Under the pieces are notes generated by a model. That model did no database searches. It had not been told where the DNA came from and saw only the letters and a program-made list of their open reading frames with translations. The translations under genes were made by a program, and so were the position numbers. DNA of 60,000 nucleotides, taken from Botryllus schlosseri. Lineage: Eukaryota. Location of the stretch: NCBI GenBank assembly GCA_051294905.1, contig CM119371.1, positions 1,800,001 to 1,860,000 on the forward strand, written 5' to 3'. Every line of letters starts with the position of its first letter. Position 1 is the stretch's first letter. This document shows, one piece after another, positions 1-60,000 of the stretch.

Positions 1-530
1 TTGTTTCAAGATGGATTACATCAGACTCGAACATCCTGCTATTGCAACCTTTGATTTAATATCAAACACTAGAATCGAGCTCCTGTTACGCATCGAATTC
101 ATATTATGCCTGTAAGGACAGTATCAAATCATTTTTTACAATTACAGAGTTCTCTGTAACATAGTTTTGTTGTGGCTGCGCAATCTCTAATTTGTTTACA
201 ACAATGCATTTTCCAAGTACTTCGGCCGCGTGAGGCGAAACCAGTGATGATTAGTTCTTAAGAGTTTCGCCTGTGACTCATCACTATGGACGAGCTATCT
301 GCCCGCCTGAAAATTATCATCAATGTAGTGTACAGTTCATCGTTACGACAAGTATCAGCATAATATTTCAGTTGGTTGATGACAGATATTGGTGAAATAA
401 GCTCTATACGGATTGAGTCGACATTGCCATGTCATTGGGAGTTTATTTTTATACGAGTCGTGAAATACATATATTGTAGTTTTAACAGGTTTATATGTCA
501 TACATGGTAAGCAGGTTTATAGCTCTATAG

Positions 531-1574
531 CAGGGGTCACCAACCTTTTTGCAACCGAGGGCTACTTTTACGTAATGATTGAAGCGGCGGGCTACTATTT
601 ACTCCCGTCGTTTACCCGTGCAACACTGAATTTCCGCTTTGATATTCATAGCACTGGGCAGGACTGGACATCAGCATGTTATCTGTTTCTATAGCAGTCA
701 GTGGGAAGCCTGGCATTGTATGATATCAACTAGTGCGCTGTGCTCTGGTATTTAACTTGACACTGCAATTCTGAGTGAGTGTTCCAGATGTGCAATAATT
801 AGGCGTGTTTTGTGTTTGTTTTTGATGAAGTTTATGTCCGAAAAGGCTGATTCACAACGATAAGTTGAACCATAGACGCTTGCAACCTTCGTAGCTGCTG
901 CGCATAGACCACTGTACTTTTCCGTATCAATAATGCACCAAACGTTGCTGCACGGTGAGGTGGGGGTCATTTTGCAGTGTTACAATTTCAATCTCCTACG
1001 GTTCAGCATCCAGAAATGACAATACCGGACAGCAGCAACGATTCCGGAAAGTTAGAAACATGGTATATTAAACTGCGTTGATTGTAACAGAAACAAGCTG
1101 TGTCAAAAGATGCAATACGTAATGGGTATACAGATATTGAAAATCTGCTAGTACTTCACGGCTATCTGAGTCCGAATAGTAATATTGTTTACTACTGTGG
1201 CATTGTCCTGGTCGTCGAGCTATCATATCGGAACCGCCACCATTTCAAGAAGACCGTGGGGCATTCAGTCATGTCACCTGTATAGGCATTGCGCCGTACC
1301 ATGAATTTATGGTGATTCTATATCACATATCTATATAGGCCTATTGCTAATTGTAATAGAAGATAAGTGTTTATATATGTAAGTTACATGTTAGTGTGTT
1401 TTAAACAAGAATAGCTGAATCGATCGATCTATATATTTAAAAGTTCATTGGTAATAATCTGACGAATATTGGTAATTGCTGTTATTCCACCTATTTTTAG
1501 AATGGGCTCGCGGGCTACTCATTTAGTCCTCGCGGGCTACCTGGTGCCCGCGGGCACCGGGTTGGTGACCCCTG
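531..1574 (-). mobile_element. Non-autonomous hAT (Charlie/Buster-like) DNA transposon, internal deletion derivative
   Basis: TIRs CAGGGGTCACCAACC (531) and GGTTGGTGACCCCTG (ending 1574); perfect 8-bp TSD CTCTATAG at 523-530 and 1575-1582; subterminal GGGCTAC repeats; contains a transposase remnant. Confidence 0.93.
752..970 (-). pseudogene. hAT transposase C-terminal dimerisation-domain remnant
   Basis: Translation YGSTYRCESAFSDINFIKNKHKTRL..HLEHSLR matches the Charlie/Buster-type motif (F/Y)GSTYxCExxFSxMxxxKxKxRxRLxxxHL; lies inside the TIR element. Confidence 0.88.
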
Positions 1575-2289
1575 CTCTATAGTCTATATATATTTGAGTG
1601 GCAACTTAGCTGGGACACGCTACTTCATCATAATAAATTCTACTCAGGCTTTTGATTGAAGTGTGATATCAAATAATAATGAAAAAAGTAGCCAGTGGAA
1701 GATTCCATTGTAAAAAACAACTGCTGCAAAACCCCATAATGCTATGTTATCTTGTCGATATGTAAATATATTACATAATAAACATTAGCAACACTTCGCT
1801 TTAGCTGCTCGCAAACTGTTTTATGCCTTTGTGACGCTGTGTTCATAATAGCAGTATAGGTTATCCAATCGAGCATAAACAATACTAACTTAACAGTGCC
1901 TGTACCAGACTGCATACTCGTCACATATGCTGTAACTTACTGCACGAAGCTCGGGATTGCGTTACATCGCTGCGAACGGATTCCTGTGCGGTGTATGAAC
2001 TCACATGTATGCATTCTAAGCCGATGACGTGAGTATGCTTGCAATTGCTTCCGCTGTGCAAGCAACCCGATGGATTATCGAACTGAACTAGATAAGTAGC
2101 CTATGCTATCACTTTGCATTTCACTACAGATCTGCGATTCCACGCGCCTTAATAGCGTGACTGTTTATTCCAAGAATAAACATTTTTGAACTGCATCAAT
2201 GACGATATTTCATAGCTCACAATTACATATAGACCGTGCAACCTGAGGAAATGATAATCCACGTACACATTCATAAGATACAGTTTAAG

Positions 2290-2538
2290 GCCATATCAGT
2301 GGCGAGTTGTTTACTTGTATAATCCACAGCTGCAATGGCAATGGATTGAGGATTCGAGTCCGACCGTGGTGTTGGAAATTCATCTAGGTTTTCCTTCGCC
2401 ATATCAACCCCTTAAAAGCCTAGAAGTGGACCGTGCTATATAAGGCGGCAGCTACTGAATAAAAATGAAGGAAATTGGCCTGGTGTAAATGACCAGAAAA
2501 GTCGACAAACACCATGAATACCACGAACAACAAGAAGG
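2290..2538 (+). mobile_element. Putative tRNA-derived SINE copy
   Basis: B-box-like GGATTCGAGTCC near 2350; 3' end GGCCTGG...CAAACACCATGAA(T/C)ACCAC(AAC)n shared with a second copy at about 21290-21505. Confidence 0.6.
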
Positions 2539-2613
2539 CTATATTGTTTATAGGTAATATAAATGTATAAACCGTATCAGTTTATTCAAAACTATATATA
2601 CGAGATTTGTTAA

Positions 2614-5137
2614 AGGTCAACTGCATCTTCAAAAAGACTTTCCCTTATTTCGTACATTATGTGGCTATAGGAACATGGATAAAATAATAAAAATTGCGAA
2701 TACTCAATAGTTTGGTCGTAATTTAATTTACAAATAGAAAAGCCATAAAACGGAAACGAAATCATTCAACCATGAAATGACGTCATGTAACTGACACGAC
2801 AAGTCCTGGTAAACAGAAAGGTATACATTTTGGTCAGATATAGGGATTGATTATACACTTTTTGCTTTGGATTTGGGTCTTTTAGCGTGGTCATGAAAGC
2901 TGTAAAGAAGATCAGGCATCGAGGTAGATGTCATGTAGCGTATGGTTGATACTCTCACACGTACTGCCGGTTCTCACTTCATATTCTTGCAACAACAAAA
3001 TTATGGAAAGAAGATGTCAGAGGAATGCTATAAACCTACTAAGTGTCTGGAATCGGTAAGTGGAAATGTATTGTGTCGGCCAGTATTGTAAGAGTGTAAC
3101 TAACCGTTTCTTCTTGTACTTATATTGTTTTCACTCGAGTACATGTAGAAACAATTATGCCTTCAAAAACTTATGAAGTATAAGTGTAGTAGTCTGAAAT
3201 AAATCCACTTCACTGATTGAAAAAGTAGGGGCTTTACTTACTGAAAATGGAGTCTATGACCACTGACCAGCCTACTTCAGAACGGTTACGTGGCTAACCA
3301 GCTTTTTATGGAAAAGGTATACTCTTATTTTTGAAAATGAAATTCTGTTTGTTTAGTCGTATAAGTCATTTTATTTACTGAATGGGTAGTGTCAGATATC
3401 CCTGACTGAACACCTCTGGTAGTCGTTACTAGCACTACATCGATTTAGGCTTTATCTTCGAAAACAAGTTTTCAAGGAAGAACAAAAGGTGGTACACGGA
3501 AGAGATACACGTTCTCAAACTCAAAATCATTCACTGATGAAGCTGTTTGAGCCGGAAAGCCTGCATGTCATGTCGGCAGCAAAAGTTAGAGGATAATATC
3601 GATGATCCATTGATATATCGTAATCTGTGTAGTGCAGTTTGAATGTTAGGTACTGTGTAATATTATGGCTGTTCAAAACAACCCTTATCAGATTTCAAAT
3701 GCATTTTTGTAGGATGAAGTTGGCAATCCTTCATTCTAATGAATCATTAAGATACATTTGGTACACTGCCTTCAATCTGACAACATTTGGTATACTGCCT
3801 TCAATCTGACTGTTACCAAAACTTTGTAATATACTTTTACCTGTTCTAGATTACTTCAATGAAAAAGTTGAAGCACTCATCAAAACAAGATCAGGAACGG
3901 CGGAGTTGCCCAATTCTATTGAGATTGTTCATCCTCATGCGACTACTGACGTATTCAAAATTAGCTGGGACAAAGCTATTGCCAAACACAAAACCTGATA
4001 TATTTCTCTCCCTTAGTCAGTAGTGGTCCGGATGGATTAGTTATGTTGCATTTATTATTTTCAATAAAACTATTCATTCACAAGGAAGCATTGCAAAATT
4101 GAAATCTCTTGAAAGTATTGGATGAGAATTTTGATCAGATGGCGGTAACAACGCGCGCAGTAAGGATTCTTCGTTTCGTTGTTTTTACGTTTCGTTGTTT
4201 TTACGTGGGATCCACAAGGCCGGCGAACAAAATTTCTCTACGCAGTGTTTCGCAGCTTCCTGAAAAGTATAATTGTTGTGTTAGGAAATTATTTGGCAGC
4301 TCACTCGACGTTTCATTTGAATTAGACTCATTTACTCATGCATCGAATGAGGAGTCTAATTCTGTGGCCATATTCCTGTTGATATCCACAGTAAGTCATG
4401 TCCAATGCATCAACATCAGGACACACTGATTGAAATGCTGTGATGCATTCTTCTGTCACTTACTCGGGGGGACCTTCTTGCTGCATAAACTCTCCCTAAT
4501 ATTTATCATAAGCTGACAACCTCCATAGTCCATACTGACACCTGTAATTGATAATACCAAGATTCCTAACTGTAAAGAGGTGATACACACTAACTCACAA
4601 ATACCACTAGAGACAAGCGGCTTACGTTGAACAAGCTATAGGCTGATCATACTATTGATTACTAACCTCCTTCGGTTAGTGATGTATAATCACACGCAAA
4701 AGACCTATCGTTATACGAAGCTGCTAGGGGTTCCACTGATGTTGGATGGAGCGAATCAACACCAGAAACGCGTCTGCATTTATACATTATTTTCGTAGGT
4801 AAGTGCAAAAGGTATACTTACATTCGACATCTGAGAACTCAGACTCATTTTCAATATCCCTTGACGAATCCGTTACAAGCAAAACCTCCGCCATCAACTA
4901 AAATAATCGCCCTGCGATTGGGAGTACACAAACATCTGCGGTGGTTAGAAGAGATGTCATGTACCTGACGTCACAATGCACATTCTGCTTTTTCGATAAA
5001 CAACCCAATATTGAGACTTTCAGTCCAAATTACGGCCATTTCCGATTAGTTTGAAATACGTAAAGTCGGCAATTTCGGTATAAAAAATAATTCTGAACAT
5101 GATTCCGCAAAGTTGTCTATGAAGATGCAGTTGACCT
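2614..5137 (+). mobile_element. Kolobok DNA transposon relic
   Basis: 18-bp TIR AGGTCAACTGCATCTTCA / TGAAGATGCAGTTGACCT; TTAA TSD at 2610-2613 and 5138-5141; weak transposase-like fragments on + (TTDQ..., WQSFILMNH) and a convergent KolX-like remnant on -. Confidence 0.85.
4382..4541 (-). pseudogene. KolX-like (Cys-rich accessory protein of Kolobok) remnant
   Basis: After a TTACAG acceptor the minus strand reads CQYG/GCQLMINIRESLCSKKV ... EECITAFQSVCPDVDALDMTY, matching the pattern CxCGxCxxMxxxxESxCC ... CITxxxxFxxVCL; frameshifted. Confidence 0.7.
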
Positions 5138-6191
5138 TTAATGACTTAAGGTGAATACGGAACACGTTAGCAGTCTATAGAAAATATTTACATTGGCATA
5201 AATCAGGGGTTCCTGGGCAATCTATGGTTCTTTTGATGACATATGACTCTCAGATAAATATAAAATGTGATTTATTAAGTATTATTGAAAATCAAATTGA
5301 AAGCAAAATCGTAATCTCTTCCAAATCTGCTTTGTTATTCTTCATCAGAAATACACATTCGTGATGTACTTTGCACGGTATACATACAACGCATGCAACG
5401 CATCGCCTGACTTTCTATGATTCTCATAAGGTAAATACTAGTGAAACGAATTGAGGAATATCGACTGCATCTAATATCGAAATTTCAGATCAGTCGAGTG
5501 GTAATGACTTGAGTAAGTGACTAGACTTTTCTCGACTCGAGAATAAATTTGTGTATTGACTGGACTTGTACTCGAGTCACTACACATGACTCAACAAGTA
5601 ATAAAACTCAGGACTCGGACGGCCTAGAGAGGCATTTCGTTGTAACTTCGAAAAATAGTAGCCTGCGCTACCGCATAATGCTAGGCAATAAATAGCCACT
5701 GAACATAGTTACAATAAGGTGAGCTGAACATAATTGACCTTGAAAATGAACAGGTAACACAATGACTTGGACTCGAGTCTCAACACTGTGACTATGGACT
5801 AAAACCTTTGAACCATGACTATGACACGGACTTGGCTCGGTGGTGATTTGAAAATGACTCGACTTGACTCGAGTCAAAACGGCGTTCCAATTATTCGCTA
5901 CAAAGCCCGAATTCAATGGCTGTAACTAAGTCACATGGTTCCAAGTCACAAGTCAATCTTACTTTTCTGTTATTAATGGAGTCGAGTCATTTTGAAATCA
6001 TAATCGAGTCAAGTCTAATTCGTGGTGGAAAAGGTCGCGCCCGAGTCTAAGAAATTGTGTCCACTGTTCAGTTTCGAGTTCAAGTCATGTTCAAACCAAT
6101 TTTTTACAACTCTGTTCGAGTGGTATTGAATGCCTCACATTCATAATGTGCTGATTTCTGTCATTCTCAACAATTTCTGACCACTATTTTG

Positions 6192-7131
6192 CAGTGTTGG
6201 GATGACTCGAGTCAACTTTTTCGTATGACTTGACTTGACTCAAGTCACTGTGCCAAAATGACTTGACTTGACTCGGCACTTCAGAAATGTGTATTGACTC
6301 GTGACTCGGAGCAAAATTCACGAGTCAATTTCAGGTCATCAAGTAAACTGGCTCGATTAAATATATGTGTGTTGTGTATGTTAGGATTGTTTGCGATACG
6401 CCGATGTCACTTGTGAGAATAACCATTCATTCACTGATTGTACATTTCACTGATCCTCCCTAGTTACATCACAAATAAATTGACCGCAAAAGAAATGATC
6501 ACAGCTTACGTTGTGGTAGTAGTAGATTAATATAATTCTAATAGCAACGCATCTCTGTTTCTTAGACGGCCCAGTGCTCACCTTTACCAATCCCATTGTG
6601 TGATTTAAATCGAACGAATATAGTTTATGCGTCTATAATCTCACGGATGTGTAGATGGATGGGTAGTGTATCGTACGACATCCATTTGTTTCAACTTCCC
6701 GAGGATTCGAATACGATCCTCAATTTGGGATGATAATAACAGACTGTAGCGTGGAGCTCTACAGTTACTCACTTATTTTATTATGCGTGCGTGACACACA
6801 CATGTGTGAGTGACACAACATATTTTTACATGTATTCAATTTTATATTCGTTATTTCATTCAGGATAAATAGCCTTAATCTGTCCTTCACGCAGCTAGCA
6901 AAATGTGATGACTTTAAATCATCACTCATGCTTCGAAAATTCAATTTGACTTGAACTGTGACTTGACTTGTGACTTGACTTGACTTGACTCGAGTCCCCT
7001 CCAAAAATCGAGTGACTTGACTTGACTCGAGTCACCTTCGAAAATCGATTGACTTGACTTGACTCGAGTCAAAATGTGCAATGACTTGAGATGACTCGTG
7101 ACTCGAAGTAAGTGACTTGATCCCAACACTG
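6192..7131. mobile_element. hAT-type MITE, family A (CAGTGTTGGGAT termini, GACTCGAGTC/GACTT subterminal repeats)
   Basis: Termini CAGTGTTGGGAT...ATCCCAACACTG; perfect 8-bp TSD CTATTTTG (6184-6191, 7132-7139); nested in an older family-B copy (about 5920-6190 plus 7140-7310). Confidence 0.92.
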
Positions 7132-7329
7132 CTATTTTGTTGTACAAGTACTGATAGACAAAATAACAATAATGTGGATCTCTACTATTGTTCGAGGTTA
7201 CAATGAATATGCTTGTCTCAACCATCCTAGTTTTGAGTCATATGACTCGGTTGAATCATGCGCAATGACACAAGTACTAGTCGAGTCGATTCACAAAAGG
7301 ACTAAGTCAAGTCGGAGGGTGTTTGTAAC

Positions 7330-7722
7330 CAAGATGGTCAAACATTCTGCCTCTGCCAGGAAGGAATTTGTTTGATTTTTTTGGCATCTCCTGCGAAGCC
7401 TGTATGTTCTCATCGTCCTTTTTATCTCGATACTTTTGCTCCACAATCTAGTTTCCCGATGGAATTTTCCGTTTCCTATGATTCAGTTAAGGAAGTTTTT
7501 CACCGCTGGCCGTCGGGCGGAAGCTGCCTTGAAATGGTAGTCGTTTGTCAGTGGTATGTTTTTTTCTCGTGAGTGGCCGAATCTTCCAATGACTTCCTCT
7601 TGAAATGTTGTCGGTTGGTACTCAATTTGGGATCGGCATCATTCGACGAGTCAAATTCCTCTTTTTTTCTTCTGCTTTGTGAGAAATGTCACTTCACCTG
7701 GTCTTTCATTTCGAGCGCTTTC
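7330..7722 (-). pseudogene. Possible decayed C-terminal exon of the RBM28-like gene
   Basis: CTTCTAG acceptor, then a K/E-rich reading (ESARNERPGEVTFLTKQKKKEEF...HTGFAG) with several stops; lies downstream of the RRM4 exon on the same strand. Homology is weak. Confidence 0.4.
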
Positions 7723-9149
7723 CTAGAAGATAGGAATCGGTTGATTTGACCGGAAAAATAGCCGCAGTATCACAGAAAATTGACATACTTTAAGAAATCT
7801 GAATCAAGTGCTAATTCAAATGCTTTGAGTCGAGTATTGAGAGACGATTTTTACGAGCACTGATATTATAAGCTCGTTCATACTATAGAATTGATTAACC
7901 GATTGGCACTGGCAGTTTTCTCCAAAAATTTTGCTGCACTTTTCAAAACTGAAAAACAAGACACCAATGGCATACATTGTTGGACTCAGAATGACAGCGT
8001 CTAACCCACTACACCACGAAACGAGACGAGAGCAGGTCCGCCACCCTTGTATATAATCGAGAAGACTAGAAAACTTTTCTGTAAAAATGGACATGTTTTG
8101 GTTACTTCCTTATAGATTCCACTACGAATACCTACCGCTAATTTGTACCTGCTGTTCACTGCAACAGAGATAACGTCTTTCGAACAAGGCACAAGTGACC
8201 GATTTTGCTCAACTTATGCAATCGATACTACAGATCGTTTGACCGTAAACCGTAGTCTGGTTCATGCGTCAGTCAGGTATTTAATATGAAGTAGAGCCGG
8301 CATTATAATCTTTCTGGTCATGGAATGTACATATTTGCACTTCCAACATTTTCCATGCTGTTATGATAAACATACTCATGAACACAACGGGGATATTGTC
8401 AGTGGCCATCAAATCTCACAAAACATCATGTTTCAATCATGAGTGACAGCATCTCAAAATCTATTCGGGTGGCCTACAAGTTCTAAATATCATTAAGAGT
8501 GGATTGTCTCACATACTTTTTCATGCCTCAATGATTATGATATTCTTGGCTGGCCCGCCAATTTGTACAAGCTACCGATCTAGATAGTCGCCGGTTAAGT
8601 AACAACTGGTTTTTTGACTAGTTCTAGTTAGACATTTTGAAAAGTGTGTAGTTTTAGTTCAGTAGTTCATTAAATAGTTGCCAACATCTAGAAAACACGC
8701 GTCATCATTTGGCGTAAATCTTGATGTAAACATCGTGATGTAAACCTCAGAGACCTCGTCACTACAGAGACTGGCGTAGCCGGGTTGTTTGGGGTTGAAA
8801 GCTTTCCCATTATACGTAGAAACCTTATTTTAGAAGTGACAATTCTGCATCCAACATTACTCATCTCGTTTGCGATTCAGTAATTTGTATTATCGGTGCT
8901 GCCGATTATCGACAATCGACAGTGCATAGCGGCATGCGATCTAGTTGTTAGTGGCAGATCTTTTATGGTCGAAGTTCACGTTACCGATCTCGAACACCCA
9001 GCAGTTTGTAGGAGTCTGTTGGTATATAATATTTTAGGAAGTGGGTAGTGTTTTATCATTGGCCGAATGATTATGATCAAGTGTTGTAAAGGAAAAATGA
9101 TACCATATAATGAAACAGAAAACGAGTAAAGTTTATGTCAAAGTCACAA

Positions 9150-9413
9150 AATGTCCGCTTTACTTGAAGCTTTACCTGCTTTCCAATGTATATCAACTAT
9201 GGGATTGGGCATATTGATCGTTCCAAAGATCCCAGAACTGTTATTAAAACTCTTCGAAGCTTTTAAAGCGTTCTCATGCTTGGTGAAGTTTATGAATGCG
9301 TATCCGAGCGACCTTCTGACTTCATCTTAGCTGAAAGTCTTCAGATCTCGCATCTCTCGAGAATCCGTGATAAGTGCGCCGCGTCGATGTTTGAAATGGG
9401 ACAGGAGAAGCTC
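9150..9413 (-). pseudogene. RBM28: RBM28/Nop4-like pseudogene exon (RRM4)
   Basis: TTTTCAG acceptor, then ELLLSHFKHRRGALITDSREMRDLKTFS*DEVRRSLGYAFINFTKHENALKASKSFNNSSGIFG..PIV, collinear with RBM28 RRM4 as I recall it (ECRVMRDLK...[36 protein letters not shown]); in-frame stop; 3' end approximate. Confidence 0.88.
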
Positions 9414-10158
9414 CTGAAAACATAATGAAATCAGTTTAATGAAGTAGGCCTACTCTTCATAGAGTACATGAGTTAGTCACACAAAACTGCTACAAACAAA
9501 ATATAGAACAGCGATTCTCTACCTTATCAGCCTGTGTACTGGTAAATTTCCCAAAATTAAGGTCAACACAGAATGTAATGACGACAACAGCATGCAATTT
9601 AAAACCAAGAATTTGAATTGCAACAAAATGAGAAATTTGCTACTGTCCGTTTGATATCACACCTGTTATAACAGGTCTCATTGAAGATTCTGGAAGAAGG
9701 GATAAAACCAACAACTCACTCTTGACCGTTTGGTGTATTTTGAAAGAAATGCTACTAACTGCTTACCAGATGAACAATACTTGTTAACATTACTAAATGA
9801 TATTTACGAATTTCGTCAAATTTTGGAAAGTCTTTATGACTCATGACTGGTCTCACACGAGTTGTAGGCTTCTTTAAACTTTGGTACAGTACTTGCAGCA
9901 TTGTTGGCTGCAGAATTCCAGGTTAGCATACGGAATCGTCAGGTCAAAAAAAGGTTAAGTACCACTGCTCTAGTCATTTTTGTATACTGACTTGACGATA
10001 ACACTTCATAGAACACACACATATTTCAGCACCGAAGTCGTGTCCAGTAATTCTCAGTTTATCGATAGACTAGTGTCATAGCTATGGATCAAAATTGTTT
10101 ACATGACAGATCGAATACTCTCAACTGATGCTACTTTTTCCAGGTTTTTATGCAGGGA

Positions 10159-11002
10159 CAGTGGTTCTCAACCTTTACTAACCCGGTGAACCGTTACATT
10201 TATCCGAAAGCATTTGGAGAGCGCCATATTTCCGTCGAGTCACAAAAAACCTACCACCTTACACATCTAAATACACCACTTCAGAATACTGGTTCACTAT
10301 ATCAACTGTGCATTACCATCAATGTTGAAGGAAAAAATCCTTTAAACATGATCATCACAGAAAATATATTACAGTAAATCATTTCGACTTGTGCTGTATG
10401 AGTCGGGTGTGTGTTTTTACTTCCGGTGAACCCTGAGACTGGCTCAAAATGACTTCGACAACTAGATCATTTTGGTTGTCTGATTACACTAATTAGAGGA
10501 AAATGTCGGTAATCTAATTCAAACATAATTCGTGAAATGTTTCTTTGCTCTAATTCTAATTCTAATTTCTAGTCTTTCCGAAAATGCTACAGGAGAACTG
10601 TATCGCGCGAAACGAATCAAGCACAGTGTGCAGACATTTGTCAGTCACATGCTTATGAGACTGAGGTCTGATCTAATAATAACTGGACTTCATTCCATGT
10701 CCAAGTTTTTGCGAATTGCGTAATTCTAATACAATCTAATTTGGAACAACTGTGTAACTGTGTGACTTTAAGTATAGTGTAATTTGGGAAAAAACCTGTC
10801 TAGTTATAATTCGGATTCTAGTCTAAATTGGAAAAATAACTTTGCAGCTATAACTCTAATTTTAACCTAGTTTGTAAAAAAAACTGTACATATACCATTC
10901 TAATTCCAAATTTAATTGCTAAAAGTTGAAAATAATCTAGTTGACCAAGTCTGGCTCATAGAACCCCTGTTGTTATCGTGTGAACCCGTTTAGGAACCAC
11001 TG
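10159..11002. mobile_element. hAT-like MITE containing a nested CTAATT-repeat MITE (about 10450-10952)
   Basis: CAGTGGTTCTCAAC...GAACCACTG termini; inner element ends AGTTGACCAAGTCTG and has related copies at about 26520-26714, 29606-29723 and 42617-43145. Confidence 0.65.
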
Positions 11003-11049
11003 CTCTAAGTTAAATACAAAGCATGCTCATAGTTGTGATTCAGACATAC

Positions 11050-11217
11050 CTTCAACTTTTCACCGTCCACACTACTAGGAAGATTGTCAAACATAAGTGA
11101 AGTTGTAGAGAAAAAAAACCATTAGAAGTGTGTCTGTCTGTTCGGCCCGTTTTGCATTGTTGATCTTTTCACGTTTCTTCCATTCTATTGCGTTAAGACC
11201 GTCCGAGGCTTGTGTTC
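11050..11217 (-). pseudogene. RBM28: RBM28-like pseudogene exon (linker and start of RRM4), copy 1
   Basis: AG/GT-bounded; GTQASDGLNAIEWKKREKINNAKRA.../...STTSLMFDNLPSSVDGEKLK versus RBM28 GTKAAEGVSAADMAKRER...[20 protein letters not shown]; frameshifted. Confidence 0.85.
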
Positions 11218-11659
11218 CTACACATAAAACTACTGATGGTCGCTGTAGTCAGGATTGCAATTTACTCCAATTGCTAATTGGAGGTGGCTATTTTCGAAGT
11301 ATACTCTCGATTATAGCAAAATGATTCATGACAATATCACACAATATAAAGGTAGAATCTTGGAAAAGCATTTTCAATTACCGCGACACAGGGGGCTGTA
11401 ATTCACTAAAATAAGTGTTGTAACTAATTCAAAAAATACTTTCTACTTTTCAAATCCAAATGCAAAAGTAATTTCTGCAGTTTGATCGGGAAGTAGAAAT
11501 GGAAGTAGTCACAACATAACCTAATAATTAGTTCAAGTAGGCAAAAACTACAGCAGACCAGAACTTTAAGTTGAAACAGAGAGCGTGAACTTTCTAAGTA
11601 GGTAGATAATAGCGGCAAAAATTAGCCAAAAAGTTTGAGAACCACTGGACGATGTCCAG

Positions 11660-12259
11660 TAGGGTGGTTCAAAAATAACTTATTTTCCAGGGATTCACTG
11701 ATTAAATTGTTAGGTTGCATAAAAAAATGCTTCCCGTCAAATTTGGCTCGATTCCAACCAATGAAAACTGACACAGAGTCAATTCAAATTCTTTAATTTA
11801 TGATAAAAACTTGAAAATAAATTTTGAAATTTTACTCTCAACCCTATAAAATTGTTAAGTTGCCTAAATGAACGACGTGCAACAATTTTTGCTCGATTCC
11901 AACGGGTAAAAGCGAAGTTATTACAGTTGAAATTTTAAATTTGCAAACATACCATTGACGGCGGGAAAACCCAGAATTATGAATGAAAAAGTCAAATAAC
12001 TTTGTTTCTACGTCTTGAAGTTGCGTCAAATTTGTTTTTCATAGTTTTCTTAGACAACTCAACAATTTCATAAGGTTTACAGTCAAATTTGAAAAAAAAA
12101 TTGATTCATACCTTAAATAAATTTCAATTGTCCCGGTGTCGGCCTCTACTGGTAAGAGAATTCAGCAAAATTAGGTGTGCAGCGTTTTTTTAGGCAAATG
12201 AACAATTTAATTAGAGGATGCCCGGGATCCTGAAAAAAAGATATATTTGATCAACCCTA
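11660..12259. mobile_element. Palindromic MITE, family C (TAGGG...CCCTA, internal ATTCCAACC motifs)
   Basis: TAGGGTGGTTCAAA...TTTGATCAACCCTA; related full or partial copies at about 19598-20090, 26235-26520, 28573-29131, 47460-49005, 54132-54998 and 57007-57330. Confidence 0.7.
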
Positions 12260-13357
12260 ATGTTTAATCATACGGGAACTATACCGGTTGGATATTATGA
12301 TGATTCATATGATACAAATGTATCGGAACGTTACTTTGATAAAAATTTTTATTCAAAAGTATATTATACCGTGCCATGCCAAGACCGCATTGCAGGACTG
12401 CCAAATACACTACGATTTTAAATATCAATTTCAGAAACGGAACAAGTTATACGCCAGCTCATTAGTTGTTGAATTGATTTAGAAATTCGGAGCAAATTTT
12501 CCACATTGTGTTATGACACCGTTAATGACCTGCTTTCGATTTGGCATGCATCGCAATTTACAATACTGCAATTGCTGTACCATACTGTTTAAAAGTAGCA
12601 TACCCTACAACTGGTTCAAGGATATTTACATGTAAAACTTAAAGCTGTGACCAATTTACAAGGTTCCGAGTCACAGGTCCAATTAACTGTTAGGCTATTA
12701 CTTGGACTCAAGTCAAGTCACATCATTTCCAATTCACCACCGAATCAAGACCGACTCCACATCAGGGAGCAATACGCCGAGTCTGAGTCATTGTGTTAAA
12801 ACTCGAGTCCGAGTCCAAGTGATCGTATTTATTATGCAGTAAGAGTTAAATCAGGTTGAACTCTTGGGTGATATCTTGGGTCGACTCATGCGCAAAGACT
12901 CAAGTACAAGTCACGTAAATACAGAAATTGTCTCGAGTCGAAGTAAGTCATTTTGCGTTTTTAAGAAAATAACTTGAGTCAAGTTAAGTTGAACGAAAAA
13001 TTGTGACTCGAGTCATTGCAACCCTGCCAAAACCTACGAAGACTTGTTGAAAATTGTTATTTTTTTACTGTCCTATTTTGAGACATCTGAGGGTATGAAC
13101 AAGTCCAGCCCACAACAAGGTTGCAATAATTTGAAAATAAATCAAAGAATAAAGTGATTTTAACGGGACTTACGGTAACTTCAAAAAACTCAAGATGACA
13201 CTAGCCACTTATTATATGGAACTTTCAGATATCCACTATAAGTTGCACAAAATTGCCATAAATACATGTTGGTATGATTTCTATTTTTGATTACTGGTCT
13301 AGAGTACGTCAGCACCACAATACTGACTAGATTGAACTGAATATTGGATCTCACTAT

Positions 13358-13457
13358 CTGGTCGTACTATACCTTCCTTGCCGAGGTTCAAATTCCTTTT
13401 GTTATTGATTTCATTTTTTTGCTTCTTCTGTTGACCGATCATTCCATTCGGGAAGCC
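13358..13457 (-). pseudogene. RBM28: RBM28-like linker exon, copy A
   Basis: GFPNGMIGQQKKQKNEINNKRNLNLGKEGIVRP versus RBM28 RNLYLAREGLIRAG; acceptor intact, donor mutated from GT to AT. Confidence 0.8.
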
Positions 13458-13987
13458 CTGAAATGGCAGTCAACCGCACGGTCAAAGCCAGACTTGTACA
13501 AATTCTCAGTCTAGTTCGGGTATTTAGTAGTTCTAAATGAGGATTTCGAAAAGTGAGCAGTTCCAGTTGTGCATCTTTAATATAATTCAGTTGTAAAACA
13601 ACCAGAAAGCAGGTGTTATCGTTCGGTGTTTTGTTGTTATGTGTTATTGCAGCCCTCGCTAGGTCAGAGTCATAGCTTCTGACAGTGGTGTAACCAGGGG
13701 TGGGTTTTGTGGGTACAACCGCCTCTCATTTCAAGTTCGAAACACCTGCCTTTGAAAATGCCGGTTCTATCTCCAATATTTCTCAGCTAATTTGCAATTC
13801 AGTAGTTTGATTTATTTATAATTATTAGCTGTTTTAATTAGGATTGTTAAGGTTGCTGTTTATAGATTAGTTGAAGATGTGAGTTTTGCAATGTCAATAC
13901 AAATTTTGTAAATCCAATAGTTTGTACTTAATCCAGATGCAGCACCGCAATAGTGGATCAAAATTAATCATGGACGCAATTACATAC

Positions 13988-14096
13988 GTTTTCTACACCA
14001 TTCAGCGCGTTGATACAAATTGTCCCATCTCAAGAGGTTTTGAATTGGATGCAAGCACATCTGTTGGACATTTCCGATGGCGGAGTTGATGGAGAT
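13988..14096 (-). pseudogene. RBM28: RBM28-like RRM3 (RNP1) exon, copy A
   Basis: ISINSAIG/MSNRCACIQFKTS*DGTICINALNGVEN versus RBM28 HSKGCAFAQFMTQEAAQKC; TTCAG acceptor and GTATGT donor; frameshift and stop. Confidence 0.8.
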
Positions 14097-14685
14097 CTGA
14101 ATAAAAGATGACAAAAACGTGACAACAACGCATTCAAACACACCAATACATCCAAGAGTTGTATATGTACATTGTACATGCACCTGATATATACAACTAT
14201 ACAACTAATGGTGAGGATAATATACATACACTACAGTAGGAGATCTTGACCTGGGGTCTATATATCCCTTAATGGTGTAGGCCAACACATATTACCGTAG
14301 TTGAACGACCATGAAAGGCCAATGTTTAAAAAAGAATAATAGGCAATATTGTCCTTTATAATATCTGTTCTCATTGCAGACTGACATATTTATTTTGTTT
14401 CATTTTTGGCGCTCACAAGAGTTCGCAAGAAAAAGTGACGAGCATTTATTAGTAATCAGGGGCCATCATTAGGAGTGGGCAGAAGAGATGGAATTTCGTT
14501 TGTAGTCATCGGGATACCAAATCCCCATGAAGTGTTTTTACCGAAAGTTTTCCTAAGAAAATCAAACTCTCAAAGAATGAACAAGGCGATTATTAGGGCC
14601 CCAAATTCCCCCATTGTATACTAGGAGTTAGTTTACTTAAATCAGACGTGGTCATGGTCTGTGACAAAGTATTTGGACTTGTGGT

Positions 14686-15161
14686 CAGGGTTGTAACTAA
14701 GTCACATGGTTCCGAGTCATAAGTCATTCTCACTTTTATAGTTTTGACTCGAGTCAAGTTGGTTCATTTTCAATTCACCACCGAGTCAAGTCCAAGTCAG
14801 CGAGCAGAGGGTCGAGTCCGGGTCATGGTAACAGTTTCAAGTTCAAGCCTTGTTTAATCCACTTTTTATAACTGTTTGGTGATATCGAGCGGTTCGCATT
14901 TATAATATACTAATTTTTCTCACTTTTAACAGTTTCTGGTCGCATTTTCAAGACCCGCTAACAACAGATGAAATACCAACAATGTGGTTACTTTACTATT
15001 TTTCGAAATTACAATGAAATGTCGGTCTTTGCAGCCCGAGTCTCAAGTGATATGACTTGAACTCGAGTCATTTCCGTATTTTGAGAAAATGACTTGAGTC
15101 AAGTCGAGTCATCAGAAAATCGCGACTCAAATCGAGTCATGACTCGATTCATTACAACCCG
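14686..15161 (+). mobile_element. hAT-type MITE, family B (CAGGGTTGTAA termini)
   Basis: CAGGGTTGTAAC...ATTACAACCC; collinear with the copies at 25691-26226 and 44328-44911. Confidence 0.8.
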
Positions 15162-15271
15162 TTGCACGCCAAATTTGCCTCAATTCCAACCAGCATTTCG
15201 TTCATATTGTGGATTTCGCACTGTCAGTAAACTTTTCATTTGACATTTTACCGCTTGTAGCCTACTTTATA

Positions 15272-16485
15272 GGATTACCAGTGAACCCGTCCCTCGGTGA
15301 ACCCGTCCCGTGAACCCGTCCCTCGGTGAACCCGTCCCTCGGTGAACCCGTCCCTCGATGAACTCGGCACCTCCGGCAACCCTAATATCCCCCTCCCCCA
15401 ACCCTAATATCCCACCCCCGGCAACCCTAATATCCCACCTCCGGCAACCCTAATATCCCACCTCCCCCTACCCTAATATCCCACCTCCCCCAACCCTAAT
15501 ATCCCACCTCCCCCAGCCCTAATATCCCACCTCCCCCAACCCTAATATCCCACCTCCACCAACCCTAATATCCCACATCCGGCAACCCTAATACCCTAAC
15601 CCTAATATCCCACCTCCGGCAACCCTAATGTCCCCCTCCGGCAACCCTAATATCCTAACCCTAACCCTAATATCTCACCTCCGGCAACCCTAATATCCTA
15701 CCCCAACCTTAATATCCCACCTCCCCCAACCCTATAATATCCCACCTCCCCCAACCCTAATATCCCACCTCCGGCAACCCTAATATCCTAACCCTAATAT
15801 CCCACCTCCGGCAACCCTAATATCCTAACCCTAATATCCCACCTCCGACAACCCTAATATCCCACCTCCGGCAACCCTAATATCCTAACCCTAACCCTAA
15901 TATCCCACCTCCACCAACCCTAATATCCCCCCTCCCCCAACCCTAATATCCTACCCGAACCCAATGTCCCACTCCCCGAACCCTAATGTCTTCCCCCCCC
16001 CTACCCTACCCAACCCTAACACCCCACCTCAACCTACAGTTGCAACAACGAGCAGACCACGCGTGGTTGATATGTGAGCAATAACAATCGTTGGGATATA
16101 TTTTTCATCTGAACAAGTCACACACAATATACAATGCGATAAGACCCAATGCGATGTCATGAACAGATACGAGGATGTCGAACGTCGCACGTTCGCCCCT
16201 CGCCAAGTCAATTCAACAATGAGCCGACCACGCAATCGTTATCACGTGATCTGATCACTCCGTGACTGCGTGATCTACGCATGCCCTGACCTCCTTACAA
16301 GATCGACAAATCAGTTGATAATAACATTATTAGTTTAATAATTCATATTAATACTTGTTAATACACTTAATTTCAAAATTTCCCGAGGGCGGAATTCACC
16401 GAGGGCGGAGTTCATCGAGGGACGGGTTCACCGAGGGACGGGTTCACGGGACGGGTTCACCGAGGGACGGGTTCACTGGCAACCC
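15272..16485. mobile_element. Foldback-like DNA element with tandem-repeat TIRs and an internal telomere-variant array
   Basis: Termini GGATTACCAGTGAACCC / GGGTTCACTGGCAACCC; arms of about 90-100 bp made of 16-bp units GTGAACCCGTCCCTCG; duplicated target TTTATA (or CTTTATAG); paralogous empty site at about 27300-27315. Confidence 0.9.
15368..16028 (+). repeat. Minisatellite of about 23-bp units CCCTAATATCCCACCTCC(GGC/CCC)AA with interspersed AACCCT hexamers
   Basis: Directly visible tandem array; each unit contains CCCTAA (TTAGGG on the minus strand). Confidence 0.95.
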
Positions 16486-17254
16486 TTTATAGGTCTACCG
16501 TTGTAGACGGCCCATTGTCTAGTCATTGTGAATAATAAACATTCAATTGAAACAAATAGGTCGACATGATGGTATGCTCAACGTACCGCAATATCCTAAC
16601 TTAAGCAAGACTGCGTAGGCATAGCATGGTTCTTATATCAAGAAGGGTTGTACTACTACACATTTTAATTATTTCTACCATAATGCGCAGTGCAACTACT
16701 TCAATTCTTCATAGGGCCAGATTTTGGTCAAATGAGTCTTTTCATGTAAAAATTTGTGAGTTATTGAGGCGGAAAATTATTTACAGGCCAAACTACTCAG
16801 TAAGGACAGACAGTCCCAACCATGAGTGAAGATAAGTAGTAGCCCACAGTTCTAACGTTATAATTTGCATATGTTACGTCGAATTTGATCAAAATTAATA
16901 TTTTTAGGTCAAAAAATATCAAAATTTTGATTATTTAGGTCAACATCTTTCATTTTTTAGGTACTAAATGTCAACTTAGTTAAACCCATACATGGGATCA
17001 AACTCTCCTTCGGGATTGCCAGCATTCTGATTGCATTTGTGATATGACGATAAAGGAGGAGAGGAGTGAAATTTTTCACTATCAAAAGGGGAGCGTGTCA
17101 AAAAAACTTTTAGAACAGCCGTTCTAGATCTAATTGAAGTTGCAAATTTAGCGAAACGAGTACAGATTTTGGAGATCCAGTAGTTTGGTAAAGTCTGGTT
17201 ACGGTGCCGGAGTAGTGATTTGCAATTACGTTAGATATGAACGAGTTCACCTAC

Positions 17255-17361
17255 GTTTTCCTTACCATTCAGTGAGTCGATACCATTGCCCACTTTGTCA
17301 AAGGCGGGGTCTTGAATTGGACGAGAGCATGTCCAATGCCGATGGTGGAATCGATGGCGAT
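17255..17361 (-). pseudogene. RBM28: RBM28-like RRM3 exon, copy B1
   Basis: IAIDSTIGIGHALVQFKTP/..DKVGNGIDSLNGKEN; same splice boundaries as copy A. Confidence 0.75.
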
Positions 17362-17990
17362 CTGAATAGAAGATGTCAAAAATGTGATAGCAACGTATTG
17401 AAATATATGAATACATGCGGGAAAATTATGTGCAATTGTACATGCATCTGAGATCTGATGACCATACGTACAACACACTTGATATCAAAATAGAAGCATC
17501 AAGTTTCTCATTAAATTCAGCTTTTTGATATTTGCTTTCGACTTCCCCACACTTGCAACAAACAAATTTTGAGCTCAGTTTGATATTTGGATGACTGTTA
17601 CAGAGCAGTGGTCGGCAACCTCTGGAGTCACAATCCCAAGCAGGGTCATCATAAATGTTCCTGGCGTCGCCATGACTCAACATATCTATCACTGTTTCAA
17701 TTCAATAGTGAAAATCGGCTAATAGTTTAATGTTCTTGTTCTATACTTAGTTTAGTTACAGTAAGTAGGCGTGCGGTACTAGCTCTCAACGGACGATGTT
17801 CAGTCAGGTGGATTTCTGTCTGAAGCAATCTTAAAATGGCCTCCACTTTATCATATGTGTCAGTTGGTCGGACCGATTCTGAGATGCCAACCGTTGAATA
17901 TTGAGGCGAATCTATCCATAGCGGCAAGTCTCAAGCTGTAATATGCAAGCGTGTTTGTGAAAGCACGGCCTGTCGTAGCGGCCTGGCGGA

Positions 17991-18880
17991 CAATCTTGAG
18001 ATGACTCGAGTCATGACTCGAGTCGAGTCATACTTGAGTCACCTTTTTCGTATGACTTGACTCACTTTGCAAAAATGACTTGACTTGACTCGGCGTTAAA
18101 GAAATGCAGATTGACTCGTGACTCGAAGCCAAATTGACGAGTCAATTTCAAGTCATCAAGAAATCGATGTCGCTAAAAATCACTGTATACTAAAAAGATG
18201 TTTCTGATTGTTCTCGCTGCGCTTCATTCAATGATTTTGCGTCTTACTGGACGTCCATTATTCTATTACAAATACATTGACCGCTTACCGCCTTACAGCG
18301 TACGTTGCCGGGTCGCAGTAGTAAAGTAACATAATAACTAGGTATCTATCGTTGTTCTATAGACTGGTCATTGGTGCTAGGTGATCACCTTAACCAAATC
18401 TCTTGCATAATCTAATATTCTAAATCGAATTCGAATATATTTGACAAGTTTATATTACTAGTCAAGCATTGGCGAAGGCTAACTTTGTATTTCATGGATA
18501 TGTTATTAGGTAATGTATCATATCAATTCGTTTCAGCTACCGGTATCTCAGGTTTTTCATTCTATTCTCTATTTTGGATGATAAATTAAAGACTGCGAAT
18601 ATACAACAGTTACGTATTTTACCAGTACTGTGCATTCAGGAGCCATACAACGCATTTTTCCATGTCTATTTATCTCTATATTCATCCCTTGATTTAAAAT
18701 GAATGGCAAATCAATCTGAATTTCGAACAGCTAGCAAAATGCAATCTGATGCCTTGTACTTCGAAAAGACAACTTGACTTGATTTGTGACTTAACTCGTG
18801 ACTTGACTTGACTCGAGCCAAAATGCGCAATGAATCAAGATGACTTGTGACTCGAAGGTAGTGACTCGATCCCAACACTG
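17991..18880. mobile_element. hAT-type MITE, family A
   Basis: 8-bp TSD CTGGCGGA (17983-17990, 18881-18888); right end ATCCCAACACTG; empty paralogous site at about 29153-29162. Confidence 0.88.
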
Positions 18881-19401
18881 CTGGCGGAAGAGACCGACAT
18901 GACATATTTCGCATCATTCACCAATGACTCAGCAAGTACATGATTCTACAATAGAGTAGTGCAAGACACAGATGAATAGGTTCTCGTAGCATAGACGCAA
19001 CTAGAATTGAACATGGCGGTATTGAAAAATCATTTATTTGCAGTCCCATTATGGTAGTTTACTGAAGAAAATGGCTGCAACCTAAAATTTTATCACAATT
19101 TTATGTTTAATTTGATACAGCATCATTTTAGAGCGCATTACCCTTGGAAAGAATTTTTGGAATATTTTTGTACGACAACCTTACTCAATAACTGTTGCTT
19201 CAGCAATACTTAAAAAACATTTTTTGCGTACTGGAAAACTAAATGAGGTCGCATGTAAATGCTGATTTTATTTTCGTTTTAATTGGGGTCGCCTATTAAG
19301 AAGCTGCCGACTGATGGTCTAGAGTAGGCCAGCCCCACAATACTGACGATTCTTTTTGCGGAAAAACTGCTAATAAACCAATGATATTGGACCGCACATA
19401 C

Positions 19402-19545
19402 CTGGTCGTAAGAGATCTTCCCCGCCGAGGTAAAATTCCTCTTGCCATCTTCCTCCTTGTTTTACTTCTTCTGTTGATTTATCATCCTTTCACGTCTGCT
19501 CACAGCTTGATTAACTCGAATCTCATTCCCATCCAAGTTGTTACC
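19402..19545 (-). pseudogene. RBM28: RBM28-like linker exon, copy B
   Basis: TTGCAG acceptor; GNNLDGNEIRVNQAVSRRE...K*...GKRN/FYLGGEDLLRP versus RBM28 GLKLDGRQLKVDLAVTRDE...RNLYLAREGLIR; GTATGT donor. Confidence 0.85.
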
Positions 19546-20413
19546 CTGCAATGGTAGCCACAAAGTCACAAATACATTTACAGACAGACTTGTACAATGG
19601 GGGTGTTAAAAAACGAATATTTTTCAAATTTCGTCGGCTTAATTGTCAAATCGTCAGGTTATATTTAAAAAAAACGTTGCACACCAAATTTGACTCAATT
19701 CCAACCAGCAGATGCCGAGGTCATTCAAATTGAAATTACGCTCATCTTTACATAATAGTAGTCACGGAGACGAATTTCGTCACACCGACACGACCAAAAA
19801 TCGGGTACCAGATATGTCTGAAGAGGCACGGATGTCTTTTCCACTGGTTTTGATCTTGACAAGGGCCTATGGTGGAGTGTGGATGAAGACATCGCCAGTA
19901 AACGAATAAAAGATATGACACGGATTAGCTGGAAGTTAGTCCAACTTCATTGAAATAGACACGTTTAAACGACGGTGAGATAATTATCAAATAGAGTAGG
20001 ACTACTTTGTGCGCTGAAATTATATGACCTAAAGATTTGACAACCAAGTCGATTAAATTTGGAAAAAAAAAGTTTTTTTGAACACCCCCATCTTGCAGCC
20101 AATGCTAGCTCAGAATCATGACTACTGACAGCCTGAGGATGGCTTTTGAGAGTCAAAACCCCTATTTCAAGCTCGAAGCCGATTCTATCTCCAGTACTTC
20201 TTAGTTAATTCGTGATTCAGTAGTTTGTATTAGCATCAGTTATTAGTTAGTTGTGTTTTAGTTAGTACGGCATCGTATTTTCAAACGTTGTTAGTTCTAG
20301 ATCTGATTAAAGTTGCAAGTTTTGTGAAGTGAGTGCAAATCCAGTAGTTTGTACAAGTCTGGTTACGGCGCCGGAATAGTGGTTTAAAAATAAGCATGGG
20401 CGTATCTACACAC

Positions 20414-20526
20414 GTTTTTCTAACCATTCAGCGAGTCGATACAATTTGTCACTTCTTCAAAAGTGAAGTCTTGAATTGGACGAGAGCACATCCCTTGCAC
20501 ATGCCAATGGTGGAATTGATGGAGAC
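20414..20526 (-). pseudogene. RBM28: RBM28-like RRM3 exon, copy B2
   Basis: VSINSTIGMCKGCALVQFKT/FEEVTNCIDSLNG; RNP1-like KGCALVQF; frameshifted. Confidence 0.82.
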
Positions 20527-21289
20527 CTGAACACCAGATGTCAAAGTGACGGCAACATATTAAAATATACGAAAACGTGCTGGAAAACAATGAACATGCA
20601 TCTGATCACCATACGTACAATGCATCTAATATCAAAAAGGAAGCATCAAGTTTCTCATTAAATTCGACTTTTTATATTTGCTTTCGACTTCCACGCACTT
20701 GCCGTTTACACACATTGATTTCATTTTAATTTTTGGATGACGATTTTGATTCACATAATTGGAATTTTTTGTCAACTTGACTTGACTCGAGCAATTTTCT
20801 TGAAAAATGGAAATGGAAAATGACTCGAGTCAACTTGGGACACTTTATGTGTGGTGTCAACTTGTAGGCCTACTACAGTCATTGCGCAAGTCTCAATGAA
20901 GTCATATGACTCAAACATTATATACAACTTGATTGAAGTCTCGTGTATCAGGATCAATACTTGACTCTGCGACTCGAGTCAAGACGAGTCAAGTCATGAC
21001 TCGATTTATTACAAGCCTGAATGTAGCCACGGTATTGTCATAAAAGGATATGGTTACAAAAATCTTGTCTATCCGCGTTTCTGTTGCTCATTATCAGTTA
21101 CTCAAAAAGATGATTGTTGCCATTTTAAAAGCTAGTACTGGGAAATTATTACCAAAAGCCTGCGTCTCATTCAGACAATCTATTTGGTAAAACAACTTAT
21201 ACTCAAGTACTCATCAGAACTTCTACTTTTGAATATTACTTCAAGTAGTTGTAACAAGTCTCAAATCACCCATAATTAACGAGAAATTA

Positions 21290-21505
21290 AGGGGTCGACT
21301 TCAGACTTCCTACCAAGTGTCGGAGATTTATCTAGGCTCCCCCTTGTCATATCATCTGTGTAAGCGGTGGCTTATAAAAGCCCAGACGCGGGCCGTGCTA
21401 CAAGTCGGCAGCTAAAGGATAGAAATGATGAAAATTGGCCTGGTTTTAATGACCATGGTAGTCAACAAACACCATGAACACCATGAACACCACAAACAAC
21501 AACAT
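21290..21505 (+). mobile_element. Second, 5'-truncated copy of the SINE-like family
   Basis: Collinear with about 2350-2538; ends in CACCATGAA twice and an (AAC)n tail. Confidence 0.55.
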
Positions 21506-21639
21506 AATTACTTCTACTTCAACCACAAGATAGTGTAAGGCTAGAGCTAGAGCTAGAAACTGCGTTTACCTGTAGTCATACACATGTTAGGAGTGAAAAG
21601 AATGAGTATATCATGGTTTTTACTGGTGCTGCCAACAAC

Positions 21640-22183
21640 CAGTGTTGGGATGACTGGAGTCACTTTTTTCGTTTGACTTGACTTGACTTAGGGTGTCAGA
21701 AATGTGGTTTGACTCGTGACTCGGAGAAAAGGTTTCGAGTCAATCTCAAGTCATCAAGTAACAGTGTCGATAAAAATGGCTGATCTTGCATATATTCGAA
21801 TTGTTCTCGATACGCTGGTGTGACATGTAAGAGTGAGCAATCACTATTTTGAATGATAACTATAGATTGAGGCTATACGGTTATTTGAGTACTTTATCAG
21901 CTCTACGCATGCATGGGCGATACGAAGCCTTTTTTTTACATGTATTTTAAACTAGGTATTGTCTTCCCACGGTTCCAAACTAATGGCAACTTCGAAACAG
22001 CTACCGGTATCAAAATGCGATGACGCCATTATGCTTCGTACTTCAAAAAATCAACTTGAACTGAACTATGACTTGACTCGTGACTTGACTTAACTCGACT
22101 TAACTCGAGCCACCTTTGAAAATAGGATGTCAATGACTTGAAATGACTCGTGACTCGAAGGTAGTGACTTGGTTCAAACACTG
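21640..22183. mobile_element. hAT-type MITE, family A
   Basis: CAGTGTTGGGATGAC...TTCAAACACTG; TSD CCAACAAC / CCGACAAC (7 of 8 match). Confidence 0.85.
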
Positions 22184-23029
22184 CCGACAACACGCCACTA
22201 TTCGGATCTGAAATCATGGATTTGCAAAAATAATGTAATTTATAATTTACTCACTTTTCATCTCCTCGTGTGTCAGTTGAACATTAATGTTTGTCAGATT
22301 CCGACTGAACGGTTGAGATTGTCATGCAAACGTCTTTCACGAAAGAAATTTAGATGTATCGGAGGAACAGCCTCTCAAATGAGATGTTGTGGATGATGAT
22401 CATCTGACAGTCAACTGTAATAAAATCAAGAGTTGTTGTGTAAAGTAGATCCAGTAAATCTATCTATCTATAGAAAGCGCAGCACCCGACCATATTCATC
22501 TATTTTCTCTAGTCACAGGCTGGAATGGTCAGGTTTTCCTCAGTGTTACTCAGGTAGAAGTAACATCATACGTTTCTACTCAAGTGCAATTTACAAGTAA
22601 CTTGAAAGACAAATGCTAGTTTTGCCAGAAAAATGAAAACTGTTGAGGTAGAAGTGTAAGTAGTCCTAAATCATAACAACTCGAGTACGGTAATTAGTAC
22701 TAGTATGCCAAACTTATTTGAGATTAAATTCCTTTAAAAAAATTTAAATGACTTCATTACGGACCACCACTGCTTGCAGAGGACCTGATTTGGTTTTCTA
22801 GTTTATTTCACGTCCAGGCTTAGCAATGAATGTGTGTGCTTGAAGCGAGATGAAATACATTTTGAGCATCGGCGGCTACATCGGAATGATCAGCAAAGGT
22901 TTAGATATCGGTTTGATGGGTAGTTCATGAGATATCCGGTAATAGTCAGGCTCTAATTCAACACACAATTGCAGGGGGCAGACTAGCACACCATACTCAA
23001 CCAACCATTGGACGGGGAACTACTTAATT

Positions 23030-23360
23030 TTTAAAACAAGCAACTATAACTACTGATTTTCTAAACTAGTAACTAGAATTACTCATTTTTCAAAATTCGC
23101 TTCTAGAAATAGAAACTTAATTACTCAATTTTTAGCAATTAGCAACTTGAGTTGGAACTACGCTATTTTAAAAATCCGTCACTAGAACTAGAACTACTTA
23201 TTTTTCAAAACTAGCAATTAGAACTGAAACTACTCAAGTTTTCAAAACAAGTAACTAGAAATAGAAGTATAATCACTCAATTTTTGAAAAATAGCAGCTC
23301 GAGTTAAAACCGGAACTGCGATCTTTTCAAAATCCGTAGCTAGAACTAGGACTGGCTACG
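23030..23360. repeat. Degenerate CTAGAACT / AACTAG subterminal-type repeat tract (MITE remnant)
   Basis: Recurrent TAACTAGAA/ACTAC motifs; reverse-complement versions near 8600-8680, 13510-13600, 24400-24490 and 30010-30080. Confidence 0.55.
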
Positions 23361-24210
23361 AGGGTGGAGTGAAAAATGGAAAATTTTGAATTTTAAAACG
23401 GACACTTGATATGTGGTGCCAAATAAATAAAAAATAATCTATAATAATTTTGGGCTCGTGCACCCTCTAGTTGTCGAAATTGACCAGACTTTACTATAGT
23501 CAATCTGTATAATGACTCAGTTTGAACGCGAGTCATTGCGCATGACTCTGACCAAGTGATATGACTCGAGTCTGAAACGGCCAAGACCAACATACCATTG
23601 CAACTTCGAAGAATAGTGAAGTAACCACAGTGTTGGTATTTCATCAATTGCTGCTGGTACTTGAAAATGCAATCTGAGACTGTTCAAAATGCGAAAATCA
23701 GTTTATGTGTTATAAATGTTAACCATTCAATATCGCCAGATATCGTTACAAAAAGTAGTTTTAACAAGACTAAATCGAAACTGAGCAGTCAACGCAATGA
23801 CTTCGACTCGTACTCGAGTCATAATATCATGACTTGGACTTCATTCTCTGCTCGCTGACTTGGACTCGGAATGACTCGATGGTGAATTAAAAATGACTCG
23901 ACTTGACTCGAGTTGAAACTATAAAAGTACGATTGACTTGCGACTCGGAGCCTGTATGGTTGTCACTAAATGATTAGGAACTTCAACGTCACAAGATTTG
24001 AAAATGATACGTTCTGTTTTGGAATGACCGCAAGATCAGACTACAGCTTCAATGACTACGTCTACTTACTCAACCTTGTGAATTGTGAATTTAACACTCA
24101 CTCACATACCAACACACAATCCCGAAGTCTGTACAATACATAAACACAGCACGTCAGCACCACAATACCGACAAGTTTGTGCTGAATATTGAATATTGGC
24201 TCTCACGTAC

Positions 24211-24323
24211 CTGGTCATAGGAGGTCGAGACACAAATTACTCTTGTCCTCCTTTTGATTCTTTAGTTTCTTCTGTTGAAGCACATTGATAGCTTTGAATC
24301 TCACTCCCGTTCATGATCTTGCC
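24211..24323 (-). pseudogene. RBM28: RBM28-like linker exon, copy C
   Basis: GKIMNGSEIQ.../KEDKSNLCL..L*P; TTTCAG acceptor and GTACGT donor; flanks homologous to copies A, B and D. Confidence 0.7.
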
Positions 24324-24916
24324 CTGAAACAATACCCAAACACACAGTTACAGCCGGATTTATACATACTACGAATCTAGTCAGTCGACGGTCATTAACT
24401 ACTGGTTATCCCGTAGTTCTAGTTCTAGTTACAATTTTTTTAATGCGAGTAGGTCTAGTTGCATTACGGAATAAGTTAGTTGCGAAACTATAAAACACGT
24501 GTCACCGTTCTGTGAATCGTGATATCGGTGTTCTATTGTGCGTTGTTCTTGCATCGCTAGTTAAGATTCATTACTACTAACAGTGGTTAAGCCTGATGGT
24601 GGGTTTTGATTCACGGAACCCCTTTCATCGCAAGCTCGACATCCTGGCCTTTTGTAATGCCGAATCTAGCTCCAATACTTCTTAGGTTGTTTGTGATTCA
24701 GTAATTCGTATTATCCATTATTAGTCAGCTCTGTTTTAGTTAGTTGGTTTCAAGTTATCAAAGATAGCTAGTTCTATAAAATATAGTCTAGTTGTGGTTG
24801 TGAATTTTGGAAAATGAGTACCGTACAGATTTTGCAAATCCAATAGTTAGTAAAGGTCTTGTTGCAGCGCCGTAACAGTGGATTGAAAGTACCACTTAGC
24901 ACGGACGCATATACAT

Positions 24917-25290
24917 TAGTGCGGAGCATGGATCGGAGCCGGGTTGGATATCCGGCCGGATTTTTTTGAATTTTGGTTGGACCGTATCGGAGCCGGATCA
25001 GTACTTCTTTGATAAGGCCAGAATCTCTATGGATTAGCATGACGTTTGTAAGTAAATAACTACCAACTAACAACACGCAAGTAACCGCCAAGCCAGTGCG
25101 AAAAGAAAGGAGCTGTATTTTTGAATTCATGGAACCAACGTACCGTGTTAGGTCGGATTTCCAGCAGGACTTTTTAATTTTTGGCCGGAGCCGGATCAGT
25201 AGTTTCTCCTGATACGGCCGGAGCCGGACCAGAGAATTGACAAACCGGATCGGAGCCGGACCAGAGAATTTGTCGATCCGCTCCTCACTA
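24917..25290. mobile_element. hAT-type MITE with CCGGA/GGAGCCGG subterminal repeats
   Basis: Imperfect TIR TAGTGCGGAGCATGGATC / GATCCGCTCCTCACTA; perfect 8-bp TSD ATATACAT (24909-24916, 25291-25298). Confidence 0.88.
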
Positions 25291-25300
25291 ATATACATAC

Positions 25301-25414
25301 GTTTCCTCGCCATTCAGCTCGCCGATACAATTTGTCGTTTCTTCCGGGGTCTTGGATTGGAAGTGAGCACATCTCTTGGAGTGGCTGATGGGCTATGGCA
25401 GAATTGCTGACGAA
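25301..25414 (-). pseudogene. RBM28: RBM28-like RRM3 exon, copy C
   Basis: ISHSKRCAHFQSKTPEETTNCIGELNGEE, the closest of the copies to RBM28 HSKGCAFAQFMTQEAAQKC; GTATGT donor. Confidence 0.82.
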
Positions 25415-25690
25415 CTAAACAATATATATGGAAAATGTGACAGCGACGTATTCAAATACACAAATACATGCAGAAAAACACGAGTTATACAGCGTATAAG
25501 GAGTCTTAAATTATTTTTTTGCAAATTCAACTGACTACATGATAAAGTTGTTAGTTTGGCTATAAAAACTCACTACACCAAACTTGGTTTAATACCAATC
25601 AGTAGCCGCGTTGCTACAAGAGATGAAAGATTTGGATATAGCCTAATATATAAAAATTAAATAATTTTTTTTTACATATGTTCTGATCAC

Positions 25691-26226
25691 CAGGGTTGTA
25701 ACCAAGTCACAAGGCTCCGAGTCACAAGTCAATCTCACTTTTATAGTTTTGACTCGAGTCAAGTCGAGTCATTTCAATTCACCACCGAGTCAAGTCCGAG
25801 TCCAAGTCAGCGAGCAGAGTGCCGAGTCCGAGTCATGGAATTATGACTCGAGTCCTAGTCCAAGTCATTGTGTTGACTGCTCAGTTTCCAGTTTAAGTCT
25901 TGGTAAACCCACTTTTTATAGCTCTGTTTGGTGATATCGAATGGTTCGCATTTATAATATGCCAATTTTCCTCACTTTCAGCAGTTTATGGTCGCATTTT
26001 CAAGTACCAGTACCAACAGACGACATCCCAATAGTGTGTTGGCTTCAGAATTACAATGAATTATCGGCCTTGGCCGTCTGAGTCCAAGTCGAGTCAGTAC
26101 GCAGAATGACTTGAGTCGAGTCATTTCCGTATTTTGAATAAATGACTCGAGTCAAGTCGAGTCATCAGAAAATCGTGAGTCGAGTCGGACTCGAGTCGAG
26201 TCATGACTCGAGTCATTACAACTCTG
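25691..26226 (+). mobile_element. hAT-type MITE, family B
   Basis: CAGGGTTGTAA...TTACAACTCTG; perfect TSD CTGATCAC (25683-25690, 26227-26234); inserted into a family-C MITE. Confidence 0.92.
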
Positions 26227-26812
26227 CTGATCACCCCATGAAATTTATAGTTTTTCGACAGAAACGCTGCCAAACAAATTTGGTCAATTCGAACCAATGG
26301 AAGCGGAGTTATTGCAGTCGAAAAATTAGGATATGAAAAAATTAATAACCTGCCCACCGTGAATACGACAACAATTATTCATATCCAAATTTCCGACTGC
26401 AATAACTCCTCTTCTACTAGTTGGAATTGACTGAAATTTGTTTTGCATCGCTTTTGAAGACAGCTCAACAATATCATGGGGTTGACAGTAACAATTTGAT
26501 TTTTTTTTTCAATTTGACCTAATAAATTAAATATTTGAATCTAATTTTGAAGAATTGTGTAGCTTTAACTGTGATTCTGATCTAATTTGAAAAAAACAGT
26601 CTAATTATAATTCTAAATGTAGTACAATTTGTACAAAAAAAAACTGTAGCTTTTAGCTATCATTATAATTCCAATCTAATTTGAATTTGAAAATGATCTA
26701 GTTGTCTCAATCTGGCTGAGAAAACCCAGTTATCGTGTGAACCCCGGTTAGAAACCCCTGCTGCAAGTTAGCTTGATGAGAAAGTATGCTAATAGTTGTG
26801 GTTATGACATAC

Positions 26813-26956
26813 CTTCAGCTTTTGACACTTCTAGTAAGATTGTCAGCACATAATCGAGTTGTACGCCTGCATTTTTCAGTTTGGCCCGATTTGCATTTTC
26901 AATCTTCACACGTTTCTTCCATTCTGTCGCGTTGAGGCCTTCAGGGGCTTGCGTTT
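26813..26956 (-). pseudogene. RBM28: RBM28-like exon (linker and start of RRM4), copy 2
   Basis: ETQAPEGLNATEWKKRVKIENANRAKLKN/TTRLCADNLTRSV; AG/GT-bounded; paralog of 11050-11217. Confidence 0.85.
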
Positions 26957-27826
26957 CTACACAGAAAAATCACAGGTGGTCATGTAGTCGGCATCGCACT
27001 TTTCTACAAGTGTTAATCGGAGGTGGCTACCTAGCTTCACGCTGGGTTGCTATGACTCGATTTACCGGTGACTCGACTTGACTCGAGTAATTTTTTCAAA
27101 TAACTCTACTCGAAAAAATTGACACTTTTTCAAAATATTTAAACTTGGAGAAGTCAAAATTATGTCAAAATTGTAGCGTTAGGCCAAAAATTGTCTAAAT
27201 TGTTTACAAAGTAATAACTTTTTTGCAACCTGCGTTTCGCTCATTTTGTATATTTTGCAGTGTCTGTGAACTTGTCATTTGACATTTCACCGCTTGTAGC
27301 CTACTTTATAGGCCTGCAGTTGTAGACGGTCCATGGTCTGCTTATTGTGAATCGTAAACATTCAAATGAAACAAATAGGTCAACATGGTGCTCAACGTAC
27401 CGCAATATCCCAACTGAAGCTACACTGCGTGGACATTGCAAGGTTCTTATATCAAGAAGTGTTGTGCCACTAAACATTTTAATTATTTCTACCATAATCC
27501 GTGGTGTAACTTCTGCCATTCTTCATAGGACCAGATTTTGTTAAAATAAAGTTGGAAAAATTTTCAGTTATCGATGCAAAAAAGTTTTTTTCAGGCCATA
27601 CTACTTCGTAAGGAAAGACAGTTCCAACCGGAAATGAAGACAATTATAGCGTTATGTGGGAAAACACCTCATTTGTATACATTATTTTTTTTAAATCGGT
27701 AAAAAATGTCAAAATATTGATTTTTACGTCAAAATCGTTCATTTTTAGGTTAAAAATAAGCCTAGTCAAAACCATACACGACATCAAATTCTCCGTTGGG
27801 ATTGCCAGCATTCTGATTGCATTTGC

Positions 27827-27929
27827 ATTTTCCTTACCATTCAGCGAGTCGATACAATTTGAAACTTTGTCGAAGGTGAGGTCATGAATCGGACGAGAGC
27901 ACATCGCTTCGGGACATGCCAATGGCGAT
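27827..27929 (-). pseudogene. RBM28: RBM28-like RRM3 exon, copy D
   Basis: IAIGMSRSDVL.../..FDKVSNCIDSLNGKEN; paralog of 17255-17361. Confidence 0.75.
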
Positions 27930-28572
27930 CTGAATAGAAGATGTCATAAATGTGACAGCAACGTATTGAATTTGAAACATATGAATACAAGCAGGAAAAT
28001 AATGTTCATGCATCTGAGATCTTATCATCCTACAACACACTTGATATCAAAAAGAAACCATCAAGTTTCGCATTGAATTCAAATTTCTGATATTTATTTA
28101 TTTGATATTTTTGGTATTTGGCATCGCCATGACCCAACATATCCATCACTGTTTCAATTCAATAGTGGAAATCGCCTAATAGTTTTATGGTCTTGTTCTA
28201 CGTTCACTTTAGTTACAGCAAGTAGTAGAGGTGGACCGATATCGACCTAGCCGATGATCGAGGCCAATGTTCGGAACATCGCTCCGAGTTCTCAGTCTCA
28301 GGAAATCGACGACACAAAGGGGGCTGCGTGACAGATTGCCCTTGCAGGACAAGTTGAACTGGGTGAGCATGCAGTGAAACTATGCTTCCTGCATCACAGC
28401 CTACCTCTACTGGACTGATCTGTGATTCTGCATCATCTCTTGCTCTTTTGGATATCCCACATTTCAATGAATGTGCACAATTAGGCAATAATTGTTTTCT
28501 AGTTTATTGATCAGCTTTCTGTGGCATGTACAAGAGACAACTACCCTAATCGAACAGAACAGAGTAGAACAG

Positions 28573-29131
28573 TAGGGTTGTTCGAAAAAAAAAAAAATTT
28601 CTGAATCTTGATGGCTACATCATTAAATCATTAGTTTGACTTAAAAAACGATGCACACGAAATTGGAATTCATTCCAACCGGTAAGCGCGGACTTTGTAC
28701 AGTTTGAATATACCCAAAAATGCAAAAAAAAAATTCTAATTTTTGGTCAACCCCAAGAAATTGCTGCGCTGTCTTCAAAAACGATCCAAAACAAATTTGA
28801 CTCAATTCCAACCAGTAAAAGTGGGGACATTTGAGTTTTTCTTTGATAATTCTGGGATTATCCTTGATCGTTGGATAATCCAAGAATTATCAACGAAAAA
28901 CTCAAATAACTCTGCTTCTACTAGTTGGAATCGAGTCAAATTTGTTTTGGATCGTTTTTGAAGACAGCGCAACAATTTCCCGAGGTTGACAGAAAAATTT
29001 GAAAATTATTTTTTATGGCATTTTTAGGTAAATTTTAAGTTTTCACACTGTACGAATTACGCCCTTACCGGTTGGAATGAATTCAAATTTCGTGTGCATC
29101 GATTCAAAAAAAGTTTTTTTGAACAGCCCTA
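28573..29131. mobile_element. Palindromic MITE, family C
   Basis: TAGGGTTGTTCGAAAA...TTTTGAACAGCCCTA; the two halves are near reverse complements around about 28865. Confidence 0.82.
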
Positions 29132-29797
29132 CTGCACAGCCTGTCGTAGTGGTCTGGCGGAAGAGATGGACATGGCCTATTTTGCACCATTCACCCATGA
29201 TTCAGCAACTACATGATACTGCACTATAGTTGTTCCAGACGCAAATGAATAGCTTTGCACAGCATAGAGGCAACTAGAGTGGAACATGGCGTTACTAAAA
29301 ATTCATGACTTTGCAGTTCCAATACAGCAGTTTTCTGAAGAAAATAGCTATTAAAACCAAAAAAAATTCATGATATTATCTTTAATTTGATATCAGATAT
29401 TATCTTTAATTTGATATCACTTCATTTTTGGAGCGAAGTGACCCTTGAAAACAATAATTTTTTAATATTTTTGTACGACAACATTTTTCAACAACTGATG
29501 CTTCAGCAATACCTAAACATGTTTTGCATATTGGAAAACAATATGCATGTAAAGGCTGGTTTTATTGTTTCAATTGGGGTCACCTCTAAAGAGGTTGCCG
29601 ACCGCAGACTTGGACAACTCGATAATTCTAGTCGTCTAATTTCACTAAATTAGATCGAAATGCCAGTCATCTAATTCTAATCTAAATTGGAAAAGTCAAA
29701 AAATTTCTAGTTTTTCAAGTCTGACCGACCGGTGGTCTAGAGTAGGTCAGCTCCACGATACTGACGATGTTTTTGCTGAATAATAGACCTTACATAC

Positions 29798-29919
29798 CTG
29801 GTCATAAGAGACCTTTCCTGCCGAGATAAAATCCCTCTTGCCATCTTTCTCATCCCTTCATTTCCTTGTCTGCTCACAGATTGATCAACCCGAATCTCAT
29901 TCCCTTCCAGGTTGTTGCC
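29798..29919 (-). pseudogene. RBM28: RBM28-like linker exon, copy D
   Basis: GNNLEGNEIRVDQSVSRQ.../YLGRKGLL*P; AG acceptor and GTATGT donor. Confidence 0.8.
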
Positions 29920-32900
29920 CTACAGCGGTAGTCATGAAGTCACACATATGTTGACAGACAGACTTGTGCAAACTATCATCCAGTTAGTGGGTGATCAACT
30001 AACCACTGATTATTTAGTAATTCTGGTTCTAGTTGCGGATTTCGGAAAGTGAAGAGTTTCAGTTGCGCATTTCAGAAAATAATTTGTTGTACAATGATTT
30101 GCGCACCGGTACTCAAATCTGAATCAAGTACCGTACCGTAATGATTCGAGTCGATCAGTGATAGGCGATTTTTTGGACTAATGAAACTTTACGCCCATTT
30201 CTATCGAAAAGTTATAATTGTACATCAACTTTCTGAAACCTCGATTAGTTGTATCCCAACATACGAAAAATATTGTACAAAGCTATGCACGTTAGCGTCA
30301 ATGACATTTCTGTGTAGCTGTGATCGCAAAGCCAAATGAAGTATTTTCGAAAAATACCAAATCATCATTATGTGGTGAAGAGCCGGCCTTATGTTTCGTA
30401 GTTGCATGAAAAGTAGGCTACATACTCAAGCTTTTGGGTCTCCCATATACTTATATCATCATCATGAGTGATTATAATCACATATATCATATATCAAATA
30501 CTCGACGTGAAGCCTAATTCAGAATAGAATCACTCATGCACTATGTCTTCACTCATGTAAGTCTAGTAATTACGAGCAAACCTTTTTCCTGCATGATTTT
30601 GCCTCCAGCATCATCGTCCATCGGTAATTCCATTTCAAGTCAACAACACAGTGACCCACTAGGTCTCAGATTTTCATGTCATTTTAGGAGTGAATCTGGT
30701 ATCTAACACTGAGGGTAGAAAACATGTTTTTTTCAATATTCATGCACTGAAACCATTTTGTGCTCACTCAACGATGAAGTTTAATTACCGGTACCGTAGT
30801 TTTATATATTCCCTGTTACAGTACGGTCATAAAACAGTGTACCGGTATTAAAGTAGTTAAGAGCGGATGATGGCTTTTAATAACAGAATACAAGAAACTC
30901 TTGATATTGGAGGGAAAATTTTCAACAAACAAATGGAGTCAGGGGTCAATATCAGTCTTAATAGCCTACCCCTTTCAATATCCATCAAGCGTGACACAAA
31001 CTTGGAATATTTTAAGCGCTATTCTGTCTACATAAAAGTTGGAAGCAGCTTGTTATATGAAAGCTGGTTTGGGAGAGAAATATGACTGACATGTTTTGCC
31101 TAATAATATGTAATTGGTAGACTAATAGACCTAGTCTAAATCAACTTCATACATAGATACTTCCGACTCCAATCTGTAATTCAATTTCAGATCAAACAAA
31201 AATTAGATTGGGTATCAATAAAGTTTCAGATTTTGCAAATATTTGGATCAAGACATTATGAAGTATGAGTTGATATGATTAAAAAGCAATTTATTTTAAC
31301 GGAATTACCGGTATGCCAACATGAGCGTTATCAGGTTATCCCATTAAAAAAAGCTTTTTCTGCTTATTTAACCTTGAAATGAAAGTTTTTCAAGCTGATT
31401 TGAAATTGTCTGTAAATGAGATACTTTGGCAATAAATAGTTGTTCTTGTTGTTATGTTACATAAGTTGATTGATTTTATCATGCAAGAGTTGAGGTAATA
31501 ATTTCAGGTACACAGCCCCTGATGTCTCCCTCTTCTTTCTGTCTATATCGTAGGCCTACTTCAAAAGTTTTGTGAAGGTTGTCACATGAATTCTGTTGCA
31601 ACATGGAGCATGTACTTAAGTAATGAGTTAGATGCCAAAATTCTGTAACTAGAATATGGAGCATAATTTTCAGCTAAATCACAACATTTTTATAATCTGA
31701 AATATTCCCTGTAGTCCAAGTTCGTAAGTAAATATTACATAAAAATTCCTTTCCTAAAGATTCTATGCAGCAGGTATTATACGGCACTATTTACCAAAAT
31801 ATTCAGGCAAACAGAAATGATAGGGAGAGTTATGAAATATTTTTACACGCAGCGATTTCCATGGGCTTCACCTTCAGCTACATTCTTGGCAGGGCACCAA
31901 AGATGAATATTTTCTCACTAGCTTGGTGAATTCACCAATTTATACAACATGCCAACATTCTCAGGTATAATTAGCTCATTTATAGAGAAAAAAGTTCAGA
32001 TCTCCATAAAAACAGCACTTGGATTTCACGGTTAAATGAGCAGAAAGCTTGTTTTCATCACGCGATAACTTGAAAACTTCATTCAAAATGGATACCGGTA
32101 GCTCAGCTATAGCATTTTACAAGGTGATGAGTCGAATTTCAGCAAAATCTGCAACTTGATGGAGACCGAATTTCTTTTTGGTTCATTTCACATAGAATTA
32201 GCCTACCTATATACAGCAGTCACAAACAATCCAGTAAGCTGGCTTGATCATGGCTTAAGGTTCAGCTTAATCAGACTTGCAGCATCATTTTACATTCAGT
32301 AATTGCATTCTCAAGTGAGGCAGGAACGAACGATCGATACTCCATGGAAACTCGCAAATCATGTTTGATAGAAGCTGTAAGCCAATATGTTATCGGTGTC
32401 TCGTACGGACTAAAGAGTCTACTGAATACACACAGGTGTGAAGCAAGACGCTGAGAACTGTCTTGGCACACCAAACATATTACTCTAAACGTATCAGGAT
32501 TCCATTTTTGGGCATAAACACTTCTTCCTTGGCGAGAGCGATTTTCAGAGTCCGGGGTTACCGGTATTGACTATCAAGCCATGTTACCATTTCCAAAGAT
32601 TTCACATCACACCAAACCTTTCGTAACAAACAGATGCAGCCAGAGGCCATCACAATTTCGAGTTGGTAACCTCTATTCCTATCGATATACCAAGACTGTA
32701 CTATTGTATGTGAGCATAGTAGAAGCGCGAAACGGTATGCCAATAAAGCACTGGTCTACAATCAATAAACGCTTTACCGAGTAATATAAGTGAATCAGCC
32801 TGTACTCTGAAACATATTAGCTATATCTCAAACGTCCGATCGAATTAAAACTGATATTAGTAAACTCAATCAGCTGATTTCACTCCATGTTTTGACTCAG

Positions 32901-33346
32901 AGCCATTCATGCACGTGAGACATTAGCTCCACCACGCGGAAGAATGAAAGGAGTTAAATCGATAACATCATGCAGTTCGATATTACATTTCCTTCATAAC
33001 ATATTTGGTTTGTCATCTCTCCTAATTTTATTCTCCTGTACATGTCGTTATCATCGGATTAGTCGATAAAGCGCACACTCGAATAGGGTTCGTAATATAA
33101 GCATTTAAAAAAACTATACTGCTAGAATAGTTAGGAGCCATCGATGCATGACGTCCTTGGAAGCCGAGGAGACCGCTTGCCTAGTAACCACTGTATATCT
33201 CGTTTTGCACTTTGCCCTATGCCAGGGGCGGGCAACTTGTCCGGTCAGTGAGCTGCATATGGGAAAATTAGGCACTTGGCGGGCAAGGTTACAGAATATA
33301 TACAATTATATATTATACCTTAATCGCGTATTTATCCACCGCTACA

Positions 33347-33707
33347 AGGAATCAATTGTGTTTAACACCAGCTATCCGACAGTCGTCGAGCATGTCCGCA
33401 TTCAAGTCGAAATACAAGCAATTTCTCCTAAATCAATACTAGCCAGTCTTCGGGATTACCGGACCACGACCTAACATCGACCTCGCCCTTCGCCACATGC
33501 CACCTCATTTTGTCGCTTGCGTCTTATATTCTCTGCATTACTTTTCAGTCAGTGTCCATGCCTCTTATTTATTTCGCCTAGGCTAAGGTTGGTGACTGAT
33601 CTTAATGGCTGCTTCAAGTTGTTTCGACACCTTTCTATCTTCGCATTGTATCGCAGTCTTGTGATGTTTTGAAACGATGAAAATATTAATAAACCTGATT
33701 GATTGAT
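33347..33707 (+). mobile_element. 3' fragment of a CR1/L2-group LINE
   Basis: Reads RNQLCLTPAIRQSSSMSAFKSKYKQFLLNQY* (typical ORF2 end, WNxLPxxIRxSxSxxxFKxxLKxxLL), then a 3' UTR ending AATAAACC(TGAT)n. Confidence 0.72.
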
Positions 33708-33901
33708 GTAAACTTCAAGTTTAAAGCATTGAGATCAAAAAGAGTATTTCATGAATTTATTTACAACAGCTATTGAAGTCAATTAGACATCTATGGTCAC
33801 TCAATACTAGTTTTTTGAACTCTGATTGCATGTCATATGCAAAAACCCTTAGTGAAGACTGCTAATGTTCGTGGAAGTGTTGGGATTTAGTCACTGCCTT
33901 C

Positions 33902-34230
33902 TGCAGCAATTAGAGCTTATTGTCTCTGATGATCTGTATAAAAGTACAGCTAACCAATCGTCTTGGTGCTCGGCTATACAATACTTATCTCGAGAAGCTG
34001 TTGCCTTGGGTGAAGTTCTTCGTACCAGATATTTGCTCAATACAATGGTTTATTCGACGTTGATGCAGTAGTAGCGTATAGAGTCTCAATCATAATAAAG
34101 GTAATCTCTAACACGTGTTACCTACACTTATATAGAAGTCTCGACTCTCGAGTAATCACAACGAGAAGTAGTTTCTTATTCGAGACATAGTGAAATATCA
34201 TGGGCGAGTGATCACAGCGTTATCACTGCA
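33902..34230 (-). repeat. 3' LTR (329 bp)
   Basis: TGCAGCAATT...TATCACTGCA; repeated at 39699-40027. Confidence 0.95.
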
Positions 34231-36309
34231 TTATCTCTACTTGAAAAGGGAATTAATTAGGAATAATTAAGGGAAAAGCCAATTAGATTATACGACCATG
34301 AATGACAAAATCGATTTACTATGTCGAATACAAGTTTTGGTACAGAAAGGTCACCCCGTCCCCATTAAAAAAAAATCGGTTAGTCACAACTACGAGTAAG
34401 GACTTAATTTCAACGACCATTTAGTAATTACATGAAATGTTGTCAACAACTACAATGAATTAGGCCTGTACAGTTTCAGCTTAAGTATGAGAAGTTGCAA
34501 GAGTAAGGTTTTATACTGCATTTCTAATATACAAGTTACCCGAAATGGAATAACACAAAACAATTTAATCCTAAGCAAAAAGTAAGCATAAACAAATACA
34601 AATTCATCCACGTGACAGCCCAAATCATCATGAGTGGTACCGCCGCTGTTCACGTGAAGGCAAAATTAACTTCAGTGTGTGACCGGTATATATACAATAG
34701 TGGCCAGTTCAAACATTGCAATATCTCGGTCGATATTGTGACTTAGAGTAACCAACATACTCAAGTCCGCGTAAACTTCAGTTTCGGGCCGTGGCCCATA
34801 TGCACCAGTGTGTTCCTGGTCAGTGAAATTCGTACAAAATCTCGATCGATAATGTACCATAGAGATATCAACATATCTCGATGTTTCCGGCGTACAACTT
34901 GTTACTCAATTCCAGTGTGCCTGCACTGTCGTGCACATGCAGGTTTCCTGTGGGGTCTGGCATCGTCTCGGTTTGTAAGAACTGCGTAATTTTCGTCTGC
35001 GATTCATCCTTTGTCTGATTGACACAGACTTCAGCGTATATAGAGCTCACTTAGACGCTGTGCGGGGTTGCAGATTCGACGTGGCTACGTACGCGTGTTG
35101 GCGCTGTCGAGTCTTCCAATGATCGCAAAATTGGGATATCGTCGGTCGGTTAAATCGATCGTTCGCGGTATATTGGTACAGTTACACCGGTGGAATAGCG
35201 GCGAACTGTTGCTGTGCGACTGTTGATGTGAGACGGCACTTGGTGTCAGAATCGTCCCGAAGTATATTATTGCCAGATCGTTGTTTTTGAGCTGATCGAA
35301 ATCGTTTCGATGAATTTGCACACATGAGTAGAAGCGTACGCCGGAACGCGGAAGTGTGGACGACGGACACGTATATTTTCGTCAATTCTGTAAAAACCTC
35401 ACGACAGCATGACGCAGAAAGGGAATATACTAGCACGATTATAACTAGCACAAAATAATGAATCCAAGCATGAAATAAAATACAAATTCTAACCCTAAGC
35501 AACCAGTCTGAGAAGGCGTACCTAAGTAGTACGGTGTTAGCAATATCAGAAACAATTTTAAAAACAATAAGGCACGCTGTTCCCATACAGCGTTGCAAGC
35601 AAGGGGTCAATCACTGGCGACTGCGGAAAAAAAATGTAGGGAGCAGACGCGCGAAAAATATTTTGCACGTGGCGAAAGAAAATGCAATATGGACAGGAAG
35701 TCTGGTAACTAGCGAACTCCTAATGTAAGTCAAAACATGTCTGTTAAATTGCGATCCAAGTAATAAATTCTCGGTGCAGCCGGGGTAATGATTTGCGTAA
35801 TCTTGACAGCGGATGTGCGATTGATAGGTACTGCTGAGTTTTGTAACGTGAATTCCAAACAACTCATCACAATAAGTCAATCAACTCGATAGAAATGATA
35901 AAACAACGCGTTATGGCGTTGTACAGAATTGATATTAATTGTTAATCGAGTCATTATAAGACTGTTAAAGTACGTAAATATGTTACAAACTTGAAAGATA
36001 CATTATAAGCCTGCTCACTCAATGGTTGTTTATTGAAATTTATATCGAAACTGAAATTTAATGGGCGTTTCAAGGGCTTAACAATGTGGAAATACACGTT
36101 TTTCTGATAGTCGTCTTTATGCGGAGTAATTATCTCAGCAATTGCAACATGTGGTTGAAGTACGGGATAACGCTCAGTAATGCTACATGTACGCACGCGA
36201 TGCCGTGAAATATAAAAGTAGGGTAGCGTTAGTAAGTTATGAATGAAATATAGCTGAATAATGAAATTATTATTAAAAAACAGATAGCAAAGCTAAATCA
36301 TGCTACAAA

Positions 36310-37447
36310 CAGAGGTGGTAAAAGTAGTCAAGAAAGTTACTCAGTAGAAGTAGAAGTAGCGACGAAAAAAATCAACCCAAGTACGAGTAGAAGTACTTCT
36401 TCCATAAGCAACTTAAAACTACTTGAAGTAGAAGTAGAATTGACTGACTTTAAATCTACTCAAGTAAATAAGTAGTTGTGAAAACGATCGTAATTCGCTC
36501 ACATGGATTCTCAAAACGTGTAAATCGAGCTATGTGGAAGGTACCGAGCTTGATTCATATTGATGCATACCAGGAGGTATCCAATTTTTGACAGCACAGG
36601 CATTCGTCAGCATCATGGGATTGAAATCATAGTATTGATATGTAAATGCGATACTAATCCTATGTTTACTCGAACAGCACGTTTTAGAAAACATCATGGT
36701 ATGACATTATCCCCCATATTATAAGGCCTGCGGTTTTAGTCGAAGAGCAATACGGAGAAGCTGTATTGGATACGCTTTAAACACTTTGTGCGATCCGTAA
36801 ACGTTAATAAAAAAATATAGTGGACCGTAAAAATGCCATATTGTGTAGCTTTATTTCCGGAAATTAAAGGCATTACTACACTTGCTTTACTACTTCAACA
36901 TGTATGTTATCCAGACAAAAGAACTGATGTTAATTAGAACTCAAAGTATATGATACTGGGGATTGAAAATGAAATATTAAATGCTACTTCTAAAAGCGTT
37001 TTTAGTCCGGAAAGTTTCGAAGGTTGGTATGCTAAAACATCTCTAAAACTAAAAAAAATCAAAGTCCACTTTTCCAGATTAGAACACGACATGGACTGCT
37101 AGATTACAATATGATAAGTAAATGCTAGATTGCGAAACATCCGTTTCAAACGTTATGACGAGCGGGGCGAAGTGCGACAACGCGGTGCTTTACTCAACTT
37201 GTATGAAAATTAAGTGTTGATACTTCGTGAAAACATCCCCGGAATTTCTCAGGCTATCTTCCTGATTGAAGGATTAAACTACTTCTACTTGACAAACTGA
37301 AAATAGCGAAAAGTAAGTAAGTAGATCACAAAGTATTATGAAATAGAAGTAGCGAAAATCAGATGTACGTGAGTAAGTATCAGAAGTAGAGGAAAACGAT
37401 TCGAGTAAATCGAAAAAAGTAGAAGTACTCGTTACTGACCACCTCTG
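36310..37447. mobile_element. hAT-type MITE, family D (CAGAGGTGGT termini, AGTAG repeats), nested in the LTR element
   Basis: CAGAGGTGGT...ACCACCTCTG; perfect TSD GCTACAAA (36302-36309, 37448-37455); decayed relatives near 43619, 45610-46187, 50290-50475 and 50705-51620. Confidence 0.9.
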
Positions 37448-38901
37448 GCTACAAAGCACGGCCTCGGTAATTACAAATAGTCCCGAAGGCGTGTCATATT
37501 TCAATCTTGCACGCTTATACATTGATGTGTAACATGTGGAGCAAATTGTAGAAAAAAAATTCAAACAGGGAGTCATGCCCTATTACGTCAGGCCAACAAG
37601 CAAACCAGATAGCGTTTAGGAGTGGCGGAATAGATGCTCTGTGCACAAGGTCTGGCGCGTAATCGAAAACAAATGAAGGATTTATTAGAAATGTAAGTGA
37701 GTAATTACAATATCAGTCAAACTCACATTGATCATGGCATGATGTTATCATATACAGAGGAGTGAGAGGGCTGTTATGTGTCTGTAAATATATGAAAGCT
37801 GAAAGGCCTATGAAATCCCTTTTTGAAATGCCGTCAGACTACCATTACTCAATGTGGAGTTACGAATGGGTTCTTTGAATGAAAGATGCGTCATTATGGA
37901 CGATCGGTAAAAGTACAATATTCGGGCAAATTAGCATAATTTCGGTTAGATAATAATGGTGGAACCGAATGATGATTTCAGGCGATTATATGCTGAACAA
38001 GAAATTTGTATTGCAAAATTACACTTCCTTGCTAAAGCGTTACGAAATTTAAGAAACCGTTGTGTTAGAATCAGCGGAACATGCACGTGCACGTGGCGAT
38101 ATAATCGAAAGCTGAAAACCACATAGCGTTTTGTGATAAGGTTTCCGTTAACGCATCAAAAATAAATTTCCGAACTAGAGTATTTCGTAATATTCACGGT
38201 CCGTTATCTATGAATCCAAACCAATGTACGCTGTTCAGTTATTATTCGACTGAACAAGATATGACATATTAAATAGCGAATTTTATAATAGGTCTAGAGC
38301 TGAGATAAGAACATCACGGCCGTAATGTTAATAATATTTAAAGTCACCGATAACACCTTAACTTAGCGGAGGCCATTAAGCTATGAAGGTTGATAAAAAT
38401 GCGTTGTAGGCATAAAGGATGCCGCTCGACATTACATTCAATGGATATAAATCCGACACGAGACTGCGGTACTGGTCAAAGGTTCTATCGTATAGACACA
38501 GGAATGATCGCAAAGAGGCCCGCCTTAGCCCCGGTCCGTTCAATCTGCAGGTTTATTCGGACCAGGAAGCGTTATGCTCTGAACTTCTTCATCCCGCCTC
38601 TACACGCACCCGGGTCGAACGAATGCCAGCCCCCGATTTCTCGCATCCCAATTCAATATACAATGGGAGTTGCCGTGTAATTGCATAAATCGGTGATATT
38701 TTCTCAGTAAATGTGGGACATAATTCCATTCTTAGCGTATGGTAATCCCATAAGATATAGTGCTTAACGAATTCAACGATTGAGGGATAAGTTAATTTGA
38801 TCTGTGCACAAGATAAATCCCATATTAACGAATTCAAGCAAAAGATACCTAAGACCTGATTCACATTCGACCATATCTTAGCGTAATATTTTGGTTGGAA
38901 A

Positions 38902-39450
38902 TCATAGATTAGTCGTACGGCGAGCGGTATTCAAATGTATTGCGCTCGCATATTTATTCCTCTCAGGAAAACCAGCGTCGGCACGCTGGACAAAGGTCAA
39001 CAGTTCCCGTATGATAGTATATAATATGTAGTACATGTAGTATGTAATGCGCTTCATTTTGTCAACAACCAAAGTCATTTGCCTTTGCGCGTCAGTCATA
39101 TATTGTCTCAGAAAAGCTGAGCTATCATTTACTGACGGCGCGACACAATTTTGAACGGAAAGGCGATTTGATTCTTGCGGGTCGACGATAGTCGAATTTT
39201 TCGCAATGTGCGCTGATAGCCCCGGCTGTCCGGAGAAATTGGCCGCGTTATTTTGACCAATTTTAGCAATTAGATTAATTTTTGCTTCGCCTAAATACGT
39301 AGGCTCGTTTATAGCAAAGCTGATAGTGAAAGCGTGCCCAATTCTTTCATCGGCAATACCGAGTAAAGCTACTTCGTGCTTAACATCTTTAGCGTGACCG
39401 ATTTCAGAGTCTAGTACCATCTCCGCTGGTTGCATAGTTTTACTCGCCAT
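38902..39450 (-). CDS. Hypothetical 182-aa protein at the gag position of the LTR element
   Basis: Longest ORF in the window; ATG about 250 nt downstream of the 5' LTR and in the element's inferred sense; no domain recognised. Confidence 0.5.
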   Translation of the reverse strand: MASKTMQPAEMVLDSEIGHAKDVKHEVALLGIADERIGHAFTISFAINEPTYLGEAKINLIAKIGQNNAANFSGQPGLSAHIAKNSTIVDPQESNRLSVQNCVAPSVNDSSAFLRQYMTDAQRQMTLVVDKMKRITYYMYYILYTIIRELLTFVQRADAGFPERNKYASAIHLNTARRTTNL

Positions 39451-39698
39451 TTAGACACTTTAGTAAACACTTGTCTATGACAAATATCGAATATGTTACG
39501 ACAAAACAACAATAACACTTCAAAAATCACTAACACATACACAATTCAATAGGGTCAGCTGTCATGATCGTTTTCAACAGAAATTGACAATTAAAAACGT
39601 GTACCGTGTTCGTCCGTGAAGAATGTCCTTGTCGTCGATAGCAAAAACGTCAGTCTCAGTATTGAAGTTGTATACCCGAACGACTTTCTCAGGGCCCA

Positions 39699-40027
39699 TG
39701 CAGCAATTAGAGCTTATTGTCTCTGATGATCTGTATAAAAGTACAGCTAACCAATCGTCTTGGTGCTCGGCTATACAATACTTATCTCGAGAAGCTGTTG
39801 CCTTGGGTGAAGTTCTTCGTACCAGATATTTGCTCAATACAATGGTTTATTCGACGTTGATGCAGTAGTAGCGTATAGAGTCTCAATCATAATAAAGGTA
39901 ATCTCTAACACGTGTTACCTACACTTATATAGAAGTCTCGACTCTCGAGTAATCACAACGAGAAGTAGTTTCTTATTCGAGACATAGTGAAATATCATGG
40001 GCGAGTGATCACAGCGTTATCACTGCA
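39699..40027 (-). repeat. 5' LTR (329 bp)
   Basis: Identical by eye to 33902-34230; followed on the minus strand by TGGGCCCTGAGAAAG at the PBS position. Confidence 0.95.
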
Positions 40028-42616
40028 CTTCGAATCACAAGTCATCTCGAATCATTGCACATTTTGACTCGAGTCAAGTCAAGTCACTCGATTTTTGGAG
40101 GTCAGCCGAGTCAAGTCAAGTCAAGTTGAAATTTCAAAGTACTAGATATGATTCTAATTCATTACTAGGGCGATTTTTTTTGACACTTCAAAAGAAGTCA
40201 AATTCTGTTTTACATAACGAGTTTGATTTATTTAGCTGTTCATGTGTAAATCACACTAGCATGTAACGTAGTTACTCCCGCCATTTACCGACTTCAAAAA
40301 TCTAGCGTGATTCGGCTATAACTCGTTTTGTGTTCACAATAGGGAACACTTTCTTCTTAAGACTGATAGAAACATGTTTTGGCAGCTTTCATGACCCCAT
40401 GACTAGTGGTTGTCGAGATGGGCAATTTCACCCCCTCTCGCACAGACATTGGGTAATACCGGCTGGAAAATGGAGGCAGTCCCCTAAAACCAATTTTTAT
40501 TGAAGTTTCAAGTCATTTTTCGGAACTTGAAAACCCCCTTTTTAGGATTTGAAAAAAAGTCATTTTCACTCCACCCTACGACGCATGCCTATTAACATTC
40601 CAACATTTAACGACAAATGACGATACATATTCTCACATCTTCACCAAGTAGCTACCTACCTCTCATTCGAATTAAGTTCTGACACACGAAGCAATTGTCT
40701 GGCATATATCCAGATTGCTATACAATCTTTTGTCAAATTGTTCGCGTTAAATAAACCAAAGTAAATGCAAGGCTCAAATAACTGATTAATATTTATTTCA
40801 AATCGATTCTATACATTTCATAACATGAAAACGCAGCCCAATACAACATAAAATCACGGAAATTTCAGCCACTACTCTCTAAGTCTAAGATGCAGATACT
40901 GATTAGCAGTCATTGACAATACTCTTGAGTTATAATGAGTTGCGGATAATGTCAGTATAATTGCAAGTTAGTCACAATGGACGGTAAGCGTAATTTATAG
41001 AATGTCAAGTAGCAAATCATATTATCTCAGTAAAAAGGGAACATTGAATCACATCCATAAGATTATCTGAAATTTCGATTGTTATTGATTAACAATTTGC
41101 CTCTTTTACTGTTAACTATGGTGTATTTAAGTCATTGAGAATCAATTAATCACATATCAAAAGTAAACGAGGTCATCAAGAGAAATGAGCCAATTATATT
41201 ATTCTCGAAGCATTTATAAACACCAAGGTAGCAGAAAACTTGGTCATTGGTCATAGAAGTCAGAAAAAGCGTTGGCTCGAAGTACAGCGACCGTCATTCT
41301 AGAGAATAATATCAAGGTCATGAAATATCTTGCTAATGAAAGTTTTAAACTCGGTAAGTATACCTTTCAACACTCTCCTGAAGTCAACAGTACTAAAGAT
41401 ACAGAGAAAGATCACTAGATCATGATGGAGCATGGAGAATCATACATATTTGACATTACAATGGATTTCATATACTACACTACATTCATTTTCAACAAAA
41501 TTTTTAATTTCATATTTTTTTGGGTTTTTTGAAGTATTTAATTTCGATCATTATCCATCACACAAAACGTAAAGACAGTACACAGTACACAGTGCACATC
41601 TAAGAATATAACAATTTTTTTCATTTTTCCATATTTATGATTTTTATGTAATTTTAATTATAATCAATTATTTTATAGGTGTAGGACGATGTTATATATT
41701 TATTTTATCCCGCGAGTCGAACCCAACTTGCGAGTAAATCCTTATAATAGCAAACAATTCAACAGGATGACGGCTTGAACTCTACTGTAGTCAAACAACC
41801 TTCGCATTCAAAACCATTCAACCAGTAATTTGTGCCGTAAAACATTACTCTTCGGAAATATGTAGGTTCGACGTGACATATATGGCATTACCATTGTTTT
41901 CGTCGATTTGTGAAGCTTTATGCAACTGTTTTGGTTACTTAATTGTAAAATGCATATTAGAAATAGTTTCGTGAAATTTCATCGATTGAACATGAAATAG
42001 TCAGTTTGAATTCTAAAAGGAATAGCAGTAATTCTGCTCTGCACGTCTCCATTTTGTTGATGACGATTGGCTCTTGTACACGAGTAAAAATGTTGCATCT
42101 ACTGCCTTTTCTTCCACTCCCTGAAAAACAAATACCTCTGAATAAATCACTATCCCAGTTAATCAATTACGTCAGCAAACTATTCGGATAATGAGCAGAA
42201 AATTAACTGTTCGCACGGGTATGTCATAACAATGCACAAAATAGAATTCGACTTGCTGTAGAGTACCTGGGATCAGAGTCGGATGAATCGCAGGGATTGA
42301 ATCTACAGGACGATTCGGCATTTAAATTTTCGCGAGACGATTATCACGTATCATCGGCACACAATCTAATATACGGTAACATATTTAGTCAGTACACGAA
42401 TATCATGAAAATAAACCTGCAGACAACACATCGTATCGCGGGAGCGGTATTGGCTGGGACGGTGTACTTGTTGAGGACTTTGTTGACAGTTAACATTTCG
42501 ATTAGAGAAATTGCGGTGCTGTTAACAATATCGAGTATCAATGACACTCGAAAAGTAGTTCATCAGCTTGTTTTATGGAAAGCCTAAAATATTGGTGACG
42601 ATAAGCGTACTTCTGT

Positions 42617-43145
42617 CAGAATTGGATAATTAGATAATTCTAATTGTCTAATTAGACTAATTAGAGCAAATGCCGGTAATCTGACTTGAATCTATTTTGT
42701 GAAATGATTCTCTTCACTGATTCTAATCTAATTGGTGAAAAATTTATATTTCCACATTTTAATTCAAACCCTAACTCTGGTTTTCCTGTAAATATTACTG
42801 AGAGAATTGTATAGTGCGAAACGAGCCAAGCTTGTTGGAGAGACATTTGCTATGGTCATGCTCATGAGAATGATCCATGATTTGATAGTAACGGAACTGG
42901 ATTTAATGACCTAGTTTTTGCGGATTCAATTTTAATTACAATCTAATTTGGAAAAATGTTTAGCTATAACTACAGTTTTGATCTATTTTGAAAAAAGTAA
43001 CGCGATAATTATAATTCTACCATAAGTTGGATATAACTGTGTAGCGTCAATTCTAATTCTATTGTAGGTTGAAAGGAAATTAAACTGTAATTATATTACT
43101 AATCAATTTTGCAAAAGCAGGAAATCTTCTAGATGACCGAGTCTG
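42617..43145. mobile_element. MITE with CTAATT/TCTAAT repeats (family E)
   Basis: CAGAATTGGATAATTAG...CTAGATGACCGAGTCTG; collinear with about 10450-10952. Confidence 0.65.
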
Positions 43146-44327
43146 ACTGGAAATTAATCTGATATCTTCTCGATTTGCAGCACAACTATTGAGCACATTC
43201 GAGACGAAGTTTACGAAAAATTTGTAAGTTGTCACATGCTATTACCTAAGAAAAGTATTCGACAACCAGTCCCAGTAATAATATTTGAAATGCACATACT
43301 CCAGTACTTATAAAACTTCATTTACACGATTGCTACATGCACCAGAGCAAAAAATGAACGGGATCATTCCAACTTCTGTTCGAGTTTAGTCAATGACTAT
43401 TTCGATAGTCTCTTTAAAAATTATGTGACAGCATATTACGACCAATAACTATATTTATTTCACCCCCAGCAGCTAAACATCCGGACGCATTAAATCTCAG
43501 TTTCATAATACAACAAATATTTCTCCCAATAAAATGAAATCTGTGTGGTCTAAATGCAGCAAGTGATCATGAATCGAAGTGACGCAATAATGCTGAAGAT
43601 CAACTTTAGTATATATTGACAGAGGTGGTCAGTAACCAACTAACTCCACTTTTTCAAAGTATAAAAGTGCGTTTTGCCCACTTACACTACTTACTTAAGT
43701 AGTTATTAGTTCAAACTACTTCTACTTCTATTTGACAACTTTCATTTTTTCAGCAAAACTAGGAGTGATGTGAAAAATATGTTGCGACTCGATCTGAAAT
43801 GATGCATGACAACGCTATTATATTCTTGCAGAATAAACAAAGTCTTTTTTCCATAAAGCTACGTGTGATGCACCGCGTGTCAACGTTATGATGGCACTAT
43901 TGGACACATCAGTTAATATTGTATATTAATTTAATTAATGCACAGTTTGCGTCTCAATATTTCTAAGCTGTTGTTTGAAACTGAATGTTTATGAGAATGG
44001 ATCGACGATGTAATGAAAAGACAAATCTCAACTCTCATTTTAGAACGGTCCTACTTCGTAACATCTACTCACCTAACATAAAACTTGCGGTCGAGTTCCT
44101 GCCATGCATCCGTATCTCGGAACACTGAAATAGGAAATAAGTTATATCGCTTAAAATGCTTGTTAGCAAAAGATGTCTGCATCCTATGAATTGCGCTCTG
44201 TTGCTGAGCCTATTGGGTAATATCTGAAACAGTCATCAGGCTCAAAGAGATTTGAAATATTCAAAAATATGAGTGAATTGTGACCAACAATACACAGTGG
44301 CTTAGTTTTGGTAAGTAAGCGTACAGA

Positions 44328-44911
44328 CAGGGTTGTAATGACTCGAGTCATGACTCGACTCGAGTCAGACTCGAGTCACGATTTTCGGATGACTCGACTC
44401 GACTCGATTCAATTTCTCAAAATACGGAAATGACTCGACTCGACTCGAGTCAATCTGTGTATTGACTCGACTTGGACTCGAGTCATTGCGCATGACTCGA
44501 AGCAAGTCACTGACTCGAGATTCAGACAGCGAAGACCGACATTTCATTGTAATTTCGAAGCCAACACACTATTGGGATTTCGTTTGTTGGTACTGGTGCT
44601 TGAAAATGAGACCAGAAACTGCTAAAAGTGAAGAAAATTGATATATTATAAATGCGAACCATTCAATATCACCAAACAGAGTTAAAAAAGTGGGTTTAGG
44701 AAGACTTAACCTGGAAACTGAGCAGTCAACACAATGACTTGGACTCGGACTCGAGTCATAATACCATGACTCGGACTCGATCCTCTGTTCGCTGACTTGG
44801 ACTCGGACTTGACTCGGTGGGAATTGAAAATGACTCGACTTGACTCGAGTCAAAAATATAAAAGTGAGATTGACTTGTGACTCGGAGCCTTGTGACTTGG
44901 TTACAACCCTG
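44328..44911 (-). mobile_element. hAT-type MITE, family B
   Basis: 11-bp TIR CAGGGTTGTAA / TTACAACCCTG; perfect TSD CGTACAGA (44320-44327, 44912-44919); reverse complement of the 25691-26226 copy. Confidence 0.93.
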
Positions 44912-45144
44912 CGTACAGACTTGCTCTTATCTACTATTTTAAATCCGAATCCTATTCCTGATGATACATTCAAATCCAAGTACAAATCCATATTTTATTT
45001 TGTCTCGCGTCCATATCCACGTCCAATCCGGTAATGGCTGAAACTTGATCAAAAAATCGCATGAAAATGAAAGTTACGTGATATTCTATGTCAAAGTACG
45101 AATGAAAATCCATCTTTGAATGAATCATAAACCATTATCCAAAG

Positions 45145-45368
45145 CAGTGGTTCCCAACGTGAGCGATTTGGCGGTCTAGGGGGGTCAAAACGACGAAGGG
45201 GGCGATAGGCGGGCGAAAATGGACAAAGGGTACAACTGGGGGCGAAAATAACGAAGGGGACGATAGGGCAGTTTGTATGCCCATTTTTCAGTTTACAAAA
45301 TTTGGGGGCGATGATCGGTTTGGTGCTTGAAAATGGGGTGTTGAGTCGAAAAAGGTTGGGAGCCACTG
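45145..45368. mobile_element. Small hAT/Charlie-like MITE with GGGGCGA repeats
   Basis: CAGTGGTTCCCAAC...GTTGGGAGCCACTG; TSD ATCCAAAG / ATCTAAAG (7 of 8 match). Confidence 0.85.
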
Positions 45369-46872
45369 ATCTAAAGCCAGGCAAAAGAAATGACTCGCGA
45401 CCTCAATACCACAGAGATGCATAGAGTGGATTCGTAAAATCGTGAAATTATTTGTTATAGTTTACGTTCAAAAACGGAATTAATGCAATGTTGTTGATTA
45501 TAATTCAGTTCTACCAAAAAGAATGCACAATGCACATGAATGATGAAATGACTCGTATCAACGCCAATATAAAAAGTGGAATGCTGTATGACATAAAACC
45601 ACGAATCCTGCAGAGAGATGGTCAGTAACGGAGTAGCTCTACTTTATCAGACTACTCAAGTAGTGCTGTCTAGTTGCATCGCTTAAACAAGGGGTTGTCA
45701 TTTTAGACTACTTTTGTTTCTACTTCTTGTCACAGTTTTTGGTCAAAACTACTTACTTATTACACAATATTGATTTTGAAAGTATCAAGTTGTTCCTAGC
45801 TGTGTATTCGTCGTCGTTTTCAGTGAAATTCTTATGGGAGCCGCCTTTAATAACCCATGTATCACGGTGACTGCATTAACATATTTTCAAAGATTCCACT
45901 CACTTGCACTGTCATTAGTCATTATGCATAAGCCGCGAAGACATATCTTGCAATTTCGAAAGTAGATATCTCCTATAAACTGCTAAAAGTATGCATCCCT
46001 TCGACCAAATCTACTTTTTGAAACTACTTATTTCACTACATTTCAGACTAATACATTTCCCACTTCCACCTCAAGTCAATTTGTCATTTCTTGGAAATTG
46101 CTACTTCTACTTGTATATCGGCAGCAGCTTACGGAGCTATTTATCGTTCTCCATGAGTCTTAACTCCGACTACTTTGACTACCTCTAATCATTCCTGAAC
46201 TTGTGTTAGCAACTCTCAAAACCAATCGGAGTTCGCTTGGTCACCTGATGTCGTAAATAATCTGGATGAAGTATTAAATTTTGTTCCATAGTTATATAAG
46301 TATATGGAAGTGATTTACAAGTTTCTTTGACTTATCGTCCCCTTATCAAGCTCGATAAATCTTAATCACATCCCTCAAAGGTAAAGGTATTATCAGCAGC
46401 AAAGTAGTTGTGCTTTTCTGTAGTACTTATTATTATATACTTGTTTCGCTTACTCAAGTAGTTTTGTTCGTAGACTGCCTCTACGTCAACGATTTTTATA
46501 TGGTGAATACAAATTTTTGCATACTTGACATTGTCAAGTAAAGTAGATTTTGACGCACTTTAACGATGCCTTGCTTTGAAATTGATATGCAAGCTCACAA
46601 TCAGCAACGTGTGAGAGATCATGCCTGAATTCCCTACTACAATTATTCGTATTAAGTATGGGATATCGAATGAAAGTAAAATTCATGAATACCGTGCGTT
46701 ATCTCATAACCCTGATAACGACACAATGTCATGCATGAAGCTAAAGCCCCATGATTTCTAGCGTTAGTACCGAATTGGACCTGAATTGACCATTTCATTC
46801 AAAGTGATCGCGCTTATTTAATATACCTAATAAAACGGATCTAAGATACGATGCAACCAAACAATGACTCAC

Positions 46873-47068
46873 AGTATAAAACTTCAAACTCAGTATCGAG
46901 ATCATTTACAATCTTCTGGACTTTCTGCAATTCTGCTCCTTTCAACATATCATTTTCACCCCGATATATCAATGTTACTTTCTTCAAGTTAGAGTTGTTG
47001 ACGAGAGACGAAATGTCATCGGGTGAAGCACCAGATCCAAAGTTGAATATGCATCGGATATATTCGAT
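46873..47068 (-). CDS. Putative exon of the LRR-like gene
   Basis: CTGCAG acceptor and GTGAGT donor; open frame IEYIRCIFNFGSGASPDDISSLVNNSNLKKVTLIYRGENDMLKGAELQKVQKIVNDLDTEFEVLY with an LRR-like NLKKVTL. Confidence 0.6.
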
Positions 47069-49673
47069 CTGCAGTGAGAAATTATGACTAATAATACTGT
47101 GTATTACAATGATGCTTACCACTATTGTTGACCATTTCACCAGGGGCCATCATGTATTACAATATACTTTGGATCACCAGTTTGGACAGTTTAGTCTGAC
47201 CCGCTAGGCGATTCTGAAAAAAATGGCCGTATTATCCGACACATTTGTAATACATGTTGAGATATTTAGTCGGAAACACTTACATTCTCTCAAGTCAGAA
47301 AATGTTGAGCATGTTCATAGGCCACATTATAACCATCCGACCGTGGTGTAGAGGTTACACTGTAGTCACCATCAGCAACAAGTCACTGCCATATGGACAC
47401 TATTGTAACCATAGATCCTCTTTTCTTTTTTAACTTTTTTAAAGTGATCTGGCAACTGTAGGTGTGTTAATTTTTTTTTCAAATATCATCGCCTTACTTG
47501 GCAAATTGTCTAAAACAGCGTTGCACACCAAAATTGACTCAACTCCAACCAGTGGAAGCTGAGGTCGGTTAAATTGAAATTGAAATATTAGTATTTACGG
47601 TGACCAATTTTGTCACACAGACATGATCAAAAATAGTGTTCCAGGTACGCCCCGTGGCAGGGATGTCTTTTTCACTTGTTTTCATCTTGATACAAGCCTA
47701 GGGTGGCTTTTGGATTAAGACATCGCCAGTAAACGAAACAAATATACGACACGGACTACCTGGAAATTGGTCCACTTCGTTCCAATAGACATGTCAAAAC
47801 GATGGTGAGATAATTTTCAAATGAGTAGGCCTACTTTACACACCGAAATTAACAACCACGAAAAGAAAATGAACTAAGGAGCAGCTAAAATCCAAGTAAA
47901 TATATTTTTCAAGTGATCTATATTGTTGGTCGGTCCAATGTAAATTTCCTCACGATACAATTTGATATTATATGATATTTTATTATTTGATCTGCACCAC
48001 TCCTACAGTACTATCAACTTATAGGCACCGTGACAGATCTTCTTCCTATCAAAAGTTATCGTCCACTATTCATGCCATCCTCCTCCATATTCGGTTACTG
48101 TTATCTAATTGAGTCCATATATCGTGGTAAAACACCAATGCTTTTTATAACTCTATGACAAGGGGGTCCTGGTGACATTAAAAGACCAGAAAATTACTAA
48201 TGTGCTTAATAAGCTCACTTGATTACCATTTGGTTACCATGAATCTCGCATATGTGAAGTATCAGAAATGTTTTTCAACTCATAAATACTATTCAGTGGC
48301 ATAGCCCGTTCTGAATTACAATCGGTACCATTTTCAACGCCCTGGATCAGTCAATGTCAAACAGTAGAGAAATATCCGAACACTGAGCTGCTGAGGAATG
48401 CAATTGATGTCTCTGTGGATGAGGTTTTGGTAATGGCGACTTTGCAATCGGTAAAAACTTTGAATCAAGGCAGAGAGTATGCCATGCATAACTGGGATGG
48501 ATTTCATCAAATTTAAATTTACCTGACAAAAAATACTTCTAGATAGGATTATCACTTGAGAAATACATTTACCTGTATTTTACCTTCTTGTCAGTTCATT
48601 TTCTTTTCGTGGTCGTTAATTTTAGTTTGTTAAGTACTATATTTGAAAATTATCGCACCATCGTTTTAACTTGTCTATTTCAATAAAGTGGACCAATTTT
48701 CAGGTAATCCGATGTCGTCATTCAAACCCCACCCTAGGACCTTGTCAAGATCAAAACAAGTGGAAAAGACATTCCTGCCACTTCAGGCGCACCTGAAAAA
48801 CGATTTTGGGTCATGTCGGTATGACGAAATCGGTCACCGCAAATACTATTACTTCAAAAATGACCGAAATTTCAATTTGAGTGACCTCGGCTTCTACTGG
48901 TTGGAATTGAGTCAAATTTGGCGTGCAACATTTTTTTAGGTAACCTGACAATTTGAAAACCAAGCCGATAAAATTTGAAAAAAAAAATTTTTTTCAACAC
49001 CCCTAAGGAGCACGCTCAAATGACCTCTTTTTGAGAATTTGTCCTCTTTTTTGAAAATTATGGTAAAATGTATGTGAAAATTCAACTGGAAATAAGTACT
49101 GAAGTAACGTTCCGGCAGGTCTTTCGAGAGTTGAGCCAGAAAGGTGTCCTTTTTTATTTAACTAACTACAAACATGGATTAAATTAACCATTTTTTTCTG
49201 GATTTTACTCTGGTATTGTAAGTTTTTTAAAGGTGTCCTTTTCAGATTCCCAAAATGTGGTAACCCTAATTGACACTAAATTCCGAGATTACGATTTAAA
49301 AAAAGCAATCATTGCAATATGCTAATGTATATCGTCGATAAAGCCTCTGTTTAGCAATTTATTTTTTGTGTAAAACGAGGGCATTGATATTGAAGCAATC
49401 TTTGGAATCATTTTACTGGTCCAGCCCGCGAGTGCTATGAAGGTTAGAATTTGACCCGCAACACCAGTTGAATTTGACACCCCTGCTTTAGATGAGCAAA
49501 TTACCCGGAATCACGAACTCCGCAACTGCGGTGGATATCTCGGGCATGGAATATAAGTTTATTCATGTGGAGGGGACTCGTACTGTGCGGCAGAATTCTA
49601 TGATAAACGTGCGATGGTGGAAGAAGAAAGTTCAATATATCCAATGCAACTAATACTGGATGATAAGTACTAC

Positions 49674-49841
49674 CTTCTTTTGCTGACAAGCTTCTAACGT
49701 CTTCCTGAAGTCATCTGCTTTATCAACGTAAAACATGGTATGGATATTGCCAAAAACGGAAATTGCTGTCCTGCGCTCCAAAATTCGGCTGTAATCCTGG
49801 ACAGGTATCAGGCCATTCACGGCAATATCCAGGAGATCCAC
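49674..49841 (-). CDS. Putative exon C' of the LRR-like gene
   Basis: TTTTAG acceptor; 56 open codons VDLLDIAVNGLIPVQDYSRIL...ACQQKK, then GT. Confidence 0.55.
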
Positions 49842-51874
49842 CTAAAATGCGAAAAACATTTATTCCCAGAATTTAAGATAGCTGCCTAAGGGATGATTAG
49901 GTTCAAAGTCATATGAAATGATAGGTAAATATAATTACGTTTAAAAATATTTTGGGAATAGAATCAGGAATCATACTTGATACTTTTTCCAGCAATTCTC
50001 AATCAACGACCAATCGATGTTTTCTTCTTCTTTTGTGCAATCGAGCAGGATCTTGCTTATCTGAACACAATTTTGATTTCAACAGGTAAGATGACATAAT
50101 TGCCTCGATGTTCTCCCATTTGAATAAATATTTATATAGGTAAAGTTCAATAGACCTACTGATTCATCAGAATTCTTCGGTTCTAGATAATGCATATGCT
50201 ACATCGGTTTCAGTCTCATTCCAGAGTTTGATATCTTTTAAAAATATATTTATGAATATTCTATCCATTGTACAAACGTATCTTATAGAAGGTGGTGGTC
50301 AAACTAGTCACCGTCAGTACTCAAGTAGAATTATCGTAGGCCTAGTTTTGCGTAAAAATGAAAACTGCCTAATAGAGGTAGTCTGAAATCTTATCTACTT
50401 GAGTACGTAGGACACGTAGATAAATCTACCTGAAGTATTACGACAAGTAGAGGTACTTCGTTACTGACCACATCTTGAAAAATGCTGTAAGGAACGCTGG
50501 ATAGCGTATGTAGCGATGTCGCTTATGTTTACGCAAAGGTTGAATTTAATCCGAACAGTAAAACATATTGGAAACTGCGTAAAAACTGGCACAGACAGAA
50601 GCATACCCTATTTTAAATTTTTTCTACCTGCTTTCGAAACCTAGATTTGGAGCAGGCATTGTTGCTTTTCACCTTAGACTACGCCAATGGATGAGCGCAC
50701 ATTACGAGATGATCAGTAACAATCTGCTTCTACTTCATAAAAGTACGTAGTTAATATAATGATTTCACTTATGAAATTGATGCAAAATTATGCCTGAAAG
50801 GGGCACAGCACTCTAAAAATGATGTGGTCTCAAATTGAAGGGCATAACGAAAATAAAAAATTGGCTGCAGCCATTTTCTTCAGAACGCCGCCATAATGGA
50901 GCTGTAATTTATTGAAATTTCCACAGGAACTTCACGCACCAGCAGTCATGCAGGGATCGAACTTTATTTAGTGGTCAGCCAATGTTATGAAGGAAATATG
51001 TCGTACATGTCAAGGTGGTTTAGATACCGCGTTCAACGGAAGATGCTCAGTGAGGAGATTTATTTCAAAACCAGGCCTAGTGTATTCTATTTCTTCAGGA
51101 CAGAAATAGCTGATGCTCAACAATTTTCTTATAAATAAACAACATTTTATGCATAAGAATAGGACATGATTTTAGACTACTTTCACGCAAAATTGCTTAC
51201 TTTTCACGGATTGGATTTTGAGAAATAGAAAGTGGTTTTGTGTTACGTTTGCATCACTGCGATGTGTGAAATCGTCTCAAAAAATCGCAATAGACATCAT
51301 GGTAACTGTTGAATCTAATTTCCAAGATTATACAAATTTGCAATAATAATCGTTTTTATTTACTCGCAGAGACTAATCTTGTAATTTACAAAGTAACCGC
51401 TAGCGATAAATCACCAAACACTTACGAACGATCGACCAAAACTACTTTTCGAAACTCAAGTACTTACAAAGGTACTTTTCAAACTTGTCACTTTCTACCT
51501 CCACTTGAAGTAGTTTTAATACATTGTGGACACATCTACTTCTACATATAATTGCATATAAAATTGAAATGTTACCCCTACTTCCTCACGATTAACAAGG
51601 CTGACTACTTTCACCACATCTATGTACGATCGAGACTCGACTCGCAATACTAGAGATGCAAGTAGAGTAGAAATTGAGAATGCAAGTTTTTGTCGAACAG
51701 TGATGAGCTGATTTGAAATTTCGAAATACAAATCCTCTACAAATCCAGAATTAATTTTGTGTTAACTCCAAGTCCAAATCCGATAACGGCTGAAATTTGT
51801 CCAAAAGTAACATGTCATTGAACAATATCAGGAAATAACAAAAACAATAATATTACAGGAAATGTATTTAATAC

Positions 51875-52030
51875 CTTGTTTAATTTAAACTCAATTAACT
51901 TCTGCAAGTCATTCTGCTTGGCCAACAGTTGTATTTGTTCTTCAAATTTGATAAATTCAACATCAAAAAGTATTCCAAGAAATGCAACTTCTGCTACGGC
52001 ATGAACCCGGTAGAACGATAGATTGGAATC
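51875..52030 (-). CDS. Putative exon B' of the LRR-like gene
   Basis: TTTTACAG acceptor and GTAT donor; open 52 codons DSNLSFYRVHAVAEVAFLGILFDVEFIK...; paralog at 57962-58045. Confidence 0.6.
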
Positions 52031-52328
52031 CTGTAAAATAAAAATGTTAGTTACGTCACAATCTGCACCAATAAGAAACACTCAGAAGCACGATCTGCAT
52101 GAGCAGATTATTGTTAATACTGAAGTCTAGTGCGGTGAAGCGATGGCTATGATGCTTGTCTAGTTGGAAAATGCGATGCGAAAGAAACACAATCCTCATG
52201 TTTTTGAAAGATGTAACCTAACAATTCGAATGGACTTCATAATCAAAGTACAGTGCTGACAATTTTTTTCATAAATTCATCATGTAAAAACTCTTTACTT
52301 ATAAAATCAGCACAAGTTGTTAGCTTAC

Positions 52329-52628
52329 TATTCTCAACAAAAGCATCTCGTCTTCATGACGCTTATGATTACGTCATAATCTACCTCTTGGCTATACTAC
52401 ACCGCAGGTCATCGATGTACGTGCCTAGTGTAGCTGAAAGCTGCGTACAGTAAAGTCAGTGAAATGAGCGAAACTTCATTCCAATCATTAGTATGGACTC
52501 GTTATCATAGTTGAATCATCTTGCTATCCAACCTTCATGTGACCTTCAATCCAGTCACTACTTATCTTGATGACATCTTCTTCGTTCTTCAATTCAACAG
52601 GCCGTCCATCTACAGTCAGCCAGACAAC
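52329..52628 (-). pseudogene. Decayed exon A' of the LRR-like gene
   Basis: ATTCAG acceptor, VVWLTVDGRPVELKNEEDVIKI...EMLLLRI, GTAAGC donor; internal stops; paralog at 58821-59369. Confidence 0.55.
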
Positions 52629-52679
52629 CTGAATATTATCCAGATGTGAAACTTGAGATTGTGCATTGTATCGATCATC

Positions 52680-52932
52680 CATCATCTATCGTGACGTCAT
52701 ATCTTACATACAGTGACGACCGCACCATCACAGATCATCATGTGCTGTACTTCTTTGACACGGGTCACTGATTTTACTGACGTTGTTGCCGGTGGTGGCA
52801 TTTTGCTACTTTAGTGGCTCGATATCTCCAAAAATACTCGTTTATATGAGGTAAGAAGTATAATGGCGGAATCCGTAGAAAAAGTATGAGTATGGAGACG
52901 AAGATATTTTGGGCAATATAGTTGACCTTTAA
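52680..52932. mobile_element. Right-end remnant of a Kolobok-like non-autonomous element
   Basis: Ends AGTTGACCT followed by TTAA, like the right end of the 2614-5137 element; paralogous remnant at about 59430-59640. Confidence 0.5.
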
Positions 52933-53127
52933 TAAAATCGTAAGCACCCGGAACCGTGTTCTTGCATTGACACGAATTCATGAGCTAATTTCATCTTTTT
53001 AATCGTAGAGCGATAATTGACAGTTTCCTGTTGTGAGCATGCAAATCAGAATTACTCCATGGACATCATAGTGAGTCCTATATTACAAGTGAGATAAAAC
53101 AGCGCAGTCAAAAACGCTGTTATAATT

Positions 53128-53622
53128 CGGGCTGGCCACAATGATTCGAGTGCTCAAATGTGAATCGAATATCAATTTTAATGATTCAGGCCGAGTAGTA
53201 CAAGTCGATTTTCTCAAGTACCGAAATTGTGCAAAAATTGACAAAAATTGTATTTTTGACAATATTTTTCACTTTTGAAGCGTTGAAATCACGATTGGTC
53301 GCATAGCAGCATATCAAACATGTCGTACAAAGCTACGAACGTTACTTGAATGACATATTTTCAAAGTCATGATAATCCCACAAAATTGCCACTAACTGCA
53401 ATGAAATTGGTATGTTCGAAAAAATACCGGAGTAGCTTTATTGTGATGCATAACAACAGGCAATATATTATTTACGGTAATATAAAAGGTACATATTTGA
53501 ACTTTGACATATTATATTCTGTTATGACGTCATAATGAGTGATACTCGAATAGTTGACTCGACTCTAAGATTATATGTGATTTAGAATCGAATCACTTTT
53601 ATACTCGATTTTTCCCAGCCCT
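53128..53622. mobile_element. MITE with (T)AGGGCTGG termini and GATTCGAGT motifs
   Basis: CGGGCTGGCCACAATGATTCGAG...CCCAGCCCTA; a paralog begins at about 59831. Confidence 0.6.
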
Positions 53623-55142
53623 AGTTATAATCAGTGAACAATTTCGCTATGCAATGTCCAAATCATTGTGTTGGCCTGAAAATGAGATGCGCACTTTGTT
53701 GATTAGAGGTAGTAATATTATGTTGCGCACTAATTCATGTCGACATGCACACTTTTGAATTTTGACGATGCTGACAATGTTTCTTTTTATTTACGCAGTG
53801 TATTTTGTAGGGGCACGCGCCGTTTTTAATAATTTAATAATTTTTTAAAATATTGATGAACAATTCAATCATTGCCGGACTGGCTGGTATCGATCACACC
53901 AATATCAAATTTCATTACATTGCATTCATTTCATTCATTGTCAATGTGGTAGAAAGTTGATTTTTGTTGATGAGGTCGTGACATTAGCTCAGCGCTCTTA
54001 TTGCTGCCACTATTTGCATCAGTCCCCATTTCACCAAATTCGATTACATAGCTCGATATTAACGACACAGTGCGGATATTAAAACATCATATCAGTGAGT
54101 AAGTACTCTAGGGCTTCGGGAGGAAAGCAGAGTAGGACTGTTAAAAACAATTCTTCAGAATTCACTGGCTATGTGATAAAATTGTTAGGTTGGTTGAAAC
54201 AACGCTGTAAACCAAATTTGGCTTCAAGTCCAACCAGTAGAAGCAAGATTCTTGCTGCAAAAAGTTTTGAATTTATCATTAAAAAAAAATCAAAGTTTTT
54301 CTTTCAACCCCATAAATTTGTTAGGCAATCAGTATTGATGATGCATACCATATTTGGCTCAATTCCAACCGCTAGGAGCGAAGTTATTGCCGTGGTAAAA
54401 TTTCCAATTCCATGATTTTATAGGAAATAATTATAGCTTTCAATACAACATCCATTGTAATACAATATTTAAACTCATATACTTTCCGGCACACTAAAGG
54501 GATTTAAATGGATTTAGAAGCAAAACCAAATCTGTTCAACTTCCTTCAGTGTGCCGTTAACTCTTGAAAGAGGCAACAAAAAAAGTCTTCGAGTTTAATA
54601 AATATTCTACTACAATGGATTTTGTATTGAAAGGTATATTCAAGTTCTGTACCACGAATCAGCTATTTGAATTAATAAGTAAAGAGCTGGCCACCGTAAA
54701 ATTATTTTATTCGAATCCAAATTTTTTCTACCGTAATAACTTCGCTTCTAGTGGTTGGGGGAATTGAGCCACAGTTGGTGTGCATCGTCTCTACTGACAG
54801 CCCAACAATTTTACGTTATTGACAGAAAAATTTTAAAATTTAATTTTTTAATTATAAATCCAAAATTTTCTACTGCAAGAAAATCGCTTCTACTGGTTGT
54901 AATTGACCCGAAGTTGGCATGTACCGTTATGGTTGGTTGCCAACCTAACAATTTTATAACATAACCGAAGATATCTGAAGGTTTTTTTAACAGCCCTGAT
55001 GCAGAGAATGTATGTATAATGCTCTCTACCACGGCTATGGTGTCACCAATAACGTGCGGTTGTCACGTCACAAGTCTCCGCATACCCACATGAAATTATA
55101 GTGGCTTGTTAGTACACAACTAAATCATAGAATCGATCTCAC

Positions 55143-55247
55143 TTCCCAATCCAATTTTCCAGATAGCGATTCAATCCGACGATGTCCGAGAAGTGAATGT
55201 AGTGCTGTTACTGAGAACTTATTGAAACTCAAATCCACTTCCTTCAC
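55143..55247 (-). CDS. Exon C of the LRR-like gene (leucine-rich repeat)
   Basis: TTCCAG acceptor and GTGAGA donor; 35 open codons VKEVDLSFNKFSVTALHSLLGHRRIESLSGKLDWE, fitting LxxLxLxxNxL. Confidence 0.7.
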
Positions 55248-57961
55248 CTGGAATGATGAATGAAATATGAATACAATGTCTGCCAATATCATGTCAAACC
55301 AACAGAGCTTTGCACAGACTTAATCAGGGCATATTTAGGAAGCTGAGTATGTTCAACATCATTGAGATCCCCATATTAAAGGCAAACGACCCTAGGTTCA
55401 GAGCCACGGTCTTTTACTAATTCATTCAAACGGCTTCAATCAATTCTAGGAACACACCGTACTCTATAATTGAGATTACGATTTCATTTCAGTAAATGAT
55501 GGCTAATTTTATTCACTTTCGCTTTCATTTTTGCGAGCGAGGCGGTCACAGTAGGATCAACTGTAATTTGTAATTAAGCTGCATGTAATTAATTATATTT
55601 TTCATAATATTTTAATTGTAATTGAAGCATTTTTATTCTGTGTAACTGATACAAATTTGATAAAAATTTTACTAAATGCAATTTCAATTGCATTGTTATT
55701 GAAACCTGACAATCACAACATAAAATAATTAGTACATTAACATGGGTGTTCTATGCGTACCTCGTTAACTATTTCAGGCATACTAAACTGTTTCCCATAG
55801 GCCAACTACAGCTCCCACAGAAAACTTGGTGAATTACAATATAGGCTATCGAACAAAATCTTACTATTTCATAAATGGACGAAAAGGGAATAAACTCTTC
55901 TGTAACCTGTGCTGAATCATTGCCTACACCACAGTAAGTGTTTTTTGAAATATCTTTCCAGTACTGAGGCTTGCTACCGCAATTGCAAAAAGAAATTCAA
56001 GTTTTCAACCAAGACTTCATCACGCTAGATAACACATTTGTAGAGATGTTATCCCAATCTTACCTCCTATCTTAGCTTAATTTACTGGGGCCAGAACCTT
56101 TCCGCATCCTAATGTTCATCAAATGCAGTCGAACAGTTTTGAGCAAGTGAAAATGTAACTGCGAATGAAAATTTTGTAATTGGTAGTTATCAGGAGCTTC
56201 TTTACTTTTGCATTTATTTTAATTTTACACACCTTATCGGTATCATCCTTGTTGCCTTACAAATTTAATTTCATTCACCTTACTCAGCTCTGAGTATTCG
56301 TTTGAGTACATTTCCTTGACTGCCTTGTATCCTATTCGCTATTAGTCGTTGCCAGTCGCTCAAACTTTTGATTGTTAGTAGTCGCTTATAAAAATTTTGT
56401 AAACAACTTTAACAATTTTTATACCTGACGCTGTAATTTCAACAAAATATTGACCTTTTTTGCAATTTCAAAAAATTCTCCCTAATAGTCATAAAATATG
56501 TCGAATAGCCTTGAATAGTTGGTGCAGTAATTCGTTACTAACGATATCTATCAAAGAATTACTTCTACTTTTCCAGAGTACCCAAATAGGTTTTGCCTAC
56601 TTGCATTACTTATTCAAGTGGCTTTGATTTCAGACTACTCCCAATTTATCTGAACCAAATTATATACTTTTCAAGCATATGATTTTGAAAAGGTAAAAGT
56701 AGTTTTATGATACGCTTGTTTGACTTTGATGTGTGGAATCTTCATTATAAATCGCCACCAACGTAACTGTTGAATCGATTGTTCCTACTTCCGACTCTAC
56801 TAATCATTATGCGTTAGTTGCGAAGACGCCTCTTGCAATTTAAAAAGTAGCCACAACCAATAATCCGCCGAATATTTGCGGTCCCTCCACCGAAACTATT
56901 TTCGGGACTACTTACTTGAGTACTTTTCCGACCTGTCGTTTGCTAATTCCACTTGAAGTAGTTTTACAAGACTTGTAAGCAGTTGATTTTACTTGTGATT
57001 GCACATTAGGGGTGTTCATTCGTGCCGGTTACTTGATAAAACTGTTAGGTTACCTAATTAAAGGCTGCACACCAAATTTGGTTCAATTCCAACCAGTAGC
57101 CGCATATCTACAAGAGAAGAAAGTTTTGTATTTATTACAATAAAATATATTAAAAAAATTCAAAATTTTCTGTTCACCCCATCATATTGTTAGGTTTTGT
57201 ACAGAAACGTTGGCTCAACAAATTTGGCTCAATTCCAACAAGTGGAAGCGGAGTTATTGTAGTTGGAAAATTTGGATTTGAATAAAATAGTATTTACGGT
57301 GGCTAGGTTATCATTTTATTCATATCCAGCCAACCTTCATGGGATTTTGAAAAATAGAAAGTAGTTTTATGATAAGTTTGTATCGCTTTGATGTGTGAAA
57401 TCGTCATAGGAAATCGAAATCGCCATCAACGTAACTGTTGAATCTACTTTTCAAGATTGTTCCTACTAGTGACGCTACTAATAATTTTGCGTTAGTAGCA
57501 GACACGATTCTTGCTCTTTCGAAAAGTAGGCACAACCGATAAATTGCCAAATATTTGCGATGCATCGACTCGAAATAATTTTTGAAACTACTTACTCTTG
57601 ACTACTTCAGGCCTTCCATACTCTACTTTCACTTGAATGAGTTTTAACAAGTCTTTTAAAGAGCTAATTCTACTTGTAATTGGGTACAAATTTAAACCAA
57701 TATTTCGACTTCGACTCGATTAGCAAGGCTGACTACTTGGACCACATGTGCGTGCACTCGATCCTCGACTCGCAATATTGGAGACGTAAGTTCAGTAGAC
57801 ATCGAGAATAAAAGCTTTAAATTGAAACATGCGTCTTATTGCACTGCACATTCTCTCGTTACCGTACTAAAATATCAAATTCAATATCTCATACGCTTTT
57901 CATATTAAATGGTCCTATTAAAACTAAGGAATTAATAAAACACCATAACCACACTACTTAC

Positions 57962-58045
57962 TTTGATAGATTTTGCATCGAAAAGGTCGCTGACATAATT
58001 CACTGCTGCCACGGAAACGACCATTTCGAAAGATAGAGCGGAATC
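57962..58045 (-). CDS. Putative exon B of the LRR-like gene
   Basis: TTTTCACAG acceptor, DSALSFEMVVSVAAVNYVSDLFDAKSIK, GTAAGT donor; frame conserved with 51875-52030. Confidence 0.55.
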
Positions 58046-58820
58046 CTGTGAAAATCAAGTGTTGTTAGTTACGCCACAATCTGCCAACAACATGACCTAA
58101 GATATAGGCCTCCGTCCAACCATAAGAGATTAATGTCACTACTCATGACTACCGTGGACACGGCGATGAGATCGCGTTATCAGAAAATATCTTGCAAAAC
58201 GAGTCGACTGAATGTGCACACATGAACCATGCAAACGCAACATGAATTATATTTACCGAGACTTTTGTGGAGGAAATAACACCCTCCATATCTATTTTGC
58301 TCGAAGCATGACAAAATTCTGGTCCCTCCACAAAAACAAAGCCTGAAGTTCTTTATCTTGGTTTCTCTCTCGGTATATTATTGGAAGTTTGTTTCATTGT
58401 ATTGCAATCGCGTAGTTATTTGAATATAATTTTATTTATTTGAATTGAGACAAATTAACTATTCGATTCCATCTCGCACTCATCTCACTGGTAGGGCACG
58501 ATATTGATGGTGTCAAGTACCGCTTATACTGCCACAATAGTGTTTTATATAAATCAAAGCAAAACTGTTTCCAGAATATACCTTGAACGCCCCCACCCTC
58601 ACCACAGAATTTTTCAGTGAACAGTTCAGAATAATAAAAAATATTTGCTTTTCGGTTGAAAATTGCGAGAAAAAAAAAGCAATCCTTCGATTTTTAATGG
58701 ATGTAATATAAAATCCTGAATGTACTTGAAAATCAAAGTACAGTGCCGACAATTTTTTTTTATAAATTCAGTAGGCAAAAAACTCGTTACTTATAAAATC
58801 ATCACAAGTTGTTAGCTTAC

Positions 58821-59369
58821 TATTCTCAACAAAAGCATCTCGTCCTCATGACGCTCATAATGACGTCATAAGCTACATCCTGGCTATACTAGACCGTAAA
58901 GTCATCGCTTCATGTGCCAAGTGTTGTTTACAGCTCGATGCATAGTAAAGTCAGTAAAATGACTGTAATTTCAGTCCAATCCTTTGTATGGACTCGTTAT
59001 CGAAGTTGAATCAACTTCATATCCAACCTTGAAGTCAAAGTGACCTTCAATCCAAAGATCACCTATCGCGTCTTCAAAACGCTCATAATTACGTCATAAG
59101 CTACAGCTTGGCTATACTACACTGCGAGGTCATCGCTTCACGTGCCTAGCGTGGTTTACCGTTTCGTGCATAGTAAAGTCAGTGAAATTAGCGAAAGTTC
59201 AATATAATCAGTAGTATGGACTCGTTATCAAAGTTGAATCATCTTGATATCAAACCTTGACTTTAAAAAGACCGTCAACCAGTAACTTGTGAAAAAACGA
59301 TGTTATCTTGATGACACCTTCTTCGTTCTTCAATTCAACATCCCCTCCATCTACAGTCAGCTTGACAAC
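58821..59369 (-). pseudogene. Decayed exon A of the LRR-like gene, with an internal tandem duplication of about 230 bp
   Basis: VVKLTVDGGDVELKNEEGVIKI...; same splice sites as 52329-52628; duplicated units at about 58850-59055 and 59080-59282. Confidence 0.55.
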
Positions 59370-60000
59370 CTGAATATTGTTCACATGTGAGACTTGAGAT
59401 CATGCATTGTATCGCTATTCCACCAAATATCGTGACGTCATATCACACATAATATAGTGAGCACCGCAGCATCACAGATCATCATTGCTGTACGTCATCG
59501 ACACGGGTCACTGATTTCTACTGGCGTTTATTCTGGTGGTTGCATTTTGCGACATTTTCGAGCCTATATCATCGAAAACACTCGTTTATATGAGGTAAGA
59601 AGTATATTGGCGAAATCAGTTATTTTGGTCAATATAGTTGATCGTAAGCACCCGGAACCGTATTCCTGCATTGAAACGAATTCACGAGGGATTTTTATCT
59701 TCTTAATCGGAGCGCGAAATTGGACAGCTTGCTATTGTAAGCATGTAAATCAGAATCACTTCATGGACATCATAATGACTCCCATAAGACAAGGGAAACA
59801 AAACACCGGCGTCCAAAACGCTGTTATAATTAGGGCTGGGCACAATGATTCGAGTGTTCGAATCTGAATCGAGTATTAATTTTAATGATTCAAGTCGAGA
59901 AGTAAAAGATGATTTTTTGGAGTACCGAAATCATGCGTTCGTCGACACTGAAAGTTACTTATTCATGAGAATTGTAGTTTTGACAGCATTTTCCACTTTG

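Follow-up and report, generated by a model that had tools for sequence, protein, structure and literature searches.

A recently inserted LTR retrotransposon without detectable pol in the genome of Botryllus schlosseri

In a 60,000-nt stretch of the Botryllus schlosseri genome (the window), a long terminal repeat (LTR) retrotransposon of 6,126 bp was found that has inserted recently and in which no coding capacity for reverse transcriptase (RT), RNase H, or integrase is detectable (Table 1). With good confidence, we assign this recent insertion to a small, non-autonomous family of low copy number that is probably derived from Ty3/gypsy elements, the one clue to this ancestry being the length of its target-site duplication (TSD), as a TSD of 4 bp points to Ty3/gypsy. 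The enzymes for its mobilization are most likely borrowed in trans from a pol-bearing relative. Young LTR families without pol are a type that homology-based annotation leaves unclassified, and the element represents a well-formed case of one from an invertebrate.

Table 1. Features of the element and its insertion site (positions within the window).
Feature	Position	Strand	Remarks
Host repeat (high-copy MITE-like family)	33876-33901 and 40032 to ~40145		split by the insertion; unsplit paralogues in the window
TSD, left copy	33898-33901		CTTC; single in empty paralogous host repeats
3' LTR	33902-34230	-	329 bp; TATA-like 34134-34128; AATAAA 34054-34049
Polypurine-tract position	34231-34242	-	purines 10/12; short U-run before
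Stop-poor stretch	34453-35880	-	one frame has 6 internal stops over 476 codons
TSD of nested element, left	36302-36309		8 bp, GCTACAAA
Nested non-autonomous DNA transposon (MITE)	36310-37447		1,138 bp; TIR begins CAGAGGTGGT; very high copy
TSD of nested element, right	37448-37455		8 bp
113-codon open stretch	38592-38930	-	overlaps end of ORF1 in another frame; composition not clearly protein-like
ORF1	38902-39450	-	182 aa; ATG ~250 nt after 5' LTR (gag position); predicted long helix 108-159
Primer-binding-site position	39681-39698	-	starts TGG immediately after 5' LTR
5' LTR	39699-40027	-	329 bp, identical to 3' LTR; TATA-like 39931-39925; AATAAA 39851-39846
TSD, right copy	40028-40031		CTTC; single in empty paralogous host repeats

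Terminal repeats, target site, and orientation

The LTRs are direct terminal repeats of the TG...CA type (TGCAG...CTGCA) that match in 329 of 329 letters, with a divergence below 0.91% at 95% confidence, and the repeat extends on neither side. A sequence-only reading of this locus had taken two identical LTRs of this length as the sign of a recent event, and the alignment bears this out. When joined, the flanks align through the insertion point with other copies of the host repeat (7130-7013 with 88% identity over 118 nt, 18879-18753, and 22185-22127), the last two of which carry CTTC once only, so that the CTTC duplication proposed in the same reading is real. At 4 bp it is of the integrase type and lies within the 4-6 bp of LTR retrotransposons; the empty-site state is here read from paralogous host repeats within the window rather than from an empty allele. 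Loose contig or read ends were seen in the host repeat at 40028 (run X1) and 40048 (run X23).

The interior measures 5,468 bp, in line with the earlier estimate of about 5.5 kb, and its longest ORF (stop-to-stop, 39450-38902, minus strand) has the 182 aa stated there. About one fifth of the interior (1,146 bp) is taken up by a nested MITE, which we take to be of the hAT type from its 8-bp TSD; the interior without it amounts to 4,322 bp and the element to 4,980 bp. Summed contig depth in X1, which does not equal copy number, reaches 2.5-4.7 x 10^5 over the MITE vs 286-1192 elsewhere in the interior. The locus is thus a dated nest of three layers, with the host MITE outermost, the LTR element inside it, and the hAT-type MITE innermost, and insertion polymorphism is likely here.

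The minus-strand orientation of the element follows from the TGG at the primer-binding-site (PBS) position, the purines at the polypurine-tract (PPT) position, a TATA-like box followed by AATAAA, and the ATG of ORF1, which all lie on that strand. In the single-cell reads of X23, the two bins that consist mainly of LTR gave strand signals of 112.8 vs 0.43 and 52.8 vs 2.6, falling towards the PPT side (8.3 and 1.4), and LTR RNA of the family is thus found on the minus strand. A T-rich tract and TTTATT under the two flank peaks are consistent with a 3'-end library and minus-strand RNA; another RNA run, X21, gave 0 matching reads and is uninformative. The plus-strand orientation was also weighed, since the hexamer of the TATA-like box is its own reverse complement and reads from a library of 5' ends would point to the other strand. 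ORF1, the TGG, the purines at the PPT position, and the priming sites in the flanks led to its rejection. A sister version of the family is likewise purine-rich before its 3' LTR, and its different purine tract at the LTR junction appears as the loose end of 182 reads in X23. Orientation, nested MITE, and non-random ORF1 had all been missed in the sequence-only reading.

Beyond the TGG, we know of no cytosolic tRNA end that matches the PBS position, and the window contains no tRNA genes. Self-priming of the Tf1/sushi type, in which the PBS pairs with the beginning of R in the same element, was rejected on either strand: the best perfect Watson-Crick match between PBS and LTR is 7 nt, and the duplex energies are no better than with shuffled LTRs (p 0.40-0.97 on the minus and 0.20-0.94 on the plus strand). 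The 18-mer at the LTR/PBS junction was found at 16 loci in metagenome contigs, all 16 of which match over just 18-25 nt, as expected by chance.

Coding capacity of the interior

The sequence-only reading had reported no RT, RNase H, integrase, or protease motif, and three kinds of search agree with it. When all six frames were compared with Pfam with stops read as X, a check of the kind that had been proposed for degenerate pol, no family was found at E<=1, at a sensitivity for decayed pol that is uncalibrated. The three minus frames gave two matches alone in the PDB (E 0.31 and 2.1), and a scan for seven motifs found no YxDD, CCHC, HHCC, TDAS, or NG-x-x-ER, its yield being three short plus-strand matches (two GP[FY] and one DSGC) without context. 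Outside the element, Pfam searches with all 69 ORFs of at least 72 aa gave weak matches for three proteins, all under the cut-off.

ORF1 is non-random: its length was equalled in 7 of 1000 shuffles, and its composition is protein-like (z up to 4.0). It is at the same time an orphan by all searches run, as judged from its sequence. No Pfam family was matched, word-indexed searches confirmed none of 90 near candidates and none of 548 at longer lengths, the Atlas offered no usable match and low recognition, and neither of two pattern matches in IMG/VR was confirmed. A single-sequence AlphaFold model reached a mean pLDDT of 48, a value at which the absence of BFVD matches at E<=0.001 (0 of 40) is meaningless. 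A recognizable Gag domain was accordingly found in none of Pfam, the PDB, the Atlas, the protein collections, and BFVD. The sole match of an exhaustive phmmer search (E 3.6e-4), a repetitive bacterial beta-strand protein with PPC domains, was rejected as a sum of weak repeat matches. Position and ORF statistics make a highly diverged Gag, either short in itself or truncated, the likeliest identity of ORF1, at about even chances; ORF1 may or may not extend into the 113-codon open stretch.

Towards the 3' end, a stretch of 386 codons holds 4 stops, the fewest of all windows of that length scanned (median 23), the window length having been chosen post hoc. Three family indels within the wider stop-poor stretch have lengths that are multiples of three. 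Its composition is mostly not protein-like, and searches with this frame confirmed none of 2077 candidates, gave no Pfam family, and left the Atlas blank for a 77-aa piece. It is possible, though we lean against it, that the stretch is what remains of a second ORF on the 3' side. ORF1 and the stretch are in a common frame register, which has a chance of one in three.

Family copies and competing explanations

Contigs and reads of public runs were matched to the element at 90% identity or more, a level at which a more distant partner is invisible. In both X1 and X6, runs from separate studies of which X1 may be the source sample, contigs cover each of the 11 interior bins that contain neither LTR nor MITE sequence, and the interior exists in two versions, one near-identical and one diverged by 5-9%. 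The element therefore belongs to a small, low-copy family and is not a single decayed copy. Among the 16 pieces listed out of about 93,000, on which these differences rest, 7 of the 10 interior pieces differ by 0-2 letters and 3 by 5-9%, and all 6 pieces from the flanks by 2-9%. Instead of further insertions, the near-identical pieces could represent this one allele as carried by other animals; none of the 15 joints listed out of 175 bridges an LTR-flank junction or an empty site. Depth next to the LTRs exceeds that of the centre (18-22 vs 8-14 in X6, 821-1192 vs 286-677 in X1), as would be expected if relatives have the ends but not the middle in common.

For such a family, transcription by Pol II would start in the 5' LTR and end past the AATAAA of the 3' LTR, giving an RNA that would retain the primer site, leader, PPT, and LTR tips as cis signals. 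The pol-bearing relative would supply RT/RNase H and integrase, allowing packaging, reverse transcription, and integration of this RNA, and reverse transcription by its enzymes would regenerate identical LTRs, with the nested MITE as a presumed passenger. The same trans-mobilization is implied by an unlikely alternative, in which the LTRs flank mostly host or other-element DNA captured through template switching, with ORF1 and the 3' stretch as cargo instead of gag. Retroelement homology is found nowhere in the interior, the centre has less depth than the ends, and the three in-frame indels of the 3' stretch fit cargo as well; however, a host-gene homologue was not found either, and ORF1 begins at the usual gag position. 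That an ordinary autonomous element decayed in place is very improbable and largely refuted. Although the interior without the MITE leaves room for a compact gag-pol and the shared frame register would suit it, the identical LTRs allow too little time for pol to decay past recognition, neither a pol motif nor an HMM match was obtained, and the same pol-less interior recurs in the two separate studies. We give least credence of all to an assembly artefact or two solo LTRs lying by chance around unrelated DNA. Consensus polishing can yield complete identity, and the junctions are known here without long reads, but a host repeat is restored exactly at the outer junctions, where 4 bp are duplicated, PBS-like and PPT-like sites sit at the inner junctions, and the sister LTR-PPT junction occurs in RNA reads.

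LARDs of the original type have a non-coding interior with conserved RNA structure. A strict reading of this kind, with the interior retained for its RNA secondary structure and ORF1 open by chance, is improbable. In its favour are a length above 4 kb without a recognized domain, an interior known in two diverged versions, folding z-scores below -2 in 5 of 40 element windows vs 1 of 25 controls, and the low Atlas recognition and missing homologues of ORF1. Against it, the mean folding z of the element (-0.33) equals that of the controls (-0.24), the strongest window is a control, Rfam gave nothing at the gathering score (one best match at E 0.32), and the length and composition of ORF1 are not those of chance. 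Single-sequence folding thus revealed no excess RNA structure, and the earlier suggestion that the interior is conserved as RNA finds no support in it. In addition, the LTRs of 329 bp compare with ~4.4 kb in typical LARDs (PMC3532108). The "LARD-like non-autonomous family" of the sequence-only reading stands insofar as a young, pol-less family in two variants is concerned, while a non-coding LARD is too simple a label for an element with ORF1 and a nested MITE.

Comparison with known pol-less elements

By the operational rule (at least 2 kb in Inpactor, or more than 4 kb, without a recognized domain), the element falls among LARDs with or without its MITE, and it is of LARD class by size only, being closer to the gag-only families TR-GAG and Bik-2. 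It shares with LARDs (PMC3532108, PMC13570524, PMC6022998) a size above 4 kb, bounding LTRs, and the lack of a recognized domain, and differs in its short LTRs, non-random ORF, and unremarkable RNA folding. LARD calls also exist in an amphibian (PMC8498967). PbTRIM of harvester ants is likewise an invertebrate non-autonomous LTR element with a 4-bp TSD and near-identical LTRs but measures 480-781 bp, is non-coding, and has a tRNA-Leu PBS (PMC3532108). Tf1/sushi-type elements prime themselves, whereas here PBS-LTR complementarity is lacking on both strands and the site starts with TGG. Plant TR-GAG elements (PMC6022998, PMC13570524) have in common LTRs, a TSD, no RT, RNase H, or integrase, and one ORF at the gag position; the present element differs in an ORF1 unrecognized as Gag, an animal host, an extra 3' stretch, and the nested MITE.

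The zebrafish families Bik-1 and Bik-2 (BHIKHARI), likened here by description and not by homology, are also young, expressed animal LTR families without pol and with an inferred partner (PMC12067270). They are endogenous retroviruses with a recognized full-length Gag and hundreds of insertions (393 for Bik-2), while the family here looks low-copy. The "undescribed element" of the first reading may be kept for the family, which may already be present in some repeat library, but not for its kind, which is already well described. Young gag-only elements in zebrafish have developmental roles (PMC12067270, PMC13269885), and the present element would gain in importance if ORF1 were conserved and expressed or the primer non-canonical. 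It is unlikely, but conceivable, that the family is an LTR vector without pol that persists because of the cargo it carries, with an orphan ORF1 under purifying selection, a second 3' ORF intact in sister copies, cell-type-specific expression, and priming by some RNA other than a standard tRNA end or the element's own 5' end. If true, invertebrates would have their own counterpart of the gag-only elements of the Bik/ERNI type, with an unrecognized protein, or a new mode of priming would be at hand. A second 3' ORF is hinted at by the three in-frame indels together with a stop density that is the lowest of the window.

Insertion and target site

The element at 33902-40027 is a real, young, non-autonomous LTR retrotransposon of an already known kind. 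Its two 329-bp LTRs, described as identical in the sequence-only reading, show no mismatch when compared, and both start with TGCAG and finish with CTGCA. With 0 differences in 329 positions, their divergence lies below 0.91% at 95% confidence. The claimed CTTC target site duplication (TSD) is likewise present on both outer sides. It is not a chance match, because the joined flanks match, straight through the junction, unsplit copies of the host repeat at 7130-7013 (88%, 118 nt), 18879-18753, and 22185-22127, the latter two of which have a single CTTC. The insertion point lies roughly 25 bp into this common, MITE-like host repeat, whose unsplit form is also seen in the loose ends of X1 (a public run) and X23 (a public single-cell RNA run). 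The TSD length of 4 bp, common in Ty3/gypsy elements, is the sole pointer to a possible ancestry in that group.

Features of the element (window coordinates)
Feature	Position	Strand	Remark
5' LTR	39699-40027	minus	
3' LTR	33902-34230	minus	
PBS position	directly after 5' LTR	minus	starts TGG
PPT position	directly before 3' LTR	minus	U-run and tract with 10/12 purines
TATA-like box	LTR position 97, each LTR	minus	
AATAAA	LTR position 177, each LTR	minus	
ORF1	39450-38902	minus	182 aa; ATG ~250 nt past 5' LTR
3' stop-poor stretch	35880-34453	minus	
Nested TIR element	36310-37447		1,138 bp; perfect 8-bp duplication

Interior and family copies

The nested TIR element, which by its TSD length is presumably a hAT-type MITE, exceeds the remaining interior in depth by a factor of hundreds in the contig comparison; subtracting it leaves an LTR element of 4,980 bp. 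One piece from X6 (a public run from a separate study) overlaps the MITE end by 19 letters, which is insufficient for bridging. Relatives of the MITE's termini occur at 43620 and 50371-50475.

Of 1000 shuffles of the MITE-free interior, no more than 7 reached an ORF of 182 aa, the length of ORF1, or longer. Nowhere in the element is the composition more protein-like than in the first part of ORF1 (z 4.0, with generic residue frequencies). Protein-collection, IMG/VR, and Atlas searches returned no credible homologue, and the single-sequence structure model is poor except for a long helix at 108-159. The sole ORF1 variant among 40 of 686 rows listed, at 39370, is a synonymous third-position change, a single case that is no evidence of selection. 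The odds that ORF1 is a diverged or truncated Gag are about even. Just past it, at 38720-38890, lies a degenerate short direct repeat (41 nt, 78%), possibly a template-switch scar.

The 3' stop-poor stretch is a possible second ORF and a weaker feature than ORF1. In one minus frame its stop count of 4 is the lowest of any 386-codon window scanned (median 23), a window length picked after the stretch had been seen. In the rows listed (12 of 97 for indels, 15 of 175 for joints), the three family indels within it are all multiples of 3 (-3 at 35265, +3 at 35335, net -36 at 34784-34830), whereas the five elsewhere in the MITE-free interior are of 1, 4, 1, 2, and 1 bases. A composition that is mostly not protein-like and the lack of any homologue found count against a real ORF.

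Parts of 32500-41500 are contained in 20 of 24 listed public runs, four of which were compared with the window. All 11 LTR- and MITE-free interior bins are covered at no less than 90% identity in both X1 and X6. Among the 16 pieces listed of about 93,000, seven of ten interior pieces are 0-2 letters off the window over 128-357, three differ by 5-9% (37697-37848, 38695-38993, 39438-39595), and all six flank pieces differ by 2-9%. Two versions of the pol-less interior are thus present, one very young and the other an older sister, the pattern to be expected of a family that was already without pol when it was mobilised. X1 might itself be the source sample, and the pieces that are nearly identical may represent a single allele. 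Summed depth, which is not copy number, is lower in the central interior than in unique flanks (8-14 vs 17-55 in X6; 286-677 vs 1171-2090 in X1) and climbs next to the LTRs, hinting at low copy number and relatives sharing the ends.

Expression and proposed mobilisation

LTR RNA is a family-level signal. X23 reads in two mainly-LTR bins number 112.8 vs 0.43 and 52.8 vs 2.6 by strand, a strand call that would flip in a 5'-end library (the chemistry is unstated), and the level on the PPT side drops to 8.3 and then 1.4. Two adjacent host peaks fade away from TTTATT at 40792 and the T-rich tract 41500-41660 (45% T vs 31% in the window), as predicted by oligo-dT priming of minus-strand RNA. Since 182 reads run from the LTR into a purine tract differing from the element's own, a sister subfamily accounts for at least part of the expression, to which this copy may or may not contribute. 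We know of no standard tRNA end matching the PBS position beyond TGG. Self-priming was rejected, as the leader complement in the element's own LTR reaches at most 7 Watson-Crick pairs, with duplex energies no better than those of shuffled LTRs on either strand.

The observations comprise integrase-type ends flanked by a TSD, an insertion of recent date, further copies of the interior, family LTR RNA, and the absence of any detectable pol. We consider it quite probable that a transcript running from LTR to LTR would be packaged and copied by the RT/RNase H of a pol-bearing relative, which would also supply the integrase. A captured cargo between the LTRs, mobilised in the same way, is an unlikely variant; the lack of retroelement homology in the interior would suit it, and the gag position of ORF1 speaks against it. 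Of the LARD-like family mobilised in trans that had been proposed, the young, pol-less state and further interior copies stand, while a non-coding LARD is too simple given the non-random ORF1. A strict RNA-structured LARD is less likely still: folding z falls below -2 in 5 of 40 element windows against 1 of 25 control windows, but the mean (-0.33 vs -0.24) did not bear out the proposed conservation at the RNA level, and an Rfam search found nothing.

That an autonomous element decayed in place seems very improbable. The reported lack of RT, RNase H, and integrase held in a six-frame search (no Pfam family in 6/6 frames, read through stops as X, at a sensitivity uncalibrated by a positive control); PDB rows for the three minus frames appeared only at E 0.31 and 2.1, and a motif scan of the interior gave no catalytic pol motifs in context. 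An artefact is more improbable yet, next to outer junctions that restore the host repeat with a 4-bp duplication and the sister LTR-PPT junction in the 182 RNA reads.

In mode of working the element resembles LARD, TR-GAG, and Bik-type elements. Its size agrees with the operational LARD rule of PMC6022998 and PMC13570524, its 329-bp LTRs do not match the long-LTR type of PMC3532108, and without a recognised Gag it is not assignable to TR-GAG. PMC13570524 argues that these non-autonomous classes form a continuum, with many families lacking a traceable partner. Animal precedents include LARD calls in a caecilian (PMC8498967), PbTRIM in ants (PMC3532108), and the gag-only Bik-2 of zebrafish (PMC12067270; PMC13269885). 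The family may already be catalogued.

Surroundings in the window

MITE-like families are densely packed in the window, and the Pfam cut-off was reached by none of the ORFs outside the LTR element. Immediately left of the element, 33340-33707 is occupied by a repeat of about 370 bp and very high copy number that runs out into short TGAT repeats. It may be SINE-like or a retroposon 3' end; its strong X23 reads are on the strand opposite to the element (411 vs 32). A minus-strand host transcript (40684-42000) runs in the same sense as the element, and its probable polyadenylation signal, near 40792, lies some 770 bp upstream of the 5' LTR. At 15265-16492, an element of about 1.2 kb has 104-nt inverted arms (89%) built of 16/29-bp subrepeats, with TA-rich motifs at start and end, around a 640-bp array of 23-bp tandem units rich in telomere-like CCCTAA. 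CpG observed/expected is 0.96 across the window, and there is thus little sign of methylation-driven CpG loss.
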